DNA from: Armatimonadota bacterium
GTDB taxonomy: Bacteria; Armatimonadota; SYMT01
Assembly: GCA_041690135.1 (NCBI GenBank)
Contig: JAWLHY010000002.1
Location: 528,342 to 592,341 of the forward strand
Length of the DNA: 64,000 nucleotides
Direction of reading: 5' to 3'
Of this stretch, positions 1-64,000 are shown piece after piece. A model generated the notes under the pieces. It had not been told where the DNA came from, made no database searches, and worked only from the letters and a program-made list of their open reading frames with translations. A program made the translations under genes and the position numbers. Positions within the stretch are counted from its first letter, which is position 1. Each line of letters begins with the position of its first letter.

Positions 1-53
1 TTGGGTGTTCGCCCCCCCCCCGGCGCCCCCCCCCGAAACCCTCTGAAAATTGA

Positions 54-1223
54 CTATCCAGGGGTGAGAAGCAGGCGGCCGTGGTTGGCGCGGGCGGGGC
101 GACCGGTGGCGAGGTGGATCAGCTTCACGGCGACCCGGCCGTCTTTGCGGTCCTCGAACTCCGCCCGGTAGAAGTACTCGCCGCCCTTCTTCAGGGGCTT
201 GATGGTAACGTAGCCCTTGCCGTCCGCGGCCCGCACGCCTTCGACCTCCGCCTGGGTTCCGGTCGCCAGGAATGCCGTGCCCTCTACCGGTTCCGCCTTC
301 TCGCCCAGTGCCTTCACGCCGGTCTCATAGCGGTCGGCGTAGAGGCCGCGGTTGCGGTCGAACGTCTGGCGGATGCCGCTTTGGTCCAGCAGGTCCTGCA
401 CGCGCTTTACTTCCGGTGCGGGGAGACGGACCATCTGGGTCTGCTCCACCTCTTCCGCGGTGCTCCCGCGGGCGGCCCACACCGCGAACTGCATGGTGTT
501 GCTCTGCGAGAGGAAGCGCGTCTTCGCCAGCGCGAACAGGCGCTCGGAGCCGGCCGGGAGGGGCTGCTCGTCGCCGTTCCGGGGCGCCACCGCGGTCCCC
601 GATGGCAGGATCACGCGCGCCGGTAGGGGAGAGGTGTTCGTCAGGTAGAGGTCGAGGGCCAGGCTACCGGCGCGGCGAAGCGGGTCGAAGGTATCGTCCT
701 TGCCGGTGAGGGCGACCAGGCCGGAGCTGAGCGCCTGCTCCAGCGGAAGCACGGTGCCATCGGCGAGAGCGACCTGCGCGCCTTTTCCGCCCCGGAAGCG
801 AGTGGTCCCGTCCGGCGGCTCCGACAACAGGTCGGTGCAGAACGCCATCAGCTTGGAAGTCCGGCCTGGCGCCAGGGAGAAGGTGCCTCCCGTGGGGAAG
901 ACGCCTCCTTGCTGTCCGCCAATCTGGGGGAACATCCCACCTCCGCGCTGGCCCAGCCCCTGCCCGAAACCCTGACCTAAGCCCGGACCGAGTCCCTGCC
1001 CCAGGCCCGGACCGAGTCCCTGCCCCAGGCCCTGCCCAAACCCGAAGTTCTGCGCCAGGAGCATCTGCGGACGGCCTGCCCCGCCGGATCCGGTATTCCG
1101 CGGGGCATTGAAGACGGGAGATCCGCCGGAGTTCGGCAGGGCGTGAGCGACGAGAGCGCTGGCCGGCACGAGCGCCGTGGCCAGCAGCAGCGACCACCGG
1201 TTGCGAGGTGAGCGTGCGATCAT
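54..1223 (-). CDS. Secreted hypothetical protein with a Gly-rich tetrapeptide repeat linker
   Basis: ATG at 1223 with GGAGGG upstream; signal-peptide-like N-terminus (RNRWSLLLATALVPASALVAHA); (GQGL/GPGL)n linker; C-terminal domain with AFCTD and QFAVWA motifs. Confidence 0.75.
   Translation of the reverse strand: MIARSPRNRWSLLLATALVPASALVAHALPNSGGSPVFNAPRNTGSGGAGRPQMLLAQNFGFGQGLGQGLGPGLGQGLGPGLGQGFGQGLGQRGGGMFPQIGGQQGGVFPTGGTFSLAPGRTSKLMAFCTDLLSEPPDGTTRFRGGKGAQVALADGTVLPLEQALSSGLVALTGKDDTFDPLRRAGSLALDLYLTNTSPLPARVILPSGTAVAPRNGDEQPLPAGSERLFALAKTRFLSQSNTMQFAVWAARGSTAEEVEQTQMVRLPAPEVKRVQDLLDQSGIRQTFDRNRGLYADRYETGVKALGEKAEPVEGTAFLATGTQAEVEGVRAADGKGYVTIKPLKKGGEYFYRAEFEDRKDGRVAVKLIHLATGRPARANHGRLLLTPG
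948..1046 (-). repeat. Coding 12-bp repeat encoding GQGL/GPGL/GQGF units
   Basis: Translation GFGQGLGQGLGPGLGQGLGPGLGQGFGQGLGQ. Confidence 0.8.
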
Positions 1224-1436
1224 AGGTTCCCTCCAGAGCGTAGCGCGACATGCTTTCCCGTCAGACGCGAGTTCAACGGAAAAAGTCGCACGCAGCTGTG
1301 GAGGGCGTAAGACAGGCGCGCTTGTCGTCAAGAGCTACAGATCGGATGCACACGCAGGTCAGAGGGAGCCAGCAGAAGCTGCTTTAGGCTTCCTTCTCCG
1401 GCGGGGAAGGAGATCGTAATTCTGCAGGCGAACACA

Positions 1437-3059
1437 ATGGCAGATGTCGGCTGCACTGCTTTTTTGGTGGAAGGCTCTGTTGTGGGTGACCGCTTACTTT
1501 ACGACGAATTGCGAACGCAAGCTGAACCGCTTGCACAAGAACTCGACCGGGTCCGGGACGAGGCTCTGAAGATCTGGGCTGAGCAGGTATATAGATCATT
1601 CACCGCCCATGGTCAAGCGCATTTCGACCAAGTTGAGACCAACCTCGACTGGCTTACCCGACCACTGCAAGCCAGTCCGCAGAGGCTCCAGCCCCATGAA
1701 ATCTTTGTCCTACTGGCGGCGTGCTATCTTCACGATATCGGTATGCAACTCGACCGGCCGGATGCTCGAGAAGCGCACGCGGAGTATGCATACCAACTCA
1801 TCCTCCACTCCCACGCCAGGGTTGGCCCGGATGACCGCCGGGTGACGCTCCCAATTGACGACCCGAACGCGCGGTTGGCGATTGCGGAAGTGGCTCGAGC
1901 CCACTGGACGACGTTCGCCCTGGAGTTGCCCCAGACCGACTATATTTATGGAAACACAAATGCTTCGGGACGTTTGCGACTGCTTGGGGTCCTGCTGGCG
2001 ATGGCCGATCTCCTGGACCTTTCCCCGGCACGAGCTCGGTACTTCCGTTCAATCCATCGCCTTTATGACCTCGGCGCTGTCTCGGAACTCCACCAGAAGA
2101 TGCACCACTGGGTCAAGGGATTTGACATCAGCCCTGCCCATACAGAATTGCAGAGTGAATTGCAATTCAAGCTAACATGGCGCGATAATCATCAGGAGGT
2201 CCATGATACGGCGGATTGGGTGCTCCGTTGGTTCAACTCGCAATGGAGGCGGCTCGCCCCGGTGCTGAAAGCAGATTCCGGCGGTGCGGTTCGCTGGAGC
2301 GAGCCCTGGTTGAATGTTCGCTTTGAAACGCAGAGGGGTCCCGAAACACGGTTGTCTTCCGAAGCGTTGGCAGCACTTCAGGCTGAGCGCGCCGAACAAC
2401 GAAGGCTGGACCGTAATGAGTTCGCGTATAAGTATAATGAGGCGCTCGCTGCTTGCCGGTGTTCCGTTTTCTTTCTCCGTGACGACGCATCTTGGGACGG
2501 AGCCCATTTGGGAAGATGGTGCGAAGCCCGAGCCCACGTCCGCGCCAACACTCGGATCGGACGTCTCAATCTGCGGATAGGCGGGCGCCTAGACGTGGCC
2601 AGCATGGTTTCCCAATTGATGGAAGGCTGGGGCGAGCACTTGCCGCGTTGCAGTGACCGCCAGGCGCTCGACAGCCTGTCCGCCTTCGTCGCCAGTCGGG
2701 GCGATACCGCACTAGTCGCGATCGTGAGAGCAGGAGAATACGCTACTAGTGGCGTGCAGCCTGTGCTTGAAGCGTATCTGAATTTGGCACTTCCAGGGAG
2801 CGGACCGCGCGTCTGCGTCGTTCTCTCGCGCAACGCGGATGGTCCGGAGAAGCTGGCCGAAACAACCGTGCACCGGCTCTGTGAAAGCCCCTATACTAGG
2901 GATGACATCCTCACGTTTCTCTGCAGTGAGTTGGGGTATGGGGAATATGAAAGCCGGCAATATATCCGGGAGCTAGAGGTTGTGCGACGCCTGGACGATC
3001 CAGGGATTGTGCGTGATTCGATCGAACAACGCGAGAGCGAGGCGCTCGGGCTGGTTTAA
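1437..3059 (+). CDS. HD-superfamily phosphohydrolase (HD-CE-like) fused to a probable degenerate STAND-like NTPase region
   Basis: Motifs FTAHGQAH, YLHDIGM, ARAHW, MADLLD in HD order; C-terminal alpha/beta region has no intact Walker A. Confidence 0.7.
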   Translation: MADVGCTAFLVEGSVVGDRLLYDELRTQAEPLAQELDRVRDEALKIWAEQVYRSFTAHGQAHFDQVETNLDWLTRPLQASPQRLQPHEIFVLLAACYLHDIGMQLDRPDAREAHAEYAYQLILHSHARVGPDDRRVTLPIDDPNARLAIAEVARAHWTTFALELPQTDYIYGNTNASGRLRLLGVLLAMADLLDLSPARARYFRSIHRLYDLGAVSELHQKMHHWVKGFDISPAHTELQSELQFKLTWRDNHQEVHDTADWVLRWFNSQWRRLAPVLKADSGGAVRWSEPWLNVRFETQRGPETRLSSEALAALQAERAEQRRLDRNEFAYKYNEALAACRCSVFFLRDDASWDGAHLGRWCEARAHVRANTRIGRLNLRIGGRLDVASMVSQLMEGWGEHLPRCSDRQALDSLSAFVASRGDTALVAIVRAGEYATSGVQPVLEAYLNLALPGSGPRVCVVLSRNADGPEKLAETTVHRLCESPYTRDDILTFLCSELGYGEYESRQYIRELEVVRRLDDPGIVRDSIEQRESEALGLV

Positions 3060-3073
3060 GGTTTTTCCGCCGA

Positions 3074-4486
3074 ATGATGAACATTGCCCTGGCAGAACTC
3101 TATCTGAATCTAATGGGGAAAGACCCTGAAGCACGCCGTGCTCTCCTGGCGTGCGCCGCCTCGTTGCGTCTGGACGACGAAACAGCGCTGGAGGCCATTC
3201 AACTCGTGGCCGGCAGTAACGGTCACTCCGAGAAGTTGATGCGGCGCGTCAAGCAGTTGGGTTGCGTGTGGGCCGATTGGAACGGCGCCTGGTATTTGTC
3301 CGACGAAGTTCGAGCGGAGTTGGAGCGACGACTCGATGCCGAGGTAGGTGCCGAAAAAGTGGCCGAACTGCGAACCCTCCTGGCGGCCCGCGCGCGCCAG
3401 AAGGCAGAGAGTTTAGTTCCCGACGGGCAGATTACTGCCTACGAGACCCGCTTGCTTCGATTGGAAGCCGGGTTCCAGCGAACGCTGCTATCCAACGAGA
3501 CCGCTTGCGGTGCTGCGGATCTTGCTGATTTGTGGACCAGCGAGTATGCCTCGGGCCAGCGCGCGATAGCTGACGCCGTTGACTTCCTTGCCCCCGAGAT
3601 TGAGCGGCAACTCCCACAGCTTCCAGCAGAGGTGCTCTTTTTGCAGGGCATGGCCGCCCGCCAACGGGGAGATCGAGTGGCTGCTGAGCGCTATTTTCGC
3701 GCTGTATGGAAGCAAGGGCGTCCCGGAGAGATCTTCGCGATTGCCGCCCATCTCTTTGGAAATGGGGTTGCGCGACGGGATCCCCAACTCGCTGAAAGTG
3801 CCTTTCAAGATAGCCTCAGATGGAATGATAACCCACAAGGGCAGGGCCAAGTCTGGCATTCGTTGGGGAACCTGCTGGCGCGGGACCGGCGGCGGCGGTC
3901 GGAAGCGGAAGCGGCCTACCAGCAGAGCCTGGACCTGATCTCTGACCCACAAGGACAGGGCCAGGTCTGGCATTCGTTAGGGAACCTGCTGGCGCGGGAC
4001 CGGCAGCGGCGGTCGGAAGCGGAAGCGGCCTACCAGCAGAGCCTGGACCTGATCTCTGACCCACAAGGACAGGGCCAGGTCTGGCATTCGTTAGGGAACC
4101 TGCTGGCGCGGGACCGGCAGCGGTGGTCGGAAGCGGAAGCGGCCTACCAGCAGAGCCTGGACCTGATCTCTGACCCACAAGGACAGGGCCAGGTCTATGC
4201 CTCGTGGGCGGATGGGTTATCCAAGCAGTCTAGCGATGGCAATGAGGAGACGATTGTCGAACTGGCTCAACAGGCATTGGAGTTGGACCCGCGAAATCCT
4301 CGCACGGCCGGCGTCGCTTATCGAGTAATGGCCAATGCATACGAGAAGGTGGGTGAGTTCCGGAAGGCTATTGATGCATTGGAACTGCTTATCGAAAACA
4401 ATAGGCGGCTGGACATTCAACGGTTTACACAAGAACTTCGAGATCGAATCGAGGGCCTGAGAACTCGTATGGAGAACGACACATAG
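3074..4486 (+). CDS. TPR protein with an N-terminal winged-helix-like region
   Basis: TPR units VWHSLGNLLA...AEAAYQQSLDL; N-terminal LGCV...WYLSDEVRAEL resembles the helical/wHTH segment that follows STAND NTPase domains; starts 14 bp after the upstream stop. Confidence 0.8.
   Translation: MMNIALAELYLNLMGKDPEARRALLACAASLRLDDETALEAIQLVAGSNGHSEKLMRRVKQLGCVWADWNGAWYLSDEVRAELERRLDAEVGAEKVAELRTLLAARARQKAESLVPDGQITAYETRLLRLEAGFQRTLLSNETACGAADLADLWTSEYASGQRAIADAVDFLAPEIERQLPQLPAEVLFLQGMAARQRGDRVAAERYFRAVWKQGRPGEIFAIAAHLFGNGVARRDPQLAESAFQDSLRWNDNPQGQGQVWHSLGNLLARDRRRRSEAEAAYQQSLDLISDPQGQGQVWHSLGNLLARDRQRRSEAEAAYQQSLDLISDPQGQGQVWHSLGNLLARDRQRWSEAEAAYQQSLDLISDPQGQGQVYASWADGLSKQSSDGNEETIVELAQQALELDPRNPRTAGVAYRVMANAYEKVGEFRKAIDALELLIENNRRLDIQRFTQELRDRIEGLRTRMENDT
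3833..4196 (+). repeat. Tandem 114-bp (38-aa) near-identical TPR-coding repeats, 3 full copies plus a partial
   Basis: CCACAAGG unit starts at 3833, 3947, 4061 and 4175; few substitutions between copies. Confidence 0.95.
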
Positions 4487-4876
4487 ACCGTTGTCAATAG
4501 CCTCTCCTGTTCGAGGTCCACTCACCTCACGCGGATAAGCCCAACCCCGATCACGAAGATCTCATCGAACGCGGTGGTCGCCTGGTGTCACAAGCCCTCC
4601 TGTGCAGCATTGATTGCGAGCGTCCGCGGGAGTGTCGCACGGTTCCTCTCTGTTCTCGGCAAGCGGAGATTCGGCGAAACCCAGACTGACGATGCCATGC
4701 CAGCACTTGGAGTTGCTGGACGACTTGGTAACTCGGTTCACCAAGTGCAGGCATTCTTCAAGTCGCTTCATCGCCAGAGTCTTCTCTCCTCTACCAGCCG
4801 GTAGTCGCCGCTGTCTTGACAACCAATCTCTTACTACACTCCCATACCTCCACACTCCTAACATACCTCCACACTC

Positions 4877-6247
4877 CTAAATTCCCAGGATCAGCTTCGC
4901 CACCATGAAGTAGATCATCAGCCCGGTGGCGTCCACCAGGGTGCTAATGAACGGCGCGCTGGCGACCGTGGGGTCCACCTTCAGCAACTGCGCGGTGATC
5001 GGCACCAGGGCCCCCACGCAGGTACTCCAGGCACACACCGCCACCACGGCCGTAGCAAGCACCACCCCGATCATCGGGTCCCGGGTTACTAGCCAGCCGC
5101 CTCCCAGCGCCACCAGCCCGAGCACCAGGCCGAGCAGAACGCCCGTCAGCGTCTCCCGGAACACCACGCGCCCGGCGTCCCGCGGCCGGATCTCGCCCAG
5201 GGCGAGACCTCGCACCACGGTCATGACCGACTGCGACCCCGCGTTGCCCCCGGTTCCGATCAGCAGCGGGATGAAGATCGCCAGCGCGAGCTTCTGCTGC
5301 AGCGAGGCCTGGAAGTGCTCCAGCACCTGGCTGGTGAACGAGCCGCCCACGAACAGCAGCAGCAGCCACCCCAGGCGCTTCTTCACCGCGCTGGTGACCC
5401 GGCCGGCCCAGTAAGAAGTCTCCCCCTCGGCATCGTCGCCGCCCGAAATGGCGCCCAGGTGCAGGAGGTCTTCGGTGCCTTCCTGGATGAGCACGTCCAC
5501 CAGGTCGTCGACGGTGACCACCCCCAGCAGCCGGCGGTTGCGATCGACTACCGGCAGCGCCAGGAAGTTGTACCGGCTCACCAGGTTGGCAGCCTCTTCC
5601 CGGTCGGTTTCCGGCGTGACCATCACCACGCGCGTCTGCATCAGGTCCTGAACTCGCGCCCGGGGGTCGGCCAGCACCAGTTCCCGCAGGGCCACCACTC
5701 CGCACAGGCAGGCATCCTGGTCGAGGACGTACAGGTTATGGATCGTCTCCAGGTCCGCCGAGGTCCGGCGCAGGTACCGGAAGGTCTCGGCCACCGTCCA
5801 CTCCGGGTGCACTCGCGGCACCTGGCGCACCATCAGGCGGCCGACGCTGGAGGGCGGGCAGCGGCGGATGGCCTCCATCTGGGCCGCGTCCTCCGGAGAG
5901 GTAGCCGCCAGTACTTGCTGCTGGGTCTCGTCCGAAAGCTGCTCCAGGAACTGGGTGGCATGTTCCACCGGCATCCGGTCCAGCACATGGGCCAGGTAGG
6001 TCGGCTGCAGGTGACGCAGCAGCGTGGCGCGGAACTCGGCGTCCGCGTTCATTAACACCTGGGCCACGACATTAACCGGCAGCGCGTCCACGACGCGAAG
6101 CCGGTCATCGTGGTCAAGCGCCTCGAGTGCTTCGGTGATCTCTACCGGGTGCAGCGCCAGAAGTTGCAGCGCAACTGCCTGCGGGCCATCCCGCTCCAGC
6201 AGGTCGCGCACTTCCAGCGAGGGAACAGTCGGTAGTGCGAAGGTCAT
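4877..6247 (-). CDS. mgtE: Magnesium transporter MgtE
   Basis: MgtE N-domain, CBS pair, then TM domain with PLLIGTGGNAGSQ and SAPFISTLVDATG; ATG 6247 preceded by GAGGGG. Confidence 0.95.
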   Translation of the reverse strand: MTFALPTVPSLEVRDLLERDGPQAVALQLLALHPVEITEALEALDHDDRLRVVDALPVNVVAQVLMNADAEFRATLLRHLQPTYLAHVLDRMPVEHATQFLEQLSDETQQQVLAATSPEDAAQMEAIRRCPPSSVGRLMVRQVPRVHPEWTVAETFRYLRRTSADLETIHNLYVLDQDACLCGVVALRELVLADPRARVQDLMQTRVVMVTPETDREEAANLVSRYNFLALPVVDRNRRLLGVVTVDDLVDVLIQEGTEDLLHLGAISGGDDAEGETSYWAGRVTSAVKKRLGWLLLLFVGGSFTSQVLEHFQASLQQKLALAIFIPLLIGTGGNAGSQSVMTVVRGLALGEIRPRDAGRVVFRETLTGVLLGLVLGLVALGGGWLVTRDPMIGVVLATAVVAVCAWSTCVGALVPITAQLLKVDPTVASAPFISTLVDATGLMIYFMVAKLILGI

Positions 6248-6333
6248 CTTCCCCCTCCGTCCTGTGAGCCATCCCGTCCAGGCAACGCCTGGAGTCAGGG
6301 TATGGTACGGAGAGGAAGAGATCGGGGTGGTAC

Positions 6334-6363
6334 AAACAAAAAGCACCCCCGAGCGGGGATGCT
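6334..6363 (-). terminator. Intrinsic terminator ending the leader/ncRNA upstream of mgtE
   Basis: Minus strand AGCATCCCC-GCTC-GGGGGTGCT followed by TTTTGTTT. Confidence 0.75.
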
Positions 6364-6608
6364 CTGGACGCGAGGCTAGCGCGCGGCTTACCTCAGGCCG
6401 AGCACGGCCCTGCTCTTCCCGGTTCCGTACCGGTTGTCAGCGTACCTACGGGTACTGTCAGCGTCCACGTTGGATCCTCTGTCACTGGCCGGACCTGGTC
6501 GCCGGAAGAGCCCGTTGGCTCGAAAGGTGCGACCGCCGCGGAACCCGGTGTAAAGCGGCTCCCCCGATTGGGAACAGCCGGTTCCGTTTCCAGTAACTGT
6601 CCAAACTC
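6335..6608 (-). ncRNA. Candidate structured RNA (sRNA or riboswitch-like mgtE leader), family unassigned
   Basis: Lies between a sigma70 promoter and a terminator; no credible ORF; helices TTTGGAC/GTCCAGA, CGGAACCGG/CCGGGTTCCG, GCTCTTCCGG/CCGGGAAGAGC, GTACC/GGTAC. Confidence 0.6.
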
Positions 6609-6614
6609 CGCATC

Positions 6615-6643
6615 ATCTTAGCACTCGAAAGGGCATCCGTCAA
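6615..6643 (-). promoter_or_regulatory. Sigma70-type promoter
   Basis: TTGACG-17 bp-TAAGAT on the minus strand. Confidence 0.7.
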
Positions 6644-6752
6644 CCCTGGACGCCTCGGGGTTATACCCGCAGTGGGCTGATCCTACGCCCGGAAGATCGC
6701 CTGCAAGCCTGTTGGGAAGGATGAAGGCGGAAGGATGAAAATGTTAACCACG

Positions 6753-6781
6753 AAAGCCGGAACCACAATGGTTCCGGCTTT
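6753..6781. terminator. Hairpin, likely terminator of the 6834-7103 gene
   Basis: AAAGCCGGAACCA-CAA-TGGTTCCGGCTTT perfect 13-bp stem. Confidence 0.6.
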
Positions 6782-6833
6782 CTAAAGAGGTGGCCAGCCG
6801 GGGGCTGGCCAGATCGGAATTGACCTGAACGGG

Positions 6834-7103
6834 TTAGTTCACGCTCACGTACAGGTCGCTCACCATCTGCACCCGCTGTTCGGGGCATAGGTGCTGCGGG
6901 CGGAAATCGCGCAGGTTGCGCAGGATCCGGCCGCGGGCTTCGTAATCGAGGTGCCGGTCGATCAAGCGGGTCATGTCTTCGGCCTTCTTGACCTGGTCAT
7001 CCCAGTCCGGCACGACGCGGAGCGGAAGTTCCTCGATCCCCGGCTCCAGTTCGACTTCCGGAGCGTGTGCGTTTATGTCTAGCTTCTGCTTATAGTCGAT
7101 CAT
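6834..7103 (-). CDS. Small hypothetical protein
   Basis: ATG 7103 with GAGGTAGGG upstream; GC-rich third positions; downstream hairpin. Confidence 0.6.
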   Translation of the reverse strand: MIDYKQKLDINAHAPEVELEPGIEELPLRVVPDWDDQVKKAEDMTRLIDRHLDYEARGRILRNLRDFRPQHLCPEQRVQMVSDLYVSVN

Positions 7104-7349
7104 CCCTACCTCTGGCTTCCGTAGTCCTGGGACGCTTAGCGCGTCCATTTACCTCTGCCTGCCGCCTCGCGGTCCACTTGCGGTGCGCAGGCTGGCAGCC
7201 CGGATTTAACCAGAAGTGCGCCAGACCAAACCCCCGGGGAGTTGGGGGCGAGGGGGACTATCGGGAGCGATCCGGCGGTTCAGCGCTACGGGTTAGGGCA
7301 CCGCTGGGAAGGCGGACTTGCAAGTGCCGGACCGGGGGACGACCGGGAC

Positions 7350-7709
7350 CTACGGTTGCTGGGAAGCCTCGGTGGTGAACACTACCTCGTGGATCTCCAG
7401 CACGTTGGGGCCCGCGAACATCTCCGCGGGAGGCCGGTTGCTGTGGGCGATGCGGAACGACTCGCTCCGGGTCCAATCCCAGAACGCCTCTTCGCTCTCC
7501 CAGTAGGTCTGGACCAAGTAATAACCCTGCTCCTCCGTTTCCTCATACTCGCCTGTCTTGTGACTGAAGCGCCGCTGGACGGGACGCATCACGAGGTTCT
7601 TGATGAACCCGGGGGATTGATCGATCAGGTGAGCGCGGTTGCGAAACCTATCTTCGAATTCGGCTTCATGACCAGCGGCTACGGGAATGCGGTTGGTGAC
7701 GACGAACAT
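7350..7709 (-). CDS. Antibiotic biosynthesis monooxygenase / IsdG-like heme-degrading monooxygenase family protein
   Basis: MFVVTNRIPV...FEDRFRNR...PGF...WESEEAFWDW..SESFRIAH. Confidence 0.85.
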   Translation of the reverse strand: MFVVTNRIPVAAGHEAEFEDRFRNRAHLIDQSPGFIKNLVMRPVQRRFSHKTGEYEETEEQGYYLVQTYWESEEAFWDWTRSESFRIAHSNRPPAEMFAGPNVLEIHEVVFTTEASQQP

Positions 7710-7813
7710 CGGGACTGCTCCATTGAATCGAAAAAGGAAGGGTTCGAACCCGGTGCAGGTAAACTGCCGCTGTCCAACCCTTCCCCGTTCTACCGGCCGC
7801 TACACGCAATCCT

Positions 7814-9649
7814 CTACCGGCGGCGCCGCCGTCGCTTGCGACGCGGAGCTTCGGACTTCTCGCTCTCGTCGCCGGTGAAGACCACGGTTCCCTCTGCGAA
7901 CTGCTTTTCGAGGACGGGCACCACTGGTGTCTCGCGCGGTCCGATGAAGGTCTCCGGATAGTAGCGGGAGGCCATCACCTCGTCGCCCTTCTCTGGGTCG
8001 ACGGCGTGCAGTAGCAGGAAGTGGGGCACGGGCCGCGCCGGCATGTCGACCCGCCGGATGCCGGAAACCAGCACCTCCGAACCCAATACCAGCGAGGTGC
8101 TGAAGCCGGAGTCGAGCAGCACGCACTCCTCCAGGCCCATCTCCGCCAGGGTCACGGCCAGGCGGTCCGACTCGTTGCCGGTGGAGGAGGCTCCCAGGAA
8201 CAGGCGGCCCTCGTTGTCGATGCCCATGAAGGCTCGCGGTCGGAAGTCGAACACATTATCCAGCCGGAACGACTCCAACTCCTCGTGGGTGGCGGGCACG
8301 CCGCGGTGGACCAGCCACGCGCCGGCCACGAAACAGTCGGTGGCTCCGGGCAGGATCCGCTCCACCCCGTCGGCGTCGTAGGCCAGGTTAGCGCGGAATG
8401 GCAGGAAGGCGATTCTCTCCGGAGAGATGACGACGAACGGCCGTCCCGCGATGCGGTCCCGGTCGCCCGGAAGCCCCGGCGCGAACCCCGGCCCGAAGCG
8501 GGAGACGATCGGTCCCACGATGCCGGCCCCGTCGCTGTTCACGCGCGCGTCGGAGAAGAACGTCCCGTTGAGGCCCGCGGAGGAGGCGGTCACCTTCACC
8601 AGCGTGGGCACATTGCGGCGGCCCAGGATACGCGCTCCGGAGAGACGTCCGCCGCGCACCCAGCGCAGCCGCACCAGGCGGTCTTCCGTGGAGCCCTGCT
8701 CCAGGTCCGTGGGGCGGATCTCCAGGACGTGCGACCGGAACCGGGAAACCTCCCCGGCCGCGTCCCACTTCGCGCAGATCTCGGGAATACGCTTCGGGAG
8801 GAGCCGGGGCACGAAGAAGGCGTCCGCCGGCGACCCCGCCCAACCGGGCCCCATGGTGAAGGCCATCTCGTAGCCGGCCGCGTGCGCCACGCGCGCCACC
8901 CGGCCGTTCGCATTGCCCACCGGATAGGCCAGGAACCGGATGGTGCGCCCCAGTTTCTCTTCCAGCAGCTGCTTGCTTTCGTTCAGCTCCCGGTCGAGTT
9001 GCTTATCGTCGCACTTCCGCAGGTCTTCCGGGTGGTTGACCGTATGACACTCGATCGAGATCAGCCCTTCCTTGTCCAGCGCCTGGAGTTGCTCCCAGGT
9101 GATATGGTCCTTGCCCGTCTTCACCCCCACCACGCCGGTGTGGACGAAGAACGTCGCCGGAAAGCCGAACTTCTTCAGGATGGGATAGGCGTTCTCGTAT
9201 TGGCCCAGGTAGCCGTCATCGAAGGTGAGGACCACCGACCGCGGCGGAAGTTGCTTGCCGTGCCGCAGGTGGTCGTAAAGCGCGGCGAGGGGGATGACCT
9301 TGGCCCCGGACTCCTTCAACTGCTGCATTTGCGCGCGGAAGTCGGGCGTGGGGATGTCGTGATAGACCACGGGCCGATCCACCACGTCGTGGTACATCAG
9401 CACCGCCACTTCCTGGCTGCCCTCGTAAAGCGCCGTGGGCGCCGGTTCGGGTTCCGGTTCGGGAGCGGGAGTAGCCGCTGCCGGGGCCGCGAGCGGGGCG
9501 GGGGCCTTCGCCGCCAACTGCTGCATCTCCCGCCGCGCGCCCGCGGGCGCCACGAGGTAGAAGCTCGTGCCGACAAACGTGCCCATGCAAATGACCGCCA
9601 GAGACAGGCCGTGGCGCTTCCACCCGGGCGGCAAAGGTCCGTTACTCAT
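7814..9649 (-). CDS. Polysaccharide deacetylase (NodB/CE4) fused to a phosphodiester glycosidase (NAGPA-like) domain
   Basis: VLMYH, LTFDDGY, HTVNH and AYPVG motifs; C-terminal LNGTFF, RPRAFMG, LLDSGFS; N-terminal TM segment. Confidence 0.85.
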   Translation of the reverse strand: MSNGPLPPGWKRHGLSLAVICMGTFVGTSFYLVAPAGARREMQQLAAKAPAPLAAPAAATPAPEPEPEPAPTALYEGSQEVAVLMYHDVVDRPVVYHDIPTPDFRAQMQQLKESGAKVIPLAALYDHLRHGKQLPPRSVVLTFDDGYLGQYENAYPILKKFGFPATFFVHTGVVGVKTGKDHITWEQLQALDKEGLISIECHTVNHPEDLRKCDDKQLDRELNESKQLLEEKLGRTIRFLAYPVGNANGRVARVAHAAGYEMAFTMGPGWAGSPADAFFVPRLLPKRIPEICAKWDAAGEVSRFRSHVLEIRPTDLEQGSTEDRLVRLRWVRGGRLSGARILGRRNVPTLVKVTASSAGLNGTFFSDARVNSDGAGIVGPIVSRFGPGFAPGLPGDRDRIAGRPFVVISPERIAFLPFRANLAYDADGVERILPGATDCFVAGAWLVHRGVPATHEELESFRLDNVFDFRPRAFMGIDNEGRLFLGASSTGNESDRLAVTLAEMGLEECVLLDSGFSTSLVLGSEVLVSGIRRVDMPARPVPHFLLLHAVDPEKGDEVMASRYYPETFIGPRETPVVPVLEKQFAEGTVVFTGDESEKSEAPRRKRRRRRR

Positions 9650-10006
9650 ACGCTGTTACTGCTTACCCCACCTATCTTAAACGACGCACAAGCAAATCTT
9701 ACCTTTCCCACCCGCCAACCGCCATTCCCACCCTTCCCCAACCGTCTCGCTGCTCCCCAGGACACCCACTATCCGCCGCGCAGCCCTCAAACCCTACAGT
9801 AGTGCGCCAACCGCGGAAAGTTCACTCGTGAACCCGGCGGACTCCGACATTAATCGTCGGCAGTTTGGGACCGCGACCCTGCATGGGCCACGCGTGGGCT
9901 GCGAGGCTGAACCCTCGTGTTCAGCCCTGCTTCTTCTGGGCGTTCCTGGCGTCCCATTCGGGCGGGTGCCCGCGGGCGGGCCATGCCTTGGCGGTGACCT
10001 CCGGAA

Positions 10007-11287
10007 TCAAGCCGGAGCCGCCGTGCGGAAGACCAGCGAGGCGTTGATGCCGCCGAACCCGAAGCTGTTGGAGAGGACCAGCGACACCGGCTGCCGGCGG
10101 GGGCCTTCGGTGACGTAGTCCAGGTCGCATTCCGGGTCCGGCTCATGGGGTGGGGTGGTGGCGGGCACGAAACCGTCGTGGATGCTCAGGCAACTGATGC
10201 AGGCCTCGATGGCTCCGCTCGCACCCAGGGGGTGGCCGTAGAGGGACTTGGTCCCACTGACCGGGACCGAATAGGCACGCTCGCCCAGCAGTTCCTTGAT
10301 GGCACGGGTCTCCGTGCTGTCGTTCAGCGGGGTGCCGCTGGCGTGGGCGTTGACGGTAGTGACTTCCTCGGGTGTGGCGCCGGCATCCCGGAGAGCCAGT
10401 TGCATGCAGCGCAGGGCGGAGGCGCCGTCCGGGCGTGGGGCAGTCATATGCCAGGCGTCGTTCGTGAGGGCCGCGCCCGCCAGTTCCGCGTAGATACGCG
10501 CGCCGCGTGCCCGTGCGGCCTCTTCCGTTTCCAGGACGAGCATCGCCGCGCCCTCGCCCATCACGAAGCCGTCCCGCGTACGGTCGAAAGGACGACAGCC
10601 GCGCTCCGGCGGGTCGCACTGCTTGCTCATCGCCTGGATCAGATCGAACGCTCCGAAGCAAACCGGGTAAAGCGGGGCCTCCACGCCGCCCGCGAGCATG
10701 CGATCGGCCTGGCCGGTCTGCAGGTACCGCAAGGCGTTGGCAAGCGCAATGGCACCGGCGCTGCAACTGTCTCCGTTGGCCGTGGCCGGGCCCGTAAGGC
10801 CGAACTCGATGGCGGTGTTGCACGAGCCCGCGCCGATGAACACGGAAAGCGCGAGCATGGGGTGCACGCTCTTCCAACCGCCCTGCAGGAAAGCCTCGTG
10901 GTTCTCCTCACCGAAGCCCACGCCTCCCAGCGCGGAGCCCACACACACGCCCATCCGCTCGCGGTCGATCTCCATCGGGTCGAGAGCGGCATCTTCCATC
11001 GCGAGGCGAGAGGCGCTCACGGCCAGTTGCGAGTAGCGGTCCAGGCGGCGGACCTGCTTCTTGTCCAGGTATTCGCTGGGGTCGAAGTCCGGGATCTCCC
11101 CGGCAATCCGGCAGCGGAACGGCGAGGGGTCGAAACGGCTGATTCTGCGGATACCCGGCTTGCGGGCGAGGAGTGCGTCCCGGAAGCGGTCTCGCCCCGT
11201 GCCGATCGCCGTAATCATCCCCATTCCCGTCACCACCACCCGGGGGAGGCGGGGGCGGGCCGTCCCCGAAGCTTGCTGGTCCTGCAT
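10007..11287 (-). CDS. fabF: Beta-ketoacyl-ACP synthase II (FabF-like ketosynthase)
   Basis: RVVVTGMG, DSCSAG, NAHASGT, KSLYGHPLGASG, SNSFGFGG; intact Cys-His-His triad; may be a paralogue rather than the housekeeping copy. Confidence 0.85.
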   Translation of the reverse strand: MQDQQASGTARPRLPRVVVTGMGMITAIGTGRDRFRDALLARKPGIRRISRFDPSPFRCRIAGEIPDFDPSEYLDKKQVRRLDRYSQLAVSASRLAMEDAALDPMEIDRERMGVCVGSALGGVGFGEENHEAFLQGGWKSVHPMLALSVFIGAGSCNTAIEFGLTGPATANGDSCSAGAIALANALRYLQTGQADRMLAGGVEAPLYPVCFGAFDLIQAMSKQCDPPERGCRPFDRTRDGFVMGEGAAMLVLETEEAARARGARIYAELAGAALTNDAWHMTAPRPDGASALRCMQLALRDAGATPEEVTTVNAHASGTPLNDSTETRAIKELLGERAYSVPVSGTKSLYGHPLGASGAIEACISCLSIHDGFVPATTPPHEPDPECDLDYVTEGPRRQPVSLVLSNSFGFGGINASLVFRTAAPA

Positions 11288-11733
11288 CAGTTCTCCTGTT
11301 CCACCGCGCGCTTGAGGTGTGCCAGCGTGCGGCAGGCGACCGATCTCACGAACACCTCGCCCACGATCCAGCGCCCCAGGGCCGTGCGCACCAGGGGGAC
11401 CTTCAACCGCAGATCGTGGTGGATCGTCACCCGCACCTGCTCGCCCTCCTGCACCACGCGCCACTCCACGTCCATCCCCCGCGCCGGCCCGACCACGTGG
11501 TGGAAGCACATCCGCCCCTCTTCGGGCAGCACCCACAGGTGCGACCGCCACTTGAGGGGGATGCCGGTTCGCCAGCAGGCCATCTCCACCGTTTGCCGGT
11601 CTCCCTCGCGGTCGAGCACCTTCACCCACCGGTAATGGGGGAGGAACGACGGCCACCGCGGCAGGTCGAACGCCAACTCCTGGACCTGCTCGCGGGTGCC
11701 GCGGATCAAGATCTCATTAACTGCCTCACGCAT
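11287..11733 (-). CDS. SRPBCC/START-like polyketide cyclase/aromatase
   Basis: DLPRWPSFLPHY, MDVEWRV motifs; TGATG overlap with the ketosynthase start. Confidence 0.8.
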   Translation of the reverse strand: MREAVNEILIRGTREQVQELAFDLPRWPSFLPHYRWVKVLDREGDRQTVEMACWRTGIPLKWRSHLWVLPEEGRMCFHHVVGPARGMDVEWRVVQEGEQVRVTIHHDLRLKVPLVRTALGRWIVGEVFVRSVACRTLAHLKRAVEQEN

Positions 11734-11842
11734 GGGATTGATGAGGATAAGGACCGCGAAGATAAGGATAAGGAAGCGGGGGCATGGCCCTACGCGTTGA
11801 TGACAATCGGACAGCTAGCGGGTCGCTCGGACCCAAAAATCG

Positions 11843-13051
11843 TTACAGTACCAGCCGTGCTAGGAACTTCGGGTTCAGGAGTCCGCTCACCGGTGCAACG
11901 TCGGCGATCACCCCGATCAGCGCGCGGGTAGTCTCCGGTCTCCGGTGGAGGCGTCCCAGCACCCGGCGGGCCAGCCAGGGTCGCGCCAGCACTTCCTGGA
12001 TCGCCGCCTGCACCCCCACCCGCGGCCCGATCAAGGCTCGTCGCCGGCGGGAATACTCCGCCAACCGGGCTTCCGATAGGTCTCCTTCCTCCAACGCGGC
12101 GTGCGCGACCCCGGCGGCCAGCCTAGCCGTCAGGAGCGCGAAGGTCACGCCCTGCCCGGTGAACGGATCGTAGAACCCGGCCGCGTCTCCCAGCAGCAGG
12201 CACCCCGCGGTCGACTGGCGTCGAGTTCTCCAGGTCAACGGCCCCACCGTTCGCACCTGCCGGGGAAGTCCCGCGAGCGAAGCGACCAGCGCCGGGTACC
12301 GGTTCAGCTCCTCCGCCATAAAGGCCGTGGGATTCCCGCCCATCTCGCGGATCCGGCTGCCGTCCACCACCATTCCCAGGTTCGCCTCGTGGCCCCGGAG
12401 GGCCAGCCCGCAGCACCCATCCGGCCGCGCGTGCATCTCCAGATGCTCAGGTATTCCCGTGCGGAGCGCGCAGCGACCCGTGATCCCGAACTTGCGGCGC
12501 CGCGGGTCGTCGTAGCCCAGTCCCAGGCAGCGCGCGATCCGGCTCCGCAGCCCGTCCGCCGCCAGCGTGATCCGCGCCCGGACCTCCCGTTCGCCGCCCT
12601 CGACCCGGACCACCGCGCCCGTAACGGCGCTGTTCTCCAGCAAGGGCGCGTGGACCATCACCCCCTCCCACACCGTGACTCCGGCCCGCCGCGCCTCCTC
12701 GAGCAGCCGCGTATCCAGCACCTCGCGGCCCAGGGTCATCGCCTCCCCGGCATCCCCGTCGCCCCACTCCTCCCGGAGCACCTCCGCGAACGGCACGGAG
12801 AGGCTGCCGCAGCCGGCCGTTCCCAGGTGCAGGGTGGGGACCGAAGCAGCGCCCGCGGCCCGGAGCGAGGCTCGCGACAACCCCAGCTCTTCCAGCAGCC
12901 GCACGCACTCGGGGTTGAAGTACTCGCCGCAAGGCTTGCCGCGGGGGAACCGGCAGCGGTCCACCAGCAGCACCTCGTGCCCGGCGCGCGCCAGGTGGAG
13001 GGCGGCCGCGCTGCCCGCGGGGCCCGCACCGACGACAAGTGCCTCTACCAC
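11843..13051 (-). CDS. FAD-dependent oxidoreductase (geranylgeranyl reductase/monooxygenase family)
   Basis: VVGAGPAG, FPRGKPCGE, AADG, LLGDAAGFYDPFTGQG; GTG start overlapping the methyltransferase end. Confidence 0.9.
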   Translation of the reverse strand: MVEALVVGAGPAGSAAALHLARAGHEVLLVDRCRFPRGKPCGEYFNPECVRLLEELGLSRASLRAAGAASVPTLHLGTAGCGSLSVPFAEVLREEWGDGDAGEAMTLGREVLDTRLLEEARRAGVTVWEGVMVHAPLLENSAVTGAVVRVEGGEREVRARITLAADGLRSRIARCLGLGYDDPRRRKFGITGRCALRTGIPEHLEMHARPDGCCGLALRGHEANLGMVVDGSRIREMGGNPTAFMAEELNRYPALVASLAGLPRQVRTVGPLTWRTRRQSTAGCLLLGDAAGFYDPFTGQGVTFALLTARLAAGVAHAALEEGDLSEARLAEYSRRRRALIGPRVGVQAAIQEVLARPWLARRVLGRLHRRPETTRALIGVIADVAPVSGLLNPKFLARLVL

Positions 13052-13752
13052 CCGTGCGCCTCCTCGTAAACCAGCGACATCCGGAACCACGGCTCGGGGT
13101 GGAACCGGGCCGCTTTCCAACCCGCCGCCTCGGCTAGCGCCCGGAGCTCCCCCTCGTTGTACGCGCGCCGCACGCTGACCGGTCCATCGAACCGCGTCAT
13201 GGGGTTGGCCATAAACCGGGTCGCCAGCCACACCCCCGCATAGGCCGGCACGCTGCGGGAGAGGTCGCTCACCACCGCCCACCGGCGGGTCACCCGGCGC
13301 ATCTCCGCCAGCACCTGCCCCGCATCCTCCGGAGGGAAGTGGTGCAGCGCCAGCGTGCAAAGCACCAGGTCGACCGCTTCCGAGCGCACGGGCAAGCTGC
13401 GCGCGTCGCCCCGGAGGTACCGGATCTCCGGGTACTCCTTTCCCGCGCGGGAACGGGCATACGCCTGGATCTGGGGATGGACGTCCAGCGAGTAGAGCTG
13501 GAGCGGCACGTGCTGCCGCCGGGCCTCGTCCGCCAGTGCACGGCAGAGATCGCCCGCGCCGGAGGCAATGTCGAGCACCGTGAGGGACTGGCCCCGCGGC
13601 ACCTGTGCCAGCAGGGGACGGGCCCTCCGGAGCACGGCGCCGCGCCCGCCGAACAGCCGGTTGAGGGTTTCCAGGTTGCGGAGATCCCCGGCCAGCAACT
13701 CCGGGGCCAGCCCCGGCTGGTCCATCATCTCCGGCTGATCGAGGCGCCGCAT
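13045..13752 (-). CDS. SAM-dependent methyltransferase
   Basis: EMMD N-terminal motif, VLDIASGAGD, LALHHF, DGPVSVRRAY. Confidence 0.9.
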   Translation of the reverse strand: MRRLDQPEMMDQPGLAPELLAGDLRNLETLNRLFGGRGAVLRRARPLLAQVPRGQSLTVLDIASGAGDLCRALADEARRQHVPLQLYSLDVHPQIQAYARSRAGKEYPEIRYLRGDARSLPVRSEAVDLVLCTLALHHFPPEDAGQVLAEMRRVTRRWAVVSDLSRSVPAYAGVWLATRFMANPMTRFDGPVSVRRAYNEGELRALAEAAGWKAARFHPEPWFRMSLVYEEAHGW

Positions 13753-14447
13753 CAGAGGCGGAACCAGCTATCTTTCAGCCCCGGATTGAGGCGAATCTCC
13801 GAGAAGCGGGTGTGGTCCACATGCACCTCGTCCTCGTACATATCGTGCTCCAACAGCACCCACAGCCGGGGATCGAACCGGTAGTATTCTCGGGTGGCGT
13901 GCCCGTCGCGCGTGTAGGTGAGGACGATCTCATAGGGCGCGTCGGAGCTGGTTCGCCGGGAAAGCACGGCGCGCGCCTGCGGCAAAGCGGCGTGCTGCCG
14001 GTAGGTGGTGTAGAAAGCTCCCCAGTTCAGCTCGCTGAAGTGATGGCCGCGGAGGCTCTTGAGGCGGGAATCGTTGAACCGCACGCCCAGGACCAGCGGC
14101 TTCAGGATACCGCCGGCGTGGCCCCGCACCTTCCGGTTGGCATCCAGTGCCACCTCCGAGCCCCGGTGGTCGCCCCGCAGCACCCGCAAGCGCATCTGCA
14201 GCGGTTTCTTGAACCACAACCGCTGGACACAGAACTCGTGGCGCTTCCCCTTCCGCGCCTCGCTCTCCACCACGCACTCGTAGTCCTGCAGGTCGCGGAA
14301 GGTCGCCTCCGCCCGCGCCAGCACCGCCTCGGGAGACTTCGGTTCACCGGGGTCGACGGCATATCCCGGAAGTGCGATCAGCGCCAGCAGCAGACACAAC
14401 CAGCCGGTGTGCCGGCATTTGACCCGGTACCGCTCGGAAGCTATCAT
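13752..14447 (-). CDS. Exported LolA-like / DUF1571-like protein
   Basis: Signal peptide; LWFKKPLQMRL; C-terminal FSEIRLNPGLKDSWF. Confidence 0.65.
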   Translation of the reverse strand: MIASERYRVKCRHTGWLCLLLALIALPGYAVDPGEPKSPEAVLARAEATFRDLQDYECVVESEARKGKRHEFCVQRLWFKKPLQMRLRVLRGDHRGSEVALDANRKVRGHAGGILKPLVLGVRFNDSRLKSLRGHHFSELNWGAFYTTYRQHAALPQARAVLSRRTSSDAPYEIVLTYTRDGHATREYYRFDPRLWVLLEHDMYEDEVHVDHTRFSEIRLNPGLKDSWFRL

Positions 14448-14565
14448 TGCGCTACCCTCGCCCTCTTTGTGCGTCAGCTAAGCACCCTGCTGCCTACGTT
14501 ATAACGGACGCCCCGGTTCTCGTCAGCGCGCGGTGATCGCGCCCGCCCGTTCCAGGAGACGCTCC

Positions 14566-15384
14566 ATGCGCATCGGTTTCATTGCTCGGCCCGTTGAAGA
14601 CGACTTCGAGTTCGCCGCGCTGAAGGAAGTTCCGTGTCTCGAGTTCCACTTCTCCTCCGACCTTTCCGCCCTGCGGCGGTCCGCCGAGATCCGCGGCTGG
14701 AAGCAGAAGTACGAGACGGATATTTCCACCGTCGCGCTGTTCGGACGCAACTACCTGGCGGCCGATGAAGCCGAGCGGCGCGAGCATTTCGCCGCCCTCC
14801 GGCAGGTGACCGACTTCGCCAAAGCGGTCGGGAGCCCGCTGGTGACCACGGGCGGCGGCCTGAACCCAACCCACTCCCGGGAGCAGAGCTGCGAGCGGGC
14901 GGCGGAGTTGTTCGCCGAGCCGATCCGCTACGCGGAGAGCCTGGGCCTCAAGTTCGCCTTCTACAACTGCCCATGGGCCAACTTCATCACCGGTCCCGAA
15001 GCGTGGGAGCCGCTGCTGGGCCAGGCATTTCCGACGGCCGGCATCAAGTTCGATCCCAGCCATCCTCTCCACACCGGGCAAGACTGGTCCCGGCAACTCG
15101 CCGATTGGGGGCACCGCGTCTACCACGCCCACGCGAAAGACACCCTGTTCATCGACGGCAAGCCGTTCGAGGACGTCCCCGCGGGCCTCGGCGAGATCCC
15201 CTGGGGACGGTTCTTCGCGCTGCTTTACCATCACCGCTACCGAGGCGACATCAACGTCGAAATCAACGGCCGCACCTGGAGCGAAGGCCAGATGCACTAC
15301 TCCGGCATCCTACTGGCCCGGCACCACCTCCAGCAGTTCATCGCCCCCTCCGGCCTCGCCACCCCCAGCGATTTCCCGATCTAG
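14566..15384 (+). CDS. Sugar phosphate isomerase/epimerase (xylose isomerase-like TIM barrel)
   Basis: FDPSH, HAHAKD, GLGEIPW and INVE metal-site motifs. Confidence 0.85.
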   Translation: MRIGFIARPVEDDFEFAALKEVPCLEFHFSSDLSALRRSAEIRGWKQKYETDISTVALFGRNYLAADEAERREHFAALRQVTDFAKAVGSPLVTTGGGLNPTHSREQSCERAAELFAEPIRYAESLGLKFAFYNCPWANFITGPEAWEPLLGQAFPTAGIKFDPSHPLHTGQDWSRQLADWGHRVYHAHAKDTLFIDGKPFEDVPAGLGEIPWGRFFALLYHHRYRGDINVEINGRTWSEGQMHYSGILLARHHLQQFIAPSGLATPSDFPI

Positions 15385-16026
15385 GCGCCTGGCGGAGGAT
15401 GCCGGACGGTTAACCGCCAAGACGCCAGGAACGCCAAGAGGGAAGAGGGAGAAGGCCCGGACCGGTTCAAATGCGTGGTATCCGCTCTGGGAACGGACTT
15501 CGAACCAGAGCGTAGGTAGAGTCGGCCCGTACACCCGGCGAAGTTAGGGCCGTCGCCGACCAGGACCTTGCCCTCGCACCCGTCCCGCACCACGGTCCGC
15601 CGTACCGAATTCCGGCCGCACTGTGATGTGGTTTCGCACCTTTCTGACATTACGGACGGCCGGCATACACCCCGGCCCGGCACACGGGTTCCGAACCCGC
15701 CGTGCATCACGCGCCGCCGTCACACCCGCATGCCGGTGGCGCTGCATGGTTGGCCGACGGGTGCGGAACCACGCTCTGGGGAAGGGACGGCGACCATTCC
15801 CCTACGTGTTGGCTTATGCCTCGGATTGAGCGCCGCCGTCTCTTCGCACGATAGGGGGATCGATCCACCCTACGGCGCCACTCGCGGCGCCGGTGGTCCC
15901 TGGAACCTCGCCCATTTGTCTCGCTCCCACCACGTCACCCGGAACGATCTGATTCAGGCCCAGCGCTGGGATACCTCCGAAGCCGACCGCGAAGCACGAG
16001 TCTCTTCCTGCCGGAAAGCGCTCGCG

Positions 16027-17109
16027 GTGAAGCGCTCCACCCGAGCCGGCGTCCGTGCCGACCGGTGTCGAAAACGCCGGGCACTCATCGACGGACCTCC
16101 GGCGGAGATCCCGGTGCTCACCGCGCCGTCGCCCCCGGAGCTGCACTATCCCGCGAACCCGGAAGACATCCGGGCGGTCCTCCACCGCCTCCCGCCGGGG
16201 GTCACTTCGGGCCTCGCTTCCCTCGAACTGACCCCCGCGTGGTGGTGGGATGCAGAGTGCGGCGACCGTTATCCCGGCGATCCGGACCCGCTGACCGGCC
16301 GCCTGGGTCTCGAACTGCTGCCGGGCATCTTCTGCACGCCCATCCTCGGCAGGTACGGACCGGACACCGCCCGGATCTGGCTGCAGGGATACGTCTACGC
16401 GGAAGATCTGCCCGACCGTCCGCTCTGGGAGCTCTACCTCCGGCTCCGGATGCTGCAGACCCTCTGCCATGAGGTGGCCCACCACTGGGACTGGACCGCA
16501 CGCCGGGGCCGCGGGCGGTGGCGCGGCGATGACCGGAAGCGGAACGAGGACTATGCTGAACGGATGACATTCACCTGGACCCGCTCCGCCGTGCTGCCGT
16601 ACCTCCGGGCAACCTATCCGGAAGCGTGCCGGGCGCTGGCGGCCTGGTTCCGGGAACACGGCGGCGTTGAGCTCCCCCTGGAACTGCTGGCAAATGATGC
16701 CGGCAATCCGGATACCCACCCCCATACAGCGGCGATCCGGAGCGTCTTCACGGTCGAGGGCGCGGTCCAGCATCTGATCGAAGACGTGCGGGCGGGGGAG
16801 AATCGCACCGCAACGCGCCTGGGGTTCGCCCGGAATCTCCACTACGCGGAATACTATGAGGAGGCTCTCACGGCCATCGACTCCGTGCTGGCGGACGATC
16901 CGGAGCACGCCGAAGCCTGGACCCTGACCGGAGACATCCGCGTGCACCAGGAGCGTTACGTGGAAGCCCGGGAACTGGTGGAGCGGGTGCTGGCGCGCTG
17001 CCCGGAAGAACAAGATGCCTGGGAAGTACTGGCCGACGCCTGCGCCGGGCTGGAAGACTTCGCAGTGGCGCGTGAGGCCGTGCTGCACTGCCAGGGCGGC
17101 CATGCTTGA
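16027..17109 (+). CDS. Putative HExxH zinc metallopeptidase with C-terminal TPRs (start uncertain)
   Basis: TLCHEVAHH with downstream NEDYAE; TPR-like DPEHAEAWTLTG and PEEQDAWEVLA. Confidence 0.65.
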   Translation: MKRSTRAGVRADRCRKRRALIDGPPAEIPVLTAPSPPELHYPANPEDIRAVLHRLPPGVTSGLASLELTPAWWWDAECGDRYPGDPDPLTGRLGLELLPGIFCTPILGRYGPDTARIWLQGYVYAEDLPDRPLWELYLRLRMLQTLCHEVAHHWDWTARRGRGRWRGDDRKRNEDYAERMTFTWTRSAVLPYLRATYPEACRALAAWFREHGGVELPLELLANDAGNPDTHPHTAAIRSVFTVEGAVQHLIEDVRAGENRTATRLGFARNLHYAEYYEEALTAIDSVLADDPEHAEAWTLTGDIRVHQERYVEARELVERVLARCPEEQDAWEVLADACAGLEDFAVAREAVLHCQGGHA

Positions 17110-17118
17110 AGACAGTGC

Positions 17119-17514
17119 CTACCACATAACCGGTACCAGGCCCGAGGCGGTGATGTTCTCATCGCGGGTCAGAAGCTCTACTTCTTCTCCGATTTCCTTA
17201 AGCAGCAAGGCCGTCGCAACAATGAGCCGGTCGTGCATCTCTCCGACGGCGGTCATGGACTGGCTCTTTGTAACGACTGCTTCGTCGAGGGGGTAGATCT
17301 GGATGCGAGGATCCGCGCGTATTGCCTGTAGAAGCTCCGGCACGGTGAGAGGTACACGGCCACGTTCGAGAATCCAGCAGGCTTCGGCGAGGACAATGGC
17401 AGGGATAACCAATTCGCTCGCTGGATCCTTCAATATCACGTCGGCACCCGTGCCCAGCCGGGAACTTCCGGCAAGGAACCAGAGAAGTGCGTGGGTGTCC
17501 ACGACATGCTTCAT
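17119..17514 (-). CDS. vapC: PIN-domain toxin (VapC family)
   Basis: VVDTHALLW, IVLAE, MHDRLIVATA, LLTRD. Confidence 0.9.
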   Translation of the reverse strand: MKHVVDTHALLWFLAGSSRLGTGADVILKDPASELVIPAIVLAEACWILERGRVPLTVPELLQAIRADPRIQIYPLDEAVVTKSQSMTAVGEMHDRLIVATALLLKEIGEEVELLTRDENITASGLVPVMW

Positions 17515-17759
17515 GGCCAGTCGAGACCATCATCTGAGTCCCCATGGAACTCGGCAGCACGGAAGTCGGCGTCCGTCAACTCGGAGAGTTGCGGAAACAT
17601 TCCTCGTGAGATCATCACGGGTGCTTCCCCTTTCCCAACAGAAGCCGTCCCGCTGTTTCCTTCGGAGGTGAGCACTATCAGCCGAACTCGCTTACCGGAA
17701 AGTTGGTCCGCCTGGCGCGCGATCTCTTCCCATGTTCCTTCCAACACCTGGTGTGCCAT
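17511..17759 (-). CDS. Putative antitoxin of the PIN toxin
   Basis: 82-aa ORF (MAHQVLEGTWEEI...KRVRLIV) with GGAGGGAG upstream, 4-bp overlap with the toxin, acidic C-terminus. Confidence 0.7.
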   Translation of the reverse strand: MAHQVLEGTWEEIARQADQLSGKRVRLIVLTSEGNSGTASVGKGEAPVMISRGMFPQLSELTDADFRAAEFHGDSDDGLDWP

Positions 17760-17922
17760 AACTCCCTCCACGGTCTTCATCTGAATTGTACCCCGGATTC
17801 GACTTGCAAGGAAGCAGTACGGAATCCGGCTCGAGACTACGAACACCCCGAAACCGGGCAGGTTCCGCCGCCGTTCCTCCCGAATGGGATCGAAACGGAG
17901 GGCCTTTCCGGGAGGGTAGACG

Positions 17923-19020
17923 ATGAAACCGCCGCGGAGCGCATTGTTCACACTGGGGATTGCCGGCCCGGCGCTGCTGCTGGGCATCGCCATCGGGCGG
18001 GCGCAGCCGGGGGCGCCGGCCGCCCCGACCCGCGTCTACGAGAACCGCCTCACGCCGCTGAAGAACCCGAAGCCGCTGCTGGCGGACCACCCGCAGTGGG
18101 TGGAGCCGGTGCGGGAGTTGACCCGCTACGAGGCGCCCATGCTGGTGGACGACCCGGGCGCGGATCTCCACGTGCGGGCCTGGCGCTTCTCCTACAACGC
18201 GCGCGGCATCATCGAGATGCCGAACCGGCTGCGGGCGCGGGATACGGCCGTGATCATGGTCCACCCCTGGGGTATCGACGACGGCCAGGGGTGGCGGACC
18301 CCGGAGCCGGCGGGCGTGGCGGACTTCTGCACGAAGGAGAAGAACCACCTGGCCGGCAAGCACACCCGCGAGGTGATCGACCCGTTCCTCCAGTCGCTGC
18401 GGGGGAAGGTGGGGCTGGTGCTGTACAGCCTCCGGGGCGGGGAGGACCCCATCCACCGGAAGCTCTACCGCTCCATCCGCCGCCGGCCCACCGAGGCCGA
18501 GCGCGCCGAAGGCCGCCGCGAGCTGAAGGCGAAGCTGAACGGCTTCGACTACCGCGGCGAGCCCCTGCCCGCGAAGCTGAATGTTTCCCGCGACCGGCCC
18601 GTGATCGATTACTTCCGCCAGTTTCCCGGGCTGGATGCCGGGCCCCGCTACAACAACGCCGGCTTCTGGGACCTGCCGACCCCCGTCTGCGCCGACGTCA
18701 CCATGCATCCGGACGACGTGGTGATCTACGACAACGACGGCTACGAGCCGCTGAAGCGCTTCCTGCAGGCGCACGGCATCCGGCACGTGCTCCTGACCGG
18801 CTACGCGACGGACATGTGCTTTTGCAAGACCACCGCCGGCTACGAGAACCTCTCCCGCGACTTCGACGTGTTCCTGGTGGGCGACGCGACCCTGGCGACA
18901 TTCCCGTCCAACTCCTCGCCGCGCTTCGCGACCAACGCCGCGATCTCCTACGCCGCCCTGAACCAGCTCGTTACGCAGGTCTCCTGGGTGCGGTACCGCC
19001 CCGCCGGAGGCAAGCAATGA
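17923..19020 (+). CDS. Exported isochorismatase/cysteine hydrolase-like protein
   Basis: Signal peptide; GIRHVLLTGYATDMC and FLVGDAT motifs. Confidence 0.7.
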   Translation: MKPPRSALFTLGIAGPALLLGIAIGRAQPGAPAAPTRVYENRLTPLKNPKPLLADHPQWVEPVRELTRYEAPMLVDDPGADLHVRAWRFSYNARGIIEMPNRLRARDTAVIMVHPWGIDDGQGWRTPEPAGVADFCTKEKNHLAGKHTREVIDPFLQSLRGKVGLVLYSLRGGEDPIHRKLYRSIRRRPTEAERAEGRRELKAKLNGFDYRGEPLPAKLNVSRDRPVIDYFRQFPGLDAGPRYNNAGFWDLPTPVCADVTMHPDDVVIYDNDGYEPLKRFLQAHGIRHVLLTGYATDMCFCKTTAGYENLSRDFDVFLVGDATLATFPSNSSPRFATNAAISYAALNQLVTQVSWVRYRPAGGKQ

Positions 19021-20054
19021 GGCCCCCTGCCGCCGCGCGTCTCTCCCGCCGCGGCCTGCTGGCGGGTCTCGCCGCCGCTCCCGCCGCGGCCATCAGCGCC
19101 GCGGGCCGGGGCCGGGATCCGGTCGATCCGCCGCGGAACCAGGCGCTCATCGCCATCACCCTCGACCTGGAGATGTCCCGCAACTTCCCGAGGTGGGACG
19201 ACCACCACTGGGACTACGCCAAGGGCGACCTGGACGAGGCGACCAAGCGCTACACGGTGGAGGCATGCCGCCGCGTGAAGGCGAAGGGAGGCGTGGTCCA
19301 CTGCTTCGTCGTTGGGCGCGTGCTGGAGCAGGAGAACGTGGACTGGCTCGCCGGCCTCGCGCGGGAGGGGCACCCGCTCGGCAACCACACCTACGACCAC
19401 GTCAACCTCCTCGCGACCCGGTCCGAGGACGTGCAGTTCCGGTTCCGCCGCGCCCCCTGGCTCGTCGCCGGCAAGACCCCACGCCAGGTGATTGAGGAGA
19501 ACATCCGTCTCACCGAGGCGGCCATGAAGACGCGGCTGGGAGTCTCGCCCGCCGGCTTCCGCACCCCCGGCGGCTTCGCGCACGGTCTCGCCGACCGCCC
19601 CGACCTGCGGGCGATGCTCCAGGGCTGCGGTTACACCTGGGTGAGCAGCCAGTACCCGGCGCACCCGGTGGGCAAGCCCGGCGAGCGGCCCGGCCCGGAG
19701 GTGTTCGCCGAGATCGTAAAAGCCCAGGCCGCCGCCCAGCCGTACGTCTACCCCGGCGGCCTGGTGGAGATCCCGATGAGCCCGGTCAGCGACATCAACG
19801 CCTTCCGCAACGGCCGCTGGCCTCTGGAGGACTTCCTGAAGGTGATCCGCCTCTCCGTCGAGTGGGCGATCGAGCACCGCGCCGTCTTCGACTTCCTGGC
19901 CCACCCTTCGTGTCTCTACGTCACCGACCCCCAGTTCCGCGCCGTGGAGCTCATCTGCGACCTGGTGCGCAAAGCCGGCAATCGCGCCGCCCTGGCCGAC
20001 CTCAACACCCTCGCCCGCCGCGCCACCCAGGGATCCGGGACGCTTCACCACTGA
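19017..20054 (+). CDS. Tat-exported polysaccharide deacetylase family protein
   Basis: SRRGLL twin-arginine signal; ITLDLE, GNHTYDH, GFRTPGG, FLAHP; ATGA overlap. Confidence 0.85.
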   Translation: MRPPAAARLSRRGLLAGLAAAPAAAISAAGRGRDPVDPPRNQALIAITLDLEMSRNFPRWDDHHWDYAKGDLDEATKRYTVEACRRVKAKGGVVHCFVVGRVLEQENVDWLAGLAREGHPLGNHTYDHVNLLATRSEDVQFRFRRAPWLVAGKTPRQVIEENIRLTEAAMKTRLGVSPAGFRTPGGFAHGLADRPDLRAMLQGCGYTWVSSQYPAHPVGKPGERPGPEVFAEIVKAQAAAQPYVYPGGLVEIPMSPVSDINAFRNGRWPLEDFLKVIRLSVEWAIEHRAVFDFLAHPSCLYVTDPQFRAVELICDLVRKAGNRAALADLNTLARRATQGSGTLHH

Positions 20055-20854
20055 GACACGGAGACACAGAGGGCACACGGAGAGGAATGCGGAGAATTAA
20101 TCATCCACCCTTCCAAAGGCATTTCCCGACCCCTCACAGCCCCCCACCGGCCATCTCCGTGTTGACGTCCGGACCACCACAGGCTCGATGATTTGGAAGC
20201 TGCCGTGGTGAATCCGACAGAGGTCATGCGTCTTGCCGCGGAGTCCGAGAGATATCTCGGCAAGTACCCCCGTCAAGACTCCTCGCCGGCAGCCCGCCTG
20301 CACCCATCAACCCATCCGACGACCATCCTCACAGGTTGCTCCAGCCGGAGAGAGAACGCGAAATCGCGAAAGAACGAAGGACGCGAAAAGGGACAGCCCC
20401 TTCATCCTTCCGCCCACTACGGGCCGTACTGGGTTCATCCTTCTACAACGCCACCTCAGGTGACCCCCAGGGGCCTATGCACAGAATACACACAATACAC
20501 AAAACCCCTGGTCGCTTGCTACACAAAACTACACACAATTCGCTCGCGAAAGCTTCACCCGAGCCAACGGACCCGACCGGGAACTCTTCACCGTCACAGT
20601 CAACTAACCAGGCAGAGAAAACGCGCAAACGCGAGATGCCCTAGAGGGAGTCCTCCACGCGGAAGGGAAAGCCAGGAACACGAAATCACGAGAGAACGAA
20701 CGCACGAAAGACAGTTACCCCTTTCACCCTTCATCCTTCCGACTTCATCCTTCCGAAGCCCGTCATTCCGAGCCGCAAACTGTCTTGTGGTGCGGGAAAC
20801 GCCCGCATGCGAGGAACCTCTCACCGCCTCCAGAACGCCGCACCAGCAACCCGG

Positions 20855-21145
20855 GCCCGGCGGGCCGGGCAATTGTGATCCCCCCGGGTACCCGGGGCAC
20901 CCGTGGAGCGGGTCGGGTGGTGGGATAGCTCGAAGTGTCCGGTCCGCCACCCGTACACGCCCGGAAAGAGAGACCACGCCCGACTGCAGCGCGGGTAGAG
21001 TGACTGGGGCGCACGCCGAAGCCAGCCGCTAGCGACGGCCGGGTACCCACGATGTGGGTGGGGTGAGCGGGCAGGGAGCGTGAAAGGCCGAGCGCAGGCC
21101 AGAATCGCGTGAGGGTGGTGGACCGGACACAAGGGATGGGGGGAC
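20855..21145 (+). ncRNA. Structured non-coding element, copy 1 (unassigned)
   Basis: Shares ordered blocks with 24008-24290, including a ~75-nt nearly identical core; helix-preserving differences between copies. Confidence 0.6.
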
Positions 21146-21333
21146 TTACGCGGCAGCCGGAATGTGCACCAAAGCGACCATGCCACAGAGCGCTTCAGTC
21201 CCTGGATAAGCACCGAGAGCACCCATACCGCGACGGTCTCAACCCACGCCAACAGCCAACCTGACGCTACGTTCCACCAGTTCTCCAGCCCGATTGAGAA
21301 CGGGCTTCGCGCCCTAGGGCAAGAAAACCCGCC

Positions 21334-21846
21334 ATGAGACCGACACCCCCAACGAAAAGCTCCCTCACCGAGACCCGGCAACTCTGGCTGGACTTCTGGA
21401 CCCTCTTCGACGCCCGCCTTGCTGCCACCCCAGGCCACTCGTTGGCCCGGCGCAAACCTCAACCGAAACACTGGCTGAACTGGGGACTGGGAAACGGCAA
21501 CTGCTTCCTGGGAGTCCGCGGTCGCATCGATGAGGGCTGGCTTGCGGTCAACCTCTGGATCGATACCGGGGACGCGGCAGCCTCCTGGGCCCTCTTCGAG
21601 GCGTTGGAAGCACAGTGCGCGGCGATCGAGTCGGAACTGCGCCTGGTAGCTGGCGAACGGCTGGAGTGGCACCGCAAAGAGCATGCCCGGTCCAGCGAGA
21701 TCCTGCTGCGCCACGACTGGAACCTGGCGGATCGCAACTCCTGGCCGGACGCCCTGGACTGGCTGGCCCATCGGACTTTGGATTTTCACCACGTTCTCGC
21801 CGACCGGGTTCAACCAAAGTGCCCTAGCGCTGTGCCTTCAACTTGA
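21334..21846 (+). CDS. DUF4268-like protein
   Basis: FWTLF, PQPKHW, FEALEAQCAAIESEL, LEW, NSWPDALDWL pattern. Confidence 0.75.
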   Translation: MRPTPPTKSSLTETRQLWLDFWTLFDARLAATPGHSLARRKPQPKHWLNWGLGNGNCFLGVRGRIDEGWLAVNLWIDTGDAAASWALFEALEAQCAAIESELRLVAGERLEWHRKEHARSSEILLRHDWNLADRNSWPDALDWLAHRTLDFHHVLADRVQPKCPSAVPST

Positions 21847-23050
21847 TCAGGATCTTGAGCAGTTCCGCAGCGCACGCGCGTGCCTTCTCCTCGGTGTCGC
21901 AGGCACTGGAAGAAACGCGATGGACAAACGCCCCCTCGTTCTTGAACATGCTCACTCGCTGCTCTGCCTCAACTGGGGTCTCCCGGTGAACGGTTCCCCC
22001 ATCTACTTCTACAATCATCAGCACCCGGTCGCTGAACAAGACGAAGTCGGGTTCGATACGGGCGTAAGATTCGCCTCCCCGCAGAAATACGGGCAACGGA
22101 GCCATCGTGATTCCGGTGCGCTTCAGTGCGTGATAGAGATAGATCTCTGGTTGAGAGCGAAAGAGCAGGCCGTCCTCCTGCCGCGCCGCGATGTTGGTCG
22201 AGCGTACCCGGCCCTGGTTGTTGATCCCCTCGCCGTTCAGCCAATGGAGGGCCTCTTCCCGGATCTGCGGAGCAGACTGAACGGCAGCCGATATGTGAAC
22301 CGCCTCTAGCCAGTGCGCAGGCACCCCTTTGAAGAGTTCCTGGAGCGCTTCCCGGATTTCACGTTCGCACTCCTCGATATCGCTCGCCGACAGCTGCCCG
22401 TAAAGCCGTGGGGTGACCCGCACCGAGTACATCCAACCATAGGTGCCGCCGTCGTAGTTGTCGTAGCGCCAATTGGTGAATGAGCACTCCTCGGCGAATG
22501 TTAGAATTGCGACCTCACGCGCGGCACCCCGGCCCATGAACACTTGGATAAGTGTATCGGCCAGGGCGCGGGGCTCAAAAGGGGGTTCTGGCTCCGTTGA
22601 TCGGCCGGTCGGCACCAGACGTGCCTGTGGCGTGATCTCCACGAGCTTGAAAAGCGGACGGCCTGCAATCTGGCCTTGCTGTTGGAGTTCGCAGTTGTCC
22701 AGTTGGAGAAAGGCGTTGATCTCGCCTACCAGCCCTGTCACATCCTCTTGAGGTTGTGTCACGCCTGGGTGCACACACATCTCCAAAAACTTCGCGAACA
22801 CCTCGTGATCTGTCCGCGGAAGGTCGAGGTAATCGTTGAGCAGGTAATCATGATCCCAATCATCGTTGAAGACCATGTGCTGGTTGATATCAGCCTCTGC
22901 AGTCTCGAACCGACCGTCGGTCGACGGCATTGTACGGAGGTCCCAAATTCGCCTCAGGAAGCTGACCAGGCCAACTCGGCCATGGAAGGGTCGCGGCTGG
23001 AGTAGTAGCAGATCAACGAGGTCGCGGCGGGTGAGTTCAGAAATGGACAC
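21824..23050 (-). CDS. AbiJ N-terminal-like domain fused to a C-terminal PD-(D/E)xK (DUF559/Vsr-like) nuclease
   Basis: ISELTRRDL...FLRRIWDLRTMPSTDGRF..AEADINQHM..NDDW; C-terminal FRSQPE, EPDF, IVEVDGGTVH. Confidence 0.75.
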   Translation of the reverse strand: MSISELTRRDLVDLLLLQPRPFHGRVGLVSFLRRIWDLRTMPSTDGRFETAEADINQHMVFNDDWDHDYLLNDYLDLPRTDHEVFAKFLEMCVHPGVTQPQEDVTGLVGEINAFLQLDNCELQQQGQIAGRPLFKLVEITPQARLVPTGRSTEPEPPFEPRALADTLIQVFMGRGAAREVAILTFAEECSFTNWRYDNYDGGTYGWMYSVRVTPRLYGQLSASDIEECEREIREALQELFKGVPAHWLEAVHISAAVQSAPQIREEALHWLNGEGINNQGRVRSTNIAARQEDGLLFRSQPEIYLYHALKRTGITMAPLPVFLRGGESYARIEPDFVLFSDRVLMIVEVDGGTVHRETPVEAEQRVSMFKNEGAFVHRVSSSACDTEEKARACAAELLKILIKLKAQR

Positions 23051-23398
23051 GTTTTCATGATACCAAACAAACAGTAGCTAGGCAAGAGAGCACGTGCCTG
23101 GACACCATAAGCGTGTCCGGATCTGCCGGCCCGGAAATGGCCAGTTGTTAGCACAAGGTCAACCCGCGAACCACCATGATCAGCCTCCGTCACAGCACCG
23201 ACAGGTGTCTGGCTCCGGACGGCGATCAACCGGGCGACCGGCTCGGTCGTGGGGGAGGTGAGATTCCAGTTCTCCTCTCCCGGGGAGTAGCACACCGTGC
23301 TAGGCAAAAGGGCTTCCCTGACAGTTGTTGGCCAATCGAGGGAAGATATGCTGGCGAACAGCCGTAAGGATGACACCAACTGCGCTGAGGAGTTAGCC

Positions 23399-23719
23399 AT
23401 GAGCAATCCCTACAAGCCTGGGCGACCATTCAATCACGACCGAACCCCAGCCCCGAAGATAGCTGGCACCTACTGGTGGAACAACCCGGACGGTTCGCGA
23501 GCATACCAGGGAATCTCCAATAGTTTGGCGCGCCGTATCGGAGAGCACTGCGATAGTGGAAAGATTCCTCTAGGCACCACAATGCACTACATGGTGGCCG
23601 ACGAAGACGCAGATTATGAGGCTCTTCGGGAGCACGAGCGCAGGAAGTGTAAGCAACACCAGCCTACGGACAACAAGAGAGGGGGCGGAGGGGGGCGAAC
23701 ACCCAAGGGTGATAAGTGA
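23399..23719 (+). CDS. Small GIY-YIG-like nuclease
   Basis: AGTYWW...AYQGISNSLARRIGEH, conserved E in ALREHE, N in PTDNKR; GAGGAG upstream. Confidence 0.7.
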   Translation: MSNPYKPGRPFNHDRTPAPKIAGTYWWNNPDGSRAYQGISNSLARRIGEHCDSGKIPLGTTMHYMVADEDADYEALREHERRKCKQHQPTDNKRGGGGGRTPKGDK

Positions 23720-24007
23720 CCAGCGCATGGTTTGTTGACTTCCAAAGCCAAAACTTGCCCTTTCGCTGTGGTTGTGTTCCTGCGCAGGCAGGCATCCCGA
23801 AGGGCTGGGGAGCGACGCGGATTTCATCCCATCGCGAGACGAGACCACTGCAGTTGCGCTGTCACTACACTGCACTGGCCGGAACACACTCTTCCGGTCG
23901 ATCCCTAGGGCGGCCGACAGCGCCAACGGCAGCGAACCGCCATTCCACGTCCGTTCGGGTCACGATAAAGGCGCTCAATACGGTCCACGAAGGGGTGTGA
24001 ATCCGAC

Positions 24008-24290
24008 GCCCGGCAAAGCCGGGCAATTGTGATCTCCCCGGAGGGGGGATAGCTCGAAGATTTACGCCCCCTCGGGGTGCGCCGGGTCGCCGCCCGTCCA
24101 CGCCACGACTGGGCCAAGCGCCTGTTAGCAGCGCGGAACGCAGGTCCTGGTTTGCACGCCGAAGCCGGCCGCTAGCGACGGCCGGGTACCCACGAAGTGG
24201 GTGGGGCTGGCGGGCAGGGAGCGTGAAAGGCCGAGCGGAGGCTAGTTCCGCGGGAGGGTGGCGGCCCAAGGCAAGGGCTGGGGGCGACCC
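24008..24290 (+). ncRNA. Structured non-coding element, copy 2 (unassigned)
   Basis: Diverged direct repeat of 20855-21145. Confidence 0.6.
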
Positions 24291-24864
24291 CATGGTAGTC
24301 GCAATAGGAAACAAAACAACATACAGGAAGCTTCGTCAACTCGCGGACTAGGGGGCTCGCCCTATCTCTGCTGGGTAAACTCAAGTCGGTTGCGGCGGCA
24401 AGACTCTCCGCTTACGAGCCAACTTCCCTGACCAGGGGGCTCGCCACGTCGGTAACGGCGGCAAGATTTCCCACCGCGGTTCACCTTTGAAACTGCGGGT
24501 CTTGACCCGCGAAGTCGGCGCCCTGACCTCCCTCCTCGCGATGACGTCGTCTCCCTTTCGCAATTTCGCGTTTTCGTGTTGGCCCACGCAGCGTCTAATT
24601 ACAGGTCCCGCGACCACTGGCGCCAGATCGTGCTTGCCAGGGGTCATCAACCCCAGCACAGGGCAAGCACGGCGGCTGCCCCTACATTCCCCGTTTCCAT
24701 CCCGAGACGGAGAGCTCAACAACCCAACCTTTCGAGCGCCCCACAGCCCCTTTCCCCAATTTCCCTTTAATCTGCGCAATCTGTGGCTCCCTCCTTTCCC
24801 TTCCAATGCCCGTGCCCGCACTCGCCCTCTCCTTATCGTAATCCTCATCCTTATCGGCGCGGCC

Positions 24865-24893
24865 TTGACGCACCCGCGGGCCTTTGGTACAAC
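24865..24893 (+). promoter_or_regulatory. Sigma70-type promoter of the FHA-PP2C-kinase operon
   Basis: TTGACG-17 bp-TACAAC with an extended TG. Confidence 0.5.
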
Positions 24894-24951
24894 CGAGGGA
24901 GTTGGCCGCCTTCACCAACCGGCGCTCCGGCCATCCCCGAGATCACCCTCC

Positions 24952-25473
24952 ATGGAAAACGGCAACTTCATGCTCTGGCTGGCCTGGTTCGCCTTCGGGA
25001 CCGGCCTCGTTTACGTGCTCTGGAAGCGCTATTTGCCGGCCGTGCTGCAGCCGCTCCCCGAGCGGGCCGACGCTCCCGGAGCGGAGGCGCTGGAGAGTGG
25101 GGCCCCTGCCGCGCCGCCGGCGCCCGCGGCGTGGCTCTACTGCGAGGAGGGGACCGTGCTCGACCGGAAGGCGGAGTGGTTCGCGCTGCGACCGGGAGGG
25201 CAGACGGTGATCGGCCGCCGGCCCCGCGCCGCCACGAGCGAGACCCTATTCATCTTTCTGAATGCGGAGGACATTCGCGAGGACCATGTCCGGGTGACTT
25301 TCGACCCGGCCGAGCAGCGCTACCGGGTGGAGGCCCTGCCACAGGCTCTGGTCTTGCATAATAACGAGAAACTGGAGCCGGGCGAGCGGGTGCGCCTTTC
25401 GGATGGCGATACGCTCGACCTGGGCCGAATCTCGCGTTTCCGCTTTACCCTCACCGGACCGGAGGAAGACTGA
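24952..25473 (+). CDS. Membrane-anchored FHA-domain protein
   Basis: N-terminal TM; TVIGR, H in REDHV, RLSDGDTLDLG. Confidence 0.75.
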   Translation: MENGNFMLWLAWFAFGTGLVYVLWKRYLPAVLQPLPERADAPGAEALESGAPAAPPAPAAWLYCEEGTVLDRKAEWFALRPGGQTVIGRRPRAATSETLFIFLNAEDIREDHVRVTFDPAEQRYRVEALPQALVLHNNEKLEPGERVRLSDGDTLDLGRISRFRFTLTGPEED

Positions 25474-26906
25474 TGCCGCGCGCGCTCGTTGCCCTCGCCT
25501 ATAAAACCCAGGCGGGTCACCGGCACCAGGTGGAGGGGCTGGCGAATGAGGATGCCGTCTTCGTTACCTCGGAGCACCCGCTGTTCGATGCGGTGCTGAT
25601 GGTGGCGGACGGGATGGGCGGCCATCCGCGCCCGCAGGAGGCCTCTGCGGAGGCGGTGCGGATGGCGCGGGAGGTGCTGTTCGACCGCCGCCGGATGGAA
25701 GATGCCGGAAGTATCTCGCGCCTCCTCCAGGGGACGCTGCGCCTGGCGCACCAGGCGGTGCGGCGGCTCCACACCGGTTCGGGCCGGCCTCCCGGCACCA
25801 CGCTCAGCCTGGCGGTGGTAGCCGAGGGGGTGCTCCACGTCGCCCACATCGGGGACGGCTCCGTGTTCCTGCTGCACGAAGGGCAGGTCCGCGCCCTGGC
25901 CGGTGGGGAAGACCGCCGCCAGGGCAACCGCCCCTCCCAGTATCTCGGCCAGGAGGACGCCCTGGAGCCGGAAGTATGCCGTCTGCCGCTCGCGGAGGGG
26001 GACCGGCTGCTGCTCTGCACGGACGGCCTCACCCGCTACTTTCAGGAAGCCGGACCGGAAGCCCTGGAACGGGTGCTGGGGCGGCCCGCCATCCAGCCGG
26101 AGGCGATCGTCGCGCAACTGCTCGCCCACAGTCGCCCCGCCCGCTACGACGATGACACCACCGTGGCCCTGCTGGAGGTCACCTCCCTCACGGACGCTCC
26201 GCGGACCTCGTCCCGGCCTCGCCCCACCGACTCGCTTCCGCCCCCGCCTCCCTCTCTCGCTGTGGAGAACACCATGCCCCCGCCTCCCGCCGCCCCCCGG
26301 TCTTCCGGCTTCTCCCTGCCTGGCCTGCTGGGCGCGATGGTCGCCGGAGCTGCTCTGCTGGCCGCCGGGTTCGCGGCCGGCCGGATGACGGTCCCGCCCC
26401 CGCAGGTGACGGTCCGCCCCCAGGCGGCTTCTCCCCGCCAGCCCGTCTCGCCGGAGGAACTGCGCAAGCTGCCCGCGGGCAACCTGGTCCTGGTGGACAG
26501 CCTGGGGAACCGCATCTTCGCGCTCGGGACGCGGGGCGGCAATCTCGGCTCGAGCCCCGTGGAGCTGGTGGGGTATCAGGTCACGGCGAACGGGCGATTG
26601 GCCCCGGCCGGCAAGTACCGGCTCGACCCGGTACGCCAGGAGCTCACGGACGGCGAAGGGCAGCGTTATCCCGTAGAAGTAGACCCCCGCTCCGGCGCTG
26701 TCCGGGTGCTGCGGGGTGGGGTGCTCTCCGTGGCCGTGGGCGCTCCCCAGGCGCGCGTCTTCGTAGACGACCGGCTCATCGGCACCGGGCCGCAGCAACT
26801 GCGGGTACCCGCGGGCCGGCACCGGGTGCGGGTGGAGACCGCCGGCTGGTCGACGGAAAGCGAAGTGGACGTCCCGGCCGGTCGCACGGTACGGTTACAA
26901 CTATGA
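25473..26906 (+). CDS. PP2C-family Ser/Thr phosphatase with TM segment and C-terminal PEGA domain
   Basis: NED, VADGMGG, HIGD, LCTDGL, DDTT; PEGA-like ARVFVDDRLIG..P....VPAGRHRVRV. Confidence 0.9.
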   Translation: MPRALVALAYKTQAGHRHQVEGLANEDAVFVTSEHPLFDAVLMVADGMGGHPRPQEASAEAVRMAREVLFDRRRMEDAGSISRLLQGTLRLAHQAVRRLHTGSGRPPGTTLSLAVVAEGVLHVAHIGDGSVFLLHEGQVRALAGGEDRRQGNRPSQYLGQEDALEPEVCRLPLAEGDRLLLCTDGLTRYFQEAGPEALERVLGRPAIQPEAIVAQLLAHSRPARYDDDTTVALLEVTSLTDAPRTSSRPRPTDSLPPPPPSLAVENTMPPPPAAPRSSGFSLPGLLGAMVAGAALLAAGFAAGRMTVPPPQVTVRPQAASPRQPVSPEELRKLPAGNLVLVDSLGNRIFALGTRGGNLGSSPVELVGYQVTANGRLAPAGKYRLDPVRQELTDGEGQRYPVEVDPRSGAVRVLRGGVLSVAVGAPQARVFVDDRLIGTGPQQLRVPAGRHRVRVETAGWSTESEVDVPAGRTVRLQL

Positions 26907-27625
26907 CGCCCCGACCCGGAACAGTACTCACCACTGAGAACGGCCAGCAGGTCCAGGTCGCCAACTGGCAGGGCGAAGGCTCGTTCGCGCACGTCTTCCG
27001 CGCGCAGTACAACCGCACGGCCGGCCCCTGCGCCCTCAAGATCGCCAAGCCGGAGATCCCCGACGCCACCCACCGGCTGATCGCTCAGAGGGACACACTG
27101 GCCGGGATCCGGCATCCGGCGGTCGTGACTCTCCTCGATTGGGGCGCTTACAACTCCACGCCGTTTCTGGTCCTGGAGTGGCTGGAGGGGGACACCCTTC
27201 ACGACGTGCTCGCTTCCCGGCGGCGGCTCCCGCTCCGGCAGTCCCTCGACATCCTGGAGTGTATCCTGGACGGCCTCACGGGTCTCCACGCGGCCGGCCG
27301 CTACCACGGCGACGTGCGCTGCTCCAACATGCTGCTGGTGCCCGGTCGCGGCGCGGTGCTCACCGACCCCGGCTCTCCCGAAGGCTTCGACCGCGACGCT
27401 GCCGCCCACGACACCGGCGCCTCCCCCGCCAGCGACGTCGCCGCCGCGGGCCGCATCCTCCACCGCCTGCTTACCGGCGAAGACCCCGGCCCCGAGCCCC
27501 GCCTCCACCCCCGCGCCGGCTACAACCCCCGCGCCGTCGAGCTCTGGCAGCAAACCCAGGACCCTAACCCACCCACCGCCGAGCACCTCCTCGCCCAAAC
27601 GAGAGCCCTGCGAACATCTTTGTAG
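26903..27625 (+). CDS. Short Ser/Thr protein kinase (atypical motifs)
   Basis: GEGSFAHV, ALK, HPAVV, HGDVRCSN, DPG; no APE motif. Confidence 0.8.
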   Translation: MTPRPGTVLTTENGQQVQVANWQGEGSFAHVFRAQYNRTAGPCALKIAKPEIPDATHRLIAQRDTLAGIRHPAVVTLLDWGAYNSTPFLVLEWLEGDTLHDVLASRRRLPLRQSLDILECILDGLTGLHAAGRYHGDVRCSNMLLVPGRGAVLTDPGSPEGFDRDAAAHDTGASPASDVAAAGRILHRLLTGEDPGPEPRLHPRAGYNPRAVELWQQTQDPNPPTAEHLLAQTRALRTSL

Positions 27626-27843
27626 ACCAAGGGGTTTGTGCAAATAACAGAGCAGGTACGAATTCCCATTACACGGCCGACACCCACTGCGTGGGTACCC
27701 GGCGCCGTCACTCCGGCAAACCTTACTGACCTTCACTGAGAATCAGGCTCGTGCCGAGTAGTCAAGGACTATTCAGATATTTCCCCCAACTCCTAGATCG
27801 GCAGCCGCCATAGCCAACCCAATCCACCACCTGCTCCAGACCT

Positions 27844-28003
27844 CACGCATCACGCATTACGCATTACGCACAGCCCGAGGCACACCCTCTGCCCCCGCAG
27901 CCGCCTCGCACGTAAGCTTCACGTTTGACGCATCATGCATCACGCAACACGCATCACGCACAGTCCGAGGTAGTCCCCCTGCCCCCGCACCTGCCTCGCA
28001 CGA
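27844..28003 (+). repeat. Two 90-bp-period units of CGCATCA-type heptamers followed by a CGAGG...CCTCG hairpin
   Basis: CAGCCCGAGG at 27871 and CAGTCCGAGG at 27961, each followed by CTGCCCCCGCA...GCCTCGCACG. Confidence 0.75.
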
Positions 28004-28014
28004 GCAAGAAACTA

Positions 28015-28437
28015 ATGGATTCCAGGGAAATCGATCGCCGCCGCAAGCGCACGGGCCGGCTTGGTGAGCTCGAGGCATTGGATGAACTCGAGCGACGGGG
28101 CTATCATATTCTGGAGCGGAACTACCGCTGCCGCCGGGGAGAGGCCGACCTGGTTGCCGAGGAAGGGGAGACCCTGGTTTTCGTCGAGGTGAAGACGCGG
28201 GCCGAGCTGGGCCATGGCCTTCCCCGTGAGGCCGTGGACCGCACGAAGCAGCGGCGCCTGGTGCACGCTGCGCTGCGCTACTGCCACGACCACCAGGTGG
28301 AAGAGCGTCCCGTCCGCTTCGACGTGGTGGAAGTCGTGCTCCTCCGGGGGCAGGTGGCGGGCGTGGAAGTAATTCCGGACGCCTTTGTGCCGGAGAGTGT
28401 GGAGTCCGGCGGCGGATATGGACTAATGGAGGGGTAA
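28015..28437 (+). CDS. yraN: YraN (UPF0102) endonuclease-like protein
   Basis: GRLGE, ILERNYR..RGEADLV, LVFVEVKTR, RFDVV. Confidence 0.9.
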   Translation: MDSREIDRRRKRTGRLGELEALDELERRGYHILERNYRCRRGEADLVAEEGETLVFVEVKTRAELGHGLPREAVDRTKQRRLVHAALRYCHDHQVEERPVRFDVVEVVLLRGQVAGVEVIPDAFVPESVESGGGYGLMEG

Positions 28438-28477
28438 GCCCCTTCAGAAACGCGCGCGCGAGGATCAAAATCTACCT

Positions 28478-28864
28478 GTGCAGTCTGTAGACCCCCATCG
28501 CAGCCATTCCCATCACCGCCCCCTTCTGTTCCGCAAGGTCAGCGACGAAGGGGTGCTGATCAGCTTCCTCTGTCTCCTGGATCTGATCACCACGCTCTAC
28601 TGGGTCTCCCAGGGCCAGGCCCGGGAAGGGAACCCCGTCCTGGCGTTCTACCTCGACCAGGGCAGCGTGCCGTTCATCGCCGTCAAGCTCTTCATGTTCG
28701 TCCCCTCGGTCATCATGGCGGAGTGGTACCGGCCTCGTAACCCGGTGCTCATCACGCGAGCCATGCGCTGGGTCTGCGTCGGTTACGTGTTCATCTACGT
28801 GGCCGGCGTCTTCTCGCACCAGGGCCGCGTCCTGGAGTTCTACCGGAAACTGCTGGTTGGCTGA
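28478..28864 (+). CDS. DUF5658-like membrane protein
   Basis: LDLITT...EGNP...VK pattern in hydrophobic helices. Confidence 0.7.
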   Translation: MQSVDPHRSHSHHRPLLFRKVSDEGVLISFLCLLDLITTLYWVSQGQAREGNPVLAFYLDQGSVPFIAVKLFMFVPSVIMAEWYRPRNPVLITRAMRWVCVGYVFIYVAGVFSHQGRVLEFYRKLLVG

Positions 28865-29159
28865 AACGGTCGATCTCCGCGTCCATGTGCAGCCGCGCGC
28901 CTCCCGCAGCGAAGTCGTCGGGTGGCGCGCGGGCTCCCTGGCCCTGCGCCTCACCGCGCCTCCCGTGGAAGGCGCAGCTAACAAAGCCTGTCGCGAGTTC
29001 CTCGCGGAAGTCCTCGGCGTCCGCCGCGCCGACGTCGAGCTCGTCTCCGGTGAAAAATCCCGCGAGAAGCGGTTCCGCATCACCGGCCTCACTGAAGCCG
29101 AACTCCACCGCCGCCTGGAACCCCACGTTAAAAGGATGAAGGGGCCGGAGGCGGATTAG
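28857..29159 (+). CDS. DUF167 (YggU/UPF0235) protein
   Basis: VQPRAS, TAPPVEGAAN, GEKSREK. Confidence 0.9.
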   Translation: MAETVDLRVHVQPRASRSEVVGWRAGSLALRLTAPPVEGAANKACREFLAEVLGVRRADVELVSGEKSREKRFRITGLTEAELHRRLEPHVKRMKGPEAD

Positions 29160-29350
29160 GATGGGGATTACGATTAGGATAAGGATTCCGGTCCCATCCG
29201 CTTCCCTCGTCCAATACGCGGATCGCTGTCCTCATCCTAATCCAAGTCCTAATCGGCCGAAGGCCTCGAATCCTTTCCTCTCCCCGTCGTATCCATCTCG
29301 CTGTGAGGGGTCCGGTAAAACCGGGCACTCTGAGTTGGGAGGGAACGACC

Positions 29351-30760
29351 ATGTATCTCGAGAGATTTTTCGTGGAGGGTCTGGCCCATGCGTCCTACTT
29401 ATTCGGGAAGGACGGCCAGGCGGCGGTGGTGGACCCCAAGCGCGACGTGGACGACTACCTGAAGGCCGCCGAGCGCGAGGGGCTGAAGATCGTGGCGGTG
29501 CTCGTGACCCATGCCCATGCGGACTACGTGGGCGGGCACGTAGAGCTGGCCCAGCGAGCGGGCGCGACGATCTATCACAGTGCGAAGGCGCCCGCGCAGT
29601 ACCCCTTCCACGGGCTGCATCACGGCGAGGACGTCTTCGTCGGCCCGATCCGGGTGAAGGGACTCGACACCCCCGGCCACACGCCGGACTCGATGTCCTT
29701 CTACCTGGAAGCGGACGGGGAGCGGATCCTGTTCTCCGGCGACGCCCTCTTCGTGGGGGATGTCGGGCGGCCGGACCTGGTCGATATGAAGGTCGATCCG
29801 CGGGTGCTGGCCGGTGACCTGTACGACACGCTGCACGACGTCCTTTACCACCTGCCGGACGACACGATCGTTTACCCGGCGCACGGGGCGGGCTCGCTGT
29901 GCGGACGCAAGATCGGCACGGCGCCCAGCACCACGGTCGGCGCGGAGAAGCTGGCCAACTGGGCCAACCAGTTCCGGACCCGCGACGAATTTATCGAAGC
30001 GATGGTCGCCAATCTGCCGGACCGTCCGTTCCACTTCTACCATGATCCGTTCGTCAACCTGGCCGGTCCACGGCCGCTGGCGGAAGTGCCGAAGCCGGCA
30101 CTCATCCAGCCGGGGGAACTCCAGGCGGAGTACGCCGGGGCGCTGGTGCTGGACGTGCGGACTCCGGAGCGGTACGGCGCCGCACATCTCGCCGGCAGCC
30201 TGAATATCGGCGGGCACCTGCCGGTCTTTTCGACCTGGACCGGGATGCTGATCCGCCCCGAGACATCGCTGGTCCTCGTGGTCGAGGAGCCGGAAGCGGC
30301 GGAACGGGCCTGGCTCGACCTGGCGCGGATCGGCTACGAGACGATCCAGGGCTACCTGGTCGCGGATGCGGAGGCCTGGCGAGCGGCCGGGCTAGAAGTG
30401 CGGGAGACGCCGCAGTTGGAAGTCTGCTGCCTCGATCAGTGGATGCGCGAGGGACGCCGGCTGCTCGACGTGCGGACCTGCGCGGAGTGGAACCAGGGCG
30501 GCGTGGAAGGCGCCGTCTGGATCAACCTCTCCAGGCTGGGTGGACGTCTCGACGAGGTTCCGGCCGGGCCACTGGCCGTGATGTGCGGCACCGGGTACCG
30601 GTCGTCCATCGCCGTCAGCCTGCTGGAGCGCGAGGGCCGGGCGGACCTGGTGAACGTGAAGGGCGGTTGGGCCGCCTATGCGCAACGGATGTGCGCCGAG
30701 CCGGACACCTACGACTTCCGGTGCGCCGACGTCTTCGAGCGCATGCCGGTCGCGGCCTGA
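29351..30760 (+). CDS. MBL-fold persulfide dioxygenase fused to two rhodanese domains (CstB/Blh-like)
   Basis: THAHADY, TPGHT, GDALFVGDVGRPDL, PAHGAGSLCG; two LDVR rhodanese domains, the last with CGTGYRS. Confidence 0.9.
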   Translation: MYLERFFVEGLAHASYLFGKDGQAAVVDPKRDVDDYLKAAEREGLKIVAVLVTHAHADYVGGHVELAQRAGATIYHSAKAPAQYPFHGLHHGEDVFVGPIRVKGLDTPGHTPDSMSFYLEADGERILFSGDALFVGDVGRPDLVDMKVDPRVLAGDLYDTLHDVLYHLPDDTIVYPAHGAGSLCGRKIGTAPSTTVGAEKLANWANQFRTRDEFIEAMVANLPDRPFHFYHDPFVNLAGPRPLAEVPKPALIQPGELQAEYAGALVLDVRTPERYGAAHLAGSLNIGGHLPVFSTWTGMLIRPETSLVLVVEEPEAAERAWLDLARIGYETIQGYLVADAEAWRAAGLEVRETPQLEVCCLDQWMREGRRLLDVRTCAEWNQGGVEGAVWINLSRLGGRLDEVPAGPLAVMCGTGYRSSIAVSLLEREGRADLVNVKGGWAAYAQRMCAEPDTYDFRCADVFERMPVAA

Positions 30761-30984
30761 GTGGATTCAGAGCCTGTTGCGGGTCGTTCCTCTACCTCGC
30801 GGGCAGGCTCCCAGGGTTCGCGGCAGTAGCGGGTCACTTGCCGCGAGCAAGCGGCGGGCGGGGGCGGGTCCCCGCCCGTCTGCAACCCCTGCGGTCGTCT
30901 TTTCACTCTCCGGGCGCGTCAAACCGTCCGGCTGCTTCCGTCTTAGCGGTTATCGAGCGCGATGCTGAATGGAGTTAACGAAAG

Positions 30985-32250
30985 ATGACGGACCTTTTGA
31001 ATCCGCCCGCCTCGGCGGGAATGGATCCTGCTCAAACACCCGGCGCCGGCCTGAATGGTCGCCGCCAGGTGCATTATCCCGTGGTGATCGTCGGGGGTGG
31101 CACGGCGGGTCTCACGGTGGCGGCGCGCCTCTGCCAGACCCTTCCCAGCTCCGACATGGCGATTGTCGAGCCTTCGGAGAAGCATTACTACCAGCCGATG
31201 TGGACGCTGGTGGGGGGCGGGGATGCCCGCAAGGAAGACACCGAGCGCGACGAGGCCTCGCTGATCCCTCCCGGCGCGACCTGGCTGAAAGATGCCGTGC
31301 TGGAGTTCGATCCGGAGCACAACGCCCTCCTGACCCGTGAGGGCGTGAAGGTCACCTACGACTACCTGATTGTGGCCGCCGGCATCCAGATCGACTGGGG
31401 CAAGATTCCCGGTCTCCGCGAGAGCCTGGGGAAGGACGGCGTCTGCAGCAACTACTCCTACCAGCACGTCGATAAGACGTGGGAGTTCATCCGCACTTTC
31501 CGCGGCGGCACGGCCATCTTCACCCAGCCTTCTACCCCGATCAAGTGCGGTGGGGCGCCGCAGAAGATCGCCTACCTCGCGGACGCCGCCTTCCGCAAGC
31601 AGGGCGTGCGGGACCGGAGCCGGATCCTCTTTGCCTCGGCGATGCCCAACATCTTCCCGGTGGGGCACTACGCCCCCGCACTCGATGCGGTCGTGCAGCG
31701 GAAGGGGATCGAGACCCGGTTCCAGCACGAACTGATCGAGATCCGCCCCCAGAGCAAAGAGGCGGTGTTCAAGCGCCTGGACACGGGCGAGGCGGTGACC
31801 ATCACTTACGACCTGCTGCACGTCACCCCGCCGATGAGCGCTCCCGATTTCATCAAGCAGAGCCCGCTGGCGAACGCGGGCGGGTGGGTCGAAGTCGACC
31901 AGTACACCCTTCAGCACGCCCGCTTCCCCAATGTTTTCTCCCTGGGTGACTGCTCCAGTCTCCCCACGTCGAAGACCGGGGCGGCGGTCCGCAAGCAAGC
32001 CCCGGTGCTGGTGGAGAACCTGCTGAGCGCCCGTGCCGGCCGTCCGCTGTCGGCCCGGTACGATGGTTACACCTCATGCCCGCTCGTCACGGGTTACGGA
32101 AAGCTGATCCTGGCGGAGTTCGACTACGACAAGCAGCCGAAGGAGACGTTCCCGTTCGACCAGCGCAAGGAGCGGTGGAGCATGTACATGGCCAAAAAAC
32201 ACCTTCTCCCGCTCATCTACTGGCGGGGAATGCTGAAAGGCCGCATGTAA
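30985..32250 (+). CDS. sqr: Sulfide:quinone oxidoreductase (type II-like)
   Basis: GGGTAG, HYYQPMWTLVG, IKCGGAPQK, YDGYTSCPLVT, LAEFDY. Confidence 0.9.
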   Translation: MTDLLNPPASAGMDPAQTPGAGLNGRRQVHYPVVIVGGGTAGLTVAARLCQTLPSSDMAIVEPSEKHYYQPMWTLVGGGDARKEDTERDEASLIPPGATWLKDAVLEFDPEHNALLTREGVKVTYDYLIVAAGIQIDWGKIPGLRESLGKDGVCSNYSYQHVDKTWEFIRTFRGGTAIFTQPSTPIKCGGAPQKIAYLADAAFRKQGVRDRSRILFASAMPNIFPVGHYAPALDAVVQRKGIETRFQHELIEIRPQSKEAVFKRLDTGEAVTITYDLLHVTPPMSAPDFIKQSPLANAGGWVEVDQYTLQHARFPNVFSLGDCSSLPTSKTGAAVRKQAPVLVENLLSARAGRPLSARYDGYTSCPLVTGYGKLILAEFDYDKQPKETFPFDQRKERWSMYMAKKHLLPLIYWRGMLKGRM

Positions 32251-32330
32251 ATCCAGGAGCGCGCGTTGGGGATATAAGATACTGGCGCCCACGCGCGGTG
32301 GCGAGCGTCCTCTAACGGAAACCAGGATTC

Positions 32331-34427
32331 ATGCAGCGTCCTTTCCATTCCCTCTATTCGCATGGCTTCGTGCGCGCGGCGGTCTGCGTGCCGTTTCTGC
32401 GCGTGGCAGACCCCGCCTATAACGTGGAGCGCACGCTGGGCCTCGCGCGGCGTGCCTCGGAGATGCATGCGGCGGTTGCGTTGTTTCCGGAGCTGGGGAT
32501 CTCCGCCTATTCGAACGACGACCTCTTTCACCAGGATGCCCTCCTGGAAGGCGTGGAGTCAGCCCTCGCGCGCCTGGTGGCGGAGAGCCGGGAGCTATCG
32601 CCCGTGCTCCTGGTGGGGGCTCCGCTGCGGTTCGAGGAGAAGCTGTTCAACTGCGCGGTGGTGATCTACCGGGGCCGCGTGTTGGGGATCGTCCCGAAAA
32701 CTTACCTGCCGAACTACCGCGAGTTCTACGAGAAGCGCCAGTTCTCCGCGGCCCGGAGCGCTGTCCGGCGAGAAGTCGAGTTCCTGGGGACCACCGTGCC
32801 GTTCGGCAACGACCTGGTCTTCGAGGCGACCGGTCTGGAGCACTTCCGTATCCATGCCGAGATCTGTGAGGACGTCTGGACGCCGGTCCCACCGAGCACC
32901 TTCGCGTCCCTGGCCGGAGCGACCGTGCTGGCCAACCTCTCGGCCAGCAACATCACGGTAGGCAAAGCGGAGTACCGGAAGGGGCTCTGCTCCATCCAGT
33001 CAGCCCGGTGCCTCGCGGCCTATCTCTATTCCGCGGCGGGGCCGGGCGAGTCGACCACCGACCTGGCCTGGGACGGGCACGCCCTCATCTACGAGAACAG
33101 CGAGCTCCTGGTGGAGTCGGAGCGGTTCGCCGCGGACGAGCAGATCATCGCCGCGGATATCGACCTGGAGCGCCTGGCCCAGGACCGCATGCGGATGACC
33201 AGCTTCAGCGATGCAGCCGGGGACTACCGGGACCAGGTCCGGGCCGTGCGCCGGGTCCCATTCGAGTTCCAGGTGCCCCAGGGCGAGATCGGTCTCTTGC
33301 GGAAGATCGAGCGCTTCCCCTACGTGCCCAGCGATCCCCGGGTCCGCGACGAGCGGTGCTACGAGGTCTACAACATCCAGGTCCACGGCCTGATGAAGCG
33401 CCTGAGTAGTACGAAGCTGGAGAAGATCGTGATCGGGGTCTCCGGCGGCCTCGACTCGACCCATGCCCTCATCGTTGCCGCTCGCACCATGGACCGGATG
33501 GGCCTGCCACGGACCAACATCCTGGCTTACACCATGCCGGGGTTCGCCACCAGCGACGTGACGCTCAACAACGCGCACCGGCTGATGAAGTCGCTGGGAG
33601 TGACCGCGCACGAGATCGACATCCGCCCGTCCTGCCTGCAGATGATGCGGGATATCGGGCACCCGTTCATCGAGGGGGAGCCGGTCTACGACATCACCTT
33701 CGAGAACGTCCAGGCGGGCGAGCGGACCTCGCACCTGTTCCGGCTCGCGAACTACCACAACGGGATGGTGCTGGGCACCGGCGACCTCAGCGAGCTGGCC
33801 CTGGGGTGGGCGACCTACGGCGTGGGCGACCATATGTCGCACTACAACGTGAACGCCTCCGTGCCCAAAACGCTGATCCAGCACGTGCTGCGGTGGGTGA
33901 TCGATACGGAGCAGTTCGACCCGGAGACGGGCAGCACGCTCCAGTCGATCCTGGACACCGAGATCTCGCCGGAACTGGTGCCGCACGAGGCCGGGAAGTC
34001 CGACCAGCCGGCGCAGAGCACCCAGGCGAAGATCGGTCCCTACGAGCTTCAGGACTTCAACACCTACTACATCACCCGGTTCGGCTTCCGGCCCAGTAAG
34101 GTCGCCTTCCTGGCGCTTCACGCGTGGGGCAAGAAGAACGAAGGGCTATGGCCGGACCTGATCGCCCAGGAGAAGCGCAACGAGTACGACCTGGCCACCA
34201 TCAAGAAGTGGTTGGAGGTATTCCTCTTCCGCTTCTTCCAGATCAGCCAGTTCAAGCGGTCGTGCGTCCCCAACGGCCCCAAAGTCGGCTCCGGAGGCTC
34301 CCTCTCCCCCCGCGGCGACTGGCGTGCCCCCAGCGACTCCGAATCGGTCGTCTGGCTGGAAGAGCTCCGCCGCAACGTCCCTGATGGGGATGTCTCACCA
34401 CGGAGTCACGGAGACACGGAAAAGTAA
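32331..34427 (+). CDS. nadE: Glutamine-dependent NAD+ synthetase
   Basis: Nitrilase domain ([24 protein letters not shown]) plus synthetase domain ([22 protein letters not shown]). Confidence 0.97.
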
Positions 34428-35078
34428 AAGAGAGGTGGGTTCGGGAATCAGGGAGTGCTTGCCGGGTCACGTCTTCCCGGTCCTCAGGGCGGTCACCGAC
34501 TTTGCACCCCATCGTGGACACCGGCCATCATCCCGCACCCGCTGGGAGTCCGGATGCTAGTCCGGTGCCTCGCGATCCTGCCCCGCCTCCCGCCCCGCCA
34601 ACCCAGCACCCGTCTTGATCCCAAGCGTGGACTCGCCGATTGCATCGGCGCTTCGCGATCCTACCCCCGCTTCCCGTATTGCCACACGGGACCTCCGTAG
34701 TAGAGCACTCGGCGACGTACACCTGGCGAAGTAAACCTGGCGGAGCATAGGGCTGTCCCCGACCAGGGCCGTGCCCTTGATCCGTCCACCAACCATTTGC
34801 CGTTCTCTGAACACGGACGGCCGGCACGCGTCGAGGGAGTGCGAACCCAGGACGAATGATTCACTGGCGGGTCATTTGCTTCGCGCGTTTGCCTTGTCGG
34901 GGTGAGCGGAGCCCCACACGCCAGCGCCGGTACAAGACCACAGCCAGGCGGGGACGGAGCCTCCGCCCTACTTCTACGGGCGCGGATACCGAGACTATCC
35001 CGTCTACCTCGAGCCAGTCCTGCAGCAGCGCAGGGCAGGCGCAGACTCGCAGCACTTGGGTGGCAAGTAACCCACCCT

Positions 35079-35315
35079 TCATTCCAGGTCGGGAAGCTCC
35101 TCACGGGACACGAGGAGCCGGATGGAACGGCCCTGGCCCGGCGTGCGCTCCAGGAGCCCGGCCTCTTCCAGGCGCTTCACCATCAGGTGGGCCGACACGG
35201 GGGTGATGCGGAAATACCAGGCGATATCCGCCTCCGCGGGTGGGATGCGGTTCAGCTTGGTGTACCAGTAGATGTACGCCAGGAACTGGCCCTGGCGCGC
35301 GGTAAACCGGCTCAT
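35079..35315 (-). CDS. Small LexA-DBD/MarR-like winged-helix regulator
   Basis: FTARQGQFLAYI..Y......PPAEADI..YF...AHLMVKRLE..GLL.R.PG..RSI. Confidence 0.85.
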   Translation of the reverse strand: MSRFTARQGQFLAYIYWYTKLNRIPPAEADIAWYFRITPVSAHLMVKRLEEAGLLERTPGQGRSIRLLVSREELPDLE

Positions 35316-35893
35316 GGTTCTTGCCTCACCGTCGCGCTCGCCGGGTCCGGGAATTCAATTCCCTGCGGTGCTGCGTGTCGTCGCAGGCATTGGGTGACCC
35401 GCTTGGCGGCGCCTTCCACCACGACCCCCAGACCCGCCGCAAGCACCGCTGATCCCATGGCTCCGCCGACGAGGAGCAGCAGGAGCAGTGGAAGCGAGGC
35501 GAGGGTACCGGGGATAAGTGAGTAGGGTTCCGGTCCCCATTCCCAGAGCGTGAATGCGCGGTAATGTAGTTCCAGCCCACTCGCATACGAAGGGAGGTGT
35601 GGGAACAGGTACGCGAACCAGGGGAAGACCAGGACTACCAGCAGTGCCACCACCAGTAGCCGGCCAAGCACGTTCAGTGACATTCGGGTCAGGCGTTCTC
35701 CGGAATGCCGCCAGCGGTGGGTGAAGTCGAGGAGTGCTCGGTAACGCGCCGTAAGGGTGTCTCGGGCGGTGCGATCCTGCGATCGCGCCTCCTCCAGAAG
35801 TGCCCCATGGTTCTGCTCTACCGGCGGAGTAGCCGTCTGCCGGCCTCGGTACGGTGGGTGAATGAGTGGTTCGGAAGCCTTTCGGAGTTGCAT
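35312..35893 (-). CDS. Hypothetical membrane protein (start uncertain)
   Basis: Two hydrophobic stretches; stop overlaps the regulator start (ATGA). Confidence 0.4.
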   Translation of the reverse strand: MQLRKASEPLIHPPYRGRQTATPPVEQNHGALLEEARSQDRTARDTLTARYRALLDFTHRWRHSGERLTRMSLNVLGRLLVVALLVVLVFPWFAYLFPHLPSYASGLELHYRAFTLWEWGPEPYSLIPGTLASLPLLLLLLVGGAMGSAVLAAGLGVVVEGAAKRVTQCLRRHAAPQGIEFPDPASATVRQEP

Positions 35894-36322
35894 GGGCGCT
35901 TACGTACATTCTGCCGCAACACACGCCCAACCGCCAACCCGATCCTTTAGCGTCTCAACGCGAATCGGCATGGTCCCAGGCACTTCGTCCGCGGGCAAGT
36001 GACCCCGATCTTGCCACCGGGGGATCAATTGCCGCGTGGGTTGGCATTCGCTCTCGTGGGTCCGGAGCCGCCTTCCACATGGCAAGACGGGTGCTTACCC
36101 AGAGCCCGGCGGGGACGGAGATCCCGCCCTACTTCTGCGGGTGCAAGGGCAGAACTCATGGCGCTCACCAAGAGCTAGCCCGTCCGGAACCCAAAGCGTA
36201 GCGCTGGCAAGCGGAATCTGGGTGATAAGTGACCCGCTAGGCTCGTTATCGTTATCTTCCTGTTCCTTACCACCCCACCTTCCTTATCCTTATCTTCCCG
36301 GTCCTTATCTTTATCTGCCCCG

Positions 36323-37327
36323 CTATCCATTCCCCGGGCTGCCGTCGTTGATGCGGGGCCAGCCGTTCTCCCAATGGATGCGGTCCATCAGCAGCATGCG
36401 GGGGTGCTTGCCGCCGACCCGACCGCGCTGGTAGGCGTGGTAGAGAAAGTAGTCATGGCCGTCGTGGGCGCGGACGACGCTGCCATGGCCCGGTCCCATC
36501 CAGTGTTCGTCGCGGCGGAGGACCGTCTCCCGCTGCTTGATGAATGGTCCCAGCGGCGAATAGGCCCGGGCCACTCCCACGGCATAGTGTTCGTTGTAGA
36601 AGGCGTTGCCGCTGTAGAAGAGGTAGTAATAGCGCCCGCGGCGGACGACCCAGGGTCCTTCCACCAGGTGGTCTTCCCACTCCAGGTCGTTCTCCAGCAC
36701 CCGGTGCCGCTCCCCGACCAGCGCCATGCCGTCCTCCGAGAGTTGCTGGGCGTAGATGGGGGTCTTCTCCATCGGGCGCAGGTCGTTGCCGTCTTCCTTC
36801 CAGTAAAGGAAGCGCTTGCCGCTGCGATCGTGGTCGTGGAAGTAGTGGCTGTCGATCATGCCGACCCGGTCGTCCCGGACCAGCGGCCGTCCGGAGTCGG
36901 TGAACGGTCCGGTGGGATGGTCGGACCAGGCCACCCCTACGCACAGCCGCTGGGTGCGGTCGCGCGCCGTGTAGTAGGCGACGTAGCGACGACCGACCCG
37001 GTGAACCTCCGGCGCCCAGAAGTCGCTCCTCGCCCACGCCGGCCGCTGGCGACGGGGGAAGAGGTGGCCCACCCGGCTCCACTGGACCAGGTCCCGCGAG
37101 TGCCGGATCGGAAACGCGTCGGCCGCGTTGCCCGAGGTGGCGTAGAGGTAGTAGTCGTCCCCAGCACGCAGGATGCAAGGATCCGGAACGTTCTCCGCCA
37201 GGAGCGGGTTACGGGGCCCGGTAGGACTTCCGCACTCCAGGAAGTTGGAGAGGTGCGGGACGGCGACAGGGTAGGTGACGACAGGCGCCGCGGTTCTGCG
37301 GCGCTTACGAGGGTGTTCGCTGCCCAT
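36323..37327 (-). CDS. Glycoside hydrolase family 43
   Basis: PDP, FWAPE, IDS, VEGP and GPGHGS five-bladed propeller motifs. Confidence 0.92.
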   Translation of the reverse strand: MGSEHPRKRRRTAAPVVTYPVAVPHLSNFLECGSPTGPRNPLLAENVPDPCILRAGDDYYLYATSGNAADAFPIRHSRDLVQWSRVGHLFPRRQRPAWARSDFWAPEVHRVGRRYVAYYTARDRTQRLCVGVAWSDHPTGPFTDSGRPLVRDDRVGMIDSHYFHDHDRSGKRFLYWKEDGNDLRPMEKTPIYAQQLSEDGMALVGERHRVLENDLEWEDHLVEGPWVVRRGRYYYLFYSGNAFYNEHYAVGVARAYSPLGPFIKQRETVLRRDEHWMGPGHGSVVRAHDGHDYFLYHAYQRGRVGGKHPRMLLMDRIHWENGWPRINDGSPGNG

Positions 37328-37569
37328 GGGACGCTCAGGATGTCCCTTCTACAGGGATGTGTTCCGCTTCCGATCACTGCCATACGTGATGGCTTGATTC
37401 CTTATTCGGCTAAGAATACGGATTCCCGCACCGGAACAATGCCCACGCCGTACTGGTTCGTCATTGCGTCACGAGCGCGCCCTGAACCGCGTACTCCAGT
37501 CAACAGATACGTCTTGCCTCGGGTACGCAAGCCCGCGTGCCCGGCAGGCGCCCGTGGGGAGATGCGGCA

Positions 37570-39354
37570 ATGCGTAAAAGAAGATGGGGTTTCGGGTTGA
37601 TGCTTCTGACCACCGCGGCGGCGATCGCGAGCGCCCAATCGCAGCGCGCGGCGGACCTGGTGGTCCACGAGTGGGGCACGTTCCTCGCGATGCAGGGCTC
37701 CGACGGAAGCTCGCTGGACGGGATGTACCACGAGGAGCACGCGCTCCCCTCGTTCGTCCACGCGCGCAGCCGGGACCAGCTCCGGCTGCGGTCGGCGATC
37801 CTCAAGGGGGAAACGCCGGTCATCTACTTCTACACCGGGCAGCGGCGGCGGGTAGACGTGCGGGTCGACTTCCCGCGCGGGGTCTGGACCCAGTGGTTTC
37901 CGCAGGCCAACCACGTAGGTCCCCAGTTCGCCGCTGCCGGAGATCCGCTCCAGCCCCGGAACGGGAAGATTACCTGGGTGGCGCATCTCTTCCCGGATCT
38001 GAAGAAGCCGCCCTCGGGCTATCCGGCCACGCCCGAAGACGCCCTGTGGAACCACGCTCGCGAGGTGGATGCCGCCTATGTTGCGACGCAGGACCACGCC
38101 AAGGGCGGACTTTCGGAGACGGACCGCTTCCTCTTCTACCGCGGCCTGGGCGAGGTGCCGCTGCCGCTGACGATGACCCATAGCCAGAGCGGCACCCTCA
38201 ACTGGGGTCGGGATGCAGGTGGAGATGCCGCGCACCTGTTCGTGCTGCGGGTGGAGAACGGCCGCGGCGCTTTCCGTTACCTGCCCAAACTCTCGCCGGG
38301 GGAGACGGTGCGGGATATACTCCCTTCCCAGAAGACCTCCCGGCCGCTTCCGGAGTTCACCCGCGCGGTTGCCGCAGAGCTGGCGAAGCGTCTTACGGAG
38401 AGCGGCCTCTACGCCAAGGAATCGCAAGCAATGGAGAACACCTGGCGCACCAGCTATTTCCACACCGACGGCGTGCGGGTGCTGTTCGTGCTGCCCCGCG
38501 CCTGGACCGACCGCACGATCCCCATGCAACTGCGCCCCGAGCCGCGCGAGCTGGTGCGGGTGATGGTCGGACGCCTGGAGCTCCTGACCCCCGAACGGGA
38601 GCGCCGGGCCGAAGAGGCCATCCGCGGGTTGACCGAGCCGCAGCGGCGTGCGGAGTCCTTTCGCTATCTCCGGGAGCAGGGACGCTATGTCGAGCCAATC
38701 GTCAGGAGAACGCTGAAGGAGACCCAGGACCCCTATCTCCGCCTGCTCTGCACGCGCCTGCTCGGGACGAGCCTGGTGACCGAGCTCCGGGCCGCCATCC
38801 ACGACGCGCGCACGGGCGGCCGGCTGGCCGATGACCCGCTCTACGTCCGCGCTCAACTGGCGTCGCTGTTGCGGGAGATGGGACTCGACGCGGAAGCAAA
38901 ACAGGAGGCGGATCCGGTTCTCTCGGAGTTGCGGAAGCGGCCGGAGCCCTCCCTGGAGCGGAGCACGGCGCGCCACCACCTTCGGGCCTACGCACGCGCC
39001 CTGGAAGGCGCCGGGGATGATGCGGGAGCGGCCGCGGCTTACGGCCGGTTCCTCACCTTTGCCGCCCAGGTGAAGACAAAGGAGCAGTGCCGCGGCTGTC
39101 ACATCGGCGCTGGCGGCCCCACCACCATGGCCTGGTACCGCGACTGGTGGGCCGGCCGGAAGTACGCCCACTACGCCGCCCGGGCTCAGGTCCTGGAAAG
39201 GGAGGTCGTTACCCTGGAGCGTACCGCACCAGGGAGTGTTCGGGAAGCCGAAGCCCAGTTGAAACTGGCGTTCCTGTACGCGGCCCAAGGGCGGGAGCCC
39301 CAGGTGAAGGCGGCGTGGTCGCGCCTGGGGGGCGCCGCACGACTGGCGGAGTAA
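37570..39354 (+). CDS. Exported hypothetical protein (VHEWGTF family) with C-terminal helical repeats and a CxxCH motif
   Basis: Signal peptide; VHEWGTF, ETPVIYFY, FLFYRG, GLYAKE, LVRVMVGRLE; CRGCH at 39088-39102. Confidence 0.75.
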   Translation: MRKRRWGFGLMLLTTAAAIASAQSQRAADLVVHEWGTFLAMQGSDGSSLDGMYHEEHALPSFVHARSRDQLRLRSAILKGETPVIYFYTGQRRRVDVRVDFPRGVWTQWFPQANHVGPQFAAAGDPLQPRNGKITWVAHLFPDLKKPPSGYPATPEDALWNHAREVDAAYVATQDHAKGGLSETDRFLFYRGLGEVPLPLTMTHSQSGTLNWGRDAGGDAAHLFVLRVENGRGAFRYLPKLSPGETVRDILPSQKTSRPLPEFTRAVAAELAKRLTESGLYAKESQAMENTWRTSYFHTDGVRVLFVLPRAWTDRTIPMQLRPEPRELVRVMVGRLELLTPERERRAEEAIRGLTEPQRRAESFRYLREQGRYVEPIVRRTLKETQDPYLRLLCTRLLGTSLVTELRAAIHDARTGGRLADDPLYVRAQLASLLREMGLDAEAKQEADPVLSELRKRPEPSLERSTARHHLRAYARALEGAGDDAGAAAAYGRFLTFAAQVKTKEQCRGCHIGAGGPTTMAWYRDWWAGRKYAHYAARAQVLEREVVTLERTAPGSVREAEAQLKLAFLYAAQGREPQVKAAWSRLGGAARLAE

Positions 39355-39651
39355 AAGGGGATAGGTGGGATAGAGAGTGGCAGTTGGTAGAGTTTGCTTG
39401 CGTTGACGCTGGTGATACCGGTGTCAACGACTGATGCGGTGGAGTTGCCGTTCGAGAGCCGCTTTGCGATCCCGCAAGCAGGGATAGCCGCGCAGGTGCT
39501 CCCACATCCACTTCGCCCGCGCTTCGCCCGCCGACGCAGGTTCCGCACCCGGAAACCGCCACCCATCGCTCGGACCCAGTGCAATGTCGACGTCGCGCAG
39601 GTCGAGCGCGTGCGCCTCCAGCCGGAAAACCGCGAAGCCGCGGGCGACGGG

Positions 39652-40113
39652 TTACTCCTGTTGATAGGCGGCGATCTCCAGGATCGTGCCGTCCGGATCG
39701 GAGAAATAGAACAGCTTCTTCCGGCCGAGGTTACCCACCTGGAAGGGCACGAGCACCGGCTCACTGACGATCGGAACCCCCGCGGTTTTCAGGCGGGCGA
39801 GGAGGTCCTCCAGGGCGGCCCAGTCTTCCACGGCGAAAGCGAGGTGGCGCAGTCCGTGCGTGTTCGGGAGGCGATTGGGCGCCAGGGCTTCGCCTGCGGG
39901 GGTGAAGTACTGCAGCAATTCCAGACGGACGCCGGGAGCATCGGCTTCGAGGAAAACGCAGCGGGCGTGGGCTTCCGGGAGGCCGGTGACGGTCTCCACC
40001 CACTCACCCTGCAGGGTGGTTTCGAAACTCCGGCGCAAGCCGAGGAGCCCGGAGTAGAAGGCGAGCGCGCGGTCCATGTCCGCGACGACGATGTTGATGT
40101 GATCGAACTGCAT
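39652..40113 (-). CDS. VOC/glyoxalase family protein
   Basis: DHINIVVADMDRALAFY, LELLQY, HLAFAV, YFSDPDGTILE. Confidence 0.9.
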   Translation of the reverse strand: MQFDHINIVVADMDRALAFYSGLLGLRRSFETTLQGEWVETVTGLPEAHARCVFLEADAPGVRLELLQYFTPAGEALAPNRLPNTHGLRHLAFAVEDWAALEDLLARLKTAGVPIVSEPVLVPFQVGNLGRKKLFYFSDPDGTILEIAAYQQE

Positions 40114-40210
40114 GTCTGGTGGGGCGCGATGCGACCTATACCGTCCGAAGGGCTGCGCGCGGACTCGCATCCGGCCGGGTAACCCGTTCAGGCGTATGCC
40201 TGCCGGAATA

Positions 40211-43075
40211 TCACTGGGAAGGCTCCGGGATGGGCGGGTCGGCGAGGGCGGTGGCGACCTTCTGGACCAGTGCCTCGTGGGTGAACGGCTTTTGAAGAAA
40301 GGCCACGCTTTCCTGGAGCACTCCGTGCTGGAGGACCATTTCATCCGAGTAGCCCGACATGTACACCACGCGCAGCCGGGGATGCAGTTCCACCGCCTGG
40401 CGGGCGAGGTCGCGTCCACTCAGTCCCGGCATCACGACATCCGTCAAGAGGAGGTCGACGGACACCTCGGGACGTTTGAGGATCTCCAGGGCCTGCTCGG
40501 CGCTCTGCGTGTCCAGCACGCGATAGCCTTTCCCTTCCAGGATACTGCGAATCAGGCCCCGGAGCATATCCTCATCTTCCACCACGAGAAGAGTACCCGT
40601 ACGGGACGGCACGGCGGAAAACCCCGTGCCGGCGCCCGGCACCCGCCCCGGTTGATCCGTTTGCGGCAGGTACACGTGGAAGGTGCTTCCCTTCCCCGGC
40701 TCGCTGGTCACGGTGATATGCCCGCCGCTCTGGGTAACGATCCCATAGACCATCGCCAGGCCGAGCCCCGTGCCCTGGCCCGGCGCCTTGGTGGTGAAGA
40801 AGGGCTCGAAGACCCGCGCGAGGGTCGTGGCATCCATTCCGCAGCCGGTATCACTGAGGGATAGCCGCGTATAGCGCCCGGCCGTGACCTCCGCGTGCTG
40901 GGTGGCGTAGGCGGCGCTCAACTCAACGTTCGCGGTGCGGATGAGAATCCGGCCCCCCTCCGGCATCGCGTCCCGGGCATTCACCACCAGGTTCATCAAC
41001 ACCTGGGAGATCTGGCCTGGGTCCGCCTTCACGTGGCCGAGGTCGGCGGTCGGCTCAATGGCCAGTTGGATGTTTTCCCCGATCAACCGGCGGAGCATGC
41101 CGGCCATCCCTTCCACGACCTGGTTGAGATCGAGAACCTGGGGAGAGAGCATGGACTTCCGGCTAAAGGCCAGCAGTTGCCGGGTGAGGGTGGCGGCCCG
41201 GTCGCTGGCTTTCTTGATCTCCTGCAGCCCGGAGTGGGCGAAGGGTTCGAGGCGGTTGCTCTCCAGCAGCAGTTCGCTGTAGCCGGTGATCACGGCCAGC
41301 ATGTTGTTGAAGTCGTGGGCTACTCCGCCGGCCAGCCGGCCCACGGCTTCCATTTTTTGCGACTGCCGGAGTTGCTCTTCCAGCAGCTTTCGGTCGGTGA
41401 TGTCGTGAATCGTCCCTACCAGGCGCAGTGGGCGGCCGGCGGTGTCCCGGACGAACTCGGCCTGTTCACGCACCACGCGCTCGCTACCATCGGGCCGCAC
41501 GACCCGATGCTCGAGATCGACGCGGCGCTCCATTTGCTGTGCGTCGAAGATGCCCGCCCGCACCGCCTCGTGGTCATCCGGATGAACTGCCTGCCAGAAC
41601 AGGTCGCCCGTGGGCGTGTGCTCGGCCGGAGAGAAGCCCAGGATGCGGAAGGTCTCATCGCTCCACTCCAGCGTTCCCCGCTCGAAATCGTATTCCCAAC
41701 TTCCCAGGTGGGCCACCCGTTGAGCATTGGCCAGGCGCGTTTCGCTGCCGCGGAGCGCCTCCTCCGCGCGCTTGTTTTCGATGAGACTCCCCAATAGGGA
41801 ACAGTAGACCGCCGTCACCTCTTGCTGGATGGCGTCTACCGGCGCGCCGGTGCGAGCGGTGTCGTTGAACAGGGCGCCGATGAGCCCCCGCGCGGACTGA
41901 ATCGGGCTGATGGCCAGCCAGCTCCGTTGCGGCAGTTCACGGTAACCCTGGCCATCCCACTCCTTTAGGGGCACCTCCTCCCGCAGGGTCCAGCGCGCTC
42001 CACCATTCCCTCCGTGGGGCAGCAGGGCGTTCCAGTCGACCCCGGTGGTGTAGCGGCAGGCGCGTTCGTCGGTCGTCTTGCCTTCCAGGCTCGTACCGAA
42101 GGTGGGCATGACCAATCGTCCGTGGTCGTCCAGCAGCGAAATACCGCACCGCTCCAGACCGAGATGCTGCCGCGCCAGTTCCACCGCGCGTCGGAGCAGG
42201 CTCTCCAGGTCGGCGCAGGAGAGCAACTCGTCGGCCGCCGCGAGTACGGAGCGCAATCCGGAGACCATCGCCGCCTGGCGCGCTTCCGCCTGTTTGGATG
42301 GCGTGATGTCTACCATCACCCCGCGGAGGCGCTCCGGTCGCCCCTGCGTATCGCGGATCACGTGGACGTTGTTCCGCAGCCATACGGTACGGCCGTCCGC
42401 GGCGATCGCCCGGTGGCGGAACTCCTCGTCGCGACCCGCCTGGGCCGTGGCGCTGTAACCGGCCCAGGCCTGCTCCCGGTCTTCCGGATGGATCAGCCGG
42501 TTCCAGAAGCCGCCGCCCGTCTGCCATTCCGAAACGGGGTAGCCGAGGATCGCCTCGGCTCGGCGGCTGACGAACTGGAAGGCAAACGTCTGGGCATCCG
42601 CCTCCCAGACGATCGCGTCGAGCCCGTCGACCAGGTCGCGGAATCGCTGCTCCGAACGGCGGAGACGGTCCTCATTGCGGCGTCGCTCCACCGCATACCG
42701 GATGGCGCGGTCCAGTATCGGTGCCGAAATCTGGCTCTTCACGAGGTAGTCCGCCGCTCCCGCCCGCATGGCCGCCAGGTCGACCTCCGTATCCCCCTGT
42801 CCGGTAAGGAGAATGAGCGGCGCTTCGCACCCCCGGCCCCGGGCCTCTCGGAGGAGGTCCAGGCCGTCGCGCGCTCCCAGGCGGTAGTCGATCAGGCAGA
42901 CGTCGTGCACTCCGCGCTCGATCGCGCGCAGGCCTTCCTCGAAGGAAGGCGCCCAGTCGAGGTGGATCTGCTCACCCGAGGTTTCAGAGAGGAGCTCCCG
43001 GGTGAGGACGTAATCGTCCTCATCGTCCTCGATCAGCAGCACGCGGATTTCCGGTTTTGCGAGCGAACCCGACAC
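40211..43075 (-). CDS. Hybrid sensor kinase REC-PAS-GAF-PAS-HisKA-HATPase-REC
   Basis: [32 protein letters not shown]; receiver domains at both ends. Confidence 0.93.
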
Positions 43076-43076
43076 C

Positions 43077-43565
43077 TCAGCCTCCGTGAGCCGGCTCGCC
43101 CGAAGGCGCCGCCTGCGCGTGCGGAGGGAGTTCTACGATCTCGAACCAGTAGCGTCCCAGCGCCCGCATCACCTCGACCAGGCCGTCGAAGGTGACCGGC
43201 TTGGTGATGAAGGAGTTCACGCCCAGCTCATAGGTTCGCAGGATATCTTCCTCTGCTTTGGATGTGGTCAGCACCACGATCGGGATCAGGCGCAACTCCG
43301 GATGTTCCTTGATCTCGCGTAGCGCCTCGCGACCGTCCTTGCGCGGCATGTTCAGGTCGAGCAGGATCAGGCCGGGGCGCGGCGCGGCTCCCGGCTCGGC
43401 GTACTGCCCGCGTTGAAAGAGATAGTCCAGCAATTGCTCGCCGTCTTCCACAAAGCGGAGGTCATTGGCCAACCGGTTTTCTTCCAGCGCATCTTTCGCC
43501 AGCATGCGGTCATCTGCATCGTCATCGGCAAGCAGGATCGTGATCGGCCTTCCATGCAAATCCAC
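43077..43565 (-). CDS. Single-domain response regulator (Rcp1-like)
   Basis: ILLADDD, LLDLNMP, VLTTS, FITKP, YWF; GTG overlapping the upstream stop. Confidence 0.92.
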   Translation of the reverse strand: MDLHGRPITILLADDDADDRMLAKDALEENRLANDLRFVEDGEQLLDYLFQRGQYAEPGAAPRPGLILLDLNMPRKDGREALREIKEHPELRLIPIVVLTTSKAEEDILRTYELGVNSFITKPVTFDGLVEVMRALGRYWFEIVELPPHAQAAPSGEPAHGG

Positions 43566-46500
43566 TAGCAATTCTCCTGGTACTTCTCGCGCTGCGGAAC
43601 GGTGATAATGAACGTGGCCCCCTCGCCGGGACGGCTGGTGGCGGTGATCTCCCAACCGTGGCGTTCGACGATCTTGCGGCAGATCGCGAGGCCGATGCCG
43701 GTGCCGGCGTATTCATGGCGGCCGTGGAGGCGTTGGAAGGGGGTGAAGATGCGGGAGAGGTACTTTTCGTCGAAGCCGATCCCGTTGTCTTCGATCCGGA
43801 TCTGCAGCCCGTCCGATTCCCCGTGCCCGGGGTCGACGCGGGGGCGGCAACTGATACGCACCCGCGGAGCCGTCCCCTCCTGCCGGAACTTCAGCGCGTT
43901 GCCGATGAGGTTCTGCAGCAACTGCCGCATCTGGGTCGGGTCCGCCTCCACCGTGGGCAGCGGCTCCAGTTCCACGCTGGCCCCGGACTGTTCCACGGCG
44001 GCCTCCAGGTCCGTCAGCACTTCCCGGGCGATCCGTCCCAGATCGGTAGGAGCGAGCGGCTGGGCGCGCGTGGTGATGCGGGAAAACGCGAGCAGATCGT
44101 TGATCAGCGTTTGCATCCGGCTGGCGGCACCCTGCATACGCTCCAGGTAATCGTTCCCCGCGTCGTTCAACTGGTCGCCGCACTTCACCTTGAGCCGGTC
44201 GCCGAACATCAGGATCTTCCGCAGGGGCTCCTGGAGGTCGTGGGAAGCCACGTAGGCGAAGTCCTGCAGCTCCCGGTTGGTTTGCTCCAACTGCGCCGCG
44301 AACGTCTGCAGCTTCTCTTCGGCCTGGCGCCGCTCGTGCGACTGAATCGCCAGCGCCACCAGGTCCGCGGCCGAGCCCGCGAAGTTGATCTCTTCCAGCG
44401 ACCACCGACGCGGGGAGCCGGTATGTTCCAGGCAGAGCACGCCCCGGAGTTCTCCGCCGACGCGGATCGGCGCGTCGAGCATGGCTGTCACGCCCAGGGG
44501 TTCGAGGTAGGCGGAGGTGAACTCCCGCGTGCGAGGGTCGTGTTGTGCCTCATGCGCGTCGATCACGCGCCCCCGCTCCAGCGCGGCGAAGTAGAGGGGA
44601 TAGTCGCTCGCCAGCACCGCCAGACCTCCGCTGTGGCGCCGCAGTTCCCGCTCGTAGAGATTGGCGCAGCGCAGGCCGGTCCGGTCCTCGTTGAACAGCC
44701 AGATGGCCGCGCGATCGACCTGGAGCGTGAGGGAGGCGGCTTCCGCGATTTCCCGCATGCCCGCGGAGAGCTCTCCGGCCCAGAGCGTTTTGCTGCGGGT
44801 GAGGTCCTCGAACATCTGATTCTGCGCCCGCAAGCGCCGCTCGCTCTCCTCCAGCGCGAGTTGGGCGCGCTTCCGCTCGCTGATGTCGGTAAACAGGCCC
44901 AGCACGCCGACCACCTCGCCCGCATCGCTGAACACGGGCGCCTTCACCACCTCCACGAACCGCTCCTCGCCCTGGAGCACGTTCCGCTCTTCCAACGTCT
45001 CCGCGCGTCCCGTGTCCATCACGCGCCGGTCGTCCGCGCGGTACTTGTACGCCAGTTCCGGGGGGAAGAAATCGTGGTCCGTCTTCCCGACGACCTCGCT
45101 GGGGCCGACCCCCAGGTCGGCGGCGAAACGCGGGTTGACGGAGACGAACACGGAGTCCCGGTTCTTGAAGAACACCCGCTGCGGCAGGGCCTCGATCAGC
45201 GTGCGGTAGCGCTCCTCTCGCACCCGCAGGGCCTCTTCCACTTGCTTACGGGCGGTAATGTCGAGGACGGTGCCCACGAACTTCTCGGGTCGGCCGGAGG
45301 CGTCGTGCCGCAGTTCACCCCGCTCCTGAACCCAACGCTCTTCCCCATTACGGCGGCAGATGCGGTGTTCCACCTGGTAAGGGTGTCCGTAATGGATGGC
45401 CGCCTGGATGGCGCGACCCACCCGAGCCCGGTCCGCGGGATGGATGAGGCTCATGAACAGGGTGCGGGAGGCGCGCACCTCCTCCGGGTCGAATCCGAAG
45501 ATCCGGTAAGCCTGATCGCTCCAGTAAAGCGAGTTGGAGGCCAGGTCCACTTCCCAGTTGCCCAGGCGCGCGATCCGCTGCGCCTCCTCCAACCGGGCTT
45601 CCGAAAGGGCATGCGCCTCCTCGGCCTGCTTGCGCTTGGTAACGTCCGTGCAGACGCCAACTACGCGCCAGCGCCCGGAGCCGAGCGCCTCGATCCGGGC
45701 GTCTTCGTAGAGCCAGCGGACGCGGCCGTCGGCCAGGCGGATGCGGAACTCGTGAGTGTATCCCGGCGCCGCTGCCCGGATCGCTTCGTTGCCGATGCGG
45801 GCAATGCGTTCCTTATCCTCGGGGAGCTTGCTGTCGTACCACGCATCCGAGAACCGCTGCCCCGGTCGCTTGCGGAGGGGGAAGAACTGCTCGGCGGCCG
45901 TTTCGTTGGTGACGAACAGGTCCCACTCGAGCCCGCTGGGAGCAGCCGGGTCCTCGTAGACGTCGGCGCTCCAGAGCAGACACCGGACGCCCGTGAGCAC
46001 GTGCGAAAGCTGCTCTTCCGCCAGGCGTTGCTGCGTGACATCGCGCGAGATACCGGAGAGGCCGACGATCCGCCCCTCTGGGTCGACCACCGGGACCTTG
46101 GTCGTGAGCAGCCAGCGCCGGGAGCCATCCGCAGTGCGGAGCGGTTCCAGCTTGTTGACGACAGTTTCCCCCTCCAGCACCCGGCGTTCGTCCGCCTGGT
46201 AGGCTGCGGCCAGGTCCTCGGGAAAGAACTCCCCATCGGTGCGGCCGACCGCCTGGTCGGGCGACTCCAGCCCGAGGATGGCCGCCTGCGCCCGGTTGAT
46301 GCGGATGAAGCGGGACTCCCTGTCTTTGAAGTAGATCAGGTCCGGGATCGTTTCCAGCAGCGCCTGCAGCAGGCTGCGCTCGTGGGCCACTTCACCTTCG
46401 GCCCGGATCCGGTCGGTGACTTCCTGCGTGAGTCCGTAGATTGTCCCGTGGTGCCCCCCAACTCCGGGAATCGGCCGCACCACGTCCCGCACCCACACGG

Positions 46501-46834
46501 TGCTCCCATCTGACCGGAGCATGCGGTAATCGACCTGGAACTCCCGGCCCGCCGCAATCCGTTCCGCACAGTACTCCGGAGTCCAGCCGCGGTCTTCCGG
46601 ATGAAGTTGCTCGCGCCAGAAGTCCGCCTGTTCCCCCCAGTCCGCCGCGGGCACCCCCAGCAGTGCCTCTGCATTGGGGCTGACGAAGGAGTAGCGCCTG
46701 CGCTCTGGGTCCGCCTCCCAGTACACGATCCCTAACCGGTACACCAGGTCGAGGGGCCGTTCCACGGTGGAACACCCCCTGCCGGGTGCCCGGCCGGACG
46801 CGGCGGATGGCGTCGGTTCGTCCTGAGTGTCCAT
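43565..46834 (-). CDS. Multi-PAS/GAF sensor histidine kinase
   Basis: About five PAS/PAC modules, a GAF domain, FAYVASHDLQEPLRK, GTGIGLAIC. Confidence 0.93.
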   Translation of the reverse strand: MDTQDEPTPSAASGRAPGRGCSTVERPLDLVYRLGIVYWEADPERRRYSFVSPNAEALLGVPAADWGEQADFWREQLHPEDRGWTPEYCAERIAAGREFQVDYRMLRSDGSTVWVRDVVRPIPGVGGHHGTIYGLTQEVTDRIRAEGEVAHERSLLQALLETIPDLIYFKDRESRFIRINRAQAAILGLESPDQAVGRTDGEFFPEDLAAAYQADERRVLEGETVVNKLEPLRTADGSRRWLLTTKVPVVDPEGRIVGLSGISRDVTQQRLAEEQLSHVLTGVRCLLWSADVYEDPAAPSGLEWDLFVTNETAAEQFFPLRKRPGQRFSDAWYDSKLPEDKERIARIGNEAIRAAAPGYTHEFRIRLADGRVRWLYEDARIEALGSGRWRVVGVCTDVTKRKQAEEAHALSEARLEEAQRIARLGNWEVDLASNSLYWSDQAYRIFGFDPEEVRASRTLFMSLIHPADRARVGRAIQAAIHYGHPYQVEHRICRRNGEERWVQERGELRHDASGRPEKFVGTVLDITARKQVEEALRVREERYRTLIEALPQRVFFKNRDSVFVSVNPRFAADLGVGPSEVVGKTDHDFFPPELAYKYRADDRRVMDTGRAETLEERNVLQGEERFVEVVKAPVFSDAGEVVGVLGLFTDISERKRAQLALEESERRLRAQNQMFEDLTRSKTLWAGELSAGMREIAEAASLTLQVDRAAIWLFNEDRTGLRCANLYERELRRHSGGLAVLASDYPLYFAALERGRVIDAHEAQHDPRTREFTSAYLEPLGVTAMLDAPIRVGGELRGVLCLEHTGSPRRWSLEEINFAGSAADLVALAIQSHERRQAEEKLQTFAAQLEQTNRELQDFAYVASHDLQEPLRKILMFGDRLKVKCGDQLNDAGNDYLERMQGAASRMQTLINDLLAFSRITTRAQPLAPTDLGRIAREVLTDLEAAVEQSGASVELEPLPTVEADPTQMRQLLQNLIGNALKFRQEGTAPRVRISCRPRVDPGHGESDGLQIRIEDNGIGFDEKYLSRIFTPFQRLHGRHEYAGTGIGLAICRKIVERHGWEITATSRPGEGATFIITVPQREKYQENC

Positions 46835-47152
46835 CGAAAGCGTTCCCTACCGTAGCGGCTCCTACTGTGGCCGGTTCCCAAGTAATTACATTTCTCCGGG
46901 AACTCGGAATCTCCTTGCTCGCTTGTTTTCAAAACATGCGTGGAGTGGAGCCGCCAGCAGGAAACCGGGGACGTTTATCCCACACGGTGCAAGGCACGCG
47001 CCTCCAGCCGGGCATGAGTATGGCCGGCTTGGAAGATCTTCCCCACCCTTGCGTCATCACGCGCTTCGCTGGTGCGGGGGCCAGCCCGGCCGCACTCTTC
47101 CACAGACACGGACAGCATCGGACCACGAAGACGTCCGGAGAGCGGAGGCCCG

Positions 47153-47275
47153 CTAGCTGCGGCGGCGTCGGAGGACGGCGACCGCGCCCAGTGCGGGCAA
47201 GAGGAGCAGCATCGAGCCGGGTTCGGGCACAGCGCTGGGTTCGATGTCCGAACCCGTAGGTTGCCTGCGCTTCAC
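47153..47275 (-). pseudogene. Orphan PEP-CTERM sorting signal (40-aa mini-ORF or gene remnant)
   Basis: Translates VKRRQPTGSDIEPSAVPEPGSMLLLLPALGAVAVLRRRRS*; GTG overlaps the kinase TGA; too short for the ORF track. Confidence 0.7.
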
Positions 47276-49827
47276 CCGCCGTTCTCTAGCAACTGCTTCA
47301 GGTGATTTGGGTCCACCGGCTTGGTCAGGTGGTGATGGAACCCCGCCTCCAGCGAGCGCCGGCGGTCTTCCGGCTGGCCGTAGCCACTCAGAGCCACCAG
47401 CAGCGGAACGTCGGGGTTCTTCTGGGTTTCGGGAGCCGGCTTGTGGCCTGGCGTGGAGGGCGCCCTTCGGGGCGCGGCCGTGGCCGCGCCGGAGGGTGCC
47501 CTCCCGGTTTTGGCGCCTTGGCGGGGATTCCCGGCGTTGCTAACGCATGGGTCGGCGACCTCCGCGGATGGGTGCTCTCCTCCCGCGCCGTTCGCGGCCC
47601 CGGCCCGCAGCCGGCGAGCCACCTGGTAGCCATCCAGCGTCGGCAGTCCGATGTCGAGCAGCACGACGTCCGGACGATAGTCGCGGGCCGCTTCCAGGGC
47701 GTCGGGGCCGTCCAGGGCCACATGTACCTCGTGGCCCCACAGTTCCAGCAACTCCGCCAGGGTCTGCGCGGCGTCCACGTTGTCGTCCACCACCAGCACC
47801 CGCCGCTTGCCGGGGGCCGCCGTCCGGCGCTCGGGGTGGGTCTCGCGGGGAGGTTCTCTCCCGGGCCTCTCCCCGGCGGACGTGCCGAGGCTCTCCTCGA
47901 AGGGTTCCGCGGCATCATCGAGCGGCAGGTGGACGGTAAACTCGCTGCCGGCGCCGTGGCCCTCGCTGGATACGGAGATGGTGCCGCCGTGCTTCTCCAC
48001 CAGAGCCTTCACCAGGCTCAGGCCAATCCCCAGTCCGCCCTGGGCCCGGTCCAGCGAGCGGCTTGATTGCGTAAAGAGATCGAAGATCCGGGCTTGGAGT
48101 TCGGTGGGGATCCCTACGCCCGTGTCCCGGACCCGGATGGCAACCCCCCGCCTGGGTGTGGACCTGACCGGCATGCCGGCCTCCGTCGTGGGTTGCGGCT
48201 CGACGGGTGGCGTCGGCGCTTCGTCCGTCACCGTCGCATCCAACCAGATCCGGCCGCCGGGATCCGTGTATTTTGCGGCGTTATTGAGCAGGTTGGAGAG
48301 TACCTGCTCCAGGCGCGTCGGGTCAGCCCGGAGCGGGATCTCGCCCTCGGGCAGTTCCAGGGACAGCACCTGCTGCCGCGATTCGATCAGCGGGCGGGTG
48401 GTCTCCACGGCCCCGGCAATCGCCTGGGCCAGGTTCACCCGGCCCATCCGAAGATCGACCCGTCCCTGGGTAATCCGGGAGACGTCCAGCAGGTCGTCGA
48501 CCAGGCGCGAGAGATGGTGGGTCTGGCGGGAGATGATCGATTGGAGGCGGCTACTGCGGTGCGGGTCTGCCGCTCCCCCTTGCTCCAGGGAGTACGCCGC
48601 GGACGAGATGGCGGCGAGCGGGTTGCGGAGTTCGTGCGCCAGCATGGCGAGGAACTCATCTTTGCGGCGACCCGCTTCCTCCACCTCATGGAACAGGCGG
48701 GCGTTGTCGATGGCGGCGGCCGCCCGCCGGGCGAGGTCCTCGGCCAGCCCCAGGTCTTCCTGCGTGTAGGTATGCCCGGCATCGCAGGTGCCCAGCGTGA
48801 TCACGCCCAGCTTGTGCCCGCGCGCCTCCAACGGCACCACCAGGTACGAGTGGGGGCCGAGGTCGCGCATGATTTCCAGGTGGGCTTCATCCAGCGCGGC
48901 GTTCCGCAGCCAGGTCTCGTCGACCCGCTCCACCAGTTCGGAGCGGCCCGTGCGCAGCACGCGCGCCGCCGGTTGCGGCGAGTCCAGCAGCGGAATGTAT
49001 TCTTCCTGCAGCCGGTTGAGCAATGCGTTCTTACGCGGATCGGCGTGGGTCGAAGTGGCCCGCCGGATCTCTCCCTCCGGGGTCACCAGGTCCACGATGC
49101 AGAAGTCTGCCAGGTACGGGACCGCCAGTTCGGCCACTCGTGCCAACGTGGTCGCGTAGTCCAGCGAACTGGCCAGGATCGCGCTGGCCTGCCCCAGGAA
49201 CAGGAGCCGCTGCTGGACCGCCTCGGCGCGCGCGCGTGCCGTCTGTTCCAGTTCCAGCAGGCGCTGGCGTTCCCGCTCCGCTCGCTCTCGCTCCGTGATC
49301 TCCCGGCGGAGAGCCCGGTTGGCTTTTTCCAATTCTGCCGTGCGTTCGGTTACGCGGCGCTCCAGGTCCGCGTTGAGGTGGCGGACTTGCTCCTCGGCCT
49401 CCCGGCGCTGGGCCGTCTCCTCCTGGAGTTGGCGGGTCTTCTTCGCCATCTCAACGAAGGCGGAGACCTTGGCCCGCAGCACTTCCGGGTCGAACGGCTT
49501 GAAGACGTAGTCCACCGCCCCCACGGAGTAAGCCCGGCTCACATACGCTTCTTGCTTGCTGTACGCGGTCAGGAACACGATGGGGGTGTGGGCGGAACGG
49601 GTCCGCTCCCGGATCAGGGCCGCCGTTTCGAAGCCGTCCATCTCCGGCATCTTCACGTCCAGCAGGATGACGGCGAACTCTTCATCCAACAGGCGACGCA
49701 GCGCTTCACGCCCGGAAGTGGCCGTAACCAGGTTCTGGCCCAGGTCTTCCAGGACGGCTTCCAGGGCGACGAGGTTCTCGGGCTGGTCGTCGACCAGTAG
49801 GATGCTGACGCGGGAGTCAGGCTGCAT
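47272..49827 (-). CDS. Hybrid sensor kinase REC-GAF-HisKA-HATPase-REC
   Basis: ILLVDDQPEN, FLAMLAHELRNPL, GGLGIGL; C-terminal receiver with a low-complexity insertion. Confidence 0.92.
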   Translation of the reverse strand: MQPDSRVSILLVDDQPENLVALEAVLEDLGQNLVTATSGREALRRLLDEEFAVILLDVKMPEMDGFETAALIRERTRSAHTPIVFLTAYSKQEAYVSRAYSVGAVDYVFKPFDPEVLRAKVSAFVEMAKKTRQLQEETAQRREAEEQVRHLNADLERRVTERTAELEKANRALRREITERERAERERQRLLELEQTARARAEAVQQRLLFLGQASAILASSLDYATTLARVAELAVPYLADFCIVDLVTPEGEIRRATSTHADPRKNALLNRLQEEYIPLLDSPQPAARVLRTGRSELVERVDETWLRNAALDEAHLEIMRDLGPHSYLVVPLEARGHKLGVITLGTCDAGHTYTQEDLGLAEDLARRAAAAIDNARLFHEVEEAGRRKDEFLAMLAHELRNPLAAISSAAYSLEQGGAADPHRSSRLQSIISRQTHHLSRLVDDLLDVSRITQGRVDLRMGRVNLAQAIAGAVETTRPLIESRQQVLSLELPEGEIPLRADPTRLEQVLSNLLNNAAKYTDPGGRIWLDATVTDEAPTPPVEPQPTTEAGMPVRSTPRRGVAIRVRDTGVGIPTELQARIFDLFTQSSRSLDRAQGGLGIGLSLVKALVEKHGGTISVSSEGHGAGSEFTVHLPLDDAAEPFEESLGTSAGERPGREPPRETHPERRTAAPGKRRVLVVDDNVDAAQTLAELLELWGHEVHVALDGPDALEAARDYRPDVVLLDIGLPTLDGYQVARRLRAGAANGAGGEHPSAEVADPCVSNAGNPRQGAKTGRAPSGAATAAPRRAPSTPGHKPAPETQKNPDVPLLVALSGYGQPEDRRRSLEAGFHHHLTKPVDPNHLKQLLENGG

Positions 49828-50404
49828 CGCCGGGCCTCACGTTTGTGGCGGTCAGTTGGAGCAGGAAGGGAGCGATGCCGGAGAGGGGAAGGACCCGGTC
49901 GGCACAGCCGGACTGGATGGCGGCCTGGGGCATCACGGCACATTCCGCGGTGGCCGGGTCTTGCACTACCACGAAACCGCCGTGTTGCTTCACGTAGGTC
50001 GCACCTCGGGCGCCGTCGTCGCTGGCGCCGGTGAGCACCACGGCAATCAAGCGGTCGCGATAATTATCCGCGGCGGATTCGAAAAGCACGTCGATGGATG
50101 GGCGGGAGTGGCGCACGGCACCCTCGGTCGAAAGCGCGAAGCTGTGGTCCTCTACCAGCAGGTGGTAATCGGCGGGGGCGAGGTACACGCGACCCGCCTC
50201 GATTGCCTGCTTATCCTGGGGCTCCACCACCCGCAAGGGGGTGTGTCGCTGGATGGCGGCGCGGAGTGGGTCGCCGGACTGGGCGCTGCGGTGGAGCACC
50301 ACCGCGACGGGCAGCGGATACCCGGCCGGCAGGCCGTTCAGGATTGTCTCCACTGCAATCAGCCCCCCCAGGGAAGCCCCGACCACCACGAGTTCGTAAC
50401 TCAC
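49817..50404 (-). CDS. cheB: CheB-type methylesterase (no receiver domain)
   Basis: GASLGG, VLH, RPSIDVLF, LTGASDDGA. Confidence 0.92.
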   Translation of the reverse strand: MSYELVVVGASLGGLIAVETILNGLPAGYPLPVAVVLHRSAQSGDPLRAAIQRHTPLRVVEPQDKQAIEAGRVYLAPADYHLLVEDHSFALSTEGAVRHSRPSIDVLFESAADNYRDRLIAVVLTGASDDGARGATYVKQHGGFVVVQDPATAECAVMPQAAIQSGCADRVLPLSGIAPFLLQLTATNVRPGDAA

Positions 50405-51294
50405 TAGCGGAACCTTCGATAGAGCTTTACGCCCGGCTCCAATTGCTCGTACTCCTTTTCATGCGGGGTGAACTGCAGCGATTCCTTCGCTCCCAGCCCC
50501 AGGATTCCGAAAGTGGCCAGGCTATCAAAGATGAGGTTGTGGACCCGGTATTGCAGCGTCTTGTTGAAGTAGATCATCACGTTGCGGCACAGGACGACGT
50601 TGAACTCGTTGAAACTTCCGTCGATGGCCAGATTGTGCTGCGAGAACAGGATGTTCTCCCTCAACGAGGCGCGGAAAATGGCACTCCCATAAGCGGAATT
50701 ATAGTACTCCGCCAGGGGGCGCGTTCCGCCCGCCAGCCGGTGATTTCTTTCGGCAGCGGCCATTTGCTCCAGCGGGAAAATACCCTCTCGCGCCTGCCGG
50801 AGAACCAGTTCGTTCATATCTGTCGCATAGATCCGGCTGCGCTCGTAAAGACCCTCCTCCTGGAGCAGGATGGCCATGGAGTAGACCTCCTCTCCCGTCG
50901 AGCAGCCTGCGTGCCACAGGCGCAAGAACGGGTACGTGCGCAGTTGCGGAATCACCTTGCGCCGGAACGCCAGGAAGAACTCCGGGTCCCGGAACATGGA
51001 GGTAACGTTGACCGAAACCGCCAGCAGGAACCGCTCCAGGCATTCCGGGTCGTGCAGCAGGCGTTCCTGAAGCCCCGAAATACTGGTGAGACCCTCTTCG
51101 CGGATCACGTTCCACACGCGCCTCCGTAACGAGGCCATCGCGTAGTCCCGGAAGTCATAGCCGTAATGGCTGTAGATCGCCTCCAGCAGCAGGCGTAGCT
51201 CGAGGTCCTCTCTCGGCCCCGCCGGGAGGGGTTGACCGTCCGACCCCTCTGCGCGCCCATCCACTGTGCTGTCGTTCACCGCTTCCACGCTCAT
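50404..51294 (-). CDS. cheR: CheR-type protein-glutamate O-methyltransferase
   Basis: YGYDFRDY, MFRDP, WHAGCSTGEEVYS, CRNVMIYF. Confidence 0.93.
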   Translation of the reverse strand: MSVEAVNDSTVDGRAEGSDGQPLPAGPREDLELRLLLEAIYSHYGYDFRDYAMASLRRRVWNVIREEGLTSISGLQERLLHDPECLERFLLAVSVNVTSMFRDPEFFLAFRRKVIPQLRTYPFLRLWHAGCSTGEEVYSMAILLQEEGLYERSRIYATDMNELVLRQAREGIFPLEQMAAAERNHRLAGGTRPLAEYYNSAYGSAIFRASLRENILFSQHNLAIDGSFNEFNVVLCRNVMIYFNKTLQYRVHNLIFDSLATFGILGLGAKESLQFTPHEKEYEQLEPGVKLYRRFR

Positions 51295-51530
51295 CCCAGC
51301 TTGCCCACCTGGCGGCCTCCTCCAAACCCTTCTAGCAGTGGAAGACCGGCTGAAGGTTTCTACCGCATCCGCGGCCGGCTCAATCGCTCGGTCGAAAAGG
51401 GGATTGGGAAAGGGAGCCGGGGAAGCCGGCGCCCCGGTAACGACCAGGTCTCCCACTCCCCCTTCTCCCATTTCCCCTTCTCCCACTTCCCCCGTTCACC
51501 GATCTCCAGGCAGCACTGCGGGATGGGTGA

Positions 51531-54500
51531 TTACCGGTAGAGCCACACGCGCAGCAGGGAAAGCAGCTGGTCGGTGTCGACCGGCTTGGCGATGTAGTCC
51601 GAGGCCCCGGCCTCCACGCACTTCTCCCGGTCGCCCTTCATTGCCTTGGCGGTCAGGGCGATAATCGGGACGTCGCCGACTTCGCTGTTCTCGCGAATCC
51701 GCCGCATGGTTTCGTAGCCGTCCATCTCCGGCATCATCACGTCCATCAGCACCACGTCCACATCGGGCGTACTGGCCATTAACTCGAGCGCGTCCTTGCC
51801 GTTCTCCGCGTAAAGCACCTCCATGTGGTGCCGCTCCAGCAGGCTGGTCAGGGCGAAGATGTTCCGGATGTCGTCGTCCACGATGAGGACCTTCTTACCC
51901 ACCAGCACGGGGTCGGTCTGCCGCATTTGCTCCAGGATCTGGCGCTTGGATGGCGGCAGGTTGGCTTGCACCCGGTGGAGGAAGAGCGTCGTCTCGTCCA
52001 GGAGCCGTTCCAGCGACTGTACGTTCTTCACGATGATGGTATCCGCCAGTCGCTTGAGCTCCGTCTCCTGCTTCCGCGTCAACTCGCGCCCGGTGTAGAC
52101 GATGATCGGGAGCTGCGCGAGGCCTATCTCCTTGCGGATGCGCTCGATCAGCTTCGTTCCGGTCATGTCCGGCAGCCCGAGGTCGAGGACCATGCAGTCG
52201 AACTGCTCTTCCTTCAGCGCCTCGATCGCTTCGGCGCCGGAGCCGACCGCGCGGGTGGTCACGTCCCCGTTGCCGATCAGCTCCACGATCGCGTTCCGCT
52301 GCGTCTCGTCATCTTCCACCACCAGGAGGCGCTTCTGTTTCCGGTCCACGAACCCCTTGATGGCCGTGAGGGCGTCGTCGAGCGCCTCCTTCGTCACGGG
52401 TTTGTGGAGGTAGGCGAGGGCTCCTTGCTGCAGGCCTCGCTGGCGCTCCTCCGTCGCGGAGATGATGTGGACGGGGATGTGGCGGGTATCCGGATCGTGC
52501 TTCAGCCGATCCAGCAGAGCCCAGCCGTCCATGTCCGGCAGCCCAAGATCGAGCGTGATGGCGTTGGGCCGGTACTGGCGCGCCAGGTTCGGGACCGGTT
52601 CCCCCTGGGCCGAGATGATCCCCTTGAACCCGCGCTCGCGAGCCCGGTCGAGCAAGATCCGCGCGAACGTCGGGTCATCCTCCACGATCAGGAGCACCTG
52701 GTCGTCCGGGCTCAGATCGCTGCGGTCATCGCTCACGTCGGCCGGCAACTTCAGTTCCTCATCCGCCGTGGCGACTGCCGTGGCCGCCCCGCCGCTGCCA
52801 GGGTGGGCGCGCTCCGTCTCCGTTGCCGGCGCCGTTGCGGTTGCCGTGGCGACGGAGACCCGTTCTCCGGGACCGTTCTCCCGGGGTGTGGGGCGGTAGG
52901 CCGGGCCGCGCGCCGGCCGTGCCGGCGCGGCCGGCACGAACGCATGCGGAAGGTAGAGCGTGAAGGTGCTCCCTTCCCCCGGCACGCTGTGCACGCGGAT
53001 TTCTCCGCCCAGCAGCCCGGCGATCTCCCGGCTGATGGATAGGCCCAATCCCGTCCCGCCGTACTTCCGGCTGGTGGTGCCGTCCGCCTGCTGGAACGCC
53101 TCGAAGATCATCTTCTGCCGGTTCGGAGGGATACCGATCCCGGTGTCGAGGACGGAGAAGGCGATCACGCTCTCCGCCTGGTTGAGCGGCTTGTTGTCCC
53201 GGCTCCAGCCGCCCCGGGCTACGCTGACGTTCAAGACGACCTCTCCGCTCTCGGTGAACTTGATGGCGTTGGACAGGAGGTTTCGCAGGACCTGCTGCAG
53301 CCGCTGGGAGTCGGTGTGGATCGCTCCCGGCAGGTCGTTCGCCAGTTCGACGCGGAAGTCGAGCCCCTTGTCCTGCGCCACCTCGCGGAAGTTTCGCTCC
53401 ACGTAGTGCCGCAGCGTATCGAACGGCACATCGGTGACCTGCACCTCCATCGTGCCCGATTCGATCTTCGCCAGATCCAGGATTTCGTTGATCAAGGCGA
53501 GCAGGTCGTTGCCGGCCTGGTGGATCGTGCTGGCATACTCGATCTGCTTGGACGAAAGCGTCTGTTCCCGGTTCTCGGACAGCAGCCGGGAAAGGATCAA
53601 CATGCTGTTGAGCGGCGTCCGCAGTTCGTGCGACATGTTCGCCAGGAACTCGGACTTGTAGCGGGAGGTCAGGGCCAGTTGTTCGGCCTTTTCCTCCAGT
53701 TCCTGCCGTGCCAGTTCGATCTGCCGATTCTTGCGCTCGACCTCGCGGTTCTGCTCGGAGAGGAGTTGCGCCTTCTCTTCCAGTTCCTCGTTGGTCTGCT
53801 GTAGTTCTTCCTGCTGCTGCCGCAGGAGCTCCTCGGAGGCCTGGAGGGAGCGGGCCTGCTGCTCCAGCCGGCTGTTGGTCTCCTGCAGTTCCTGCTGGCG
53901 CTGCTGGAGTTCCGTAGTGAGCGACTGAGATTGCTTGAGCAGTTCCTCCGTCCGCATGTTCGCCTGGAGTGTGTTCAACACGATCCCGAGGCTGTCGGTG
54001 AGTTGTTCGAGGAAGGTGAGGTGGATGTCGCTGAACCGGCCGAAAGAGGCCAGCTCCACCACGGCCAGTACCTCGCCTTCAAAGAGGACGGGCAGCACCA
54101 CGATGTTGCGCGGGGAAGCCTCACCCAGTCCCGAGCTGATCTTAATGTAGTCCTGCGGCACGTCGGTCAGCAGGATGCGCTGGCGCTCCAGCATGCACTG
54201 TCCCACCAGGCCCTCGCCCGGCTTGAAGCGGTTGTTGAGGCTCTTGCGCTCCTGGTAGCCGTAGCTCGCCAGCAGTCGGAGGACCGTCTCACCGTCGCTG
54301 GCGTCGTTAATGTAGAACGCGCCGGCCTGTTCGGAGACCAGCGGGGCCAACTCCGAGAGGATGAGACGCGCCACCGTCAGGAGATCGCGCTGGCCCTGGA
54401 GCAACCGGGTGAAGCGGGCCACGTTGGTCTTGAGCCAGTCCTGCTCGGTGTTGATCCGCGTGGTGTCCCGCAGGTTGCCGATCATCTCGTTGATGTTGTC

Positions 54501-57500
54501 TTTGAGGGCGGCAACCTCGCCCGCGGCTTCCACCGTAATCGACCGGGAGAGGTCGCCCGTGGTCACCGCGGTGGCCACTTCGGCGATGGCGCGGATCTGG
54601 GTGGTGAGGGTGGCCGCCAGCCGGTTCACGTTGTCCGTCAGGTCGCGCCACGTTCCGGCCGCGCCCGGCACGTTTGCCTGGCCGCCCAACTTCCCTTCGT
54701 TACCCACTTCGCGGGCCACGGTGGTCACCTGGTCGGCGAAGGTGGCCAGCGTGTCGATCATCGCGTTGATCGTCTCGGCCAGTTCGGCGATCTCGCCCTT
54801 CGCTTCCAGGACCAGTTTCTGACGGAGGTTTCCGTTGGCGACCCCCGTCACGACCCGGGCGATGTTTCGCACCTGGTCGGTGAGGTTACTCGCCATGGAG
54901 TTCACGCTGTCGGTCAGATCCTTCCAGGTCCCGGAGACCCCCTTCACCTCGGCCTGGCCGCCCAGCTTCCCTTCCGTGCCCACTTCGCGGGCGACGCGGG
55001 TCACTTCGGATGCGAAGCCGTTGAGCTGATCGACCATCGTGTTGATGGTGTTCTTCAGTTCCAGGATCTCGCCGCGCGCCTCGACCGTGATCTTCTTGGT
55101 CAGGTCGCCGTTCGCCACCGCGGTGGTTACCCCGGCGATGTTGCGCACCTGACCGGTGAGGTTGGAGGCCATGAAGTTCACGTTGTCGGTGAGGTCCTTC
55201 CAGGTTCCCGCCACCCCGGAGACGTAGGCCTGCGCTCCCAGCTTTCCTTCCGTGCCCACCTCGCGGGCCACGCGGGTCACTTCCGTCGCGAAGGCGTTGA
55301 GCTGATCGACCATCGTGTTGATGGTGTTCTTCAGCTCGAGGATTTCTCCCCGCACGTCCACCGTGATCTTTTTCGACAGGTCACCATAGGCCACGGCCGT
55401 GGTCACGTCGGCGATGTTGCGGACCTGGGCAGTTAGATTGGAGGCCATCAGGTTCACGCTGTCGGTCAGGTCTTTCCAGGTCCCCGAGACCCCCTTGACC
55501 TGGGCCTGGCCCCCCAGTTTCCCTTCGGTACCCACTTCCCGCGCCACGCGGGTGACTTCGGAAGCGAAGCCATTGAGCTGATCGACCATCGTGTTGATGG
55601 TGTTTTTCAGTTCCAGGATCTCGCCGCGGACGTCTACCGTGATCTTCTTGGAGAGGTCGCCGTTCGCCACCGCGGTGGTGACTTCGGCGATGTTGCGCAC
55701 CTGCCCCGTCAGGTTCGAGGCCATCGAGTTCACACTATCGGTGAGGTCCTTCCAGGTCCCGGAGACCCCCCGGACCTCCGCCTGACCGCCCAACTTCCCT
55801 TCGGTACCTACTTCCCGCGCCACGCGGGTGACTTCCGAGGCAAAGGCGTTGAGCTGATCGACCATCGTGTTGATGGTGTTCTTCAGTTCCAGGATCTCGC
55901 CGCGGACGTCTACCGTGATCTTCTTCGACAGGTCCCCGTTCGCCACGGCGGTGGTCACCTCGGCAATGTTCCGCACCTGGCCTGTCAGGTTGGAGGCCAT
56001 GGAGTTCACGCTGTCGGTGAGGTCTTTCCAGGTGCCGGCCACTCCCTTCACCTGGGCCTGGCCCCCGAGCTTTCCTTCCGTGCCCACTTCCCGCGCCACG
56101 CGGGTCACTTCGGAAGCGAAGGCGTTGAGCTGATCGACCATCGTGTTGATGGTGTTCTTCAGTTCGAGAATCTCTCCCCGCGCGTCGGCGGTGATCTTCT
56201 TGGAAAGGTCGCCGTTCGCCACCGCGGTGGTGACCTCCGCAATATTTCGCACCTGGCCCGTCAGGTTACTCGCCATGGAGTTCACGTTGTCGGTCAGGTC
56301 CTTCCAGGTGCCGGCGACCCCCTTCACCTCCGCTTGTCCACCCAGGATCCCTTCGGTGCCCACTTCACGGGCGACGCGGGTCACTTCGGAAGCGAAGCCG
56401 TTGAGCTGATCGACCATCGTGTTGATGGTGTTCTTCAGCTCCATGATCTCGCCGCGGGCGTCGGCGGTGATCTTCTTGGAGAGGTCCCCCGTGGCGACGG
56501 CGGTGGTGACTTCCGCGATGTTGCGCACCTGGTCGGTCAGGTTGCGGGCCATGAAGTTCACGCTGTCGGTCAGGTCTTTCCAGGTCCCGGAGACCCCCTT
56601 CACCTCGGCTTGCCCGCCCAGGATCCCCTCCGTGCCCACTTCGCGGGCGACGCGGGTGACTTCCGAGGCGAAGGCGTTGAGCTGATCGACCATCGTGTTG
56701 ATGGTGTTCTTCAGTTCCAGGATCTCCCCGCGGGCATCGGCGGTGATCTTCTTGGAGAGGTCGCCGGTTGCGACGGCGGTGGTCACTTCCGCGATGTTGC
56801 GGACCTGGCCCGTCAGGTTACTCGCCATGGAGTTCACGTTGTCGGTGAGGTCCTTCCAGGTGCCGGCGACCCCCTTCACCTCCGCTTGTCCACCGAGGAT
56901 CCCTTCGGTGCCCACTTCACGGGCCACGCGGGTCACTTCGGAAGCGAAGCCGTTGAGCTGATCGACCATCGTGTTGATGGTGTTCTTCAGCTCAAGGATT
57001 TCCCCGCGGGCGTCGGCCGTGATCTTCTTGGAGAGGTCCCCCGTGGCAATGGCGGTAGCCACCTCGGCAATGTTTCGTACCTGGCCCGTCAGGTTACTCG
57101 CCATGGAGTTCACGTTGTCGGTGAGGTCCTTCCAGGTGCCGGCGACCCCCTTCACCTCCGCTTGTCCACCGAGGATTCCTTCGGTGCCTACTTCGCGGGC
57201 CACGCGGGTCACTTCGGAAGCGAAGCCGTTGAGCTGATCGACCATCGTGTTGATGGTGTTCTTCAGTTCCAGGATCTCTCCGCGCACATCCACCGTGATC
57301 TTCTTGGAGAGGTCGCCGGTCGCGACGGCGGTGGTGACTTCGGCGATGTTGCGCACCTGGTCGGTCAGGTTGCGGGCCATGAAGTTCACGCTGTCGGTCA
57401 GGTCCTTCCAGGTGCCGGAAACCCCCTTCACCTCCGCCTGTCCGCCGAGGATCCCTTCGGTGCCTACTTCGCGGGCCACGCGGGTCACTTCGGAAGCGAA

Positions 57501-58235
57501 GCCATTGAGCTGATCGACCATCGTGTTGATGGTGTCCTTCAGGTCGAGGATCTCGCCGCGCACGTCGACCGTGATTTTCTTGGAGAGATCTCCGTTTGCT
57601 ACCGCAGTCGTTACCTCCGCGATGTTACGGACCTGCGCGGTGAGGTTGGAGGCCATCAGGTTCACGCTGTCGGTCAGGTCCTTCCAGGTTCCCGAGACCC
57701 CCTTCACCTGGGCCTGCCCCCCGAGCTTTCCTTCGGTGCCTACTTCCCGTGCCACGCGGGTCACTTCGGATGCGAAGGCGCCCAACTGATCGACCATCGT
57801 GTTCACCGTCTTGGCCGTCCGCAGGAACTCACCGGTGAGCGGGCGTCCGTCGATGTCCAGCGACATCGTTTGGGAGAGATCGCCTTTAGCCACCGCGCCG
57901 ATGACTCGGGCCACTTCCGTGGTGGGCTGCACCAGGTCGACGACGAGATCATTGACGGCTTCAACGCAATCTGCCCACTTGCCGGTCGCGTTGGCGAGGT
58001 GCGCGCGCTGCGAGGTCTTTCCCTGCTTGCCTACCACCTTGCTGATGCGGGCCAACTCGGCTGCCAGCCGCTCGTTCTTATCGATGACCTCGTTCAGGGC
58101 ATCGTAAATCTTGCCTGCGATGCCGGTCGCGTCGACCGGCATTCGTGCGGAGAAGTCACCCTTGTTGACCGCCAGCAGGACGCTGAGGAGCTGTTTCTCA
58201 TCCAGAACTTGAGTTTCGGCTGGTACTGTAGCCAT
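51531..58235 (-). CDS. Poly-HAMP hybrid histidine kinase (group III/Nik1-like): HAMP array-GAF-HisKA-HATPase-3xREC
   Basis: 92-aa units ([23 protein letters not shown]), [14 protein letters not shown], three receiver domains. Confidence 0.95.
54470..57900 (-). repeat. About 13 tandem 276-bp HAMP-coding units
   Basis: Antisense shadow ORFs recur exactly every 276 bp from 55591 to 57799; similar units continue toward 54470. Confidence 0.9.
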
Positions 58236-58605
58236 GGATTGCTTCCGAAAATGAGCAGGAACCGGTGAAGGGGAGAGGCCGGCTACCTGAGCGACAAGCC
58301 CCACTCCCGCCGGGTCGGGGAACCGGTGAAAGCAGGGGAAGAAGGGTCGCGGCGGTGGGAAGGGCAGGCGCCGCCGGCAAGGAAATACCATCCGCTTCCT
58401 CTCACCGGTACGGCGTTTCCGCGCGACCCCATCTCGGATGTGCGGCGGAAGCTCACGAAACGAGCGGCCTACCGGTGAGCGGTTGGGAAGCGGGGCAGCG
58501 TACTTGGAGAGGAACCGAACGGGTCCGACCGGCTGATCGTACCCACCGCGGCGGCATGCTCAAACATCGAAATTTGGGAAAAGTTCGAGCGCGCCGCTCG
58601 GGGGA

Positions 58606-59049
58606 TCAGATCCGGTCGTTGAAGAGGAGAGTCCCGACGGCCCCGGCGAGGAGAACCAGACCGAAGAGCAAGACAATGGCGAGAAACCAGCCCAGGCGCA
58701 GCAGGGGTCCCGGAGGCTCCGCAACGGGAGGGGCTTCTCGGGGGCGGTTGGCGCATTCCTCACAAACGAGCACATCCTTACCGCGACTGCGCTGGAGTTG
58801 CTCTTTAGGGAACAGGCCGCTGCAGCGGTAACAGCGAGTGGGCCGGTGCTGATGGCAGCAGGGCTCCCCTTCTTCCGTGAAGCTGCCGAAGGGATACTTC
58901 GAAGAACGAGGCACTCGTAAAGTGTTGGCTCCCAGTGGAGCCCCGCAGGCGGCGCATTGGAATGGGGGCCGGCAGTTGCACCGGGGGCAACTGTCGGCCT
59001 TTTGTGAAAGTTCGGCCCCGCACTGCCGGCAGTGGAGCGGAACGGACAT
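58606..59049 (-). CDS. Cys-rich zinc-ribbon protein with a C-terminal TM helix
   Basis: CRQC, CPRC, CAAC, CCHQH, CYRC, CEEC; hydrophobic C-terminus. Confidence 0.65.
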   Translation of the reverse strand: MSVPLHCRQCGAELSQKADSCPRCNCRPPFQCAACGAPLGANTLRVPRSSKYPFGSFTEEGEPCCHQHRPTRCYRCSGLFPKEQLQRSRGKDVLVCEECANRPREAPPVAEPPGPLLRLGWFLAIVLLFGLVLLAGAVGTLLFNDRI

Positions 59050-59211
59050 ACAGTCTTCCGGGAGAGCGCGTCACTTCGGTCTTCACACGCGGACCGATTC
59101 TGATCTCATACGGATGATGGAGGAGCGTGGAATAGAGGGTCCGCCGTACGAGAGATCGCTTGCTCACCTAAGGAACTACTTGTCCGAAAATTGCGCTTTT
59201 CCCTCCGTAAC

Positions 59212-60273
59212 TCAGCTTTGGAGTTCCTTAACGTACGTTTCCAATTCCGCGGCCCGGTGTGCCGCGGAATGGGACTGCAACACCCTCTGGCGAGCGCGCT
59301 CTCCGAGGGCGAGACGCTCGGATTCCGGGAGGTCGCGGACCCGGGCCAGGCTTTCCTCGGGGCTGCGGGCTACCAGGATTTCCTTTTCCGGTTCGAAGAA
59401 GGTGTCGAGCCCTTCCCACCAGTCGCTGATGATCGGCGTGCCGCACGCCGCGGCCTCGAACAGGCGCACGCTGGGAGAATACCCGGCGCGGATCATGTCG
59501 GCGCGGGTGACGTTCAGGGTGAAACGTTGACGATTGTAGAAGGCCCGGTGCTCCCGTGGCGGGAGGTGTTCGATGCGCCGCACGTTCGCGGGCCAGCGCA
59601 CGGATGCGGGATACTGCGGCCCGGCCACGACGAAACGCCCGGCACTCCAGCGCCGGGCCGGCTCCAGCAGGAGATTCTCCAGGGGCGGTTGGCGGTCGTC
59701 GCTGTAAGTGCCCATGTACCCGAGGTCCCACTCTATTTCCCGCGGTTCGGGGAAGTAGAGCTCCGGGTCGAACGAGCAGTAAAGCGGGCGTGCCGCCGGC
59801 GAGCCGTAGCGGCTTTCGATCTGCTTCAGGATCGGGCCGCCCGAGAAGGAGAGGTAGAGTTGGTAGGCGGGGATCAGCTCGGGTGAGAGATACTCCAGAT
59901 CGCCCCGTTCGAGCTTCGCCAGGGTTACCGGCGTATCGATGTCGTAGAATGCGGAAACACCTTGCGCGGTACGCGTCACCCACTCGCCCACCCGCACTCC
60001 TTCGGGAACGTAGGAGCCCACGATCACGAGGTGCGAGGCCCGCACGGCCGCCTGGAAGCGGTCCTTCAACTCGTCGAGGTTAGCGTAGAGTTCGGTCCGG
60101 CCGAAGGGCGGACGGGGGAGGTCCCGGTTCTCGGCGTACCAGGGCACGTCGCGCTCGAGAAAAAGAACGTCATGGCCGCGGGCCACCAGTTCCCGGACAA
60201 GCCCCCGATACGTGGTGGCATGCCCGTTGCCCCAGGAAGAAGTGATGGAAAGACCGAGGATCGTGATGCGCAT
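59212..60273 (-). CDS. CgeB-family glycosyltransferase
   Basis: SSWGNGHATTYRGL, YDIDTPVT, SPSVRLFEAAACG. Confidence 0.88.
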   Translation of the reverse strand: MRITILGLSITSSWGNGHATTYRGLVRELVARGHDVLFLERDVPWYAENRDLPRPPFGRTELYANLDELKDRFQAAVRASHLVIVGSYVPEGVRVGEWVTRTAQGVSAFYDIDTPVTLAKLERGDLEYLSPELIPAYQLYLSFSGGPILKQIESRYGSPAARPLYCSFDPELYFPEPREIEWDLGYMGTYSDDRQPPLENLLLEPARRWSAGRFVVAGPQYPASVRWPANVRRIEHLPPREHRAFYNRQRFTLNVTRADMIRAGYSPSVRLFEAAACGTPIISDWWEGLDTFFEPEKEILVARSPEESLARVRDLPESERLALGERARQRVLQSHSAAHRAAELETYVKELQS

Positions 60274-60298
60274 CGGTTCGGGTGAGTGTGAGCGTCGA

Positions 60299-60411
60299 GG
60301 GTAAGAGTAAGAGTAAGAGTAGGGGTAAGAGTAAGAGTAGGAGTAAGAGTAGGAGTAAGAGTAAGAGTAAGAGTAAGAGTAGGAGTAAGAGTAGGAGTAG
60401 GAGTAGGAGTG
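60299..60411. repeat. Intergenic hexamer microsatellite (GAGTAA/GAGTAG)n, about 19 units
   Basis: Directly visible between two glycosyltransferase genes. Confidence 0.95.
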
Positions 60412-60418
60412 AGAAAGG

Positions 60419-61492
60419 CTAGAGCAGCAGTTGCTCGAGTTGCTCCGCGCGGTGGGCGTAGGTATGCTCCGCAAGCACGCGCCGGAGTGCCGCCTGGCCG
60501 ATCTCCCGGGCGCGTTCCGGCGTGAGCGAGCGCACGTGCTCGGCCACTTCGTTCCCATCGTGAGCTACCAGGACTTCGCGGTCGGGCTCCAGGAATTGCT
60601 CCACGCCCTTCCAGGCGTCCGTGATGAGGCATGCGCCGGCGCCGGCCGCTTCGAAGACGCGCGTGGCCGGGGAGAAGCCGTACTCCGCCATGCTCTCCCG
60701 GCTGATGTTGAGGACGGCCAGTGGCGTGCAGTTGAACGCGTTGTGGTCGCGGGTGTACACGTGCCCGCGGTAGCGCACGTTCTCCGGCATTGGCTTGTCG
60801 CCCCACCCGCTGCCGCCCAGCAGGAAGTGCCGTTCGGGCAACTCGGCCGCGGCCCGGAGGAAGAACTCCTCCACGCGTCGCTCCCGGTCCGGCAGGCGGT
60901 TTCCGAGAAAGCCGAGATCGGCGGCGAACTCCGGGTTCGGCGGTACGGGATGGTGCGTCTGCGGGTCCAGCGCATTATAGATCGGGATGCAGGCTCGCGC
61001 GCCCAGGGCCCTGTAAGCATCCGACACCGGATCGCCGCCGCCGTAGGTGAGTACGAGATCGTAGCGGGGGATCAGCGCGCGGAACGGATCGCCGGGGTTC
61101 TCGTGGACCCGCGCCAGGGTCGCGGGAGCATCGACATCCCAGAAGATCACCCGGGTGTTCGGTCCCTGGTGGCGCAGCACTTCTCGCTCCAGCAGTTCAT
61201 CGAACACGCCGACGCCGCTCGCCTTCACCACCAGGTCGCATCCGGCGGCCCGTTCGACCATGCGGATCGCTTCCCCCTCGTCCGTACCGGAGTAGACCAC
61301 CACCTCCGCCCACTCGGGATCGGGGATGTCCCGGTGCTGTTGCCGCTCATAAGCGTCCGGTTCGTAAAAGGTCACCCCATGCCCGCGCTCGTACAACGCC
61401 CGGACGATGCCCCGGTAGTAGGTGGCGGCGCCGTTCCAGTAGGCGGAGACCAGACTGGAGCCGAAGAAGGCGACTTTAAGACCGCGGCTCAT
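60419..61492 (-). CDS. CgeB-family glycosyltransferase
   Basis: SAYWNGAATYYRG, WDVDAPAT, SPATRVFEAAGAG. Confidence 0.88.
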   Translation of the reverse strand: MSRGLKVAFFGSSLVSAYWNGAATYYRGIVRALYERGHGVTFYEPDAYERQQHRDIPDPEWAEVVVYSGTDEGEAIRMVERAAGCDLVVKASGVGVFDELLEREVLRHQGPNTRVIFWDVDAPATLARVHENPGDPFRALIPRYDLVLTYGGGDPVSDAYRALGARACIPIYNALDPQTHHPVPPNPEFAADLGFLGNRLPDRERRVEEFFLRAAAELPERHFLLGGSGWGDKPMPENVRYRGHVYTRDHNAFNCTPLAVLNISRESMAEYGFSPATRVFEAAGAGACLITDAWKGVEQFLEPDREVLVAHDGNEVAEHVRSLTPERAREIGQAALRRVLAEHTYAHRAEQLEQLLL

Positions 61493-62664
61493 ACGAGTAC
61501 CTCTTCCGAACGAGCCGGCTGCGATTGCGGCTCGTCACTTCTATCCTGGGGTGGAAACAACTCCCGGCGAAGCTCGGTAGCGATCGATAGCAACTCATCG
61601 ACCCGATGATGACAACTGTGTCGCGCGAGTACGGTTTGCCGGCCGTGTTCTGCCAGCACTCGACGCAGATCCGGGCTACTCATCAACACCCGCAGGTGGG
61701 CCGCCATTTCCGCCCCGTTGCGGGCGACGAGGAAGTCCTGGCCAGGATGGAATAATCCCTCGGCATCGCACCAGGGAGCGGAGACGAGCGGGATGCCGCA
61801 GGCCATGGCCTCGAACGGCCGGATCGTCGGGATCCCCGGCAAGGCCTCTACGTAGGGGCGCCGGGGTACGTGGACTGTCATGCGGTAGCGGGCGAAGACT
61901 TCCGGAACGCGGTAGTTCGGCAGCCACCCGCCGTACTCGATCCCAGCACGTTCCAGTGCCTTCAGAGCGTGTTCCGGGTAACGCACTCCATAGACCCGAG
62001 CTTTGAGCCCGAGGGCCCGCACCGGCTCGAGCAGGAATTCGTGGAGCTCCGCCGTGCGTTCCTCGTCGCCCCAATTGCCGACCCAGACCAGGTCCCCCTC
62101 GGGTTCGCGCTCCGGATGGGGGAGGGGAAGAGGTCGGAAGCGCCGCGTATTGGCGGCCTCGTGCCAGGTCCAGGCACGGCGCGCCCAGCCCCGTTCCAGG
62201 TAAAGCTCGCGGATCACCTCACCGAACGCCAGCACCCCGTCGTAGTGGGTGAGGTCGTAGGCCGCCATCGCTTCCGGCTCCGTGACGGAACGGTGGTGGG
62301 TGTCGTGGAACAGCAGCGCGTAGTTTCCCGTCCGCGCCCGGTGTTCTCCGATGCGAGCGACCAGTCCGTGGTCGTTCCACTCGTGGACCAGCACGAGGTC
62401 GGCCCCGTCCAGCACCGCTTCGAGGTCCAGGGTCCGTGACGAGTAACGGGTACTTCGCAGCCCGGGATAGGCGGCATAGAAGTCCCGGATGGCCGTGGGG
62501 CCGTGGTCGCGGAGCAGGTTCTGGACACTCCAGGCGTCTCGTGGCTCCAGGATCTCCACCGGGTGGCCCCGCTCCATCAGTTCCGAGGCAACCCCGCGCA
62601 GGAAGTGGGCGTTGCCGTGGTTCCAGTCCGACACCAGGGAGTGATAGAACATCACCACGCGCAC
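61489..62664 (-). CDS. CgeB-family glycosyltransferase
   Basis: SDWNHGNAHFLRG, FHDTHHR, PTIRPFEAMACG; GTG start. Confidence 0.88.
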   Translation of the reverse strand: MRVVMFYHSLVSDWNHGNAHFLRGVASELMERGHPVEILEPRDAWSVQNLLRDHGPTAIRDFYAAYPGLRSTRYSSRTLDLEAVLDGADLVLVHEWNDHGLVARIGEHRARTGNYALLFHDTHHRSVTEPEAMAAYDLTHYDGVLAFGEVIRELYLERGWARRAWTWHEAANTRRFRPLPLPHPEREPEGDLVWVGNWGDEERTAELHEFLLEPVRALGLKARVYGVRYPEHALKALERAGIEYGGWLPNYRVPEVFARYRMTVHVPRRPYVEALPGIPTIRPFEAMACGIPLVSAPWCDAEGLFHPGQDFLVARNGAEMAAHLRVLMSSPDLRRVLAEHGRQTVLARHSCHHRVDELLSIATELRRELFPPQDRSDEPQSQPARSEEVLV

Positions 62665-63809
62665 GCCGGTTCCTCCTCTTCTATTTCGGATTCCATCGGC
62701 GTCGGCCGGTGGGCGGCTGCAGGGGCGACTCCTCCCAGCAGCCCTTGATACAGCGACAGGTAACCTCGCGCCATTCGCTCGGGCGTGTAGGCCATGGCTC
62801 GTTCGCGGGCCGCAACGCCCAGGGAGCGGCGCAGGTCCGGCGCGGCGATCAGCCTTCGCAGGGTCTCTCGCAGCGCCTCGCTGTCGTCGGGAGGGACGAA
62901 CAGCGCCGCGTCTCCCCACACCTCTCGAAGGCTGGGGAGGTCGCCGAGCACCAGGGCACACCCGGCGAGACCCGCTTCCAGGGCGGAGAGCCCGAACGGC
63001 TCGTAGCGCGCCGGTAGCGCGTAGATGGCGGCACGCCCCATGGCCTCCGCCAGATCCGGGGGAGCGAGGCGCCCGAGCACCTGCACGTTCCGGTGGGTCG
63101 CGACGTTCCCATTCGGGTGGCGGCCGTCGCCGGCCACACAGACCGGCCAGTCCAGTCCCGCGGCCGCCGCTTCCAGCGCCTGAATGTTCTTCGCCTCATC
63201 CCACAGGCGTCCCGCGGCCAGGATGTAGTTCCCCTTCTCCGCGGGATTCGCGACGCGATGGAAGACATCCACCGTTCGGCCGTTCGGCACCACGTCCACG
63301 GCCGGGAAGGGACCGTAAAGCGCCTGCAACGCCTCCAGCATGGCGCGCGAGGGGGCGGTCACGGCGCCGGCAGCGGCGAGGCCCGCGGACACTTCGCGGC
63401 GGTACCGGTCCCAGGAGGGAGGGGCGGGCTCACCCCGGACCGCCTGCCACCAGGAGAGGACGCAGGAGTGTCCGACGACCAGCGCCGGCGCGCTCCACGG
63501 CAGGTTGCCGTGAACGTAGCCGTTCAGATGGACCACGTCCGGTCGGACGCACTGCTCCAGCCAGAGCAGCCACTCCCCCGCGGCCCGCACCTCGTCCCAC
63601 GGGTCGTCCATCCATTCCAGCTTGAACCCGCTGGGGATCAATTGGAGATCGGGAACCTGCTCCGCTTCTTCCTCCTGCTCGCGCGTGGGGAGCGCCCCCA
63701 TGGTCGCCAGGGCGGTGCGGATCCCATGAGGGTGCAGGGCCCGCGCCAGTTCCAGGGCATAGGTCCACACTCCGCCGACCGTATCGGCGGTCATCAGCAA
63801 CTGCATCAC
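62652..63809 (-). CDS. GT4 family glycosyltransferase
   Basis: TADTVGGVWTY, AGRLWDEAKN, YEPFGLSALEA. Confidence 0.9.
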   Translation of the reverse strand: MMQLLMTADTVGGVWTYALELARALHPHGIRTALATMGALPTREQEEEAEQVPDLQLIPSGFKLEWMDDPWDEVRAAGEWLLWLEQCVRPDVVHLNGYVHGNLPWSAPALVVGHSCVLSWWQAVRGEPAPPSWDRYRREVSAGLAAAGAVTAPSRAMLEALQALYGPFPAVDVVPNGRTVDVFHRVANPAEKGNYILAAGRLWDEAKNIQALEAAAAGLDWPVCVAGDGRHPNGNVATHRNVQVLGRLAPPDLAEAMGRAAIYALPARYEPFGLSALEAGLAGCALVLGDLPSLREVWGDAALFVPPDDSEALRETLRRLIAAPDLRRSLGVAARERAMAYTPERMARGYLSLYQGLLGGVAPAAAHRPTPMESEIEEEEPACAW

Positions 63810-64000
63810 AGCGATATCAGGGCCTTCATGAAGCCGTCCGGTCGCGTGCTGGTGGCCTCCAGCGCCTCTCCCAGCCGTTCCAGCGGATAGATGTGCGTGT
63901 AGAGCGGCGACGGGTCGAGCCGGTCATGGCTCACGGCCTCCACCGCCGCCTGAATCCCGGCGACATAGACCGCGGGATCGCGCTCGTGGGCGTTGATCAC
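63806..64000 (-). CDS. C-terminal part of a zinc-binding (MDR) dehydrogenase, truncated by the window end
   Basis: INAHERDP...LYTHIYPLERLGEAL......PDGFMKALI; stop overlaps the GT4 start. Confidence 0.7.
   Translation of the reverse strand: MINAHERDPAVYVAGIQAAVEAVSHDRLDPSPLYTHIYPLERLGEALEATSTRPDGFMKALISL

Follow-up and report, generated by a model that had tools for sequence, protein, structure and literature searches.

A previously undescribed family of ~250-base repeats with one conserved multi-helix fold in Armatimonadota

Background

Several classes of described elements offer points of comparison for the repeat presented here. BOX, Correia and ERIC repeats are simple long hairpins, folded as RNA once transcribed together with adjoining genes, and RUP and Correia are MITE-like, with terminal inverted repeats. 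HEARO and omega-RNAs are large, structured and present in many copies per genome, many of them without an ORF. The attC sites are simple imperfect palindromes of 57-141 nt, and the ends of IS200/605 elements are single hairpins. In BIMEs the Y and Z units alternate in orientation, as do the two unit types of the present element. Few non-coding folds are both large and strongly covarying, and HEARO, OLE, ROOL and GOLLD each opened new biology.

The family of ~250-base repeats with one conserved multi-helix fold described below, two copies of which lie in the 64,000-nucleotide stretch of Armatimonadota DNA that we analyzed (the window), is previously undescribed. Like REP/BIME elements and REPINs with their RAYT transposases (Bertels and Rainey 2011, PMC3116915, PMC3337134), it is intergenic, non-coding, high in copy number and lineage-persistent, and it occurs singly and as spacer-separated inverted doublets. 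Short hairpin modules are reused in it in mosaic fashion, as in REP elements; however, it is ~250 nt long with about ten helices, whereas REP is a palindrome of 20-35 nt, and unlike a REPIN it carries its structure within each arm and has no copy-flanked RAYT-type gene. With BOX, Correia and ERIC (Croucher et al. 2011, PMC3049150) it shares a dispersed intergenic location, a size of 100-300 nt, modularity and non-coding character, but it is branched, with long-range closing helices and an invariant wobble, lacks terminal inverted repeats, and is found in Armatimonadota rather than in Firmicutes or Proteobacteria. The HEARO/IscB and TnpB omega-RNAs (RF02033) resemble it as 200-300 nt structured candidates that are multi-copy, often ORF-less and built of a conserved scaffold adjoined by variable sequence; in contrast to them, it has no Rfam match at E up to 10, no TnpB in any of seven genomes and no recurring nuclease neighbor. 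As in attC and IS200/IS605 hairpins, a strand-specific single-strand fold is conserved as structure and not as sequence, and as with attC, where they separate gene cassettes, the copies can be locally co-oriented, the two direct copies of the window bracketing three small genes. Unlike these, the element is multi-junction, its loops are strongly conserved, and its copies stand alone at dispersed sites or form head-to-head pairs; by inspection its size and branched fold differ from the 57-141 nt R/L-box palindrome of attC. Coming from a poorly studied phylum and having no match in Rfam, the element shows a dispersed repeat maintained as structure with evidence for selection within subfamilies, which bears on whether REP-like repeats live as parasites or serve the host. 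A profile of the family would also improve the annotation of these genomes, in which the copies now yield spurious ORFs.

Results

Two copies and a common ten-helix fold

The original prediction described two diverged copies of a structured element in the window, and both were found in their places as non-coding plus-strand copies of the same element (Table 1). A MAFFT alignment of positions 20840-21160 with 23995-24300 gave a mean column identity of 83%, rising to 87% in the longest ungapped block (21004-21124 versus 24147-24267). The blocks already listed, i.e. the GCCCGGC/GCCGGGC hairpin, TTGTGATC, GGGATAGCTCGAAG, CAGCGCGG, the core, GAGGGTGG and CAAGGG, are all found in both copies with their order unchanged. 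The window contains a 26-nt core word exactly twice, and no match to it arose in 100 dinucleotide shuffles. Besides aligning with the family, copies 1 and 2 were recovered by nhmmer with its profile (E=8.5e-51 and 1.2e-59) and by the R1 covariance model (101.3 bits, over the 3' domain, and 123.1 bits). The element consists of a short AACC-type leader, a core of ~240-300 nt and an A/C-rich tail of ~65-85 nt; in the copies at CRISPR loci the unit likewise extends ~65-85 nt beyond the core.

Table 1. Positions in the window of the two copies and their structural features
Feature	Position	Strand	Details
Copy 1	20847..21153	+	CAACC leader 20847-20851, then core up to 3' hairpin
Copy 2	24000..24295	+	AATCC leader, then core up to 3' hairpin GGGGGCGACCCC
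A/C-rich 3' tail of copy 2 (GGTAGTCGCAATAGGAAACAAAACAACATAC...)	24296..24350	+	tails of own-genome copies compared; conservation weak
P1 hairpin, copy 2	24008..24024	+	GCCCGGC AAA GCCGGGC; copy 1 counterpart 20855-20870
P2 hairpin, copy 2	24032..24050	+	strands 24032-24040/24042-24050
P2, copy 1	20878-20886 / 20918-20926	+	extra hairpin 20887-20917 inserted at tip
P3, copy 2	24051..24055 with 24275-24279	+	AGCTC pairs with GGGCT
P3, copy 1	20927-20931 with 21133-21137	+	
Optional hairpin (TTTACGCCCCCTCGGGGTG module)	24058..24080	+	in copy 2, not copy 1; in 1 of 15 aligned own-genome copies
P4, copy 2	24081..24095 with 24256-24270	+	15-bp long-range helix closing the core
P4, copy 1	20938-20952 with 21113-21127	+	
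P8/P9 domain, copy 2	24164..24236	+	GCCGGCC / GGCCGAGC around CTAGC...GCGTG and conserved GUGAAAGG; P8 strands 24164-24170/24229-24236; copy 1 21021-21093
Nested REP-like hairpin, P9 tip	24185..24204	+	GGTACCCAC-GAA-GTGGGTGG; copy 1 21042-21061
Possible decayed CRISPR-repeat-like sequence (GTCCACGAAGGGGTGTGAATCCG)	23983..24007	+	immediately 5' of copy 2; weak likeness to CTTGTCCCCACGCACGTGGGGGTGAACCG, by eye

The fold comprises about ten helices on one strand: a 5' hairpin (P1), a second hairpin (P2), two helices that close it over long range (P3 and P4), an inner three-way domain built round CUAGCG and GUGAAAGG, and a 3' hairpin, with hairpin insertions tolerated at three or four of its tips. 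Two subfamilies in the genome of the window have completely different P1, P2 and P4 sequences that are nevertheless self-complementary; P1, for instance, is GGGCGT/ACGCCC in the partner subfamily, the hairpin being kept and its sequence different. In an alignment of 105 copies P2 displays both-side changes in 7 of 9 pairs with 94.8% of cells paired, and P4, whose strands were also detected as the inverted repeat I1, in 13 of 15 pairs with 95.2% paired. P3 contains a wobble (pair 84-385) that is U-G in all 105 copies, and its first pair covaries (CG 51, AU 22, UA 18). In the P8/P9 domain (consensus helices 12-14) four of the five pairs of helix 12 covary, and GGCC/GGCC is replaced by GCCC/GGGC and CGCC/GGCG. 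In most of the 105 copies the REP-like hairpin at the P9 tip is missing or gives way to a short loop; its 20-mer occurs 42 times in the genome at up to 2 mismatches, mostly within other repeat families, and TTTACGCCCC..GGGG modules resembling the optional hairpin of copy 2 flank the REP-like hairpins elsewhere in the genome. The helices originally proposed stood in part. The CGCG/CGCG helix is present in the family consensus (helices 7-8) but is uninformative because it never varies; the CTGG/CCAG pairing and that of GCGC/GCGC versus TTGC/GCGG are absent from the 105-sequence consensus, and the well-supported P2, P4 and P8 had gone unnamed.

Selection on the structure of one strand

With over 100 diverged copies in a single genome, the covariation evidence is unusually good. 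The alignment of 105 distinct copies, drawn from three genomes and metagenomes and diverging by 12-40% from one another, was used to test 62 pairs, with 6420 cells in the strand test. Pairing is observed in 90.4% of cells as against 77.3 +/- 0.3% with shuffled partners (none of 500 shuffles reaching the observed value) and 39.8-48.2% with slid partners, the tested structure being the RNAalifold consensus of the same alignment and hence advantaged over the slid controls, mainly in cells paired. Cells with double changes number 785 versus 234 +/- 14 expected, and both-side changes occur in 37 of the 62 pairs. The selection on structure that the original prediction had proposed, along with a covariation test, is thus strongly supported, and these data show that what is conserved is the fold rather than the primary sequence. 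The excess of G-U wobbles on the plus strand that it had noticed also extends to the family: G·U combinations outnumber A·C by 593 to 110 among the 6420 cells, and therefore one strand is selected; pairing falls from 90.4% on the element strand to 82.9% on the complement. Within subfamilies, departures from Watson-Crick consensus pairs at three clustering cut-offs were G·U in 29, 57 and 83 cases and A·C in 6, 19 and 28 (p = 1e-4 to 2e-7), and columns changed at a rate of 3.6% where paired versus 7.7% where unpaired; as this test pools private and shared changes, selection on each copy is inseparable in it from selection solely at the moment of copying.

No conserved ORF had been seen across the two copies, and the same holds for all 105, whose lengths (239-306 nt) are spread evenly modulo 3 (28/37/40) and in which 25 of 315 plus-strand frames are open. 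On the minus strand 100 of 315 frames are open, which could be held to favor a decayed coding sequence or chance similarity; these frames fit the C/T-rich complement and not a conserved frame. Such an origin is almost certainly wrong, being contradicted by the length and frame data, by optional inserts of arbitrary length, by covariation that falls in nested helices and by the strand-specific G·U excess; the core word unmatched in the shuffles speaks likewise against chance.

The element could originally be assigned to no known family, and Rfam 15 bears this out: there are no matches at or above the family gathering thresholds of its covariance models over the whole window, none in ten loci with own-genome and related copies (81,934 nt), and with E relaxed to 10 the sole match in window positions 20300-24800 is a chance SNORD56-like one outside the element. 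Neither a sigma-70-like promoter nor an intrinsic terminator was detected at either window copy, the promoter scan returning one promoter-like site, located elsewhere, versus 1.0 expected; nor was a conserved AT-rich promoter seen by eye at the center of head-to-head pairs.

Distribution and genomic arrangement

Rather than a local pair, as first thought, the element is a dispersed multi-copy repeat, with 18 nhmmer matches in its own 9.1 Mb genome. Searches with the R1 covariance model, in which 150 candidates were scored per genome, gave 16, at least 122 and 9 matches in three of seven genomes of the host's taxonomic family and no match in the other four. Across the phylum 3 of 151 genomes match, every one in that taxonomic family, the covariance model finding nothing in 144 other genomes of the phylum; ten more copies lie on seven metagenome contigs and one MAG contig. 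Copies sit only between genes, in either orientation, and are arranged singly, in tandem arrays or as head-to-head pairs of the two subfamilies, of which there are 4 in the own genome and 18 among the 52 matches in the examined loci of a relative. In a ~36 kb prophage-like stretch of the relative all eight single copies are on one strand. Terminal loops are often C(GNA)G triloops.

The copies are not tied to particular genes. Among 50 copies of the relative with a called neighbor the downstream gene runs with the copy in 22 cases and against it in 28, a tally that is approximate because its genes come from a home-made GC-frame caller, and a tabulation of neighboring genes, as suggested by the original prediction, yielded 269 proteins that cluster solely as housekeeping paralogs. 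With these orientations and unrelated downstream genes a riboswitch or other cis-regulatory leader was rejected. Given its random orientation and housekeeping-paralog neighbors, the element is not autonomous and not cis-regulatory for fixed genes.

Four of the 18 own-genome copies occupy spacer slots at the trailer ends of two type I-E CRISPR arrays, each between degenerate repeats and sense to pre-crRNA transcription. The type I-E repeat CTTGTCCCCACGCACGTGGGGGTGAACCG lies directly 5' of four copies other than copy 2. Paralogous array ends differ by exactly one element and one additional repeat, the end without the element having one repeat and the filled site repeat-element-repeat. An ordinary CRISPR spacer was rejected, as the unit of ~330 nt compares with array spacers of ~32 nt and the other copies lack clear repeats.

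Search for a partner protein

No transposase, TnpB, reverse transcriptase or IS110 gene accompanies the copies, and no nuclease-like cluster is found among the 269 neighboring proteins. TnpB (PF07282) is missing from all seven genomes of the taxonomic family, 8 of 14 control genomes being positive, and a TnpB omega-RNA was rejected; the IscB RRXRR search gave no matches, in control genomes likewise. No reverse transcriptase was found in the genome richest in copies. IS110 (PF01548) has no match in the own genome, two in G005 and one in G006, and the element is absent from these three loci at E up to 10, which argues against an IS110-family bridge or seek RNA. Stand-alone IS200-type Y1 transposase genes occur in all three element-bearing genomes (9, 5 and 6 matches) and also in three of the four element-free genomes of the taxonomic family, with no copy in any of ten Y1 loci examined at E up to 10; their products score as IS200 transposases, reaching 31 bits as REP-associated tyrosine transposases against an NCBIfam cut-off of 80. 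A REPIN/RAYT system was accordingly rejected, no RAYT gene flanked by repeats being found at the ten loci and the arms of head-to-head pairs belonging to different subfamilies; their helices are differently compensated, placing the selected structure within a single arm. By eye, the ends of the relative's best-defined composite are not mutual inverted repeats, and no flanking direct repeats were found at the copies, bar the duplicated CRISPR repeat at one locus; a MITE was rejected for want of terminal inverted repeats and, outside the CRISPR locus, of target-site duplications.

Discussion

The two alternatives raised at the outset, a large non-coding RNA and a folded single-stranded DNA element, are still the leading readings. 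We tentatively favor, at somewhat under even chances, a lineage-restricted, dispersed, non-coding structured repeat that most likely acts as RNA upon read-through. The element would spread by duplication or insertion at the DNA level, one possible route being the conversion of a CRISPR repeat (R) to repeat-element-repeat (R-E-R), an event that is an oddity in its own right. The selected molecule would most likely be RNA made when neighboring transcription runs through a copy, and by analogy to REP, BOX and Correia repeats it may be a folded cis module influencing how transcripts end, how they are processed or how stable they are; with copies arranged head to head, a transcript entering from either side would receive one sense copy. 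The dense, conserved, purine-rich unpaired motifs, the invariant wobble and the long-range helices round ~200 nt are RNA-like, and all four CRISPR-locus copies are sense to transcription. On the other hand, about half of the single copies would be antisense relative to the transcription of their neighbors, and neither window copy has a promoter or terminator.

These last points are what one would expect of a close rival, possible if somewhat unlikely, in which a single DNA strand exposed in replication, repair or transfer folds and is recognized as substrate by an enzyme provided in trans (for example an HUH/Y1 transposase, a tyrosine recombinase or Cas1). On this view the element would be mobile but non-autonomous, dependent on its structure, and a much larger analog of REPINs, IS200/IS605 ends and integron attC. 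Its many copies with sharp unit boundaries, their single, tandem and head-to-head arrangements and their orientation independent of adjoining genes are consistent with this, as are the separate 42-copy REP-like hairpin family nested in the element and the CRISPR repeat duplicated alongside one insertion; yet outside the CRISPR locus terminal inverted repeats and target-site duplications are lacking, and the selected structure lies in one arm and not, REPIN-like, between arms. Hairpins with C(GNA)G triloops have unusual stability as DNA, and these numerous loops, together with the eight co-oriented copies of the prophage-like stretch, are no less compatible with single-stranded DNA than with RNA. 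All three genomes with the element carry Y1 genes, but no enzyme is linked to the copies: three of four element-free genomes also have Y1, none of the ten Y1 loci contains a copy, TnpB is missing throughout the seven genomes, and IS110 is missing or not adjacent. Moreover, P1 and the 3' hairpin are unlike in sequence, contrary to IS200/605 ends, and ten helices, an invariant G·T wobble and helices spanning ~200 nt far exceed the complexity of known sites, there being to our knowledge no ssDNA recombination site nearly as elaborate.

It is quite unlikely that the element is the nucleic-acid half of an unrecognized mobile system whose protein is encoded elsewhere in the genome, its fold serving as a guide or catalytic RNA or else as an ssDNA substrate read by its structure. 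Such an element would stand where HEARO RNAs stood before IscB was understood; it could also enter CRISPR arrays as a ~330-nt "giant spacer" with duplication of a repeat, and this would be a new form of traffic between repeats and CRISPR loci. A structured RNA acting in trans, as guide or scaffold of an unrecognized ribonucleoprotein or as a ribozyme, is very unlikely. Mobility would have left its many copies behind, a situation like that of HEARO before IscB omega-RNAs were understood, and the complex fold, in which covariation is strong, unpaired nucleotides are conserved and peripheral stems vary, the multiple ORF-less copies, the variable 3' tail behind a conserved scaffold and the lack of an Rfam match would suit it; but none of the 269 neighboring proteins recurs as a partner, TnpB, a promoter and, in the most copy-rich genome, reverse transcriptase were not found, IS110 is unlinked, and more than 100 copies diverged by 12-40% exceed the needs of a single trans-acting RNA. 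Highly improbable is a CRISPR-associated element, whether a giant spacer or a Cas6e-released array-end RNA, with the scattered copies as orphan mini-arrays. The four array-sense copies between repeats at I-E trailer ends, the single repeat at the paralogous end and the weak repeat-like sequence seen by eye before copy 2 and one other single copy point to it; however, flanking repeats are absent at most copies, a spacer is only a tenth as long as the unit, and I-E cas1 orthologs (70% identity) occur in two copy-free genomes of the taxonomic family, whereas just a partial Cas1 match of 28% identity is found in the genome bearing at least 122 copies and none in that with 9, so that the element is not co-distributed with the CRISPR system.

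The two window copies flank a small low-GC defense islet with DUF4268, AbiJ-like and GIY-YIG genes, which we read as repeats piling up in a permissive island and not as a functional link.

Distribution of the repeat family

The element represents a lineage-restricted, dispersed, non-coding repeat family that lies outside every known family and has no fixed gene partner, and its sense strand has been selected for a branched fold. The two look-alike stretches first noticed at 20855-21145 and 24008-24290 are as originally described: together with their flanks they align at 83% mean column identity (MAFFT, copy 1 against copy 2), rising to 87% in the longest ungapped block (21004-21124 versus 24147-24267). 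One 26-nt word from the core has exactly two occurrences in the window; among 100 dinucleotide-preserving shuffles not one produced a match. The likeness is blockwise, with the sequence between blocks unrelated or missing.

The view of these copies as a local pair did not hold, as they belong to a multi-copy family. In the genome that holds the window (G000, the window being C2:528342-592341), BLAST followed by nhmmer recovered 18 matches with E no higher than 0.01. Ten are full-length and like the window copies (E 1.9e-61 to 5.5e-44), five either come from a second subfamily that has diverged or show partial decay (E 1.1e-25 to 1.6e-13), and three are fragments. Here the second subfamily always stands head-to-head with a first-subfamily copy, in four such pairs whose 5' ends are about 110-250 nt apart. 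A 140-position covariance model of the 3' domain, with the long-range helices lying outside the search model, matched 16 sites in G000, at least 122 in a second genome of the same family (G005; a lower bound, with 150 candidates scored per genome), 9 in a third (G006) and none in the remaining four family genomes. In an even sample of 151 phylum genomes these three alone gave matches at E up to 1e-5, and a BLAST search with copy 2 against 60 relatives returned just two chance-level matches of 28-32 nt. A strict exact pattern had no match in genome contigs; a relaxed one retrieved 41 loci among 185,579 species genomes, 40 of them in one MAG labelled Armatimonadota and one on a 5.7-kb contig (L125) of a MAG labelled Actinomycetes. 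This last locus (L125 133-348, minus strand) holds a genuine copy (nhmmer E=4.6e-21), which came under the label of another phylum either through mis-binning of the contig or through horizontal transfer. The relaxed pattern was also found on seven metagenome contigs (ten copies, counted together with the MAG contig), and a pattern scan of viral contigs gave no match.

In G006, copies and 3' half-copies are arrayed in tandem, each unit measuring about 400-600 nt, and in the 367 kb fetched from G005, 36 of the 52 copies form 18 head-to-head pairs. At about 6,850-7,730 of one G005 locus (L064, contig C8) the flanks of the head-to-head composite are themselves mutually inverted repeats of ~50 nt, such that the palindrome reaches past the usual unit ends; this hints that the composite formed by inverted duplication.

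Features in and between the two window copies, and a recurrent unit at the CRISPR locus (window coordinates unless a contig is named)
Feature	Position	Strand	Remark
Extra hairpin, 31 nt	20887-20917		copy 1 only
Extra hairpin, 23 nt	24058-24080		copy 2 only
Optional hairpin, P9 tip	21042-21061 (copy 1), 24185-24204 (copy 2)		separate REP-like repeat
DUF4268	21334-21846	+	between window copies
AbiJ N-terminal-domain (AbiJ_NTD3) protein, 408 aa	21824-23050	-	between window copies
GIY-YIG protein, small	23297-23719	+	between window copies
Second non-spacer unit	contig C3, about 848,380-848,900; 831,000-831,330; 830,400-830,550

Fold, covariation and strand

For ten G000 copies RNAalifold predicted 54 pairs, 12 with compensatory changes. 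Across subfamilies the 5' hairpins change from GCCCGGC/GCCGGGC to GGGCGT/ACGCCC in P1 and from ATCTCCCC/GGGGGGAT to GACCTCCCC/GGGGAGGTC in P2, and a long-range helix changes from CCGGGTCGCCGCCC/GGGTGGCGGCCC to GCCGAAGCTCCC/GGGAGCTTCGG. We then aligned the 105 distinct near-full-length copies among 154 nhmmer hits (free of N and of duplicates, and covering 195 or more of the 243 profile positions), and their RNAalifold consensus, with columns of more than 70% gaps set aside, comprises 62 pairs in 15 helix segments that are 90.4% paired. Shuffling the 3' partners lowers this to 77.3 +/- 0.3%, a comparison that ignores relatedness, and none of 500 shuffles comes as high; when the partners are slid by 1-3 columns it drops to 39.8-48.2%, controls over which the fold has the advantage of coming from this very alignment. 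There are 785 cells with changes on both sides versus 234 +/- 14 in the shuffles, 37 pairs with such changes versus 31.8 (1 of 500 shuffles), and a covariation score of 0.377 versus 0.145 in the control. The best helices are the long-range, 15-bp P4, with covariation in 13 of its 15 pairs and 95.2% pairing, P2 (7 of 9, 94.8% paired) and P8 of the inner domain (4 of 5). P3, the other long-range closing helix, contains a wobble that stays U-G in every one of the 105 copies. The originally proposed CGCG/CGCG helix is present and never varies in these copies, and hence gains no support and meets no contradiction. Alignment across genomes is poor for the 5' P1 region and the 3' hairpin, which score lower (82% and 76%).

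Two further pairings were discarded. One was a helix P0 that would close the element by pairing the AACC leader with the GGTAG tail. In several copies the two looked complementary by eye, yet leader-tail duplexes within a copy do not exceed mismatched ones in length (5.80 versus 5.27 +/- 1.24 in G000; 5.56 versus 5.54 across all copies), and the helix was rejected. The ten-copy prediction had also paired CGC after P4 with GCG before GAGGG; its 5' partner is unconserved in G005.

The suspected excess of G-U wobbles on the plus strand is seen in the alignment, the paired cells of which include 5213 Watson-Crick, 593 G·U, 110 A·C and 504 other combinations; on the complement, pairing falls to 82.9%. 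Copies lie on both genome strands, and therefore the bias belongs to the element and not to the chromosome. When the copies were clustered at 16, 20 or 25% distance and each was compared with its own cluster consensus, single changes off Watson-Crick pairs produced G·U in 29, 57 and 83 cases and A·C in 6, 19 and 28, respectively (binomial p = 1.2e-4, 1.5e-5 and 1.7e-7), and sites off the consensus amounted to 3.6% in paired versus 7.7% in unpaired columns. The copies, which fall into 62 clusters at 16% distance, are old and diverse, and the pattern fits purifying selection on the fold, acting on every resident copy or solely on those that are copied.

Coding potential and known families

Neither a conserved ORF nor a known family had been recognized from the sequence, and both statements stand. 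The 105 copies are 239-306 nt long (28/37/40 by length modulo 3), and the indels among them make a conserved frame impossible; 25 of 315 frames are open on the plus strand and 100 of 315 on the minus strand, the latter fitting a C/T-rich complement. Coding sequence and chance likeness are in practice excluded. Rfam 15 gives nothing at gathering thresholds in the window or in ten loci with G000 and related copies, and at E up to 10 nothing falls on the element itself. A literature search on Armatimonadetes, structured RNA, intergenic repeats and covariation, covering main article texts, found no such element, and the main text of PMC9067536, on candidate structured RNAs in CRISPR operons, has no occurrence of I-E, transposon, MITE or related terms. 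The element behaves like the REP/BIME/REPIN, BOX, Correia and ERIC repeats, and also like the multi-copy HEARO RNAs, but the membership tests place it in none of them. In kind it is a dispersed structured intergenic repeat, unusual in its size, branched fold, depth of covariation and phylum.

Gene neighborhoods and candidate partners

The stretch 21334-23719 between the window copies has 58-64% GC versus about 70% in its flanks, and has the look of a small islet, either defence or mobile, with a copy at each border. No promoter- or terminator-like site was found at either window copy. In G005, where genes were called by GC frame with a caller of our own making, the next gene downstream is co-directional for 22 copies and opposed for 28, head-to-head pairs sit between divergent and convergent genes alike, and the 269 proteins encoded up to 2.5 kb from 113 hits cluster as housekeeping paralogues only. 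A 5' UTR or leader role, which G000 ORFs beginning 100-250 nt downstream had suggested, was rejected on this random orientation. A prophage-like stretch (L071-L072, G005:C40:10001-42000; terminase-, portal- and capsid-like proteins, judged by eye) holds eight single copies, all intergenic and on one strand, five of which lie between plus-strand genes and antisense to them.

The large proteins beside two partial copies were likewise rejected as nucleases tied to the element; by eye they are an adhesin-like repeat protein and a methyltransferase/restriction-like protein. TnpB had no match in the seven family genomes (8 of 14 control genomes matched), and IscB (RRXRR) had none, with the control genomes likewise silent. 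Reverse transcriptases number none in G005, the genome with most copies, two in G000 and five in G006; IS110 recombinases number none in G000, two in G005 and one in G006, with no element copy close to these loci. Y1 (IS200-type) transposases occur in six of the seven family genomes, three of these element-free; the ten loci examined adjoin no element copy, and the proteins score below the cut-off for REP-associated transposases.

Copies in a CRISPR locus

Four copies occupy spacer slots of a type I-E locus on G000 contig C3 (about 830,400-850,200; L002, L004, L034 and L037). Reading of translations identifies cse1-, cse2-, cas7-, cas5- and cas6e-like genes followed by cas1 and cas2, and the three arrays share the repeat CTTGTCCCCACGCACGTGGGGGTGAACCG. 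Behind the trailer end of the array between cas6e and cas1 stand two copies, and behind the array that follows cas2 another two; all four are flanked by degenerate repeats and lie in the direction in which the arrays are transcribed. When the element-free end of the third array is aligned with the array end after cas2, the flanks on both sides are conserved; the empty site carries a single repeat, the filled one a repeat, the ~330-nt element and another repeat. Thus, the element entered or was copied into a spacer slot with duplication of a repeat, either by an integrase or by recombination between repeats. The association with CRISPR is not general: I-E cas1 orthologues occur in two family genomes without the element, and the sole Cas1 match in G005 is distant and partial. 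At four places, a terminal or solitary CRISPR repeat is immediately followed by a second conserved non-spacer unit of at least ~150 nt (...ACGACAACCAGCG...GGTAACCTCATCCCCCTC...CGCGGGGCGTAAACTTCTCC...).

Nature of the folding molecule

We tentatively favor RNA as the molecule that folds: one wobble is invariant, purine-rich motifs in unpaired regions are dense and conserved, long-range helices enclose about 200 nt, the sites are strictly intergenic and near gene ends, and there are signs that selection acts within subfamilies. If so, a head-to-head pair would offer one sense copy to any read-through transcript. Folding as single-stranded DNA is somewhat less likely and is a serious rival, to which the lack of promoters, the independence of orientation from genes, the local co-orientation of copies, loops of the C(GNA)G type, REP-like modules nested in the element and the insertion at the CRISPR array all point.

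A trans-acting guide or ribozyme RNA appears improbable next to the enzyme searches and the housekeeping neighborhoods. A role specific to CRISPR would accommodate the four spacer-slot copies; set against the family genomes in which element and cas1 occur apart, it is very unlikely.

Hairpin modules and flanking sequences

The optional hairpin at the tip of P9, GGTACCCAC-GNA-GTGGGTGG, occurs 42 times in G000 at up to 2 mismatches, twice in the window copies and 40 times elsewhere, mostly within several other repeat families together with TTTACGCCCC..GGGG and CTCTGCGTCGGAGAG modules. This reuse across repeat families indicates that G000 holds a mosaic system of hairpin modules, which we take to resemble BIMEs. 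Directly upstream of copy 1, ~650 nt without a credible gene (20193-20850) are A/C-rich, with an AT skew of 0.275, a GC skew of -0.159 and repeats of CTTCATCCTTCCGA. Downstream of copy 2, 24341-24466 contains two short direct repeats, TCGCGGACTAGGGGGCTCGCC / TCCCTGACCAGGGGGCTCGCC and CAAGTCGGTTGCGGCGGCAAGA / CACGTCGGTAACGGCGGCAAGA, and a similar CTAGGGGGCT motif stands ahead of another element copy on contig C7.
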